Positions 1-64,000 of a stretch of DNA of 64,000 nt are shown piece by piece (within the stretch, counting starts at the first letter, position 1; every line of letters begins with the position of its first letter). The position numbers were made by a program, and so were the translations under genes. The notes beneath the pieces were generated by a model that was not told where the DNA came from, ran no database searches, and was given only the letters and a program-made list of their open reading frames with translations. The stretch is from the human T2T-CHM13v2.0 reference genome, Homo sapiens, in the NCBI RefSeq assembly GCF_009914755.1, contig NC_060939.1, one strand, 5' to 3'.

Positions 1-48
1 TGAGTCATGTGGTTCGCTTTGGACTATAAACATGGGTGGAGGTGATAT

Positions 49-1268
49 TGAGAGGTGACAGTGTGCTGGCAGTCCTCAGAGCCCTCGCTTGCTCTCCGCA
101 CCTCCTCTGCCTGGGCTCCCACTTTGGCGGCATTTGAGGAGCCCTTCAGCCCACCACTGCACTGTGGGAGCCCCTTTCTGGGCTGGCCAAGGCTGGAGCC
201 CACTCCCTCAGCTTGCAGGGAGGTGTGGAGGGAGAGGCGCGAGCGGGAACTGGGGCTGCGTGCAGTCCCTTGCGGGCCAGCTGGAGTTCCGGGTGGGCGT
301 GGGCTTGGCGGGCCCCGCACTCGGAGCGGCCGGCCGGCCCTGACGGCCCCGGGCAGTGAGGGGCTTAGCACCCGGGCCAGCCGCTGCGGAGGGTGTACTG
401 GGTCCCCCAGCAGTGCCATTCCACCGGTGCTGCGCTCGATTTCTCGCCGGGCCTTAGCTGCCTTCCCGCGGGGCAGGCCTCCGGACTGCAGCCCGCCATG
501 CCTGAGCCTTCCCCCGCCTCCATGGGTTCCTGTGCAGCCTGAGCCTCCCCGACGAATGCCGCCCCCTGCTCCACGGCCCCCAGTCCCATCCACTGCCCAA
601 GAGCTGAGGAGTACGAGCGCATGGCACGGACTGGCAGGCAGCTCCACCTGCAGCCCCAGTGCGGGATCCACTGGGTGAAGCCAGCTGGGCTCCTGAGTCT
701 GGTGGGGACATGGAGAGTCTTTATATCCAGCTCAGGGATTGTAAACGCACCAATCAGCACCCTGTCAAAACAGACCACTTCGCTCTACCAATCAGCAGGA
801 TGTGGGTGGGGCCAGATAAGACAATAAAAGCAGGCTGCCCCCAGCCAGCAGTAGCAACCCGCTCGGGTCTCTTTCCAGGCTGTGGAAGCTTTGTTCTTTC
901 GCTCTTTGCAAAAAATCTTGCTACTGCTCACTCTTTGGGTCAACATTGCTTTTATGAGCTGTAACACTCATTGGGAAGATCTGTAGCTTCACTCCTGAAG
1001 CCACCAAGACCACGAGCCCAACGGGAAAAACAAACAACTCCAGACGCGTTGCCTTAAGAGCTGTAACACTCACCAGGAAGCTCTGCAGTTTCACTTCTGA
1101 GCTAGCGAGACCATGAATCCACCAGAAGGACAAAACAATGAACACATCTCAACAGCAGAGGGGACAAACTCCAGACGTGCCACCTTAAGAGCTGTAACAC
1201 TCACCGCGACGGTCCGCGGCTTCATTCTTGAAGTCAGTGAGACTAAGAACCCACCAATTCTGGACCCA
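49..1268 (+). mobile_element. Solo LTR12 (LTR12C-like, ERV9/HERV9)
   Basis: Begins TGAGAGGTGACAGTGTGCTGGCAGTCCTCA and ends CCCACCAATTCTGGACCCA (TG...CA termini). 4-bp TSD ATAT at 45-48 and 1269-1272. GC/CpG-rich U3. Three CTGTAACACTCA U5 repeats at 959, 1061 and 1192. Confidence 0.97.
745..850 (+). promoter_or_regulatory. ERV9 LTR promoter core: CCAAT boxes, GC/GT box, GATA site, AATAAAAG TATA-equivalent
   Basis: CCAAT at 750-754 and 788-792, GGGTGGGG at ~804-811, GATAAG at 815-820, AATAAAAG at 823-830. This matches the known LTR12 promoter layout. Activity is not shown. Confidence 0.7.
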
Positions 1269-4200
1269 ATATGTGTTCCTTCCATTGAGAAATGTTAAGT
1301 TACAATGTGTGGGCTGCCTTACTGTTTTTACTTTTTCAGGCTTCTCATCCTTGGGGGAGAACATATCAATCCCTCAAAAAACAAACAGGAAAACCAAAAA
1401 AGTCAGTATACGTGTGGCTTGAACAAAGAATGCATTTTGTTGTTTTATAAGCCCTGAGGTTTTAGGGTATTTTTTTCTGTAGAATAATCAAGTTTATCTT
1501 GACCGATACAACAATGAAATTAGTGATTTGATAAAGCTAAACATTCAATTTAAAGGACTACACTTACTCTGAGTTTATATACTTCCTACATTTTAATGTT
1601 GTGATAAAGTATCCTATTTTGAAATAATAATTACGCTGTTGGGGATAGTATTCCAAAATGTTGGAATTACACAAATATAAGAGGTTATATGATTACAATG
1701 AGAGTGTACCACATGACTAGCGCCTTAGGAGAAAATAATTATCTCTAATAACTGTTAAAATGTGCCTTCAAAAGATTTACCAATCAAGCCTTATTCCCTA
1801 GCAATTCCAACTTTGTGTGAAAATACAGGTCAAGTTTTGGGTTTCACATTGGTAACCAAATTGTGATAGCTTTGATCATGAACTTTGAAATACAATAATA
1901 CATCTCTGAATATCGCATTGTATGATGGAGTAAAGACGAAGTATACTAGGCAGCTGCCCTTAGTACATTAAGGTGTTTTATGGCCATATTGCAATTTACT
2001 TTTTTCAAACATCTGCTCAAGCATTTAAAATGGTGTGAACACTGGTCTGTAGTTCCTGTATAATTTAAAGGCTTCTGATCCAACACCGAATAGTCCAGGA
2101 CTCAAGCCTGTTTGAGTCTTCCAGTCTAAAACCTTTTTCAATGTTTAGAAAAATAAAGTAAATTTCTAGAACTGACATCCAGGACTAGTATGGAATGAGC
2201 AGTTTCATTTAATGAGTGGATTGGATTGAAGCTGAGGAACAGAGAGGGAGTGGAGAAAAGGTTAAAAATTCTTAAACTGGGTTCAAGTTGGCATTTGCCA
2301 ATTCGGAATTATGAAGGCCTCCCTGAAGCCCTGATGTGCCTTTGCACTGCTAATTCCTTCTGTTTTGTTTTTCTTTTAGATGCCTTTCCAGTAAAGCTAA
2401 CAAAAAACAAAACAAAATAAAACCATATCCAAAATACTAAACAGCTGTCTCCAAGATCAGAAGGCATCAGAAAAGACCCTCAAGAGTTGTCTAATCCCAG
2501 AGGAAGATCTTAAGTGGGGATGTGCTCACAGCAGAAACCTTGGAAATTTCAGGGAGTGAAATTTTATTGTCAGAACTTTCAATAAAAGTGTAGCCACAGA
2601 TCCTGGGAGCATTAAATAAAAATTACCAACAAGCTGTCTTACCTGTGTGCACTCCACTGAAAGGAAGGGCAAACATGAGCAAGGAGCTCTTGTACATCAG
2701 TCAAAATTCTGACAGCTACCCTGTGAAGTTTGACGGGCTGCCATGTGCTAGACTACCTAAGATACTCTTAACTGAACCATAAAAAGACAAATAAATTAGT
2801 AATTGTATCCCTCCTGTCAATGTCCTTTTTCGTGAACTTCTCAAGGTGTTGGTTAACATTGTCTGGAATGATTTATCAATATATTCTTAGCTTTCTTAGG
2901 AAACACAGATAGACTTGATTTTTTCCAAATTGTTTTTTGAATTGATTTAAGAAAATGATACAGATATTGCCAATTGCTGGGCCTCTCTTTTTCACTCCCT
3001 GCTCTGCTTCCTCCGATTATTAAATCAAACCAATAAGATTAACATAATCTTTCTTAGAATTGACTGTTCTTTTTAAATAGATCCCATGATAGACATGTGT
3101 AAAAATCAATAACAGGCCCCTCATTTGTCAAAGCTAATGACTAAACTCATTTTGAAGTTCAATAGTGGTTACTGGAGAGTGGCCACACATTATATGTCTA
3201 ATCCTGTATGTCTCGACACTTATTCTGCAGAACAGAGAAAAAGGCTTTGTTGCTTGAGGCACAGTATAAAAGCTGGTGTCTCCATTGTATTTGTACATAT
3301 TCACATTTCCTCCAAACTATGACAATTGTTGATTGTCCAAGCTAATACATTAAAGGAAATAAAAGGAAAAATAAATCTGGTAAATTTGTAACACTCCCCA
3401 CCCCACCTTTTAACCAATTCAATTAATTGTAAGTTCCTTCAATTATATGCTTAACTCCTTGAGGTTGCGAAATATGTCTTACATATTTTTAATATCCCCA
3501 GACACACTAACATAGCGATTGGGTCACAGGTTAGCATGAAATAAAGATTTGGTTGAATTACACAGAATTATATTATCCAATACTTTGGACCATGGCATAG
3601 CAGTTATTTTAGACCACACACTTATATCCAGTGTAAAGTGCAAAAGATGCAGCTTTCCTGCAGACTTCTCTTTGATAGATGCTCTGCATCACAGGGTGGT
3701 TTAAGTAGTGTTTGCTTCTGAGGTGTTCCTGCTACCTTCCACAAAGCCTTTTCCAGGCACTGCAAAAGTGTGAGACCTAACAGCTTTTGGTATAATACCC
3801 TCTTCCTTTTCAAATATCCTCTGATTATAGATATAAGCCAGCAACAGAGCATCTGAAAATCCAGAATAGATATTTGGATGAAATATAGGCATGAGATGTA
3901 GCCCTGAACTAATTGAGATTACATTTGAAATTATTAATGAAAACACTATCTTATATCTGCATAATGCTTTATGCTTTACAAAGGTTCTTCATATACCCCA
4001 TCTCATTTTCTCATTTTCTCACCCCAAGTCAGAACACTTAATAAATATTTCTTTCATTTCCCTAAAAATTCCAGATTGTTGTTTACTGTTCTGTCCTCCT
4101 CCCTTCATCAGCAAGTTGCCTTTTTCTGGGCTCCAGGTTGTATATTGTATTGCATGCCCATTGAGCACGGCCATCTCTTGGAATCAATAGGTCAGATACA

Positions 4201-5089
4201 ATTTGAAACTCCCTAGGTAATGGATTTTAAAAACTGCTTGAGGGTGGGGGAGAGAGAGGAGGAAAAGGAATCCACAGGAACAATAACTGAAGTGGAGTGA
4301 TATATTCCTGATGGGAGCTGGAGAACTGTTCTTTATAATAGCTTCTCAGGGGAGAAGCCGCCCTTTTCCAGCAGGAGGTGTCCTGGGAATAGCAGAGCCA
4401 CTGCCATTCCATTCTTTTGATGAACAGAAACCTTATCAGTGTAATTCCCCTTGAGAGCTGAAGGGAGAAGGAAGGAGTTTAAAGATTTGAAAAATTTGGG
4501 TTGTGAGGGGTGGAAAGCCCAGACTCCAGCTTGTTCATTTGGAATATTTCTTGTGAGGGGGAAGGTATTCTGCCAAATTTAGGGTCCTTTCAGAGCTCAC
4601 AGATTCTGACAGCTGATCTAAGTTCAGTGCATGAGTTTATCCTTGCCAGGGGAGAGAGGGAGCAGTAAGTGAAAAGAACGTTTTATGAATTAAATGCAAA
4701 ATATAAAAACCAAAATGCTTGCCTCCAATATATCACAATATGCTAATACTTTCAGTTGCAGCTATGCAATGAGGATGTCAAAGCATTAGTCATTAAATAA
4801 TAAGTCGCATCAATAATTTTGACTTTAGAATAAAACACAGATACCTTTGATTTGCACCTCGTTTGACTTTTTAATTATTTTTAGAAGCTCGAAATATCTC
4901 TTGGCTTTTTTTCTCTCATTGTGACAAGACTATGAGGTTGGAAAAATCAAGGAAGCAGGTGAAATGTACTCTCTCATATCATGGTTGTGTGGTATCTATG
5001 AGGCAAAATATTCTTTTTTTTCTATCCATAAAATTGCCAAAGACTTAATTATTTGGTGACATAAGATGAGTAATCTAAAGCCAGTCCAT

Positions 5090-5460
5090 GTTCAATATTA
5101 GGCTGTTTGGGGATACAAAAAAATCTGGGTTATAATGAAAAGCACTGTCATTTCATGAATACCTCTCACATGAATTGCACATGTGTATTTTTTTCATTTA
5201 TATTGTTTTCTCCAATGGCTTTATCCAACAACAGTTTGTTTCATGACCATGTCACGTGTTCAGTGCAGGTCCGTATGGTGGTTCTGCTCGTTGTAGTCAC
5301 AAAGACACCCAGACTGATGGAAGTACTGATGTTATACTTACTCCCATGACCACTGAGTCAGGGAAAAGAGAAAATGACTCACAGCATGACTATTAATGTT
5401 TTCACCTGTAAGAGACGCATGTTCACTTCACACACTTTTCAGTTATCAAAGCATGTTCAT
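5090..5460. mobile_element. Degenerate MaLR (MLT1-type) LTR fragment
   Basis: TCTGCTCGTTGTAGTCAC...CCCAGACTGATGGAAG and CAGGGAAAAGAGA motifs typical of old MLT1 LTRs; highly diverged. Confidence 0.4.
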
Positions 5461-5469
5461 ATCTACTAT

Positions 5470-6320
5470 TTTTTTCCTAAAACCCTTATTGATGTATCAT
5501 TATGTACACATTTTAAGAATGGAATAATTTTAGTAAGTTTATAGAATTGTGCAACTATCATTTTAACCCAATTTTAGAGCATTTTATCAACCCCAAAAGA
5601 TACCGCATGTCCACTTCCCATCCCAGACCAAGGCAACCAGTAATTTGCATTCTGTCTCTATAAGGTTTGCTTCGCTTTTTCTGGGCATTTAGGATAAATA
5701 GAATAATAAAGCATATGGAGTTTTTCATCTGGCTTCTTTCACTTAGCTTGATGTCTTTGAGATTCATTCACGTTGCAGCACATATCAGTAGTTGTTTCTG
5801 TTTATTGCTAAGTAGTATTCCATTGCACTGATATATCACATTTTGTTTTTTCTTTCACTAGTAGATAAACATTTGAAATGTTTTCACTTCTTAGTTATGA
5901 TGAATGCTATATATTTGCATACAAGTTGTATTAGTCCATTTTCACTTGCTATACAGAACTACCTGAGACTGGTTAATTTATGATGAAAAGAGGTTTAATT
6001 GACTCACAGTTCCACAGGCTGTACAGGAAGCATGACTGGGAGGCCTCAGGAAACTTACAATCATGGCAGAAGGTAAAGGGGAAGCAAGAAGCTTCTCCAC
6101 GTGGTGGCAGGAGAGAGACAGCAAAGGGAGAAGTGCCATACACTTTGAAACCATCAGATCTCATGAGAAAGAATTCACTATCATGAGAACAGCAAGGGGG
6201 AAATCCACCCCCATGATCCAATCACCTCCCAGAAGGCCCCTCCTCCAATTTGACATGCGATTTGTGTGGGGACACAAATCCAAACTATATCATAAGTTAT
6301 TGTGTGAAAATATTCACTTT
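5470..6320 (-). mobile_element. Old L1 (L1MB/L1ME-type) 3' end, interrupted by THE1
   Basis: TTGTGCAACTATCA...CTGGCTTCTTTCACTTAGC...GAGATTCATTCACGTTGCAGCA...GTAGTATTCCATTG is the reverse complement of an L1M 3'UTR/ORF2 end. Confidence 0.8.
5927..6292 (-). mobile_element. THE1D-like MaLR solo LTR
   Basis: TGTATTAGTCCATTTTCAC...GGAGGCCTCAGGAAACTTACAATCATGGCAGAAGG...CAAACTATATCA. 5-bp TSD CAAGT/TAAGT (one mismatch). Confidence 0.92.
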
Positions 6321-6899
6321 TTAAAAAGAGGTACCGTCTAATGTAATGAGATGGAGACATATTTATTCTCCACTAATTCCTTTTGAGGACGCCATTACCT
6401 TTGAGAGGTGTATAAATAAGTGTTAAGGTAGAAGTTTCTGCACACTCCCCACCCCTCACCTTAAGTTCTTTGCTACCTAGTATTGAGGCTTCCCACAAAG
6501 TAAAAGGAGTCAGAAGGCCTAGATATTTTCTTTAGGAAGTTTGAGTGACATAATACTAGATAAGGGAGGGTTGATAAAATTATTGGGATAGGGAGGCAAT
6601 CATAACTGAGATGGAATTTTATTATAAAATATGCATTGTAATATGCATATTACACCAATACCTCTGTGTTGCTTAGATAAACTTTGGTAACACCTACAAT
6701 TTTCATTAGAGCTCTGTGTGTGGATAAATTGTTTGGAAGGAACTCCAATGGGAAGCAACTTTTACGTCTAGGTGGATGTAGTGGATATTTTGGGTTATGT
6801 ACAAAGCATTTATGTCTTGTTCTCCTTTCTTAATGATACCCAGATTTTCATGTGGAAGTCTGCGCCTTCAATCACAGTTCTTGCACTTGAGGAAAGATA

Positions 6900-7280
6900 G
6901 CCCCACCCACCTAGTAAGTTGTTTTCCTGTCCAAAGCCATAGTTTCAGTGGTGGGCATAACTTTACCTGTATAAAGATCCAATTTAGAAATTTTGCTGGA
7001 AATTTGAAAGGAAAACCTTCTCTCATATAGACTTGAATGAAGACAAATGCAGCCTTGGTTGCATCCTGTGGCCACAAGTGAGCCAACCTTAGATGAAGCT
7101 TACAGTGTGAACAGTAGAACTCAGAGATAGCAATGATGTAAACTTGAATTAACCAATCCTTACCCTACGATTTCATTTTCCAGTTAGGTAAGTCAGTAAA
7201 GCCCCTTTAATGTTTAATCCCCTTATTGTCTGAGTCAGAATTTTTATTCCTTAAAGCATAAAGATTCCAAACTGACACAT
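6900..7280 (+). mobile_element. Degenerate MLT1-type LTR
   Basis: MLT1-like 3' part: TTTTCCAGTTAGGTAAGTCAGTAAAGCCCCTT...AACTGACACA. Confidence 0.45.
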
Positions 7281-7979
7281 CATACTTGGAGTAAAACTAA
7301 AGGCAGTACAAGGTTCTAGGAGGCAGAAGTCCTGGGGATGCTGAGATTGTAAATTTCAAAAATTAGCAGCTATCATAGGCTGTGGAATTGTCTAGAGTCT
7401 GGGCCAATTATACCCTGAAATCCAAAGGGCAAGAAGGTCCCAGCTGATATATAGGTTACATTCAATTCTTTTCTACAGTGTTTTTGTAACTAATATGTAG
7501 TGGACAATAAAGAGCTGAAAGTACTTTGACCTATCTCTGTGATACCTGGGGAGATGTGCCCTTTGACCCTGTAGAGCAGTAGAGACCTTTTAAATGGAGA
7601 AAATCAGAATGTGCCGTAATGACAGGATTTGTTTTGTTTCCCTTCCCAACTGCCTCACTAAATAGATCTCCTTTTCCTCTGCTTGTTGGAGAATCCTATT
7701 CACATGTCTATGATAGCATTTAATACACTGTGCACATCATATGTTTATTTGCTTACCACTCAAATGGCCTGGGAAGTCTTTAAGGACAAAGATAGTGCTG
7801 TTACTCTTTACATATTTAGTGTTCAGTACTGCACTGGGACACTAATGTGGTACCCTGTAAACTTGTTTTACAAAATCAGTCAACATGCTTATATTTTTTC
7901 TTTCAACACCATAGGCTTTCTTACTAGAGAAAGCCTCGTTTTGTAGTAGAAAGAAACAACACAAAAATCTGTGATTGCT

Positions 7980-10820
<2,841 letters not shown>

Positions 10821-11004
10821 ATCTGGGATTGCTTCTGGAGGGAACTCAGTTGGATCCCCCTCAGAGTTGGTCACCACAGCAGTGGCTGTGCATGCAAGTA
10901 TTGTTAAGTGTTGGAGTGAATATTTATATTTCAGACTGCTAATTAAAAAATGTAGTATAGCTGGACTAACCTCAAGAACATAAAATACATGCATATACTC
11001 AAAT

Positions 11005-11031
11005 ACACACATACCAACACACACACACACA
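11005..11031. repeat. Imperfect (CA)n microsatellite
   Basis: ACACACATACCAACACACACACACACA. Confidence 0.8.
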
Positions 11032-11419
11032 TGTCCTTAAAATACTTGTAGAGCAGGTGGAGTTTGGAAAGGCCCACCAAACCACATGGATTCTTCCAGG
11101 CAGGTTAACCTTTTGTTTCTCTGCTTGTGTCCACTTGAGTGACCATATAAAGGAGACTCTAGTAGCTAAGCTATGCTTAACATAATTAGAACTAGTGCTA
11201 AGTAGTATTATTCCTCTTGCCCTTTTTACTTAAATCATGGTTTCTCACTCTCTCTCCTGGTGGCTTGGAAAATATTTTTTAAAAGATAGAAAAAAAAAGT
11301 CTAAATGTTACTAGTTCTTGGACAGACTGTGAGTCTTTCATCCCAGTTACATCTAATAAAAAAATTTAGTGTTAATTTGCAGGGACCTAACCTTCTCACA
11401 CAGCTCATGTGACTCTGCT

Positions 11420-12190
11420 CTCCAAATATCAGATGTAAAATGAAGAAGACACAATATGAAAGGGCTATAATAAAATTATATTTAATATGATGAAAAATAG
11501 AGAAGCCGAGAGATTCTTTGGAGGGCAAGGGGGAATCAGGGAAAATATCATTTCAACGGAGTGAATGATTAGGACATTTGCAGATGGATCTGGCCATGTA
11601 AATGGAAAGAAGTTGCCCACAAGCAAGGGCACAGAGGTTGGACATACACAGCGCACACAAGGAGTTGGTGAGTTGTCTGCTGTGAGTACAGGGTAGAACG
11701 AAAGGAAGAGAATACTGGGTTCAAGTGTGGAAAGACATGGTTAACATGTTCACATGCTTGGATGTTCTATTGCAAGCAGAGGGAAGGAAATACAGTTTTT
11801 TGAGTGGAGAAGAATCATGATTGAATCAAAGTTTTCCAACAATAGTTCCAATAATTTGTCACATTGAGTATAGAGTGAGGAGAAATTAGATTTATGGTTT
11901 ATGGGTAGATTTCAGCAAAGACATAGGGGTTTAAATCTGAGCAGTGACAGTGGGAATGAACAGAATGGGCGATATTGACTATCCAAGGCATTCTGAAGGT
12001 AGAATAAGAAACTTGGTAATTGCATATGATGAATGGGGGAAAAGAGTCAAGAATAGTGCTAAAGTTTCTAACGTGTCCTGCGGAGTAGATGGAGATACTG
12101 TTATCTAATGTGGAGAATCCAAGAGAAGGGTGAAGCCAGAAAAGGGGTATCATAAAACGATCTTGTGTCACAAAAGCTACATGGTGATAA
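11420..12190. mobile_element. L2 fragment
   Basis: L2-like motifs GCAGTGACAGTGGGAATGAA, GAGTCAAGAATAGTGCTAAAGTTTCTA, GATGGAGATACTGTTATCTAA. Confidence 0.65.
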
Positions 12191-12339
12191 CCAAGAATTT
12201 TTTAGAGAGTAATGGAATGACCTCTTCTAGATAAATTTTTCTCCAAAACTTAATCTGCAATCATTAGAATGTTATTAATATCAGATGAGGTGTATATGGA
12301 GATATACATGAAGTTTTGAAAAGGTCCAGAAGTGGCAAT

Positions 12340-12590
12340 AGGATCAGGATGGTAGAGTGAAAAAGCCATTACATTATAAATCAGAAGTCATAGGTTACAT
12401 TAGCTACCTGGTTGACTGTCCATAAACAACTTGACTGTTTAGCTCTTCATTTCATACTTTGTAAAACACAGGGCAACAGTGTTTCTCTTCCTCCCAATGT
12501 GTGTGAGGGTCAAGTGAGATGATGCATTTTTAGGCATAGTGAAAAATGCAAAGTGCAGCATGAGTGATTTGGGTAGCATTTTAATATGTC
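12340..12590 (+). mobile_element. MIR
   Basis: Degenerate MIR core (TTCATTTCATACTTTGTAAAAC...GTGAGGGTCAAGTGAGATGATGCAT). Confidence 0.55.
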
Positions 12591-13869
12591 ATTGGTTAGT
12601 TTGATAATTAAAAATTCTTGATTTGAAAATAATATCCTAAAATATATTCAAGGAAAGGATTTAAATTCTAAGAGGTTTAGTTACAGTGGGGGTTTTCTTT
12701 ATCTCTCCTTTTTTATTTTTCAATTCCTGAACACAACAAATCTTGCCCTTGCCCAAATATTAAATCTATGAGGCTATAAATGTAACATTACACATGGTAT
12801 GCATTATAAAAACAAACCCTGAAACAATTGTCTGGGGCAAAATAAAAGAAACTGAAAAATTGAAGATGTGAAGCATTTTTACTTAATGCAAGCTATTCCC
12901 ATTATTTCTTTTCCTTTTAATAAAGTTCACACTTAGTTGCTCTCTTGAAAACCAATTCTTCCTAAAGCTTCTCTCTTCATCTTTAATATGACTCTTCTCT
13001 GAAGCTCTCATTTCTATCCAGGCAGCATTATTACATATCTTACAAAATCGAGCATTAGAGATTAATTACATGTGAAGTACATCTGATGGCTCTGGGGTTT
13101 CTTCGGGTAGTAGTGAAGGCTACCCACTAGTGTAATAAAAGCAGCGTAAATTTAATTAAAATGTAGCTATTTCATTGGGTCTACTATGCAAGTAGGGCCT
13201 CTGGTTTTCTGTAAAATAATAAAAATGATCTATAAAAACTTACAAAGTTAAAGTGAAAGGGACAAAATACTCTGAAGTGAGTGATAGGCTGCCAGAGTGG
13301 CCCAAGACACAGGATGGAGAATGCTAACAGAGAAGAAAAAGGCTACCTATGTCCTCCCAATGCCTCCAGGCTCCTTTCTAAGCACTTTGAGGCAGAGGAA
13401 AAAACAAGTTTACTTTTCTGCCCTCTCTTGGCTATTTACCCAGGAAATCTCAGGGGGTTCTAAGCAAATACTAGGCTATACCATGGTGATTTATTGGCAT
13501 TTTATTCTCCGAAATAGCTAAATGAGTCTTTCCACCCTTACTTCTCCCTGGTGCTACCCCAATGTTCAATAAACTTGTACAGCAGAATGGTCAAGATCTA
13601 CATCAAAAGTCAGATCTGGGAACGCATCCACAGCTGATAAGCCTCATTGCATACCTGTTTGAGAAATAAGCCAGGGGCTTTCGATTGTACAGAGAGGTAA
13701 GTTTCTGTGACAGCCCCAGTAAGCTAGCTTGTCTCATTTTTATTTTGGCTACTGGTAGTAAGTGGCCACAAGGTGAACTGAAATTGGAAAGCAGACATTC
13801 TACAAAATAACTTCTATACAGGTAGCATAGGACCTATGCTAATCCACCTGGACACAGTGTGAAGTAACA

Positions 13870-14180
13870 GTAATAATTGCACAATACAGAATAAACACTG
13901 ATTTCATCCTGTGTGCCAGGAGATACACATGTATCATTTCCAGCCCTCACACCAATCCTACAAAGAGCATACCACCATGCTATGGTACAAAAAGCACAAA
14001 TTTTAAAGAAAGAAAAAAATGGTTTGAATCCTGGCTCAGCTACTCTGATTTTCTGATTCCCAGTGTCTTTACCTATAAGATAACACTGTATTTGGCTGGT
14101 AGGCTATAAATGATACTTAGAGTGTATATACATAAGACCCTAACACATTGTCTGCCGCACGGTGGGAGTTTAAAAGTGTT
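13870..14180. mobile_element. MIR fragments
   Basis: GTGTGCCAGG...CCTCACACCAATCCTAC and GGTTTGAATCCTGGCTCAGCTACT...CAGTGTCTTTACCTATAAGAT. Confidence 0.55.
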
Positions 14181-15199
14181 GCTCCATCTTGGTCTTCAGT
14201 AAGACTGTGAGGCTCAATATTATTTTTCAAAAATTTTCTGAGGATGAGGACTTGGTAATTACTCACTTGTAGTGGCTTCTAATAGTGTTTAATTAATTTT
14301 ATAAAATAAAGTTTCATTCTATGCAAAGTAAAAATATTCATGATATGAAAGAAACAGTTGTTCTATGTTAGATGAGTCAGTGTTTATTTTCTCTTACTTG
14401 ACATGTATAAAGAGATACAGGCTTACTATGCATCAGAATATCTATTTATTCTAGTGACCTTGCTGCATGTGAGTAACATATGGAGAAGGTAGGAGGAAAT
14501 ATATTTTAATATTTACTTAGGTCCTACTATGAGATTACCTTATGACCAGAATTGGCTTTGTCCAGGATATTTTGCTCCTTTGTTCTTACAGCTATTAAAT
14601 TCAATCCTGGGAAGTCTGTACAGCCTCTCTTTGTGCTTAATCTATAGCTTTTAGACATAGAGGTCCTGATGAACTCTCATTCCACATAAGTCTGCGGGCT
14701 TCCCAAACTTTGAATGGTTTTGAATTGAAAGCAGAGGGGTGTGGGCAAGGTTAGAAAGAGGACATGGGGTAGATTTCCTTTGTTTTTACTATAGCTGTTG
14801 GCATACTTGTGGAAAAGGGTAAAGTCCTTAGAATTATTCTCTGTAGTTCTTAATTCTCTATCCTTGGATATTTCATTTTCAACTTTTTAATAATCTCATT
14901 TACTCTTTGGGGATAATTTCTAAGTGATCTATTATATCTCAAAAATTGGACAAGTTATTTTTAGAACATCTTAGTTAACAGTGAATCAAGACCTTTGATT
15001 TATTTTTAAATGTCATATTTAGACCACAGAAAGGTTACAGATACAGTTTTCTCTAAATGAAATTTTAAAAATTCACATTGAGAAGCTCTTAGTGCAACTT
15101 AGTGTTTGTAAACGGCTACAAAAAGGCAGATCTTCCTCTCCGCCCAACTTGCCGTCACATATGGAAAAAATTAATTATATTTTTCTATTTAAAATAGAA

Positions 15200-17110
15200 A
15201 GGTAAAAAATTTCCAGACAACATGGCATGGTAAAATCACAATTTGTAATATTCCCTCTGCCCAAACACATCAATGATAGGTAAAATATACAAATAGAAGA
15301 CCAAAAAACAGCCAAGCTTAAAAAAAAAAAAAAAGAAATAACTTTTCAAAGTGAAAATTAAAATAAATGCAAAGTAGTGAAAGAGTCTTAACTCACAATT
15401 TTGTTGTCCTCCAAGTTAAGAAGCAGGTTGACAGTGAACACAAGTAACATTCTGCTACCTGGTAAACAAGACTGCTTAAACCAATGCTTTCTAGATTACA
15501 AAATAACGCTGAAAACAAGTTGCTAAATATTGCCAAAGGCTATGGCTTTTAACAAGTTGTAGGCTGGGAGTCAAATATGGACATATTCTTGCAACAAAGA
15601 AGTGGTCAAAGTAACCTAGCAGTGCACTGACTGGATCAATATTACCCCCAGCACTGTCAAGGGACAGCGGCCCGGGAAGGTCATTGTATGCTCTTGGTTT
15701 GGGATTCGGGACCTTAAGGCTGGATAAACACTATGCTAAAACATCTAAATCATACATAAAACGAGATAACAAAGAAACAAGTGAAATTCCTATTACAAGC
15801 CAGCCAAAACATGGAAGCAGCTAATGCTGTAACAAATACTGTCCTTATCTCCTTGCACTCAGCACTTCAGTGCATGACATTGGTTTGACTTCTAACTACT
15901 GGCTTTCTTTGTCTTTGTTTTCCTATGGCCACTGAAGCCTGCTTTGTCCACTGGTCTGGCATGCTAAAAGTGATGGAGAATTAATGCCCTTTGGAAGCAG
16001 CCTCAAACTGACTAAAGGAAATTGGTACATAAAGATTCCCTTGACCCTTGGGTGGGATGAGTCTGAGAGATCTGCTCTACACAGGCTCCCAGAGTTTTCC
16101 TTGTGAGTTTCACCTCTAGTTTTACACAAGAGTAACTGGCCTGGTGATCCACCTTTTATTGGCCGCTTTCCTTCCTTGTCTCCCCTCTCCATTCTCCTAC
16201 TGGTGCTTTTGTTGCCTTCCAAATAAACTACCTGAACTCAGATTCTTTACCCAGGATCTGCTTAATAAAGAGCCCAATGTAATACTGAGAAAGACAGACA
16301 AGAAAATCCGCAGATGGAACACAAATTTTCTCAGGGAGAAATTAACGGGATGAAACAGTCTGACAAATCTTTAATATAAATGTATTTAGTGCCCAAATAA
16401 AAATGAAGAATAAGTTCTATTAAAGAAAAGCAAGGACTAATGGAACAAAAATAGGCAGAAATGAAGCAAGACCAGGAAGATATGAAACAAATCCAATTAG
16501 AAATCTTGGAAAGGACATACACAGTCTTTGAAATTCAAACACTCAAGAAAATGTAGTTTACTTGGTAGTGGACAAAGTTGAAGAATAAGTCAGTGACATA
16601 AAAGAGGGATTGACCTGGAATATAGCATGCAAGATTTAAAAAAAAAAAAAGTGAGAGAAGGGGATATAATGAAGCAATGGAAAATAGACTGTGGGCTCTG
16701 CAGAACTACCTTTTATCATGTGATAGTTCCTAAAGAACAGAATAGAGGAAATGGTGCAGAATAAATATTTGAAGAAATCTGAACTTTCCAAGTATCCTAA
16801 GATCAAAAGTGGACTCAAAGCATCAAGGACAGCGAATAAGAAAATAGGAATAAAAACAAAAATAAATTTAGATACAGCTAAGTTAAACTATGAGACTATG
16901 TAAAAGAAATTATTTTAGAGGCTAATAGAAAGGATGAGTAACCCATACAAAAAAAGGTATTTGGTCTGATAGCAAACTTCTCATCAGAAATAATAGATGC
17001 CAGATGATAATGGAGAGATATCAAAATGCTGAGAGTGCTAAGTATCATTAAAGACAGTAAAAGATAAAAGTCCTGCAAAGTCCATGAGTGCAAAACACTA
17101 ACCAGAAATG
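15200..17110 (+). mobile_element. Old L1M 5'/ORF1 fragment, interrupted by an ERVL LTR
   Basis: ORF1-like remnants CCAATTAGAAATCTTGGAAAG, AATATTTGAAGAAAT, GCAAACTTCTCATCAGAAATAATAGATGCCAGA. Confidence 0.6.
15840..16285 (+). mobile_element. LTR16-like (ERVL) solo LTR
   Basis: GAATTAATGCCC...GGGTGGGATGAGTCTGAG...CACAGGCTCCCAGAG...CCAAATAAACTACCTGAACTC resembles the LTR16A family. Confidence 0.75.
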
Positions 17111-18120
17111 GTATAGGCATAGTTTACAGGAAAATATTTATAAGCCAAGAGTCGTAAGTAAATATTTTCTCCCCAAAGCCCATTATTCCATAAATTGTCT
17201 GACCTAAGAAGCACCATGAAGCAAGGTCCTGTCTCTTAACTTTTGCACATTTCTTAGGAAGTTGGAGATAGGAAGTATGGCAAGAAATATCCAGTCAACT
17301 CTGTAAAAATAGGCACTTCCTTCTTGGGAAAAGCCTTGTAAGAGAGGGTCATTTGCATTTTATTCAGACCCTGTCTTCTTGCTCTGTTGTGTCAGCTCTG
17401 CTAAGTTAACTCATTGCAAAGCAGCACAAGGGGAAATGGAAAGAGCCGCTAAAGCCATACATGTAATCCATTATTTGTGTCCCCTAAAAAAATGAAAAGA
17501 TCTTTGAAAAATATAGAGACTAAGAAAGTTGCCATGACTAATATCCCCACTGCAGCATGTCAAGCCAAACACCCTGATTTACTCTCCTCCTGATATTCAC
17601 TCATCTAAACATACTGATAATTGTATTAGTCTTTTAAATGCACTGAAGCTGGTGAGAATCCTTAGAGGCCACAAGTAAGTACAATATGTACTCACAGAGG
17701 TAGGCAAAGCCCAGGAGCCCACCTTTACTCTGAGGGATTATTAACCCTGGGATATCATGAGCTTCAGTTTCCAATGTCCTTTTGGTTCCTGAAAAATAGG
17801 AAACAAAACTTGTCTCAGATGAAAAGTATTATAGGAGACATCCCACACATATAGATCTGAGACCATGAAGGGCTACATTTTCAATGTAAAAGATAATAGG
17901 AAATAAACTACTTTAACCCATCACCACGTGGAGACAAATCATTAAAAAGTTGGGAATGGATGCTAAGTGCTAACCTTTTAGCTACTCGGAAACCATGCTC
18001 AAACTTTTACCTTTATTTAACTTCCAAATGATAGTGAAAAACAACATGCTATCTATGTTATGAAACTAGATCTTGTATCATAGAAATCCCTTTAACCCTA
18101 TTCTAAAAAAGCAGAGGTTC

Positions 18121-18425
<305 letters not shown>

Positions 18426-18639
18426 TTATTCCATCGTTTTATCCTTTATCTTACAGACAAATTTATAATTTAGTTTCTAAAAGCACTTCTATAAAACATA
18501 AGGGAATGAAAGGTTGAGAATTTTAAAAAATTGACTAGCTTGCTCACAACACACATGCTCACAAATATATCTAGCAAAGCAAGGAAAAATGCATTCGGAC
18601 TTGCAATTATTTTGAGACTAAAATTTTTGATACCTTCTT

Positions 18640-18920
18640 CCATTGCTCATTTCCTGTTTCATTTTTCCTCTTTAAGGATTGTAGTTGAACATGATTCTTT
18701 ACCTACTGAGGTAACACAAACTTTTATTTCTCTTGGGTCAGAGCCCTTGGTAGTCTTGCCCGTATTAGGCCATTGCCGTTTTGATAACTTTTGTCACTTG
18801 ATGGGATAGTATTGTGAGTGGCCACAGGGTATCCCCTGGGTTGCAAAAACACTCATTATGCCCCTGTTGTTACAACCAACCTATTTTCCCTTGATAATCA
18901 GTATTAATCACATCAGCCAT
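18640..18920 (-). mobile_element. ERV-L internal remnant (dUTPase C-terminal region, pseudogenic)
   Basis: Minus-strand translation from 18920 reads MADVINTDYQGKIGWL*QQGHNECFCNPGDTLWPLTILSHQVTKVI, then GKTTKGSDPREIKVCVT. This parallels the HERV-L dUTPase GVIDPDYQGEIGLLLHNGG...WNTGDPLGRLLVLPCPVIKV...GRTTNGPDPSGMKVWVT (recalled). Confidence 0.75.
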
Positions 18921-18924
18921 TAAA

Positions 18925-20087
18925 GTGAGAAAAAAATAAATGGCTAAAAATACGTGGTAAATACGTGGGTAAATCCAAATGAACATTGATTTTTTTAAAA
19001 ATAATAATTTCCTTAGTTAAAAAAATATATAGAGAGAATTGTAGTGCTGATAATAAACTGGGAAATGATAAATATAGATAAAGTGTTTTAAGGTTCCTGC
19101 ATTATCTGGGAAATGGGTAAATTTTAACTTATGCATTCTAAAATTGTAGAAAATTGATTGCATAAATCAGTTTCCTAAAATTGGGGGTCAAAAAAGTGGA
19201 ATAATAAAAAAAAGAATCCAAAAGAAAAGTGGAATAGTAAAAAATAATCAATCCAAAAGAAGACACGAAGAAAAAAAAGAAAAAAAGAGAAATGCAATAG
19301 AAAACCCAAATGAATGAAAACTATTATAATTACTATAAAATGTGATAACATTTAATTTATTTAAATTCATTGATTTTCAAACTGGACTAAAATAATAAAA
19401 AGCTATATATTATTTACCAAAAGTAAATCTAAAATATAAGGATATAAATGTTTAATATGAAAGCATCAAAAAATACGGAAGGCATGTAATAATCCAGAGA
19501 AAGCTTTTGTAACTATGCTAGTCAGACAAAACACAGCTTTTAAGGCAAAAGCAGTATAAATGATAAAAGTTGAATTTAGCAGAAATATATAACAATTTAA
19601 ACTTTATGAATGGGGTAACAAAAAGAAAAATATGTAATGCAAAATTTGTCAGAACTATAGAGAGAATCTGATAAATCTACCATCAGAGTAACATATTTTT
19701 TAACACACATTTCTCAGTAATTAGTAGATAAAGTAGATCACAAAAAAATCAGATATAAATATAGAAGATTTGAACAAACCAAACCAATTTGATTTAATAC
19801 ATATATAAAGAATTTTTCGTCACTCCAGTAGTGAGTAAATATTCCTTCCAAGCATATGTAAAACATTTACAAACTGATGACAAATACAGACATAAAGAAA
19901 GGCTTAACATATTTATTTGACTATACACAAGAAAATTGAAACACATAAGAAAATGTTACTAATGAAACAAAATCCAATCAAATCCACACCAAACATTTGG
20001 AAATTAAGAAGCATATTTCTCAATACTTCACAGGTTAAAAAGATATCACAGTGGAAGTTAAAAACATCTAGAACTGAATGATACTAT
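18925..20087 (+). mobile_element. Old L1M inter-ORF/endonuclease fragment
   Basis: A-rich L1 EN remnants (ATAGAAGATTTGAACAA, TTGGAAATTAAGAAGCATATTTCTCAATA, GAACTGAATGATA). Confidence 0.7.
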
Positions 20088-21456
20088 TGTCTCAGGACCC
20101 TTAGGGTGTGGCTTTTCCAGCTGGAACCCTTTGTGGCTGGTGAGGCCTTTGCCTGAGTTTTGTTTGGGCTTGCTGGGCTCATTACATCCACCCAACCTGG
20201 CAGGATGTGCTCAGCTTGCACTATCTGCCCAGATCCCATGCCTGCCAAGCATGATCCAGGCTCAGAACAGCAAGGGGTGTGTGAGCAAGCAAGCACAAGG
20301 TCCAGCCACTGTGCACAGCCAGGCATGCCGGCTGCTGCGCTGGGTCAGGCAGCTCCAAGGGTCGGCACAAGTGCTGGCTCCATGCAAGCCTGTGGCTGGA
20401 TAAGATGCATCACAAGTAGTTTCTGCTGTGGATACTCTTGTCTAGAGGAGGGGAACACTGTGGTGCCCAGAAGCTTGGAGATGCCATTAACTGCAGAGCC
20501 CCAAAGAGGGTGTCAAAGCCCTGGCTCAGGGAGTCCCTAGGTCTGGGCTCCCTGAAGGGCCACAGCTCTTTTCTCCTTCTCTTTGCCTGTAATGGTGTAA
20601 GGGGTGAGGAGGTGTTTAGCCCTGTTTGTGTTACAACTCCTTCAGTCCTGCCGTTTGGCCAGCACCGAGTTCTTGTCTCACATCCAGGAAGAACGAGGTA
20701 CAACCGGAGCAAAAGCAAGGCAGAGAAGAGCTCTACTGAGTGACAGAATAGCTCTCAGAGACCGAAGTGGGTAGCTTCTTTCTGCAGGCAGGTCATCCTG
20801 ATGAGTGTTCAGCTCTCAGTGAAGAGGAGACCAGGAGTGAGTAGTAGCACCTTTCAGCAGCTAATAGTCCCCATATCTGTGTGTGAGTCGGCTGGCGTGG
20901 GGGGTGGCGGGGGGGGGTTATGGCTCAGCAGAGACGAAGTGCGTGCTGATTGGTCCATGGGTGGCCATGGGCCCACCCAGAAAAAGTAACGTAAGTCATC
21001 ACTGCAGGCTGCAGACTCCACCCAGAACTGACAGCCTTGGGCCCAGGCTTCAGACCATCCCTGGCTTGAAAGTGGGGCTTCACCCCGGGCCTGCCCCTTT
21101 CCACCCAGAAGCCTGTCTGCCTCCTGCTGCCATCGACATGTTGTCCATGGGACCCAGGCTGTTTGTGCCAAGGGGCAACTGCAGGCCCGCCCCGAGCCAC
21201 CCTCAGCCCCACGTTGGCCTTCCTCCCGTGCTCATCTGCGCCCAAAGTCTGGAGGGCGTTAAGAAGGCAGAGGGCTGGCGTGTCAGTGCTACTCTGAGCA
21301 CGCACATACCCAGCTGGGTTGTGACAGCACCCAGGCTTGGCCACAACTTTGCTTTGCTCTGGAGCAGGCACCGGGAGTAGGGAGAGGCCAGGCAGCGGGA
21401 GCAGGCACTTTCAAGCCTGCAGGGGCAAGAGGGCTTCCTGGGCACCCGAGAGTGCA
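20088..21456 (-). mobile_element. MER52-family (ERV1) LTR, truncated at its right end
   Basis: Starts TGTCTCAGGACCCTTAGGGTGTGGCTTTTCCAGCTGGAA, as in reverse-complemented MER52A. GC-rich for ~1.37 kb. Stops abruptly at GAGAGTGCA without the other terminus or second TSD. Confidence 0.88.
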
Positions 21457-22077
21457 TTTTCCGAAGCTCATTTTCTCCTAATGCTAAGTTGCCAAATATT
21501 AAGATAAGTATTCAGTCAAAGCCAGATAAAATTGTCACAGAATGAATTTTGGGATACAACATTAAACATAAAATTTATTTAAAATATTTGTTTAAAATAG
21601 CAATTATATTTTTAAAAATTTTGGCAAATTATATAAATTTGACATAATTTTGCAAGAACAGTAATCTTTTCAGTGTCAGCTGCTGTTTCTCCTATAGCTA
21701 TGTAATGTAAAGTTGTGATACCAAATATACTCCTTTCAACTGGTATATTTAATAACGTCACTAGCCTCTTTATGGCTGGCTGAATATAATAAAAGAAAAA
21801 GGTTTTCATAAAATATTTTCTATTAGAAAATTTGTATTTGGGACTCAAACTTGGATAAATCTAAAAAAAAAAAGACCCTTGTATTTTTAGCAACTAAAAT
21901 TAGTTTTGAGTCCCTAGCCGTTATTTTCACAGGTGATGTTTGCATTTTTAGCTTTCATAAACTAAAAGCTCTAAGAATTATCTTAAGTATTATTGCAAGT
22001 GCATTTTAAAAGTCTGATTAGCAAGAAGAAAATGTCTCTAGCACATTATTTTCTTCATCATATGCCCTATACATTTA

Positions 22078-22176
22078 ATTACCGAAGCTATGAAAACTTC
22101 TCAGCCTTCCAAGATTTGTGTCTATTTCTATAACTATCTCTAATATTTTTCCCACCAGCCTGATTGAATGCCAACA
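22078..22176 (-). mobile_element. LTR22 (HERV-K22/HML-5) 5' fragment
   Basis: Reverse complement reads TGTTGGCATTCAATCAGGCTGGTGGGAAAAATATTAGAGATAGTTATAGAAATAGACACAAATCTTGGAAGG, matching the LTR22 start. Only ~100 bp is present. Confidence 0.75.
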
Positions 22177-22544
22177 TTCACAGATAATGATTGTTAGCAT
22201 ATAAGTCTCAAAGTAATGTAGGATTTATTAGCATTTAAATTTGTCTATAGTACATTTCCTAAATACCAAATAAATTTCATTTCTGTACATAAGTTGCAAA
22301 GAATTAAAAAAAATGAAATTGACAAAACAGTACTTACAGTAGCATAACAATGTAAATTACTTAAGAATAAATATACAAAGCCTTTGTAAGCCCCCTATGG
22401 AGAAAAATATAAACTTTATTGAAAGAAGGTAAGATGAAGAGAGATATCATGTTCTGAGATCACAACACTCAATATTGTGAAGATGTCGATTCTCTCCAAA
22501 TTGATCTATGGATTCAATTTAATCCCAGTCAAAACGCCAACAGG

Positions 22545-22640
22545 GTGTGTTTGTGGGTGTGTGTATGTGTATGTGTTTGTGTGTGCGCACGCGTGTGCGT
22601 GAGAAAGAGAGAATGCCGAGAGAGAACGCAAGAGAAAGAG
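22545..22640. repeat. (TG)n followed by GA-rich simple repeat
   Basis: GTGTGTTTGTGGGTGTGTGTATGTGTATGTGTTTGTGTGTGCGCACGCGTGTGCGTGAGAAAGAGAG. Confidence 0.85.
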
Positions 22641-24719
22641 ACTTGGAGATACTTAAAAACTGATCTAAAGTTTATGAGGACGAATAAAGGAACAAAAATA
22701 GCACATTCCTCCTGAAGAAAAAGACTTGATAGAGGAAGTAGTCTTAGCAGATATCCAACCTTAAACTAATATTGTACTCTTTAAACAATGTACTACTTAT
22801 GCAGGGACATATCAATTTAACAGAGTAGAAAATCTTAAAATGAAATAGAGATGTAATCATTTCATTTATGGTCCAGTTAGTATTGCAGGAGAGTGGGGGA
22901 CGTACAGACTTTTCAGTAAATGGCATTGAGACAACTGGTTATCCATGTTGAAAAAAAGAAATTTGATCTCCATATTATCAGATAGCTGAAAATCAACACC
23001 AGGTGAATTAAACGTTAAATTTTGAAGGCAAAACTATGAAAATTTTAGAGGACAATAAGGGAGAATATATTTCTGTCCTCAGGGTAAAGAAAGATTTCTT
23101 AAGCAAGATGTAAAAACTGCTAAATAAAAGGGAAAATGACATTTTCAACCATATGAAAACAGAAACTTCTGGGTCATCAGTGTATGCCAGTAAAAAGACT
23201 TGGAGAAAATATTTGCGGCATGGTAAAAATCAAATGAATAGAATCCAGAATATTTAAAGAATTCTAATTCATTATAAATTCATTAGCATCATTATGAGAA
23301 AGACAATCAAATAAAAAATGTACAAAAGACCTGAATAGACACTTCCCTAAACAACAACAAAGAAAACAGAAAGCCAACACACTTCATAAGTAACTAGAAA
23401 AATATAAGTTAAAAGCACACTCTCTAGACTGACAAAAATTAGCTTAACAATAAAAATGTTGGCTCTAATGTGGTTAATGAAAATTTCTATATACTGCTAT
23501 TAGAAGTATAAATTTTAAAAATTGAGGAAAAAGATAAAAAACTTAATAGACAAATAAGCAAAAATATAAAGAGACAATTTTAAAAGTATGTATTTAAATA
23601 GCCTTTAAGTATATTGAAAGATAGTCAATCACACTCATAAGAGAAAGCAATTAAAATCATAGAGACACCATTTTCCATTTATCAGAGGAATAAAAATTAA
23701 AAAGTATAACAACACATTCCATTAGACAGGCTATGGGGAAAACAGACACTCTTAAAATTTTCTGGTGGGGATATTAATATCCATTATGAAGAGGAATATG
23801 GCAATAGCTATCAAAACTTACTATATCTGATCCAGCAATGCCACTTCTAGAAATTTAGCCAAAAGATATACCTCTACATATATATAAACACATATACACA
23901 GACTACTTATTGAATATTGTTTGTAGTTTGAAAATATTTATAAACAATGTGAATGCTATACATAGGATAGTAGCTGAATAAATAATTGCAGCATTTCCAT
24001 GGAATACTCTATGTAACTGTATCAAAGAATGAGTAATAGCTATATTATTTTATCTTATTATATTATGATAAGCAAATTTAAAAACCAACCAAAAAGGAAT
24101 GCAAGAAAAAAAGTGAAATAAAATAATACGCAAAAGTAACAGCAAGTTAAAAATTAATGATATGGTGTACTTCTATGGGCAGATGGAAATGAGCAGTATT
24201 GGCATGGAAAAAAATGAGAAAGTTGACAGGCCCCTCTCTGAATATGCTTAATGAAATAGTTCTAACTTGTGGAACCACATGAAAAATATCTCATTAAAAA
24301 TCATCAAAAAGAATGGGGGAAATTCCCTAAAATAAAATATAAATAGAACCAAATGAAACAAACTTGATTTCAATTGAATAGCATAACTACAGTGAACAGG
24401 AGGGAGTGGACTAACACGTTATTTTTGCAATGGCATTTGGATTAAATATGCTCAAGCTAAAGACAAAAAGAATTGTAAACAAATGTTGAATTCTGATTGT
24501 AGTTTTCTTTTCCCCCACAAAGGTAACAGTAAGCAATTTTGAAATTACTTTCTGTGTAATCTAGGATTTAGCAAAATAAGTATATATGTTGTGCATAATA
24601 AGAAACAGATTTCCCATTGTCCAAAAGAAATTTACAGATTTGGAAAGCAGGAAGACTAGAATAAGCCCTGTGGAACTGGATTGGAATTGGAGTTATCAGA
24701 ATGAACTCATGATTACACT

Positions 24720-25008
24720 TATATGTATATATATGTATGTATGTGTATGTGTTAATATACATGTATATACATATACATGTCTATTCAATATATGCGTGTA
24801 TAAACACTTGTCCATATATATCCACCAACACACATCTGTATTTCTCTATCAATCTATGTATATTCTATCCGTTTATTGATCAATTGATCTATTACACATG
24901 TAGATTGATATAGACATAGATATAGATATGTGTGGGACACATATAGAGAGGTGTATAGATGGATATATATTTGTGTATGTATGTGTGTATGTGTATACAT
25001 ACATATAT
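24720..25008. repeat. Degenerate TA/TATG low-complexity tract
   Basis: Mixed ATATGTAT/ATAGAT repeats inside the L1 3' end. Confidence 0.75.
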
Positions 25009-25539
25009 TCCTAGCTCTGTTCACTGAGACATACACAGCAGCAATCAGTACCAATAAGCATATTCCATGCCCAGATTTTGGTTTCTAAGTATCATCTTCC
25101 ATTTAAGGAAGAGGTTCTCCTTGGGAAAATGGCTGATTCCAAAGCTGAGCAATTACAAAATGAGTGTGAAATATCTTGTGTTGTAGAATAAGGAAGTGCT
25201 CAAAAATGGTGGAGACAAATCAGAAAAGCATATATGTGTCACAGTTGAGACGCATTAAGTTTTCAGCATTTTAAAAATGGTTTAGCTATAAAAATTTCAG
25301 ATTTTGAAGTATCATAAATCCAGAATATTCCCATTGTAATTCCTTCCACCTCTTAACAGTGGGGTATTGCCATGGGTCTGAGATTGGCAGAAGAACTGAT
25401 GTGATTAACCCAGTAGAAATAGTTTCATTACCCAAATTTTGAAAACCAGAATTATGATTTTAGCATTGTCGGAGATAAGCTAGGAAACCATCCTTCCAAA
25501 CTCATATACAAAATTACTGATGCCTCAGAATCTGGGGAA

Positions 25540-25561
25540 TTGGTTGGTTGGTTGGTTGGTT
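25540..25561. repeat. (TTGG)5 microsatellite
   Basis: TTGGTTGGTTGGTTGGTTGGTT. Confidence 0.9.
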
Positions 25562-28500
25562 TTCATACAGATCCCATCCTTGAAATTCCTAGCATTCTTC
25601 ACTAATGGCAACAACTCTCATTGCCCACCTTCCCCCTACACACATGCACATATACATTTCATAGGAAATGAGATTTAAGTAAGTTACTATAGCTGTCTAA
25701 ATTTACATCACTAATCCATGTCAGAGCCATAATCATCAGGAAAATCTGCAGAAAGTGAGAAAGTATTGCTTCCCTCGCTTGAAGCTATTACCCTGAGACT
25801 TACTAGGTCACCACTGCTAACAACACTTCTTCTTTTGTTTTGTCACTCATATCCCAATAGAGAAAGCTACCAAGGGTGAAGAAGGAGATGAGAATGAGCT
25901 GATAGAGAAAGGAATTTGGAGATGACTGTGTCTTGGGCACATAACTTTTATCTCACACATAAATTCATAATATGGGAAACCCTGAGAAACAGGCCACTTT
26001 CCCCTTTATAGTTGCGTGCCCTTGAGCAGTTATTTGACTTCCCTTAAGCCCACTTCCATGGTCTGAAAGGATGTTTAATAACACCCATCTCCCCCCTTCG
26101 AAGTCATAAAGTGACTAACATTTAGTAGGTGCTTAGAAAAAAAGTGAATTTTCTCTTTACTTTCCACTACCCTACTCCAGTAACTTTATGTAAATGTGAG
26201 TTTTGAAGAGTGGTGTTTTGAAGAGTGTCTAAAACTAAAGCATCAAGAACTTAGCATAAAATTTAAAATACTGAACATCTCCTCCAGATTTCAAAAGTTT
26301 CTGTTTTGTCTCCATGTCTCTTACCATTTCCCTAAACCAGAATCTTTTTGGCATTTGAAAGCCAACAAATACATGAATATGCCCAAAGTATTACTGTTAT
26401 AAATTGTAATATGTACTATGTTCCTTGAGTATGGACAAAAAAGGGGGTTATTACATTACATAAGCACCACTATTTGTATTTCCCTGAAACCTAAGAAATT
26501 CTGATTTTTCTGAGACCTCCTTAATTTATATAGGTCATTACTATGTGGCTGGGAGCACCAGAAAAAAAAAAGAAACAACCTAAAAAAAATTTACAGTCAG
26601 AGATTCAAAGTGTTTATTACAGAAACTTCTCAGGAAAGAATCATTTACAAAAAGACAGCACTACCTTAGTCCTCTTTACGATAATAAGATTATTTCCCTC
26701 AGCCAAGCTAATAAGTTAATACCATCAATATTTCCCCCTGTTCACATTAGATTAAAGTATCCTTATCTTCCAATTAACCTGCAATTATGTGCCTTAATAT
26801 CTGACATTCTCCTGGATTTTGGCTAATCCATACAATGCCAATATTTAAAGATAAGGTCCCCAGGTCAATCAGCTAGAAACCATTCCCAGAAGTTGATGCT
26901 AATCAAATTTGTTCATGCAGTTAAGTGAGTATATTGCTATGATAAGTTTTAGAACAGATGTTTGACATTGAAGAAAGCTCTTTATGGTAGAATTTAAATC
27001 CCTTTTGTTCAGTAATGACAAAGGTTATTAAAATATACTTTTTGGGGGTGACAATTAAGGCACATCAAAAACAATCAAAACAGCAGCCTCCTCATAGCCT
27101 TCTTAAGTATGACATTTCTTAGCCTCTCAATGTAGCCCCTGATGAAAGCACAGCATGAGGAATGGATAAAATTATGATCTTGCCTGAGAAATTAGCCCTA
27201 AGCACTGGTTAATAAAGGCAAATAGAATTTTACAAACCAACGTATAAACTTGACGAGGTTATTTTATTGCTTTTTGCACCAAAGTAAAGTAGATTGATAT
27301 AATTACCTCCCTTATATTCTTATTTAATTCATTTTAAAAAATCTCGGTTGATGATGGGAGATCTGAAAATTAGAACAGATTGAATGTCGCTATTCTTTTA
27401 GCTCGAAGCTGCTTGATCTTTGATTAAACAGGTTTGTTTCCTGAAAGATTTCCAAATACCTTGTACTCCCCACTCCCATGATTTTGCACACTAAAAAAAA
27501 ATTGATTTCTCCAGAATGTTTCTATTTTTAAATGAATGCTACACAATACACAGACACACACATACATGAATACACACACACGTGCACCTGCAGGTGCACA
27601 CCCACATGGACTTCTTTCCTCAATGTCCAAAAGTCATCATTCCTATTGAACTAGTCATTTGAATTGTTTAAAGTAGCCATTGAAATATTAAGCACAAAAC
27701 AGTTGGATTTAAGTGTTTATCTTACTTAATTAAAAACTGGAAAACTAAGAAACACAAAATAATTGTCTGGAAAAGCATCTTTCCACAAAGCTTGTGTTTG
27801 CTCTAAAATATTTTCAAAATGAAGCTTTTGATTAAATTATTAATTTTTTTATTTAAAGAATTTTCCCATTCCATTCTTATTTCACAATAACCAATACTGC
27901 TAAACATATAAACCACTATGATGATGCTCAAGTAGGCATAGTCCTTTGGTCTCTGTAGCCTAAACCTTTTGAATGTATTTAGAGAATTATCTCATATTTA
28001 AATATTGTGTTTGTTAAGCAGAAAGTTTTCTGATACAGTTATTTTTCATCATCATTTTTAATGTGATATAATTATGTAAATCTTGACTGCATAGTAGATC
28101 ACCATAAAATTATTAACAGGCTATAATCAAAGCTCCTTTTAACATCCACTAATACAAATCATGGTATTGTCCCTTGCAGTCTATCCCTTCAGACCACATG
28201 TGAACTAAAGTTTCCCTGTGTGATTCATCTCCTTTCAACTAGGTCTGAAATGCTATAATAAAGGACTATTTCAGTAGCAATTTTCATTGTGACTCCCCAT
28301 GGTGAAAATCAAATCCAACTTTCCACTAAACAAGTTCACTAAACAAGAACTCTTTACCCCTTTACTCTCTCCTTTACAGATCCTGAACCAAAACTACTTA
28401 AGTTGTCAGAATGTATCTTAAAGTGCTGTTCCAATAGGACATCTGTGAAAAGTTAAAATAGGCTGTATCAATTAAAAACTCATGACCACAGGTCACAATA

Positions 28501-30269
28501 TTTTACTTACAGGTAGAGTTAAAGCTGATCTTTCCTGTTAAGTCTATTAATGTTAAAAGGCTTTCCTTTTAATGATGCAAGTGCCTATCTCTACACCAGG
28601 CAAATTTACTGCTAGCTTATGTGTTAAGAAAATCTCAGAATAAGGGTGAAATTTACATCATTAGTAAAAACAAATCTTGTAAAACACAATCTTGCAAATG
28701 AGCTGTAGCTTTAAAAACATACCATTGCCTATTCCAAAAAAGGACCTTCCTGAGATCAGAGGCCTATTAAAAACCAGAAATGTTAGACATCTGTTGCTGT
28801 GTTGCATGAAGGCAAAGACAGAGATATATTAGTACCATATGTGAAGGAATATGATTCCAAAATCCAGCTTTGCTGGTATTTCCCAAAATAAGTTGCCAGG
28901 TTTTTAGAATAAATAAAATCAAAGATAAGTGACTTAAAAAAAGAAACCTCATCTTAAAAATTAAGCAATCCTTTATGAAAAAAATATATATCTTGGTATA
29001 TATAACATGTTAGAGCAATTGTTTTCGAGTGGCTCCTTGAAAGAGATCACAATTATAGGGATAGTACAAACTATATTCAAAGAAAAACGTGACAGAAAAC
29101 TCTTTCAGGAAAAAGTAATTCCTAGATCAAATGTTTAAGGGTGAGGGGAGTTGAGAACCAAAGCTGAAATTGTATCTCATTTTGTTTGTTATTATACTAG
29201 CAGTGTCTGATATTTTTAAAGTTCAAGGGTGATCAACATTTGCCCTGTTATGGTTCAACAGATGGAGTACCATTAACATGCTATAGGGTGGACTGTGACT
29301 GAGAGTCTGGTGGCAGGGTACGGGGTGGGGGAAGACCAAAGGAAAGCCCAGAGGTCTGAGGACTAGGGTTCATTCTTTTAACAGAATAACTACATTGTCA
29401 GTTCTTTCAGGACGGAGCAGAAAAAATATCAACCTTCCCAAATCACAAATGAAGGTGGATTGGTGGGGGTGGGAGTCACATTTAGTAATAAGAATTGGAT
29501 TTTTAGGAAAAAAAAAAAGCAACAATAGTTGAATTAGTTTGGCAGTGCTCAAAATGAGGAAGTAGCTAAGGCACTATCTAATTTAGGAGAGCTCACTAAC
29601 CTTGTAAAGCATTGATTAATCTAGCTAATCTTGTGTAATCACATTGTTTCTGAAGTAATAACTAAGCCTATCTTTAAGAGAAGAGAGGGTGGCTTCCTTA
29701 ATCAGTTTATAGCTATAATTTCCAAGCAGGAGAATAGTCTTAAGGGGCAAACATCTCAGCAACTAGATACAGTAACTAGATCTAGAGTCAGTAGAAGCAA
29801 GAAGTCTATACTCATGAAATTAAAGCCAATATATTACGAAAGGACCCTCTTCTGAAGATGAGAAACAAAATGAAGAACCTCTGTGTTCCTGGGTGGTGTG
29901 CATAAAGTCTCCCAGAAGAGAAAGTGAAGGTCTCTTGAGGAAGCTTATGTCCTCAGGACTTTATAACTATCCCAAGTATTCCTAAGAATGTGGAAAATGT
30001 TTCTACTGTCATTGGAAAACTTGTAAGAGAAACTACTTGCAAAGAATTTACAAAAGAGTTACAGATACAATGTTTAATGCTGATTCCCCATGTTTATGAG
30101 ATTACCATCTTCTAATGCCTAAGTTTCCATTCATTCACATAGGAAAAGAAAAATAAACTTTAATTAGAGTTCAGTGTGGCCATATATCTCTGGAAGGTAA
30201 CAATGATGAGAGAGAAGAGATGGACCTACTCTCTTTGATTAATTTTATGTAGGTTTTCTTGGCATGTTA

Positions 30270-30703
30270 CATGGTGTACAAGTGATCTTTCTAGGTTACA
30301 CTGAGGTAAAAAAAATCTTCAAATCTCAGAGGCTTACAACAACAACAGTTTAACAATTGCTTAAGTTGAATATTGGCTGGAAAGACAGCTGACTATTTCA
30401 GCTGAACTGTTCTGCTTAGAGGTTTATTTTCTTTCCCAGTCCTGCTGAAGGAGCACCTTCTCTCTGCAAAATGCCTTCTTTTGCTAGAGGACTACCAGAA
30501 CCATGCATTGGCTCTTAAGGTTTCTGCTGACACGTCATTGTCTAGGTAAGTCATATGGCCAATCCTGATATCCGGTGAGAAATACGCTACCCAACTCCCT
30601 ATCCCCTGCAATAGGCACTGTGGATTACTTGGAAATGGACAAGATGGATACTATTTTCACAGGAAGTATAGAGAAGGTTTGGGGATAATAATGCAATCTA
30701 CCA
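30270..30703. mobile_element. MLT1J-like MaLR LTR
   Basis: CTAGGTTACACTGAGGTAA...AAATCTCAGAGGCTTACAACAACAA...AAGTCATATGGCCAATCCTGATATC...CAATCTACCA. Confidence 0.7.
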
Positions 30704-31629
30704 GAGGTGGAAATGTTGGATGGGATCAAGAAAGGATAATCTTGACTTTCTTAACAATTAGTCAGAGAAACTTCTAAGACAGATGACTCTTACATACACT
30801 AAAGATAAATAGAATTGTTTATTGGACATAATCTACTAAGTATTTTAGTTGGGGGTATATATGGGTTGGGTAAAAAAACAATAAAGATATCATGAACAAC
30901 TTTTGTTCTTCATGTTGTAAAAGAAAGAAAACACCTAAGGAATCAACAAATAAATTGTTCTTGCTCTTGAAAATATGCCATTCAAATGGTGGCTCTGGAA
31001 CTGGAGACGCATGGAAGAGACATCAGATAAGTTTCAGTCACCAAGCCAGGCTACTGACTTAATCTAGTCATACTGCCTAGTGATACAAACTCTACCCAGT
31101 AGGTTAGGATAATATTAAGATATTAAAATATATAATCAAAACCTAACTACTTAGAATCTGAGTTGATACATCAAATAAACCATTACATTTTACTCCAAAT
31201 TTCAGGGAAAAAATAAACAAAAAAATAATAAAACAAATATGTTGAAATGGCTGGCATATTTTCTTAGTTTACTATAGTTTCACCTAAATCTCTTCTACCT
31301 ACACTGAACTAGATGGTGACCTAGAGGTGCTAAAAAAATTCCCCAAAGATGAAAAAAATCACATGTTGAATCTCTATTATTTTTGCCAAGGAAATTAAGT
31401 ATGGCTCTGTTTTAGAAAATTTGAAACCAAAATTTAAATTAAGAATTGTTTTTAACAGTTAATCAGAAAATTCAGTAAACTACTTCGTTTCCTGATTTCT
31501 AATCAACTTGATTGTCTGTTTATAAAATATATCATGAAGAAGTTAGCTTATATTCAAACAAGTATGAAAGGGATTTTATTTATTTATTTCTATCAGTCAT
31601 TTGGCCATTCCTTATTACAAAGCTCTTTG

Positions 31630-31772
31630 AGAGTTGCCTAACCTGTTAGTCTCAGTTTCCTCTTGTAAATAAAGGATTATAATGTACTTATGAACATTAA
31701 ATAAAGTAGTTATACAAAGATTTAGAGTAGTACCTAGCACCAAGCAAATGCTTAATAAATGGTGGTTATTAT
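31630..31772 (+). mobile_element. MIR
   Basis: TCTCAGTTTCCTCTTGTAAAT...AGTACCTAGCAC...ATGCTTAATAAATGGTGGTTATTATT. Confidence 0.7.
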
Positions 31773-32455
31773 TCATAATTTATTTCTCCTTTCTCCAAAT
31801 ATTACAAATGGGTTCTGTAGTCAACCAGGCCAGTGGTTGGGAGTAGGATGTGCACAGTGGAATAAACAGAGAACTTGAGTCAAGTATAAGAGAACTTTTG
31901 ATTCTCCTTGAAATTATCTTTTCTAAAGCCTCCTTCTTAATGGCATACCGTTTCTTAATTTTGGCAACTGATCTTTTCTCAATCTTAGCTAAAATGTAAA
32001 AATAAAAGAAAAATTATTAGAAAAATATGATAAATAGTTCTAAGTAAAAACTAAACCTATTGTATAAATACCACTTTAAAATAATCCCTTAGCCCCCTTC
32101 TGAGTAGATAACTGTTTCTAAACTACACTATTTCAAGATATGTTTATTTTCATTATGAGAGATAAAGTAAACACAAGCATTGAAATGCAAATACATTTAA
32201 CCAAAATTTTAAGAAGCATATTTTTATGTCTGAAGTGATTCTTCTCTAATCTATATTAATTGATGGCCTAAGTTAAGTACCTACCTGCTTTTGTTGGAGG
32301 TGTAGCCAGAGAAATTCAGAATGGATAAGGAATCAGTCTTTCCTTTAGAAGGCTAACAATCTAGTCAAAGGGTTAACTTTGGTATATAATTTGCTAACTA
32401 GAGTAGAACATTAAGCCACTTGTAATTCTCTGAACCTCTCATGCACTTTTACAGC

Positions 32456-32660
32456 CAGTGATGTCCTGGTTCACTGGCTCTCTGAAAATAAACAAAACAG
32501 CCCTGATTTATAGTATTCGCCAATGTCCGTGGTGTAAATTCTCCCAGCATGGTTGGTTTCAAGTTATCAACAGTCTTAACAACTGGATCTTAAAATTCTT
32601 GAATATTTCTTTCATGATCCTTTCCTGTAAAGCAACACAACCCAGTTCAGCAGCCCAGTG
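32456..32660. mobile_element. MER63-like hAT-Blackjack MITE
   Basis: CAGTG start. CCCTGATTTATAGTATTCGCCAATGTCCGTGGTGTAAATTCTCCCAGCATGG resembles the MER63 core. Confidence 0.65.
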
Positions 32661-35600
32661 TTCCACCACTATGGCCTTGGCATTTAACCTATTTTAAAGC
32701 GACATTTTTCTTCTGACCCTGCTAAATTCTACACAGATTTTAAGCTCCAACTTATGCCATTTGCTTCAGGAAGTCTTTCTCAAATCACTGAGTCTGAGAA
32801 TTTGCTGTTCATCCTTTCTCATTCCCCACCCCCCGCAAGGAATTTGGACTTACCACAATACTTATCACACTATGTGATGGGCACCTGTGTGCTTATCCAC
32901 TTCTACTGGGAAGTTATGAGCAAGTTAAGTCAGAATCTGTGACTTACCTCTATTTCCTTATTGTTGGACACAAGTCCTTGTTGTAAAGACAAAAATCAGC
33001 ACATGCATGAAAACAAATGCCATAACAGAGGTGCTACATACCCTGAGAGTTCAAATGAGAGAGAGAAAAACGTTTATTAAGAAACCGGTTAGATGATTTG
33101 TAATGGCATGTGAAGATAAGCTTGAAAATGGGTGGATTTTCAACCAGGAGAAACTGGAAGGTGGGGAGGATATTCCATGTGGAGAAAATAGTATAAACAC
33201 AAAGTTCAGGACCAAAACTGTAGAGCATGTTCAGTGGAAAAATGGATCATGCAGTAAGGAAGGAATGTCAGTTACGAGCTGAAAAAAACAGTGGGAAGTT
33301 AGTCTGGTCGAGGATGTAAAGCTGAGGATTCTGAAGGCCTGCATGAAGAACCTGCGTTTAATTTGGTAAGCCATGGAGAATTATTGAAGGTGTAGAAAAA
33401 CTCAAATTTTCCCTCTGAAGGTTTTAGTCTAAGTCTGTTGAAATGAATTGAAAATAGACAAATTAGCAGGGAAAAAAAGCATGCAATTTAATTAAAGTGC
33501 ATTAGCATGGGAGAATTACAGAAGACTGATATCCCAGTAACCCAACAAGGTTTAGATGCTTATATACCCTTCTTCATAGGGGAGCAGGGAGATGGAAACT
33601 GTAAGCAATTCTTTTGAGGAGTAATAAATGATTATTAGAGAAAATGAATGGACATGAAAGAAAGTAACATGTAAATGATTCTCTTTGGAGTTTAATTGAG
33701 TCCAAGAAGCAGACATTGTCCTGTTAAAAAGTCTATTTGTCTGCATTCTTCAGTCTTCTTTTCCTCTCTAGATAATGAAGTTTCAAGGAGGGAATAAAAG
33801 GCAATTGTGTTCTTTTTGGCATTTCTAGTCTTAAGATAGATAAGGGAATATCAGACTACAATCTCTTCCAGTTCCTTCTGAACCTCAAGGGCCTTTAATT
33901 TAAAACAATCAGAAGAAGAATAATGGCTCAGCACTGGCTCAGGCCAGTGCTCAGGCCAAACAAGCAGGCTTGTGCCCATATACTGGGCCTGGGAAATGCC
34001 CCATGGACCATCCCCAGCAGACTCACCTCCAGGCCAGCCAAGCAACCTCCACCTGCTTCTCAGGGCTTAGAAGCAGCCCCATAGGCTACTCTTTAGGCAT
34101 GCCACCAGGCCAGAGGAGCAGCATTGTATCTGCATCCTGGACCTGAGAAATAGCCTCATAGGCTACCTCTGGCAAACATGCCCCTAGACTGGCCGAGCAG
34201 CTCGTACACATTCCCTGGGCCTGAGAAACAGCCCTGTTGGCCACTCCTGGCAGGCAGGTCCAGGGTATCCAAGCAACTATGTGTTTGTGTACTTGGCCAG
34301 AGTAACAGTGTCATGGGCCCAACCCCAGCAAGCCACACACCAAGTCAGCCAACCCACTGTGTGCATGAATGCACTCCTGACTTGAGAAACAGCCCAGCAA
34401 AGCTATGCTACCACCACTGCAAATTCTCAGCTTGGCCACTGAGACACTTGCAAATGTCACTATTGTGAATTACAGCTGAAGAAACTCTACTACTACATCC
34501 AAGTAGAACAAAGGCCAACACATCCCAACATATTGATATTCCAAGACCCATTCATGTGAATAAGGCTTTCCCTATGAAACCTATTCTATGAAATTGAAAG
34601 AGGTAGCCTTTCCACCAGTTGCATAGAAATTAAAGTAGAGACATATTAAACATTGAAAAGGAAGGAAACATGACACCTTCAAAGGAAAACAATAATTTTC
34701 TCATAACAGACCCCAATCACAATATATATGAAATGTCAGAAAAAGGATACAAAAAATAGTCTTCAGGAAACTCAGTGAGATACAAGAGAATCCAGATAGA
34801 CAATCCAATGAAATCAGGAAAATAATTCATGATTTGAGTGAGAAATTGAACAAAGAAATAGATATTATAAAAAAGAACCAAACAGAAATCCTAGGCCTGA
34901 AGAATTCAATGAATCAAATAAAAAATACAATTGAGGGTTTTCACAACAGACTAGACCAAGCAGAAGAAAGAATTTGAGAACTTGAAGATAAGTCTTTTGA
35001 AATAACACAGGCAGACAATAAATAAATAATAAATATAAAAGAAAAGAAAAAGAAAGAATAAGAATGAAGAAAACCCTCAGGATTTATGGGACACCATTAA
35101 AAGAATTAATATTCATATTATGAGTGTCTAGAAGGAGAAGAGAAAAGGTGTACAAAACATATTTAATGAAATAACAGCTGAAAACTTCACAAATTTTGGG
35201 AGAGAGATGAACATCCAAGTCCAGGAATTTAAAAGAATTCCAAATAGATTCAACCCAAACAAGTCCTCTCAAGGTAAACTATAGTCAAATTGTCAAAAGT
35301 AAATGACAAAGAATTCTAAAAGCAGCAAGAGAAAACATCAAATCATATATAAGGGAATCCCCATTAGACTAATAGAGGATTTATCAGCAGAAACCTCATA
35401 GACCAGAAGTAAACAGTTTAATGTATTTGAAGTACTGAAAGAAAAACTACTGGCAGCCAAGAATATTTTACCCAGCAAATGAAAGAGAAATAAAATCTTT
35501 TACCAGCAAAAACTAAGGGAATTTGTCACTACTAGACCACCTTACAAGAAATGCTCAAGGGATTCTTATGTCTAAAAGTGAAATGATGATCACCACCAAC

Positions 35601-36843
35601 TTTAAAACATTCAAAACTATAAAACTCACCAGTAGACCTGATGGAGAAAGAAGGAGACCTGAAGGAGAAAGAGAGGAATAAAACCTCATCACTAGAGAAA
35701 ACCACCCAACAATAAAATTAAACAATAAGAGAGGAAGTAAGGAATAAAGGATATATAAAACAAACAAAAAATTGTCAATAAAATGACAGGAGTAAATCCT
35801 CACCTACCAATAATAACCTTGAATGTAAACATTCTCCATTTAAAGATATAGACTGGCTGAATGGATTACAAAACAAGACCCAACTATATGCTGTCTACAA
35901 GAACTCACTTCAAGTAAAGATACACATATACTGAAAGTGAAGGGATGAAAAAAGATATTTTATGCAAACAGAAACCAAAAGTGAACAGTATCAGCTAGAA
36001 AGATATCAGACAAAACAGACTTCAAGTTAAAACTATGTAAAAAGAGACAAAGAAGGGCTTATACAATAAAACCAATTCAGCAAGATAATATCACAAATGT
36101 AAATATATATGCACCCAGCACAAGAGCATCCAGTTATATAAAGCAAATGTTGTTTGGGAGAGATAGACTTCAATACAGTAATACTTGGAGACTTCAACAT
36201 ACCATTCCCAGCATTGGGCAGATCATCTAGATAGACAATCAAGCAAGAGACATCAGATTTAAACTGCACTATAACCAAATAGACCTAACATACATTTACA
36301 GAACATTTTACCCAACAGCCACAGAATAAACAGTCTTCTCATCAGCAAATGGAACATTCTTCAGTATTAACCATATGTTAGGACACAAAACAAATCTCAA
36401 AAATTTTTTTACAATTTGAAATTATATCAAGTATCTCATCTGACCATAAGGAAAAAAAAACTAAACATTAATAACAAGAAAAACAATCAAAAATATTCAA
36501 ATACATAGTAATTAAACAACATGTTCCTGAATGACCAACAACTGAAGAAATAAACTAATAATAAAATCTAGAAAATGCCTGTAACAAATGAAAATGGAAA
36601 CACAACATACCAAAACCTATAGGACACAGCAAAAGCAGTATTAAGAGGCAAGTTTATACAAACAAAAGCCTATAACAGAAAACTAGAAAACTAGAAGGAT
36701 TCCATATAACCTAATGATGCATCTCAAGGAATCAGAAAAACAAGAACAAAACAACCCAAAATTAGTAAGAGGAAGGAATTAATGAAAAACTGAGCAGAAA
36801 TAAAGAACATTTCGACTAAAATACCAATACAAAAGATAAATGA

Positions 36844-37163
<320 letters not shown>

Positions 37164-39451
37164 TTACGAAGATAAAATCGGCACACCATTAGGTAGATTA
37201 ACTGAGAAATAAAGAAAGACCTAACTAAATAAAACCAGAATGTGACAATGTATACCACAAAAATACAAAGTACAAAGGATTATTAGAGGCTACTATAAAC
37301 AACTGCACACCAAAAAATTCAAAAACCTAGAAGAAATCAGTAAGTGCCTGGACAAGTACAACTTACCAACATTGAACCAAGAAGAAATAGAAAACCTGAA
37401 CAAACCAGTAAGTAGTAATAAGATTGAATCAGTAATACCGTCTCCCAGAAAAGAAATTACAGGACCAGATTGCTTCACTTCCAAATTCTACTGAACCTTT
37501 AAAGATGAATTCATATAAATTCTTCTCAAACTATTCAAAAAATAGGAACAAAGGGAATTCTTCCTAACTCATTCTGTAAGACCAGTAGAACCCTGATATC
37601 AAATCAAACAAGGACACACACACACACACACACAGGCACACCCATGAATGCGCAAACACGCACAAGAAAACTATAGGCCAGTGTCCCTGATGAACAGTTG
37701 TACAAATCTTCAAAAAAAAAAAAAATACTGGCAAACCAAATTCAACAATACATCAAAAAGATAACACACCATGATTAACTCTGATTTATCACAGAAATAC
37801 AAGAATGTTTCAATATATGCAAATCAATACATTACATATGTCATATCAATAGAATGAAGGACAAAAAACATATAATCATCTCAAGAGGTACAGAAGCAGC
37901 ATTTGATAAAATTCAGTATCCCTTCATGATAAAAATTCTCAAGAAATTATATATAGAAGAGTCTCAATACTTTTCTTCTGTATATAAAATAATAAAGGAC
38001 AGATATGACAAACCCACAGCTAACAGTGGTCTAAATGTGGAAAAGCCAAAAATGTTTTAAGAACTGGAACAAGACAAGGATGCTTACCCTCTGCACTCTT
38101 ACTAAGCATAGCACTAGAAGTCCTAGCCAGAGCAATTAGGCAAGAGAAAGAAATGAAGAGCATCAAAATTGGAAAGAAGGAAGTCAAATTGTTCCTGTTT
38201 GCAGATGCCATAATCTCACATATAGAAAAACCTGAAGAGTCTACCAAAAAACTCTTAGAACTGATAAGTTCAGCAAGTTTGCAGGATACAAAATCAATAT
38301 ATAAAAATCAGTAGCACTTTTATAAAGAACAACAAATTAGCTAAAAAAGAAATTAAGAAGGCAATTCCATTTACAGTAACTACCAAAAATAAAATTCCTA
38401 GGAATAAATTTAACCAAGTAGGTGCAAGACCTCTACAAGGAAAATTACAAAACACTGATGAAATATATTGAAGAGGATACAAACAAAAGGAAAGACATCC
38501 CACACTAATGAATTGGAAGAATGGATGTTATTAAAATGACCATGGTACCCAAAATAATTTACAGATTCAGTGCAATCCCTTTCGAAATACCAAGGACTTT
38601 CTACACAGAAATAGAAAAAAAAAAGTCCTAAAATTTATTTGGAACCACAAAAGATCCCAAAGAGCCAAGGCAGTCCTGGGGAAAAGAAGCAAAGCTGGAG
38701 GCATCACACTATCAGACTTTGAAATATACTACAAAGCGGTAGTAACCAAAACAGCATAATATTGGCATAAAAACAGACATACAGACCAATGAAACAGAGT
38801 TTAATTATCCATGTTTCTAAAGTCAACAAATTGTTACAAAGATGCCAAGAACAGTCTTTGGATAAAGGACAGTCTTTTTAATAAATGGTGCTGGGAAAAC
38901 TGGGTATCTGTATGCAGAAGAATTAAACTAGACTTCTACCTCTTATCCTATTAAAAAATCAATTCAAAATGGATCAAAGACCTAAATATAAGACCTGAAA
39001 CTATAAAATTACTAGAAGAAAACATAGAGGAAACACTTCAGGACAGTGGCCTGGGAAAATATTTTATGAATAATACCTGAAAAGCATAGGCAACAAAAGC
39101 AAAAATAAACTAATGGAATCAAATGATAAAGCTTCTGCACAGCAAAGGAAACAATCAGCAGAGTGAAAAGCTGACCTAAAGAATGGGAGAAAATATTTTC
39201 AAACTGTTCACCTGATGGGGGATTAATATCTAGAATTTACAAGGAACTCAAATAACAGCAAAAAAGGAAATGATTCAATTTTTTTAAATGGACAATTATC
39301 TTAGCAGATATTCCTGAAAAGAAGACATCCAAATACCCAACAAATATATGAAAAAAATGTGTTCAACATCACTAATCATCAGGGAATTGCAAACCAAAGT
39401 ACAATGAGGTATCTCATCCCAGTTATTATGGCTACTATAAAAAAGACAAAC

Positions 39452-40182
39452 TGTTAGACTAAGTAGTTAGGCAGACCTGAGCAGGGCAGGAAGAAACACC
39501 CCCTCCTCCACACCTGCCACACCACCCACCCAGGAATGTCAGGTGATCATCAGGTGATGGTCAGGTTGTAAACTGTCTCTCTAAAGTGACAACTTGTCAC
39601 AGCCAGCACCAGAGAAGACAGTGTCCCAATAGATACAAAATACCTGGAGCTGGTGATAAACAGTTTCCCCATAAAATCTCAGGATTTGGGTGACAGGGCT
39701 CAAGCATACACACTAAAAGGCAAAATGGTGGCATTTAACCAGTATAAGACTTTCCTCTAGGAACGCTTGACAGGTAAGGGAAAAATGCCTCAAATGAGCA
39801 CATGCACTTCAGTAAACACTGCACATGCAGCCCCTTCCAAGTGCTGGCAGGCCACCGCACATACAGACAACCTGCTCCAAGGGAAGAATCAAGGGAGATG
39901 AAATGCAAACTCTGGAACCATACCAATGTATAAAACCCCAAGTCAAGGGCTGGAAGGGGCACTGGGATCTCTCAAGTCGCACGTTTGGCCCTCTTCCAAG
40001 TGTACTTTGCTTCCTTTCTTTCCTACTCTAAAACTTCTAAATATACTTTCACTCCGGCTCTACAACTTGCCTTGGTCTCTCCTTCTGCCTTAAACTTTCT
40101 TCTGCCCCTCAGTGGAATTCTTTCCTCCGAGGAGGCAAGGATGGAGTTGCTGCAGACCTGTACAAATTTGCCTCTGGTAACA
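39452..40182 (+). mobile_element. MER50 (ERV1) solo LTR inserted in L1MA
   Basis: TGTTAGACTAAGTAGTTAGGCAGACCTGAGCAGGGCAGG...GGAATGTCAGG...TGGTAACA. 4-bp TSD AAAC at 39448-39451 and 40183-40186. Confidence 0.9.
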
Positions 40183-41837
40183 AAACAATAACAAATGCTG
40201 TTTAGGCTGCAGAGAAAAGAGAATTTTTATATGCTACTGATGGGTATATAAACTAGCACAACCACTGTGGAGAATTGCATGGTAATCCCTCAAAAAATTA
40301 CAAATAGAACTACCGTATGATCCAGCAATCCCACCACTGGGCATTTATCCAAAGGAAAGAAAAATCAGTATATTGAACAGACATCTGCACTCCCAGGTTT
40401 ATTGCAACACTATTCACAATAGCCAAGATATGGAATCAACCTAGGTGTCCAACAACAGACAAATGGATAAAGAAAATGTGTTATACACAATGGATTACCG
40501 TTCAGCCATAAAGAGGAATGAAATCCTGTTATTCATGGCAACATGGATGGAAATGGAGGACATTATGTTAAGTGGAATAAGCCAGGAACAGAAAGCTGAA
40601 CACTACATGTTGTCATTCATATGTGGAAGCAAAAAAATAAGTTGATCTTGTAGTATTAAAATCAACAGAGGCTACTGGCAGCTGGGAAAGGTATGGGGAA
40701 AGGAAGGATAGAAAGAATTGTGGAAAGATATGAAGTTACACTAAGATTGAAAGACTAAGTTCTAGGGTTCTGAAGTACTGTAGGATGGCTGTAGTTAATA
40801 TACTATACAGTTCCAAATAGCTAGAAGGAGGATATTGAATGTTTCCAAGGCAAAGAAATGATAAATGTTTGAGATGATGGATTTGCTAATTTCCCTGATG
40901 TGATCACTGTGCATGGAAACACTATGTACTCCATAAATACATACAATTATTATGCATCAATTTTAAAAAGATAAAATAAAGAATAAACACACAATTGTGC
41001 CATATTTTGGGGTGAAATTCCCTGGGATCCTTGAAAGGTTTTTGAGGCAGGGAATTATAAATTTAGATCTAAGTTTTAGAAGGATTATTCAGACAGGAGA
41101 ATGAAAGAGGCTGTTCTAAGGAAAGAGATTTTTACAAAAAAAAAAATAGAAGATATAAACTAAGGAGTTGTAGGGTGTAAATAGAAGGTGATAAATTTAA
41201 GAGATAAAATATAGCTAGAAATTTTACAGCAGTTATATATTAGCTGCATTTTTAAATCTTCAAATAAATAGCAAGCAAGCAAGTCAAACAACAGAACAGC
41301 AAACTTATGTACATGCTTGTCCTTCAAATCATCTTCCTCTCTTCTTCTGTCTCTGTTTCTTTCCCTCTTCCTTTTAATTTTGATAAACGTTTAGCTCTGC
41401 ATCAGAAATGAAACATTCTTTCTCTAGTACAGGAGTGATAGTAATAGTCCCTATCACTCTGTTTACTTTCAATATTTCTGCCAAATAACCTTTTTATGTT
41501 TTTATTAGTTTTTTAATTTCTTATTAACAGAGGGTTTTTATATTAAAAGTGGTATATATATAGCCATCATGTTTTGCATGTTCCAAATACTGTGGGATAA
41601 ATTTTTCCATCAGCTCTTTAAAAGTATTATGTGAAACAATGTATCATTATATACGGGTGAATCTAAAAATAAGTTGGTAAAAAAAAAAAATCAGAATTAT
41701 GTAACCAACCCCAGGTTATAAAAGCCAGATGACATAAGTAGTAATTCTCTGGTAGCATACCATGTAATTACAAACAAACTCTCCCTGGATTTGATCATAA
41801 GCTGGCTCTTCAAAGCAAATTTATATGCTTTGTTTAA

Positions 41838-42887
41838 ATTTTTTTAAAATTATACTTAAAGTTCTGGGATACATGTGCAGTCGTGCAGGTTTGTAACATA
41901 GGTATACACGTGCCATGGTGGTTTGCTGCACCCATTGACTCATCATCTACATTAGGTATTTCTCCTAATCCTATCCCTCCACTAGTCCCCCACCCCATGA
42001 CAGGCCCCAGTGTGTGATGTTCCCCTCCCTGTGTCCATGTGTTCTCACTGTTCAACTCCCACTTATGAGTGAGAACATGCGGTGTTTGGTTTTCGGTTCC
42101 TGTGTTAGTTTGCTGAGAATGATGGTTTCCAGCTTCATCCATGTCCCTGCAAAGGACATGAACTCATCCTTTTTTATGGCTACGTAGTATTCCATGGTGT
42201 ATATGTGCCACATTTTCTTTATCCAGTCTATCATTGATGGACATTTGGGTTGGTTCCAAGTCTTTGCTATTGTGAACAGTGCCACAGTAAACATACATGT
42301 GCATGTGTCTTTATAATAGAATGATTTATAATCCTTTGGGTATATACCCAGTAATGTGATTGCTGGGTCAAATGGTATTTCTGGTTCTAGATCCTTGAGA
42401 AATCGCCACTGTCTTCCACAATGGTTGAACTAATTTACACTCCCACCAACAGTATAAAAGCATTCCTATTTCTCCACATCCTCTCCAGCATCTGTTGTTT
42501 CCTGACTTTTTAATGATCACCATTCTAACTGGCATGAGATGGTGTCTCATTGTGGTTTTGATTTGCATTTCTCTAACGACCAGTGATGATGAGCTTTTTT
42601 TCATGTTTGTTGGCCACATAAATGTCTTCTTTTGAGAAGCGTCTGTTCATCTGTTCATATCCTTCATCCACTTTTTGATGGGGTTGTTTGTTTTTTTCTT
42701 GTAAATTTGTTTAAGTTCCTTGTAGATTCTGGATATTAGCCCTTTGACAGATGGATAGATTGCAAAAATTTTTCCCCATTCTGTAGGTTGTCTGTCCACT
42801 CTGATGATAGTTTCTTTTGCTGTGCAGAAGCTCTTTAGTTTGATTAGATCCCATTTGTCAATTTTGGCTTTTGTTGCCATTGGTTTT
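41838..42887 (-). mobile_element. 5'-truncated L1PA (L1PA7-like) 3' ~1 kb
   Basis: TTATACTTAAAGTTCTGGGATACATGTGCAG 3'UTR. ORF track gives L1 ORF2 C-terminal pieces [39 protein letters not shown] and WNQPKCPSMIDWIKKMWHIYTMEYY. Confidence 0.95.
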
Positions 42888-45499
42888 AATTTTGTAATGA
42901 GTAGGTTACCTTTGAATTACAAAAATCCTAAACAAGATGTGTTCTATTTCAATTCTCATCACATGGCATCTTTAGTTTGGAGACAATCAACATAGATAGG
43001 GTGTCTTTCACAATACTTTCTCTTGTCATTTACTATTTTAATTTTTCAAGTTCAGGGTTATGGAGAGCTCACAGGCAGCTCATGGATAAATTTATGATGT
43101 CATAATATCACATGAATTTTGGGGTTAAAGCTACATATGAACTAAAAGAACTTTAATAAACCATGAATACCTAAAACCTTTACACAAAGCACACAACACT
43201 AGATAAACAAATAAACAACTAAAGCCTGTTGGTACTTGGCAGCAGTTTAATTTCTATCACCGTATCTTTATTTCCATAGTGGAAAGACAAAGAGAATCAT
43301 CACAGAGTATCTCCTGGTTTAAGCCTTCCCCAGCTTTGTTTTCTCTGTGAATTCTTCTTTATTTTGCCTACCTTGGAACTATATTAATATTTATAAAAAT
43401 GTTTATTATCGTATGTATCCATTGAAATGATTTTTCTACTATTTTCCCTCAAAAACAAAGGCATTTTCTTTCATCTTCATATACCTCTATGCCTTGAACA
43501 ATGCAGAGCCTAGCACATAGTAGGCCCTCTATTAATGCTGGTTGAAATGAACTAGTGGGAACTCACATTGAATTTTTGCTGTATCACACGTATGCATGTG
43601 TAAAACATAGCCACTTTTATAGCCCATTTAAGCACATTTTCTAGAGAAGAAATATTGACCTTTTCATTATGAAACCACAAGAGCTTGTTAGTAGATGAAG
43701 GACACTTAAAATACAAAACACAATGTGAAGTGTGGCAATAAACAGACATCATTTTCTTAATGCATAGCTTAAGTGTAGAATTTTTGAGGTTAACACTGGA
43801 TTCCTTTTATTGCATATGGATCAAATGTCAATGGGCAGGAAATGTGCCAATATTTTTAAAAATGCAATTAAAACATAATTATGTTAAATTGCTACAGCAA
43901 GCTAATGCTAGATAAATGTGAAAGTTTCAGCCCAATATTAGCCTATCAAAGGATAGGGCCTAATGTGAGGGCAATCCTGAGGGCTGTGCTTTCAATTACA
44001 ATAGATTGTGGTGAAGGGCTGTTTCTCAATTAGCAAGATAAAAGTGTAACTCTTCTCAACAGGGATGTTTACTATAAAGCCATAGAAGAAACCCAAGGAA
44101 TGAATTGGACAGTTAATTCAGTTAATGCACACATGCTGAAAAGATGAGTAGCCATAAGGTAAGATGAAGTGTATAAAGATATCACCTCCTAAATGGGTTT
44201 TGAGGTTTCCAGTAGGTAATACAGTAGATAATATGTCCTCTACAATTTAAGCCAGCAGCATAACTGATCATCCTATTCAAAAGGCAACCATGTTATCCAA
44301 TTGTTATCATTCAAGGGGAGACTAGAGAGGAAAAGATCCTTCTGGGTACAGCTTCTATATGAAACATAGTTTGTGTGAGACATACTCATTCACTTAAGGC
44401 TAGTATTCAAATCACCATCCTTAATTATAATTGTTGGCTGCAATGAATAATCTGTGGATGGTTTTGAGTTGCTGCCAAAGATAATATATCTCCGGGAGTA
44501 GAGGGGGAGGAAAAATAAGCTTTATGGGAAGAGAAACTCTTTTCCCATAAATGATGAATCAATCCATTATATTTGTGATAATCAATGCCCTGGATCCTCT
44601 TCATGTCAAGGTTGGGGGAGGGAAAACCTTAGTGAAGTAGCCAATCATTATTAATTCATTCACTGCACTATTATTAATCATGAGGACCAATGTGACATTA
44701 ATGTGACTATAATGTAGGCTTCAATAAGAATTTCACTCTAGAATAGAAACATGGTATAGATTTTGTTTTCTATCTTAGTTACCCAACAAGTGCTTATTAA
44801 AGATTTTAAGGGAAGAAGGGAACATTTTACATGCTTTACACGTGGGTATGGAACCAAAGGGAATTATATTGAGGGCTTACTTGTAAATTTCCTGTTTGGC
44901 CCAAGGGTTGTCTGAGAGACAGTCAGCACTTCTGATGGCAAAGTGTTCTTCCAGGAAATACGTATCCCTGAGGCTGCTGGGACAGGGGTGGCAGCAGAGG
45001 CAGAGGTTTCTGGGAAGGGAATCTCTAATGGTGTCTGTCATTTCTTAAAAGAAATTTGAGGGAGATAGACGAACAAGTCAATCCATAAAGCCTGACTACT
45101 GATCTTGAATTTGAGAATTTTTCTGAAATGGCCTTAATCTAATCTTTTCAAATGTAATGAGGACTCACTTCTGAAGGCTTTGAGGCAAAAGCCATCTCAA
45201 TTCAACAGATCCAGTGCTTCAACTATCAAGGGAAAAGTGCTCAGTGTCCATTCCTGCTGCTGTGGCCCTAGTTCAGGACACCATCTTGCTGCAACAACCC
45301 AACAGCTGGGTAATCTGGCAAGTGCTTGAGGCTACAGAAGCCAACAAGTTCCTCATGATTTTCCCTTCATGTATACTGTCAACTCAACTCTTGCTGTTCA
45401 TGTCAAACCAAGCAGCTCAGAATTCAGAATTCCTCTTGAGAACCACTGTGTTTCCCATTTCCCTGCCTTGTTTATGTCAACTTCTCTGCTAGCATCTCC

Positions 45500-47530
45500 T
45501 TCCTCTGCACCCTTAGACCAGCTTTCCTCTTGTGCTTTAAAGTTTAAGTCAAGCATCACTTCTTTCAGGAAGCCCTTCCTATCATTCATTTCTGTACGCT
45601 CTGAAGTTTCTGGACACATATCTATTGAAATGGTTCCCACACAGTTCAAATGACCATTTTGTCTTTCTCCCACCAAACCATGAATTTCTCAGCACTTAAT
45701 AATATTTCTATTTCATCTTTGTATCCTCAGCACTTAGTTGAATACCAGCCACATATTAGAGAATGAAAAAATGTTAAATATATAAAAAACCGAACACATG
45801 AACAAATATCCTAGCAGCATATTTGAATGTAGGCCTTATTTTAAATTCTCTTTGGTTTTAGTAAGCTTATCAGTAGTGCCTACTTAATTTTTCTTAGTAT
45901 ACTTATATAATTTCTTGGCTGTTTTACAATGTATTCATCCTTTTTTTTCCTTGTTAATCACCAATGTTGTCATTTTATGATTCAGTCAATTCTCTGCTGC
46001 CCAGTCTAAGGATATACTACCATTAATTTTATCTTTCCCAAAAAAGTATTTCTTCTGTTGATTATGTTTGCATATATTTGAAAGAAAAACTCTGCTGTTG
46101 TAGCTTACTGTCATAATCCATGATTTCTCCATCTCTAAAACTGAAAAGCTAATAATAATTAGGTCTACATCTTGGGATTTGAAATGACATGATAGGTAGA
46201 AGATGTTTTCATAAAGCTGTGCTAATAAATGTCAGGCCTCTTCATTTTTTATGTCTCATACAGATTTTGATATACCTTGGAGTGAAGATAGGGATAAAAT
46301 ACGTTTCTCCTCTGGGTCAGAGCTCTTCTAATTTCCAAGTATATATGCATCTGACTTACCACAACTTATTTTTCATGGATCTTCTTCAAGCTCCTCAAAT
46401 TTGATATGTCTAAACAAAACTGGAAATCTTCAAACATATTTCTCCCTTTCCCTTTGTAAGTCAATCATACTAGCACTCTCAGTGGCTAAAGGCTAGAAAC
46501 CATGTGGTCATCAGTGATGGCTTCCTTTCAGTCCCTTATTTGGTCAGTCACCTAGTGCCGTCACTTCTACCTCCAAATACCTCTTCAGCATTCCCCTTCT
46601 TTCGCACCTCTAGGGCCTCTCTCGTAGGCCCTTATCATCTTGTGTTCAGCTTGTGCGGAAGCTCCAACTGGCCTCCTGCCTTCCAGGCTCTCCTCCCTCC
46701 AGTATGTCCTGTCCTCCCTGTTCTAAAACAAGTATTTAATCATATAAACCCCCTGCTCAACAGCCTTAAATGATACTTTATTCTTTATAGGACTAAGTTT
46801 GTAGTTCTTAGGCTGGAACATAAGGCCTTTTCTAATCTGTCCCCTAAAGACACTTCCATCTTCATTTCCTGTGTTGGAAACATGTTCTCTTTCCTCTGGT
46901 CACACACAAGGTTAGAACAGAGTACATTTATACTGATGATGGCCTGGGAAGGTAGGGAAAAATACCTGTAAAAGGCCAATGGTTAGGCTGGGATTTTATG
47001 TATGTCATCTCCTTTCACCCTCACAAGAACTCCATGAGGAGGTTGTAAGTACCCCTGTTTCAAAAAGAGAATAACAAAAACAGTAAAGCTTGGTCCAAAG
47101 GTGTTCCATGCCTAATGGTAGAATAGGCATTCAAACTGAGATCTATCTGCTTCAAAGATCTTATGGTGTTTCTCAAAAGTGCTGTTTATTCACACTATGT
47201 GCTCTTTCAAGGGGAGTTTTTTTCTTTCTGAAACACTCTTGTCTCCTCTAATCTATTCCACCTGGTAATTTTTTCTGCTTGGTTTTTGTTGCCCAAATTT
47301 GATACAATTTCTTCTATGAAATTTGTTCTATCTCCTTTTCTGTCTTAATGCTTCACACATTAGCCTCTATTGCTTATTGCATCTAATTGCAATCATAATT
47401 ACCAAACTGTGAAGCCTTCAAATGGCAAAGAGAGTATTTTACACATATTTGTAATCCCAGCACTTTATATAATTTCTGGCACATAATAGGAGTTTTAAAC
47501 ATACTTGTTAAGAGATTGAATTAATGTATT
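45500..47530. mobile_element. Cluster of L2 and MIR fragments
   Basis: L2 motifs CATCTTTGTATCCTCAGCACTTAG, GGCTAGAAACC...TCAGTGATGGCTTCC, TTTGTAATCCCAGCAC...GGCACATAATAGG. MIR-like pieces at ~46090-46230 and ~46990-47160. Confidence 0.6.
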
Positions 47531-47854
47531 TCTAGAATGAGGGTATTAGGTATATACTTTCTTAGAAAATTCAGGTGTAAAATACACGTTTTACTCATCA
47601 TCATTTTAAATCAAATTTTTAAGCAAATTACTCCAAATTTCCATCCTACTGAGCTGATGGTAAATTTAATGTTGGGAGATCTCAAATCTGGGAAACTTAT
47701 GTGATGCTCAAAAAATGGCAACCAGGGTAAGGGCCTGGGTTTTAACTCCACTATGTTCACCCTATACTTTTCTATTATCCAACCTACATGCCCTCATGGT
47801 CAGATGGTTCTACGGTTTGTGTCAACGTGATCTTTGCTGAGGCAGAGAGACTAA

Positions 47855-48181
<327 letters not shown>

Positions 48182-49208
48182 AATATCCTCACTCCTTGCT
48201 GGTCCAGACCTTATTAGCTAAGTCTGGACAAAAAAAAGTAGCACAAGAATTGCTTCAAATTAGAAAGTATTTTAAATGGAATAAAAATGAAAGCATGATT
48301 TTATCAAAATTTGTAGGTGTCATTTAAGCAGCATTGGGAAGGGGAATGTATAGCACTAAATGCCTACGTTCTAAAAGAAGAAAGAGCTCAAGTCAATGAC
48401 TACATATACTATAAGAAAACAGGGAAAAAGAAAGAAAATTAAGCTGAAGTAAGAAGAAAAAAGAAATCATAAAGGCTAAATAAGAAGTCAAATAGAAAAT
48501 AACAATAGAGAAAATTAATAAAACCAAAATCTCTAACTGTAGGATCAATAAAATTGATAAACCTTGAGTTAGACACATCAAGAACAAAAAAGAGAAGAAA
48601 AAATTACCAGTATCAAGTGTGAGAGAGGTGTCTTCATTACAGATTTGACAGATATTAAAAGGATAAAAAGATATCATGAACAATTCTATGCCAAAAATTT
48701 GACAACTTAAAGGAAATAGACAAATTTTTTGAGAAACACAAATGATCAAAGCTCATACAAGAAAAAATAGATAACCTGAATAGCTATATACCTGTAAAGA
48801 AATTATATTTTCTCTTAAAGAGAACCCTTCCCTCAAGAAAACACTGTGTCCAAATGGCTTCACTGGTGAATTCTACCAAGTATTTAAGAAAGAGAAAATA
48901 CCATTTTTATACAAACTCTTCCAGAAAATTGAAGGACATTGAATACTTTTCAACTTATTCCATGACTCCAGCACTGCCCTAATATCAAAACCAGAAAAAG
49001 ACATTATACGAAAAAAACTCCAGATACCAATATTTCACATTTATAGAACATGTTTAGAATCACATAGATTTAAACTATACATACATATTAAAATGTTCTG
49101 TACACTCTTTTAATAACTTGAATCCAACAGTATATAAAGAAGATAATTCAAAATATCTAGTATGACTTAGTTCAGGAATGTAGGAGTAGTTTAACAATAA
49201 AAAATCAA

Positions 49209-49490
49209 GACTGAGTGCAGTGGTTCACACCTAAAATCCCAGCACTTTAGGAGGCCAAAGCAGGAGGATGGCTTCAGCCGAGGAGTTCAAGATTGGCCTT
49301 GGCAATGTAGCAAGACCCCACCTCTACAAAATAATAATAATCATAACAATAAAAACTAGTTGAGTGGGGTAGCACATGCCTGTCGTCCCAGCTACTCAAG
49401 AGGCTGAGGTGGGAAGATCACTTGAGCCCAGGAGGTTCAGGCCTGGGTGACAGAGCAAGATCTTGTCTCAAAAAACAAAACAAAATTTAA
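49209..49490 (+). mobile_element. AluJ with an internal deletion in the right arm
   Basis: J diagnostics present. GGAGGTTCAG|GCCTGGGTGACAGAGC lacks the GCAGTGAG...CACTCCA segment. Flanked by AAAAATCA repeats. Confidence 0.88.
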
Positions 49491-49525
49491 AAAATCAGTA
49501 TAATTCACCATATTAGCAAATTGAC

Positions 49526-49842
49526 TGTCTTAGTCCATTTGCGATGCTATAACAAAACACCATAAACTAGAAATTGATTTCTCACAGTTCTGAAGGCTGT
49601 AAAGTTCCAGATCAGGGTGACAGCAGCTTTGGCCACATGAGGGCCTACTCATAAATAGCCCCTCTTGCTGTGTCTTCACATGTTGGAAATAACTAGCTAG
49701 CTTTCTGGGGGTCTATTTTATAAGGATATAAATTCCATTTGTAATAACCTCCCACAGAGCCCACTTCCTAGTACTATCATCTTGGGGATTAGGATTTTTA
49801 ACATACAAGTTTTGTGGGGGAAATGAACATTCAGAGCATAAC
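49526..49842 (-). mobile_element. MLT1A/B-like MaLR LTR
   Basis: TGTCTTAGTCCATTTGCGATGCTATAACAAAACACCATAAACT...AACATTCAGAGCATAACA. Confidence 0.8.
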
Positions 49843-52359
49843 ACAGACTAAAAATTAAAAACAAGATGGTAACCTCATTAGACAGAAAAAGCATTTGATA
49901 AAATCTAACACTCATTCATAAATAATAAAAAAAAAACTCTCATCAAACTAGGAGGAGAAAGGATCTTTCTCAAACTGATAAAGGACATCTACAAAAACCT
50001 ACAGCTAATGTCATACTTAATGGTGAGAAGCTACATGCTTTCCTCCCAAGTTCAAGAACAAGACAGGGATGTCCCTACCACTTCTATTAAACATTAGGCA
50101 AGAAAAAGAAATAAAAAGCATCAAGAGTGGAAAGCTAGATGTAAAATTGTCTCTATTCACAGATGACATGACTATGTAGACAATCCAATGAAATCTATTA
50201 AAAAGCTATAACTAAAAATGGATTTAGTGAAGTTACTATTTACAAGATTAATATGCAAAAATCACATGTATTCCACATCTTTGCAACTAAAATTGAATGT
50301 TTGAATTTTTAAAATACCATAATTCAAAAATATTGATGTTATTTACAGTAACATTGAGAATATGAAATATTTCTGAATTTTCGGAATAACTGACAAAAGA
50401 CATGTATGACTTGTAGTTTGAAAATTACAAAACACTGCAGAGACAAATTAAAGATGACCTAAATAATTAGAGAAATATACCTTATTCAAGGATAGGAAGA
50501 TTCAGCAACATTGAGGTGTCAGTTATCCCCAAATTGATCCATAGATTTTTGGAGGATGATTATATTCACTATTTTTACCAGGGTGCTTATTTTATAAGTA
50601 TGCACATATGTCAAAATTTATCAAATTGTATACTTCAAATATGTGAGTTTTTTTGTATGTTAATTTTACTTTAATAAAGCTGTTTAAAAAACAAACAAAC
50701 AAACAAAACCCCCTTGATAGCTCTTCATAGCTTTCATGTGATAAAGTTGCATGTTTTTAATGGAAAAGCATGGGCTTTAAGATTTTCCTATCCACTTAAT
50801 TACTTCAGGAAAATCACTTCACCTCTGTTAAGTGTGGATTCCTCCATCGAACAGGGACAATAAAGTTTGGCCAAAACAGTTGTTGTTAGAAACAATAAAA
50901 CATTTTATTTAAAGTGGCTAGGATAGTGCCTGTCACCTTGTGTATGAAATGCCTTAAACTGGAGGTAAGCAATTATTAGCTGTTGCCTTAGAGATTATTC
51001 ACTACCTAAAAGGAAGAGAGTAGCACATAAAAGAACTATTTCCCTTAGTTCACATTTTGCTTAGGGCTTATCCTGACTTGATGTCACAAAATAATTTATA
51101 GAACCTTATGTCATACAATTTAAAATCTTACAGATGCTCACAATGGACATTATGATTTCTTACCATTGCCTGAATTTTGCTACATTTTTGTTTGCAAAAC
51201 TTCATTTATACAATCACAGCCTTACTATATTGAGAGGTAACTCTGTTTCCATTGACTTTTTAAAAATTAATGAATTTCAACCTAAAGCAAATATTGATAA
51301 ACCATATATGCCATTTGAAATGTACAGTTTTCTTTCCTCAAAGCAAATGCAGCAAAAACTTACATTTATCTATGAACTTTAGTAGTGAGTGTTACTAGCT
51401 TTATGACCATGGCCAAGTCAATAACATTCGTAGATACAAGTTTTTTAGTTTTTATACTGTAAGGTCTGGATCACATGACTTCCAAGATCACTGTCTGCTT
51501 CAAAATTGTATTGCTGAAATAGTATATAATTATTTGAATTTTTTGAGTGCTATCAAGTAAACAATCTTTGATATTTCAAAGCATGTTGTTGAATATTTAA
51601 AATAATTATATAACTATTGTTAGCATGTATGTATGTCTTAACATAACACCATGATTGTACATGTATAGAGATTTTTATTGGATAATTTGTATCAGCAGAG
51701 AATTCAGAGTTTTCAAATTTGTAGAAAGAACTGATTAGAACTAATTGTATAACATTTAAAGAATACCATCACTCTAAAATAAATGTCAGTGAAAGGGGCA
51801 TGAGTTGGATCATTAATTATTACCTTAAAGTTTTTATTTTATCAGTGTGCACAAAGATTTCATTTTTCTGATTTGGTATACATGGAATATTTACTTAGAA
51901 TACTCAGTTTCATTCTATTTTAGAAGGTGATAGGATAAAAATGTACTCATGTTGTACCTGGACTTCTCAGTAGGCCATATTTTATTTTGGGTTACAAAAC
52001 AGAAAAATGAAAGAGAATATAGGCAAGTAGGATTTATTCGTATAAGTGTTTGTGCACATGTACACATGTGGGTGCTATTGCTAAGTCTTAAAAAATTATA
52101 ATAAATGGTAGGCAGTTTTGTTGTTTATTTGCCTCAGTATTAAAACTGTATCTTTAAACAAAAAAAAGTACTATTCTTTGTCTACTTGCCTAATTCATGT
52201 TTGTATACATGTTTGTAAATCCATACAAATATGCTCTGATGAATACAATATTGTAGAATTCACAGTAGAAAATTTAAACTTAATTGTGTCTTTAATTTCT
52301 TAAGAATCAGATGAGGGATAATGAACTCGTGTATTAGTAAATAAAAACACTCATGTACA

Positions 52360-52452
52360 TTTATATATGCACATTTGTGTGTAAATGTATGTGTGTGTAT
52401 ACATATATACAGAGAGAAAGAGAATGGGAGAGAGGGAGAGAGAGAGAGAGGT
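52360..52452. repeat. TA/TG and (GA)n simple repeats
   Basis: ATGTATGTGTGTGTATACATATATACAGAGAG...GAGAGAGAGAGAG. Confidence 0.8.
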
Positions 52453-53894
52453 ACATACAGATGTATTCATAAGAATTTAAGAATATGTTAAAAGAAACTG
52501 ATCAAAATCACAATAGAAGTTGAAGACAGCACTCACAAAATCTGCAAACTTCTACATGATACCCAGAATAACTTTTTTTAGAAAGGGAAAAATAATTATA
52601 AAATATATTGTGTTAATAAATCAGAAAAGGCGCTTGAAATAACCTCATAAAATGTTATAGCTTAAATAATGCCCTTCATCAGTATTCTTTGTTTAACATT
52701 TTATGTTTATTGATAAATGAAGATGCATTTAAATAATTCAAAGAAAACATTAGCTGCAGGCAAGGAATTAATAATTGATAGGACTGGAAGGACTCTTTTC
52801 ACTTGGGAAATAGATAATATTAGCTTCATGTGGGGCTGTAGGAACAGAGGAAATGTAATGGATCTGCTTGCTTTAAACTGATGATGATTATTGTGGTCTA
52901 AAAGTTGCTAAAAAGGCAAAAGTGGGACAGCTCCGCAAGTGCCATAGATTTCACTCACAGGAGCTGACAGTGCACATTGTGGTCTGATGTGCCAGATTTA
53001 TACATGGAGGAGACCTAGTGATTATGACATAGACTAAAGAGATGAAAAATAATAATAGATGCAATTTAACTATAATTGGAAAATGATAAGAAAAACCCTT
53101 TGAACATACCAAGAGGATAAAAATAAAGAGATTTTACTTTTCTCCTTCCTTGTACTTGAGGACAGAGGCCAGTGAGAACATGGCTACCTTGCTTTTGACA
53201 AGAAACACCCCTCATGAGGTTATGGCTATATTCTCACTGCAGTTTAGTCAGCAGCTTCAGCTGCATGTGTGACAAAGCCAACACCTTCAGGGAGTCATGA
53301 GGGACGAACACCTCCAGATAGAAGAGACACACACGTTGGCTATTTTGATCTCACCTGTATTTGTCCTTCTCCAAATATTACAGAAAATTAAGTTATGCAC
53401 ATCTGGAAGTTCCAGAGGTCATTAATTTTGTCCTGCTTTCTCAGTCTCCTTCTCCTGTCCCTTCACTCCCCAGGCAAGAGCGTTATTCTTGAGAGTGCCC
53501 AGGGAAGATTCAAACTGCTCCCTGGTAAATGCATCTTTGCCATTGGGAAGGGCTCTATAATTTCTAATCTGGCATAATTTAAATATATGTCTTTAATAGT
53601 TATATTTAATTCATCCTGGTCAAAACGAACCTCTAAATACTCATAGCCATTTCATAAATCATCTCTCAAATTTGTCACTTTTGCCTTAGAAACATTAATT
53701 TTCAAAACTCTAGAAGTGGATTAGTTTTAGAAAAATTACCTCTTTATGAAAATTTCAGCCATTTGCAAAGTCTACAGATTCTATATCCTACCCTTCTGGG
53801 CTGACATGAAATCTTAAATTCTTGTATACATTCCACTCAAAGGAAACAATAATGTATCTCACCATTTCTGTTCTAAACTGTGTTCTTAAATGTT

Positions 53895-54700
53895 ATTAAT
53901 TTTTTATTGTGGCAAAATAATATAAAACTTACCATCTTCATCATTTTAAGTGTACTGTTCATAATGTTGTACAACCATCACCATCTATCTCCATAACTCT
54001 TTTCACCTCATAAAACTAAAACTCTCTACCCATTATACAGTAACTCCCCACTACGCTCACCCCCCAGCCCCTGGCAACCACCATTCGGCTCTCTGTCTCT
54101 ATGATTTTGACTACTCTAAGTACCTTATATAAGTGGAGTCATATAATATTTGTCTTTTCATGTCTGGCTTATTTCACTAAGCATAATGTCGTAAAGACTT
54201 ATCCATGTTGTAGCATGTGTCTGCATTTCCTACTTTCTTAAGGTCGAATAATATTCCACTGTATGTCTATAACATATTGTATCACTCTGTTCTCATACTG
54301 CTAATAAAGACATACCCAAGACTGGGTAATTTATAAAGAAAAGGGGTTTAATTGGCTCACAGTTCCACAGGGCTGGGGAGGCCTCAGGAAATTTGCAATA
54401 ATGGCAGAAGGAGAAGCAAACACGTCCTTTTTCACATGGCGGCAGGAAGGAGAAGAATGAGCAAAAGGGGGAAAACCCCTTATAAAACCATCAGATCTTG
54501 TGGGAACTCACTATCATGAGAACAGCATGAGGGTCACAACCCGCATGATTAAATTACCTTCCACTGGGTCCTTCCCACATGTGGGGATTATGGAAACTAC
54601 AATTTAACATGAGATTTGGGTGGGGACACAGCCAAACCATATCACATATTGTGTGTATCCATTCACTCACCGGTGGCTATTTGGGTCATCGTTTCTTTTG
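53895..54700 (-). mobile_element. L1MB-like 3' end, interrupted by THE1
   Basis: CCCCCAGCCCCTGGCAACCACCATTC...TTTTGACTACTCTAAGTACCTTATATAAGTGGAGTCAT...CTGGCTTATTTCACT. Confidence 0.85.
54278..54644 (-). mobile_element. THE1C-like solo LTR
   Basis: TGTATCACTCTGTTCTCATACTGCTAATAAAGACATACCC...GGGGACACAGCCAAACCATATCA. Perfect 5-bp TSD CATAT at 54273-54277 and 54645-54649. Confidence 0.93.
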
Positions 54701-54979
54701 GTTAAATATTACAGGTCAAGTCCTTCTGCTCTCACCCCAGCTCTTCACACAAAACTCAGAAGAGCACATACAACAAGAGAGAAAAATAAAAAAGAATCTC
54801 TATTTCTCCCAAGTTTCTGTTTCCTGATTTGAAGAAACAAGAACTAAAATGGAGTCAGGATATCAAAGGCCTCCTGAGATGCAGGCAGGGAAAATAAACA
54901 GGTGTGGTGCGCTAGGTGAAGGGGGAAACCAAAGTGAAGAAAATGTGACCAACTCTGGTACTTATGAGCTCTAGATCAT

Positions 54980-55200
54980 TGCAGCCATGCAAAAATGTGA
55001 ATTAGGCATTGCCATAGATTCAATTTTCAAGAGAAACCAGAAATATGGTTCTTATTTTGTGTGTGGCATTTCACAAGCTTTAAATGTCAGACCAAATTCA
55101 AAGAAACAAGTTTTGCTCGAATTAATCCATGTTGTGCAGTCCAAATAAATGTGTCTGTATGACCATAGGCCAGGGGAGTGACTCTATCCAGAAACCCTGA
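54980..55200. mobile_element. MER102-like hAT-Charlie fragment
   Basis: TTTTCAAGAGAAACCAGAAAT...TTAAATGT...CCAAATAAATGTGTCTG resembles MER102; diverged. Confidence 0.45.
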
Positions 55201-56160
55201 GTGCATCCTGAGCTCCCCGCTTGCCCTCCCCACAAATGCATGAACTGACTTCCACTATGAAGTCTCTCATTCACCTAATATCATTTTGATCATTCCTTTT
55301 ACTTTGGAAGTCACTCTTCACATAGTCACTAGTATTTTGCTATTTAGAGCTTAATGAAATTTTGCGTTTTTAAAGTATTCTTAAAATTAACTTTTTAACT
55401 GATCAAGAAAAACGTGGATTATTGTAAAAACTATAGAAATTGCCCATAATTTCACCACCTCAAAGCAATTAGTGTTACTAGTTTAATGTATTGCATTCTC
55501 TTCTATTTTCCTATCCATGTAAATTTTATGTTGGATAGTAACTAAAATCATAGTGTATATTTAATTTTGTTGAGATGCTATTTTTAATTTGTTATGAGTT
55601 CTCTTGTGCAGACTTAAAGCAGTTTTAGAGAGAGGAGTTACTCTTTACATAGCTTTTAAAAATGTTTTTCTCCTAAATTCTGGACCTGATATCTTACTAA
55701 TTGTCTTTATTGAGGGCAAAGATTGTGTGCTAGTTAACAAAGAGGCAAGTTAAAATTAGTTTAGGTCACGGATGGTATGTTAAGGTCAACCAACTTACAG
55801 ATGTACAGGAAAATTTCAAGGCCAACTAGTAGATTGCTAGTAATCAGCTACTAACCTCTACTCTGAGTTTTCCAATTTCTTGACAAGATGTTTTTTAATT
55901 CATTCATTTATTCATCCACTTATTTCTTCATTTATTTAACTGTATTTTTAATCTTGCTGTTGGTGTTCTGGGCTTTGTGCCACATGCTGGCAATACACAG
56001 ACAAATGTAACACAAACTCAACCTCCTACCAACTTTTCCTCATAGCAGAAGAGTTAAGTAAATGTATAACTAAATCCCGCAAAAGCACTAGGACGTACTA
56101 GAGAGGCTTAAAGATCTGAGTTCCAAAACATGAATAGATAAATAATGCCTAAGTGGCATT

Positions 56161-56225
56161 ATATACATATATATATATAACGTATATGTGTATATATGAT
56201 ATATATATATAGTATGTATGTATAC
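56161..56225. repeat. Imperfect (TA)n tract bracketed by direct and inverted repeats
   Basis: ATATACATATATATATATAACGTATATGTGTATATATGATATATATATATAGTATGTATGTATAC. Confidence 0.85.
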
Positions 56226-57699
56226 GTAATGTCCACTTATGATGCCTAAGTGGACCACAGCAGATTAATACAACTTCCTCATGACTTCCACTTCTTTCAT
56301 TGTCCACTTGGGACATTTGGATGGTTTGTGTGTAACTTATTCTTCCACATGTTATTTTAAGTATATTTATAGCTTATTTTTCACTCTTAATTTCTTGCTT
56401 TTTCTCACCTGGGATGATTTTCATTATTTTTTCCTTTGATATATCTTTTCCACTTTGTAAATGCAATTCAATAATCCTCTTTTCTAGCTATTTGTCTTGA
56501 AATCTACCACTTACCTCTTGATTACACATTCATTATATCAAGCATTAAAAAGCAGTTACATGTGCCAGTTTATATGACTATGTAAAACTTGTAAAATATC
56601 CATAGTGCTCAAAGAAGTGGCATTTTAGGTGAGATGCTGAATAATACTAAGTATGAGGTTGACTCCTTTAGACTCTTAGAATTTCTTTTTTTTTTTTGAA
56701 ATTTTATGTAGAGGTTTATTTGGACAGACAGTTCTTAATACTAAAATAAGATTAAGTTTAAAAATACTTTGAAATTTTATTATAAAAATAATATAATCCT
56801 ATCAAAGAAAAGTTAAAAAGAGAAAATAAAAAGCTAACTCTCTAGTTGTACTTTGTCACCAGTTGCTCCAGGCAGATAAAATGAGGCCTGAGGAACAGTG
56901 GGATGGGCAGAAAATGCTGCTGGGATGGACAGACTCTGTGGCCTGGCACTGATTAAGCTCTTGATTCTAAATATGTTCCTGTGCTTCCGATGTGGGGAAC
57001 ATCCAAGAGGAAACTATTCCGTAGAGAAAGAAGATCCACTTTTGATGGCCATCATCATCTGGAGAAGGGAGGGCAATTTGGGTCACTGGTGTAAGGGTGT
57101 GTGTTAAAAGTTCAGGTACTGGGTCCCATTCTAGAAGATCCCAATGCCCACTTGTCATAGTAAAGCTTCTAGGGTCTAGTAATACAGCAGTCTTAAAACA
57201 TCACGCTTAAATGAACTGTTCCCAGACTTATTTAGTAATGGATTTAAGAGAATGTATAATACCCAGTAGCATCCCAAGCACTTGGATTCTATGGAACATA
57301 CTTTGGGAAATGCTTCAATAAAGCAGTAAGAAGAAAATTCATTCTTTTGAGAAAAAATGTTTGGGGATATTAAGTCAGAGGCTTGGGTTTTTTTTAAAAA
57401 AAGATGGTTTTTCAGATGCTGATTTAGGGACCAAGAATAGGACTAAGGAATGCCCCTGCTAGCAAAGCATGATGATGAGGCGAGGCCATGATAGCCCCCT
57501 CCTTGGGTGTAGGTCTGCATGCCTGTGTGGCCATGCTTGAATACTTTGTATCTACATGCACGAATACTCTGCATCAACATCCATGTCCTCTCATCACTAA
57601 GGATGTCAGTTTTGTGAGGACTGGTCTGCAGCATGTGTGGACAATTATTTTTTGGCATTCGTTTCCCTTTCTTGCTTATTAGTGCACTTATTTTCTTTT

Positions 57700-58915
57700 G
57701 GGAGGAGAAGCAGTATTGAAGAGAACATGGCTGAGAACTTTCTAGAACTGATGAAAACCATGAATCTTCAGCAATATAAAATACAACATATACTAAGCAA
57801 GACAAATAAAAATAAATTCAGACACATTGTGGTGAAAGTACAGACCACTGAAAACAATGAGAAGATCTTAAAGGCATTCAAAAAGCAGAAAAACAGATCA
57901 CCTACAAAGGAATCGCAAGCAGGTTTCTCAACATCAACAATGGAAGCCTGAAGTTAGTAGAATAGTATCAAAGTACTGACAGAAAATGACAGTCAACCTG
58001 GAACTATGCCTGGTAATATTATCTTTCAGATAAACAAAACTAAGAGTGTACTGCCAAGAGAACTACAGCAAGGAACTTCTAAAAAATATACATCAGGTCT
58101 CAAATGATCTTCCTTTTAATCAAGACATGCATTCTCAATGAGGTGATGTCACTCCATAAAGAGAGAAAATCTATTCTTGGTAGGCAAAATAATCTTACTC
58201 TTTTTATGTATAAAGCATAGATGTACTTAAACAGACACACAGTGACCCTGTGATATTAAAATTGATTGATTCGGGTGAGGGGGCAATTAGGAAAAAAATA
58301 ATCTAAAAGTTTCCTTGGAGGTGGGGCAATAATAAAAAAGCTGAGAAACACTGATCCAAAACAATCCACAAAAATTTAGAATTAAAAGAGTTTACTCAAG
58401 TGCCTAATTTAAGATCAATATATAAAAATCAATTGTATCTCAATATGCTAGCAGAAAAACTTAGAAAATATACTTTAGAAAGATAAAGTTCATAATAGAA
58501 ACAAAAATATAAAGTATCTGGGAATAAATCTAACTATATATAAACTTTATAAATAAATATATACAACTTTATTAAAAGTTTTAAGGTAACTCAGAAAAAA
58601 ATGGAGAGATACCTTATGTTTGTATTTAAGAAAGCTCAAAATCTTAACAATGTTAATTATCCCCAAAATGTTCTATGACTTCATTGCAAATTCCAATCAA
58701 GAGTTATAAAGAAACCTGGCCAGCTGATTCTAAAATGTATATTAAAGGACAAAGTGTACCAAGACATGCCTAAAAGAATAAATTTGGGGAAATTGTTTTA
58801 TCATATCTCATGGCTTCTCATAGACTACTGTACTGAAGATAGGGCAGCATTGGCACAGGAATCAAAAAACTGATTAATGGAATAGAAACCCCAGAAACAG
58901 CCGCTGCATATGTGC
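57700..58915 (+). mobile_element. Ancient L1M ORF1 and ORF2 fragments carried inside the retrocopy
   Basis: ORF 57637-57951 includes MAENFLELMKTMNLQ...RHIVVKVQ...EKILKA (L1 ORF1p-like). ORF2 remnant AAGTATCTGGGAATAAATCTAAC...CAGCTGATTCTAAAATGTAT. Confidence 0.75.
58126..58353. mobile_element. hAT-Charlie-type MITE inside the retrocopy
   Basis: Imperfect TIRs CATGCATTCTCAA ... CTGAGAAACACTG, ~230 bp. Confidence 0.65.
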
Positions 58916-58944
58916 GGGAACTGTTCTACCCCAACATCGCCAGC

Positions 58945-59080
58945 AAGAGTGTCCTTGCTTCTCATTGGTTCTCCTGGACCAATCACTGTGGCCTGCAGCA
59001 CTGGGCATCTGATGCCTTAGGTATCACAGCACCACCCAAGGGCTAGAGACGGGTCAGTTTCAATTAAACCACAAGGACTG
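58945..59080. mobile_element. MLT1K-like fragment cut off at the retrocopy 5' junction
   Basis: CCAATCACTGTGGCC...GGGTCAG...AAACCACAAGGACTG resembles MLT1K and stops at the TSD. Confidence 0.6.
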
Positions 59081-60764
59081 AGACTCTTAGAATTTCTAAA
59101 CCAGTCTTGAGTGTACTATAAAAGACAGAATCAAATGCCCAATTTATGCAGTTAGATAACATATTTAGCTTTTCAGCCTAGTTAAGTATTTTAGCTGGTA
59201 CTGATTGAAGAGAGGACTGCATCTGTTCCAGCAGGGAGCAGACACACGTGAGAGTTTGATAAAAGCTTCTTGCTGTAGAATTGTCCCACTATCAATTATC
59301 CAATAAAATAGGATATCAAATGTCATCTGTAGATATAAATTTGCGAAGCCTAAAAATTCAAGGCAACCATTTATTTATGAAGCAGGCATAGCATTTTGTA
59401 AGAACAACAGTTACAATATGTTATAAGAGCCTCTATCGATATGTAAGAAATTAGAAATTAAAATAGCTTATGTTAAAGTGTTGTGAATGAAGGATAATAA
59501 ATACAAAGCCCCTATCTTTCTTTCATCTTCCAACTTACTAATTGAAAAAGACACAAATAGTGAAACAATTGGAAAACAATACAGGACAAGAAAAAAAATC
59601 ACATCATTAATGTCCATTACATATTTCTACTCATTTAACTTCTCTGTTCCAGAAAAATTTTATGCATAAAATAAAACAAAACCTTTTGTTCTAGCTTGGC
59701 CACAGTAAACAACTGAGTGTGATCAAGTTGTGAGAACAGTCTAACCTCAGCTCATGATTCCCAGAAGCTTCCAAACTGATTGAAAGTGGCCTGTTCAACA
59801 TTTAATGAAATTCACATTTCTGAGACTCATTAGTTTGGATCTCTGGCTTTGCCTGATGGGTTAAATCAGAACATTTTATGTTAGTTAACTATTGCTGGCA
59901 AAGAGGAGAGAAAGAGGTAGGATAATACACTAAACTAAACAGCAGAATTCAAAGTGATTTCAGGAGTAACGGATCAATGGGAACCCAGTGAACCAAACCT
60001 GGATTTGAATCTCCTACAGACCTAAAGATTCCCCATGCTGCACATAACCGAGGCTGGGCTGGGGTTAACAGTAGTCTCCTTGGCTTGAACCTCCACATCG
60101 CTAACATTCTTTCCACAGTTGTTCATCACCACTTCTATGTCCTTCTATAGATATGTTCCTAATGTTGGACTTTAGGAACTGCAGTGGCAGACAGCAACTT
60201 TTATTTTCCCCAGCCACCATAGCCCCACTCAATATGACATTTAGACAGATGAGCCAGCAATACAGTAGTTACATGTGTCTGGGATTTGTTTTTTAAATTA
60301 TATGTACCACTTTTAATAGCCTGATTACAGCTGTTCAGTAAGTGATGCCTCTAGACTGAAGAGGACCGAAATGAGAAGCAGGCCAGCTAAGAGGGCTGGG
60401 AGCAGCACGTTCCCCTTGTTATTGCCAGCTAGTGGGGAGAGAACATATGGCCACTTTACAAAGGTGAGTTACCAGCAAACAAGCAGGAATCCCAGCCAAA
60501 TAGCTCCTAGCCTGATTTCTTCGTTTACATTCATTTATGTTACTCTCTGTCAATTTTTCTTCTCTCTTATGTTGGATTACCTTTTTTAAAAAAAAAAGAA
60601 TTGGGGCTGAGAATATATAAAGAGAAACTTTTGCAAGCAGGAAAATAACTTAGGAAAGAAATTATCAGGGTGACACACTACCTGCAACTTATAAATAATG
60701 AAGAACTGGTTGGTGCAATTAAAGAATGTTATATTTGACACTAGAACAGGCAGAACTTATCTGA

Positions 60765-60970
60765 AATTTTCGTTCTAATGCTTGGTAGCTAAGGGGTCTT
60801 GTACAGGTCATGGAACCTCACTTTGTCTAAGAATCTCTAGCTACAAAAGGAGCAAGGGCCATGTTCAAGTTTGCCGTAGGAATTAAGTAAAATAGCGGAT
60901 GTAGCCAGGTCAGCATTATACCTACAGATGGCATGTAGTAGGTACTCAAGGAATTACTATTATTGTTATT
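60765..60970 (+). mobile_element. MIR
   Basis: Degenerate MIR ending GGCATGTAGTAGGTACTCAAGGAATTACTATTATTGTTATT. Confidence 0.55.
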
Positions 60971-61332
60971 AATCTTCCAATGGCATTATTTTGCTTTCCT
61001 AGAAATAACATAGAACCAGGGAGAATTTTGATTGAAGGTAAGAGGCCGAAAATGGCCGCAAATTATAGTTTTCTCATGTCTAAAATTGGGATATCTGTGA
61101 GGATTACACAAAATAATCTATGCAAAAAAAAAACCAGTAAAATTCCTGTTTCAAAGAGGTATTCAGCAAACAGATACAAATATTGCAACAAGATTCTGCA
61201 AAGTAAGTTTTACTATGTGTGAATGCATGATGTAGAAAAGGGAAAAGGAATTTTGAGTAAAATCATAATGTGGAGAACCTTGCTAAGAAGAATTTAACTG
61301 TATTTTCTTCATTTCCTCTAATCATTTTCAAG

Positions 61333-61417
61333 AAAAGGAAAAGATAAATATTGTATCTAGTATCTTCCCTTGTTATTTAGGATTCTGGCTTCCTTTTAGA
61401 TTTTAAAAAAACCTCAT
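61333..61417 (+). repeat. Dispersed direct repeat, copy 1 (copy 2 at 63457-63547)
   Basis: AAAAGGAAAAGATAAATATTGTATCTAGTATCTTCCCTTGTTATTTAGGATTCTGGCTT... shares 66/70 nt with copy 2. Confidence 0.95.
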
Positions 61418-63456
61418 AGGCAAAATAATAAAAAATAAAAATATTGTATTTATTATATCATTCAGGATTGCTTCCAAGTACACACATGCACACACATACA
61501 CAAGGTTGCTGCCAAGTACACACACCACATGCACACACATTACAAGGTAAAATATAAAAAGCGGTGAAGAAGTCAGAGTAAAAGAAAAATTAGAGTAGAA
61601 AAAATATGACATGACCAAAAGTGAAATTAACTGATGAAATGCACTCTGTAAAGTTTTGTAAACTGGCTAGAGGGAGGCCATGGGTTTCATACTAGGCTTG
61701 CATTATAATGAAGTCAGCTAGATTTTTAACTATTCGGAGTGATTCTTGCCTCTTGCATGCTTGCTATCCCTAGAGTTTGAGTTTATACTGGAAGCACTAA
61801 AACAAATATCAGTATCTTTCCAATACAGGACACAATCTACAGAATTTCTATTCATTTGGTTGAAATCTTCATGGTGCTTAGTTAAAACTATTCTGCATCC
61901 ATTAGAAAAGTGAGGCTGAAATGCATATTCAGATGATGATCATAGTCAGAATGGGAGACACAGGGGACCAGCTGAGCATGGCTGGCTAGAGACGATACCC
62001 CATCTGCCGCTCTGCTCCAGCCAGTCTCAGGAGCCCTAGGGGAGCCTGGGCTGGTGTGGCCAGCGTTTATTCATCAATCTCTTTATTTCTGGGGATTACT
62101 CAATTGAGCTTCTCAGATCTGCTTCTTTTACTGGGGAATGGGTGTAATAAAAGTATATATGTAAGTAGATACATGAGATGATGACAAACATCCCAAACAG
62201 AAGAACAAACTGGTAGCTCTGCATAAAAAAGAGATGCTAGATAAAAACAGTTTCCAAGGATGCTCCCTTATTTGACAAAATTACCATTGAGACTGCTATG
62301 AAGAGCATGCGTTCGTAGACAGCTTTTAAGTTTTAAAATGCTTTCATTTATGGGGATTACCAAATTTTTCCAGTTAAGAATCACAAACAGCAGACAAGAA
62401 TGAATGATTAATGCTGGAGTTCCTGGAGTACGGGCCAAAGAAGTTCCCCCAAAGTAAGATTTTTTTTTGAAATTTTACATTTTATCTTAATGATTCACAC
62501 AAAATCCATGATATAACTATCTTTATTTTAATAAAAAAGCCTAATTCAAAACTGTTTCGACTATCTTACAAAATCTTATAGTAAAATTGATGCTCTAGGA
62601 AGATGCAATGTTGGTATCCCATGGTTTCAAGGACCTTGCAACCAGGAGTATGTGTACTTCATTGGAGGGGCAGGGAGCTACACATATTCCTCCAAATCTC
62701 ATTATAGCCTTTAAGTGGAAGATGAATAACGAATATTCTTGTTCTCATTTAGCAGATACAGAAAATTAAGCTCAAAGAAATAAAATGCCTAATTCCCACT
62801 TCTAGTTAGTGAGGTCCTTGGGACTAAAATCAGCTCCATTTAACTTCCTGGCTTTGCCCCATTTGGAATCTCCAAATTCAGCTTCTATGAATCTTCAGTT
62901 CAGACTTTGTGTGAATGTTTTTAGAACTTTAGGTCATCTTCCAAATTTTGGAGATGAAAAATGCATCTAAAGAATCTCAAGATGTGAGATAGTTTTGCTG
63001 ATGCTGATTACGTTTTACATTGTTTTATTTGTTTCTGATTGAGGGTAACCAACCTATTGCATGTCATGAATTTGATGTGCTAAGTTCTGCCTCACCATAT
63101 ATTTGCTCTCTGATGATTATGTTCACAAGCATCTATGCAAAGGAATAACCTTCTTTCTCTTTCATGTTGCAGTGACTGTGTTATAGATGGTTGACAATAG
63201 GGGATGAAAATTGCCCCTACTCTTTGAGATGACTGGTATTGAATGGAGCAGTCTTTGAAAGGCACCAACCCTTCCTAACTGATGGTGGTCTCTTGAAAGA
63301 GGCTCTTCCAAATTTGTCTTCTGAAAGTGTTGTGGTTGGGGACAGTTCATAACCCTTTCTAATAGAGAGGATGGATTAGTTTTGACTCACTCTGTGTAAG
63401 AAGCTTGGTTGTGGTCCAGCTGGCAAGGTCATAAAGCAAAGTAATTACTTGAAAGT

Positions 63457-63547
63457 AAAAGGAAAAGATAAATATTGTATCTAGTATCCTCCCTTGTTAT
63501 TTAGGATTCTGGCTTTCTCTTGGATTAAAAAAAAAAAAACAACTCAT
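63457..63547 (+). repeat. Dispersed direct repeat, copy 2
   Basis: AAAAGGAAAAGATAAATATTGTATCTAGTATCCTCCCTTGTTATTTAGGATTCTGGCTT, then an A-tract and CTCAT as in copy 1. Confidence 0.95.
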
Positions 63548-64000
63548 CTTTTTAGGGTCAAGAAAAAATTTCCATGGTATCCCAATGGAAAAATCCCACT
63601 TAACAGTGATTGTGGTATTAATAGTGGTATTCTTTATTTTCTTTGGAACGCCTTTATCTGAATCATATTAATTAACTTAGTGCCAGAGTCCCAGAATCCA
63701 CAAGGAATAGTATGTAAGACAAGTTAAAACATGTAACTATGCAAAATGTGAAGCACAGTTCATTTCTTAAGACAAATGCTATTTAAATCATATGATATAT
63801 CACCTCTATATCTTCTATGGTGATGAACGGCTAGAGAATATGTCACTGGCAAATAAATGTACATAAGTAGAATAAGTATACAAAAGATTGAGTTGACATT
63901 GTAGTATGCAATATTTTTATGGTTTTCAAAGGAGCAGAAGGGCAAAAGAATAGCTCAAATCTAAAAACACATTAGTTACATGACCTAATTCTTTTTGTAA

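What the first reader, a model, noticed from the sequence alone, without database searches (positions are those of the whole stretch)
56670..59097. Hidden 2.4-kb retroposed insertion of a non-coding transcript, with no young L1/Alu/SVA body
Seen: an identical 17-mer AGACTCTTAGAATTTCT at 56670-56686 and 59081-59097. The left copy runs into T12, a minus-strand poly(A). A minus-strand AATAAA (TTTATT, 56715-56720) lies 17 nt from the tail, with a second at 56776-56781. The reconstructed empty site reads ...AATTTCT/AAACC. Established: a 7-20 bp TSD, a poly(A) tail and a TTTT/AA-like nick are the hallmarks of L1 ORF2p target-primed reverse transcription. Seen: the cargo is ~1 kb of mostly unique sequence plus ancient repeat fragments, with no credible coding frame and no L1PA, Alu or SVA. 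Inference: it is either a 5'-truncated retrocopy of a long mRNA 3'UTR or lncRNA, or an orphan L1/SVA 3' transduction. The perfect TSD suggests a primate-era insertion. Repeat masking would split it into old repeats, and protein-based pseudogene finders would miss it.
Basis: partly seen in the sequence, partly recalled or inferred. Interest (0 to 1): 0.82.

Follow-up and report, generated by a model that had tools for sequence, protein, structure and literature searches.

The report
Twin-primed retrocopy of a chr3 transcript
This is a genuine but ordinary L1-made DNA copy of a non-coding RNA from chromosome 3, pasted into chromosome 15 a few million years ago with its front half flipped by a well-known quirk of the copying process.

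Summary
An exact 17-bp direct repeat (56670-56686 and 59081-59097) brackets 2,394 bp that starts with a T11 run, which is a minus-strand poly(A).

- The chr3 locus has no A/T run at its end.
- It has AATAAA 17 nt upstream of the cleavage point, so chr15 holds the retrocopy.

- Window 56697-57703 matches chr3 139892783-139893789 on the same strand, with 9 mismatches in 1,003 compared bases.
- Window 57701-59083 matches chr3 139893807-139895186 inverted, with 27 mismatches in 1,370 bases.
- 17 source bases are lost between the halves, and each joint has 3 nt of microhomology.
- This is the signature of a twin-priming 5' inversion.

In the 66.8 kb upstream on the transcribed strand I found no full-length L1. 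There is only a 1.64-kb truncated L1PA and a distant SVA-like element. A trans-mobilised non-coding transcript is therefore favoured over an orphan transduction.

Pairwise divergence is 1.5%, which suggests an insertion in the African-ape era. This is a new member of a known kind, of low-to-moderate interest.

The parts
56670..56686 (.). Left target-site duplication (17 bp). Its 3' end ...TTTCT-3' on the + strand is the nicked end that primed first-strand cDNA.
   Evidence: Exact repeat of 59081-59097. Absent from the 80 kb of chr3 examined around the source.
56687..56697 (-). Poly(A) tail of the retrocopy (T11 on the + strand), not templated by the source locus.
   Evidence: chr3 reads CTAG|TGAAATTTT where chr15 reads TTTCT-T11-GAAATTTT.
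56698..57703 (-). Non-inverted, poly(A)-primed cDNA half: the 3'-terminal ~1 kb of the RNA. It equals chr3:139892784-139893789 and is single-copy apart from that locus.
   Evidence: 9 mismatches in 1,003 compared bases and no gaps.
56715..56720 (-). AATAAA polyadenylation signal, 17 nt upstream of the tail. A second copy lies at 56776-56781.
   Evidence: Sequence. The same hexamers are present in chr3 at 139892806 and 139892867.
57701..57703 (.). Inversion junction with 3-nt microhomology (GGA). It joins source position 139893789 to source position 139895186.
   Evidence: The two BLAST segments overlap by 3 nt. Junction sequences were printed.
57704..59080 (+). Inverted, internally primed cDNA half. 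RNA sense now lies on the + strand. It equals the reverse complement of chr3:139893810-139895183 and carries decayed ancient L1 pieces in sense orientation.
   Evidence: 27 mismatches in 1,370 compared bases plus 4 indels. L1 ORF1 remnant. Low-identity repeat matches.
59081..59097 (.). Right target-site duplication (17 bp). Its first 3 nt (AGA, 59081-59083) also match the source RNA, a microhomology at the internal priming site.
   Evidence: The chr3 alignment runs to 59083.
59098..59102 (.). AAACC, the bases 3' of the first-strand nick. The nick context on the + strand is 5'-TTTCT/AAACC.
   Evidence: Sequence. Compare the EN motifs TTTT/A, TTTT/G and TTTC/A listed in PMC12016303.

Best explanation
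Window 56670-59097 (T2T chr15:33,908,670-33,911,097) is a fixed-in-reference retrocopy made by L1 ORF2p target-primed reverse transcription. Its template was a polyadenylated, non-coding Pol II transcript from the minus strand of chr3:139,892,783 to at least 139,895,186.

The inferred sequence of events is as follows. ORF2p nicked the + strand at TTTCT/AAACC. The T-rich end primed on the poly(A) tail and copied about 1.0 kb of the RNA 3' end. After second-strand cleavage 17 bp away, the other DNA end annealed inside the same RNA through a 3-nt AGA/TCT match and copied a further 1.38 kb towards the RNA 5' end. The two cDNAs were joined at a 3-nt GGA microhomology. This is twin priming. It leaves the 5' part inverted, 17 nt of RNA uncopied at the breakpoint, and a 17-bp TSD.

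The RNA was most likely a cellular intergenic or lncRNA transcript (terminal exon or unspliced) mobilised in trans, not the read-through of an active L1 or SVA.

Shown here: the two-locus relationship, the orientation of the halves, the untemplated tail, the TSD, the microhomologies and the lack of a nearby full-length L1. Inferred: the order of enzymatic steps, the identity of the transcript and the date.
For: Source locus
- It is the only other copy in the 3.1-Gb genome.
- Local BLAST gives exactly two segments. Window 56697-57703 matches C3 139892783-139893789 on the + strand at 99.1%. Window 57701-59083 matches C3 139895186-139893807 inverted at 97.3%.

Direction of copying
- chr3 has no T/A run or 17-mer at the ends and is collinear with 17 extra bases (139893790-139893806).
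- AATAAA lies 17 nt before the cleavage point, which falls at a CA.

Geometry
- The inverted half abuts the TSD distal to the tail.
- The two halves are contiguous in the source to within 17 nt. This matches the twin-priming layout in PMC12016303 (section 8), where 132 of 287 5'-inverted L1 insertions have the two cDNA ends within 20 bp.
- 5' inversions were also seen in 3 of 23 processed pseudogenes.

Against an L1/SVA source
- In C3:139882000-139961999, only three segments match the L1PA at 139951500-139958200 that served as the BLAST subject; one of the three is that subject matching itself.
- The only one on the transcribed strand is 1.64 kb long, at 139908967-139910608. It is 5'-truncated and abuts an Alu. 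A recalled L1 5'-UTR motif found nothing in 139912000-139921999.
- The 521 bp just 3' of that L1 has no other copy in the genome. The 5.6 kb upstream of the copied segment has no high-identity copy either.

Non-coding cargo
-. No Rfam family matched inside the insert at E up to 0.1.
Against: - I could not see any gene or transcript annotation, CAGE or poly(A)-site data for the chr3 locus. That the source is a cellular lncRNA or intergenic transcript is therefore an inference by exclusion.
- No CpG-island promoter lies in the 66.8 kb upstream. The only CpG-dense stretch there is the VNTR of an SVA-like element. The promoter is unknown.
- A same-strand truncated L1PA 13.8 kb upstream of the copied segment and an SVA-like element 43 kb upstream do exist. 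A source L1 that is absent from CHM13 cannot be excluded.
- The copied part shows no splice junction, so intron loss, the usual proof of an RNA intermediate for genes, is not available. The RNA intermediate rests on the untemplated tail, the TSD and the inversion geometry.
- The two halves differ in divergence (0.90% against 1.97%, Fisher p = 0.04). A single event does not predict this, and it is left unexplained.
- The microhomologies are only 3 nt each and could be chance.
Confidence: 0.72

Rival explanations
1. Orphan 3' transduction. A retrotransposition-competent L1 or SVA upstream on the chr3 minus strand read through into flanking DNA and used the poly(A) site at 139,892,783. Severe 5' truncation, together with twin priming, left only flanking sequence in the chr15 insert.
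For: - Same TPRT hallmarks as the main reading.
- Cargo is non-exonic-looking DNA made of unique sequence and old repeats.
- Same-strand retroelements exist upstream. One is an L1PA 3' fragment at 139908967-139910608 with a long degenerate tail. It is 96-97% identical to its 39 best genomic matches and has 22 differences in 319 aa from human L1 ORF2p, by my count of the printed alignment. The other is an SVA-like element at 139938507-139940049.
- Population catalogues operationally label any such insert that aligns outside annotated exons as an 'orphan transduction' (PMC12350158 methods passage).
Against: - By definition a transduction needs a full-length progenitor (PMC12350158, section 19). 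The L1PA here is a 1.64-kb 5'-truncated fragment without promoter, ORF1 or most of ORF2.
- Read-through would need to be about 16 kb from the L1 or about 46 kb from the SVA-like element. It would pass 48 of the 50 AATAAA/ATTAAA hexamers listed on that strand between the L1 tail and just beyond the site used.
- No other genomic copy exists of the L1's immediate 3' flank.
- No sibling insertions exist in this genome.
Confidence: 0.17
2. DNA-level rearrangement. An interchromosomal inverted duplication arose by replication template switching or repair, with no RNA intermediate.
For: Two segments in opposite orientation with 3-nt microhomologies at the joints can also arise by microhomology-mediated template switching.
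Against: - An untemplated T11/A11 run sits exactly at a canonical AATAAA-plus-17-nt cleavage site of the source.
- There is a perfect 17-bp TSD and a TTTCT/AA nick context.
- The inverted part lies at the tail-distal end, and the two parts are contiguous in the source.
- Together these are specific for TPRT with twin priming.
Confidence: 0.02
3. Chance 17-mer repeat next to an unrelated T-run, with no insertion.
For: Short exact repeats do occur. 3 of 100 Markov resamples gave some 17-mer pair within 6 kb.
Against: The interval between the repeats, and nothing outside it, matches one other locus at 97-99%. The match ends within 3 nt of the repeat edges.
Confidence: 0.005

Closest known systems
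L1 insertions with 5' inversion by twin priming (Ostertag and Kazazian 2001; recalled, the paper was not held; described in PMC12016303)
   Same: TSD, poly(A) tail and EN-like nick. The poly(A)-primed half is in sense and the internally primed half is inverted next to the tail-distal TSD. The two halves are contiguous in the template to within 20 nt (here a 17-nt gap).
   Different: The template is not an L1 RNA but a non-coding transcript of unique sequence plus ancient repeats.
Processed pseudogenes or retrocopies mobilised in trans by L1, including those with 5' inversion (3 of 23 in PMC12016303)
   Same: A cellular polyadenylated RNA copied by the L1 machinery, with 5' truncation, TSD and tail.
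   Different: There is no protein-coding parent, no annotated exon known to me and no splice junction in the copied part. Protein-based pseudogene finders would not see it.
Orphan L1/SVA 3' transductions (PMC12350158: 48 orphan events among polymorphic insertions; section 19)
   Same: The insert consists only of non-repeat-family flanking-type DNA with TPRT hallmarks. It would be labelled as such by exon-overlap rules.
   Different: No full-length progenitor lies upstream in this assembly. The nearest same-strand L1 is a 1.64-kb fragment about 14-16 kb away.
Retrocopies of non-coding genes, for example microRNA host transcripts (PMC7692494; only the search listing and the start of the abstract were seen)
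   Same: L1-mediated retrocopies whose parents are non-coding transcripts. They serve as fossils of how the parent was transcribed.
   Different: The parent here is unidentified, and no Rfam family lies in the cargo.

Membership tests
L1 ORF2p-mediated (TPRT) retrocopy | Target-site duplication of about 7-20 bp flanking the insert | tested here: met
   Perfect 17-bp TSD.
L1 ORF2p-mediated (TPRT) retrocopy | 3' poly(A) tail that is not encoded at the parental locus | tested here: met
   T11 in chr15. chr3 reads CTAG|TGAAATT with no run.
L1 ORF2p-mediated (TPRT) retrocopy | Parental locus ends at a functional-looking poly(A) signal | tested here: met
   AATAAA lies 17 nt upstream of the end of homology, with cleavage at CA. 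Actual usage in vivo was not tested.
L1 ORF2p-mediated (TPRT) retrocopy | First-strand nick at a TTTT/AA-like site | tested here: met
   5'-TTTCT/AAACC on the primed strand. It is one base off the consensus and resembles the TTTC/A-type variants listed in PMC12016303.
L1 ORF2p-mediated (TPRT) retrocopy | Loss of introns relative to the parent | not testable with these tools
   The copied 2.4 kb is collinear with the genome apart from the 17-nt breakpoint gap. No exon annotation for chr3 was available.
Twin-priming 5' inversion | Two segments of one template in opposite orientation, with the inverted one at the tail-distal end | tested here: met
Twin-priming 5' inversion | Segments adjacent in the template, with a small gap or overlap at the breakpoint | tested here: met
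   17-nt gap (139893790-139893806). Compare 132 of 287 within 20 bp in PMC12016303.
Twin-priming 5' inversion | Complementarity between the target overhang and the internal priming site, and microhomology at the cDNA joint | tested here: inconclusive
   3 nt at each place (AGA, GGA). This is compatible with the model but too short to exclude chance.
L1/SVA 3' transduction (orphan) | Full-length progenitor element directly upstream, on the same strand as the transduced sequence | tested here: not met
   Only a 1.64-kb truncated L1PA and a ~1.5-kb SVA-like element 43 kb away lie in the 66.8 kb upstream in this assembly. Non-reference alleles were not testable.
L1/SVA 3' transduction (orphan) | Sibling insertions sharing the same transduced barcode | tested here: not met
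   Only two loci in the genome carry the sequence. The flank of the L1 fragment is single-copy.
Processed pseudogene of a protein-coding gene | Recognisable coding sequence of a parent gene | tested here: not met
   The longest frames are 124 and 116 aa. The only Pfam hit is a sub-threshold L1 ORF1 remnant.

The most novel reading that the evidence does not exclude
The retrocopy is a molecular fossil of an otherwise unannotated germline-expressed transcript in the chr3 gene-poor region. That transcript would be a terminal exon of at least 2.4 kb using the poly(A) site at T2T chr3:139,892,783. [quoted passage not shown] There it may have contributed regulatory sequence to that young gene.
Probability: 0.1. 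Interest if true: 0.45.

Novelty: new member of a known kind. Interest (0 to 1): 0.3.

Why it matters
The finding shows that reading TSD-plus-tail from raw sequence can recover a retrocopy that repeat masking would split into old fragments and that protein-based pseudogene finders would miss. One genome-wide search then names its parent.

Biologically it is an ordinary event. It adds one dated, sequence-resolved example of twin priming acting on a non-L1, non-coding template. It also records that a stretch of a chr3 gene-poor region was transcribed and polyadenylated in the germline or early embryo of an ape ancestor.

A practical point follows for catalogues. Pipelines that call anything outside annotated exons an 'orphan transduction' would probably mislabel it.

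Tried and rejected
- Whole-genome searches with the 6.8 kb and 6.5 kb upstream of the source were swamped by Alu matches, since only 40 candidates are scored. I repeated them with Alu-free pieces and found no further copies.
- I first read the L1PA at chr3:139.909 Mb as possibly full-length, because of a 319-aa ORF2 frame and a 123-aa frame about 6 kb away. This was rejected after a BLAST against a neighbouring L1PA showed that only 1.64 kb is present.
- I first guessed that the GC-rich VNTR at 139.939 Mb was a + strand SVA. The T21 at its low end and (AGAGGG)n at its high end indicate the minus strand. It is still too far away to matter. The name 'SVA-like' and the L1PA subfamily guesses are from recall, not from a repeat library.
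- Rfam gave three sub-threshold miRNA-like hits, all in an AT-repeat outside the insert at 56147-56238.
- Hexamer counting is a weak argument, because the RNA itself reads through about a dozen such hexamers.
- A look for polymorphism in the one held supplement of PMC12350158, using coordinate prefixes, found nothing. Other supplementary tables were not visible, so this says little.
- No primate genomes, human annotation for chr3 or SV catalogues are reachable with these tools.
Full report
**Observation.** The window carries AGACTCTTAGAATTTCT at 56670-56686 and again at 59081-59097, and nowhere else even with two mismatches allowed. None of 100 dinucleotide shuffles gave two matches (also family D11). 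The neighbouring bases differ on both sides, so 17 bp is the full repeat. As a fairer null I counted all exact direct repeats of 17 nt or more lying 50-6000 bp apart. The real window has 4 distinct pairs, and 3 of 100 first-order Markov resamples have any. The window has only 12 A/T runs of 11 nt or more. The left copy runs straight into T11 (56687-56697). TTTATT sits at 56715-56720, 17 nt from the run, and again at 56776-56781. Its 'T12' counts the last T of the repeat.

**The source locus.** The genome holding the window is available (T2T; the window is C15:33852001-33916000).
- A search with window 56698-57700 returned exactly two places, itself and C3:139892784-139893786 at 99%.
- A search with 56400-59400 returned the window itself and two chr3 segments. 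The other 38 matches were short and weak (66-91% identity), all inside window 57701-58742, and are old interspersed repeats (40 of 194 candidates scored).
- Local BLAST of the insert against 30 kb of chr3 gave exactly two segments. Window 56697-57703 matches C3 139892783-139893789 on the same strand at 99.1%. Window 57701-59083 matches C3 139895186-139893807 inverted at 97.3%.
- Homology stops within 3 nt of the TSD edges, so the flanks are unrelated.

**Direction of copying.** At the tail end chr3 reads ...GCTGCTAG|TGAAATTTTATG..., where chr15 reads ...AATTTCT-T11-GAAATTTTATG.... The A-tail is therefore not templated. The 17-mer is absent from the 80 kb of chr3 examined. On the RNA strand (chr3 minus) the end reads AATAAA, then 17 nt ending in CA, then the tail, which is a canonical cleavage site. 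chr3 is the parent and chr15 is the retrocopy.

**Anatomy: a twin-priming 5' inversion.** Read on the RNA-sense (window minus) strand, the insert has these parts in order:
- the TSD;
- antisense copy of RNA from source position 139893807 up to 139895186;
- sense copy from 139893789 down to 139892783;
- A11;
- the TSD.

The two halves are adjacent in the template except for 17 nt (139893790-139893806) that are missing. The inverted half abuts the tail-distal TSD. Its first three bases (AGA, 59081-59083) belong both to the TSD and to the source. The internal joint shares GGA. This is the layout expected from twin priming. One cDNA is primed on the poly(A) tail by the nicked strand, here the + strand with nick context 5'-TTTCT/AAACC. 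A second cDNA is primed inside the same RNA by the other target end, and the two are then joined.

PMC12016303 (Background, Results passages and section 8 read) reports 5' inversions in 18.4% of germline L1 insertions and in 3 of 23 processed pseudogenes. It also reports that 132 of 287 inverted insertions have the two cDNA ends within 20 bp. The original description (Ostertag and Kazazian 2001) is cited from recall, because the paper was not held. The 3-nt microhomologies are compatible with the model but too short to be evidence on their own.

**Cargo.**
- There is no coding capacity. 13 stop-to-stop frames are 50 aa or longer, and the longest are 124 and 116 aa.
- I scanned the 10 longest of these 13 frames against Pfam. 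One gave a sub-threshold match to the L1 ORF1 domain (PF02994, E 0.0011, 19.7 bits against a cut-off of 22.4) and the other nine gave nothing.
- No Rfam family matched inside the insert at E up to 0.1. The three weak miRNA-like hits lie in an AT repeat at 56147-56238.
- The tail-proximal 1 kb is single-copy apart from chr3. The inverted 1.38 kb carries decayed ancient L1 pieces, now in sense on the + strand.

**Transduction or cellular transcript?** I fetched C3:139882000-139961999, which covers 66.8 kb upstream of the copied segment on the transcribed strand.
- A 319-aa frame at 139909543-139910499 (minus strand) is L1 ORF2p (PDB 9k6g/8uw3, E 1e-201). By my count of the printed alignment it has 22 differences in 319 aa.
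- Its 3' 1.5 kb is 96-97% identical to the 39 best other copies (40 of 10,460 candidates scored). This is a youngish L1PA. The subfamily was not determined.
- It is followed by a ~500-bp degenerate (TAAAA)n(GAAA)n(GGAA)n tail.
- A BLAST against a neighbouring L1PA shows that only 1.64 kb of it exists (139908967-139910608), abutting an Alu. In the 80 kb, only three segments match that neighbouring L1PA, which served as the BLAST subject; one of the three is the subject matching itself, and both of the others besides this fragment lie on the + strand. A recalled L1 5'-UTR motif was absent from 139912000-139921999.
- A ~1.5-kb SVA-like element lies at 139938507-139940049. T21 at its low end and (AGAGGG)n at its high end put it on the minus strand (the name is from recall). 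It is the only CpG-dense stretch in the region.

A transduction requires a full-length progenitor (PMC12350158, section 19 read). Here read-through would have to start at a promoterless fragment about 16 kb from the poly(A) site, or at the SVA-like element about 46 kb from it. It would pass 48 of the 50 AATAAA/ATTAAA hexamers listed. That argument is weak, since the RNA itself reads through about a dozen such hexamers. The 521 bp just 3' of the L1 fragment is single-copy. The 5.6 kb upstream of the copied segment has no high-identity copy. There are no sibling insertions.

I therefore favour a cellular non-coding transcript mobilised in trans (about 0.75) over an orphan transduction (about 0.17). 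The main caveat is that I could see no annotation or expression data for chr3, and a source element absent from this haplotype cannot be excluded. PMC12350158 classifies inserts as 'orphan transductions' simply when 75% or more aligns outside annotated exons (methods passage), so catalogues might label this event that way.

**Age.** The copies differ at 9 of 1,003 positions in the tail-primed half. They differ at 27 of 1,370 positions, plus 4 indels, in the inverted half. Overall that is 36 of 2,373, or 1.52%, and 9 of the 36 lie at CpG sites. From recalled figures this is near human-gorilla divergence (about 1.6%) and above human-chimpanzee divergence (about 1.2%). The insertion therefore probably dates to the African-ape ancestor or soon after. 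The perfect TSD and the pure 11-nt tail are compatible with that date. The difference between the halves (Fisher p = 0.04) is marginal and unexplained. No ape genomes or SV catalogues were reachable. A search by coordinate prefix of the one held supplement of PMC12350158 found nothing, which is uninformative because other tables were not visible.

**Comparison and verdict.** This is a textbook TPRT product with a twin-priming inversion. Its only unusual aspect is the template, an unidentified non-coding transcript rather than L1 or an mRNA. Retrocopies of non-coding parents are known but less studied (PMC7692494; listing and start of abstract only). Its own proposed test gave the predicted result. 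Two things are added here: the inversion, and evidence against a transduction. It is a new member of a known kind, and I rate the interest at 0.3.

Noticed in passing
L012:4923-4955 (C3:139906922-139906954): A pure T33 run (A33 on the minus strand) in the chr3 source region. It is not preceded by an Alu or L1. The 895 bp next to it has no second high-identity copy in the genome, so it is not a traceable young retrocopy.
   Followed up: partly
L012:6502-7002 (C3:139908501-139909001): A ~500-bp compound microsatellite, (TTCC)n/(CTTT)n/(TTTTA)n, has grown from the poly(A) tail of the truncated minus-strand L1PA.
   Followed up: partly
L012:5860-6010, minus strand: A 5'-truncated Alu flanked by a ~21-bp direct repeat (ATAACTAATACCATCTGCCTG), seen when reading. 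It is an ordinary TPRT insertion inside older sequence.
   Followed up: no
C3:139938507-139940049 (L030): An SVA-like element of about 1.5 kb on the minus strand, with T21 at one end, (AGAGGG)n at the other and a GC-rich VNTR between. The name is from recall and was not checked against a repeat library.
   Followed up: partly
window 61330-61411 and 63453-63535: An 83-bp direct repeat at 92% identity, 2.1 kb apart. The two copies lie on either side of exon 2 of the predicted lncRNA LOC102724214. It is probably two fragments of one repeat family.
   Followed up: partly
window 56147-56238: An AT/TA-rich palindromic microsatellite gives sub-threshold miRNA-like Rfam hits (mir-568, mir-297, mir-1277; 26-32 bits against gathering scores of 75-90). 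These are most likely composition artefacts.
   Followed up: no
window 59097-60133: [quoted passage not shown] No link between the two was tested.
   Followed up: no
window 56698-57700 compared with 57704-59080: The two cDNA halves differ in divergence from the parent: 0.90% against 1.97%, plus all 4 indels in the inverted half (Fisher p = 0.04).
   Followed up: partly
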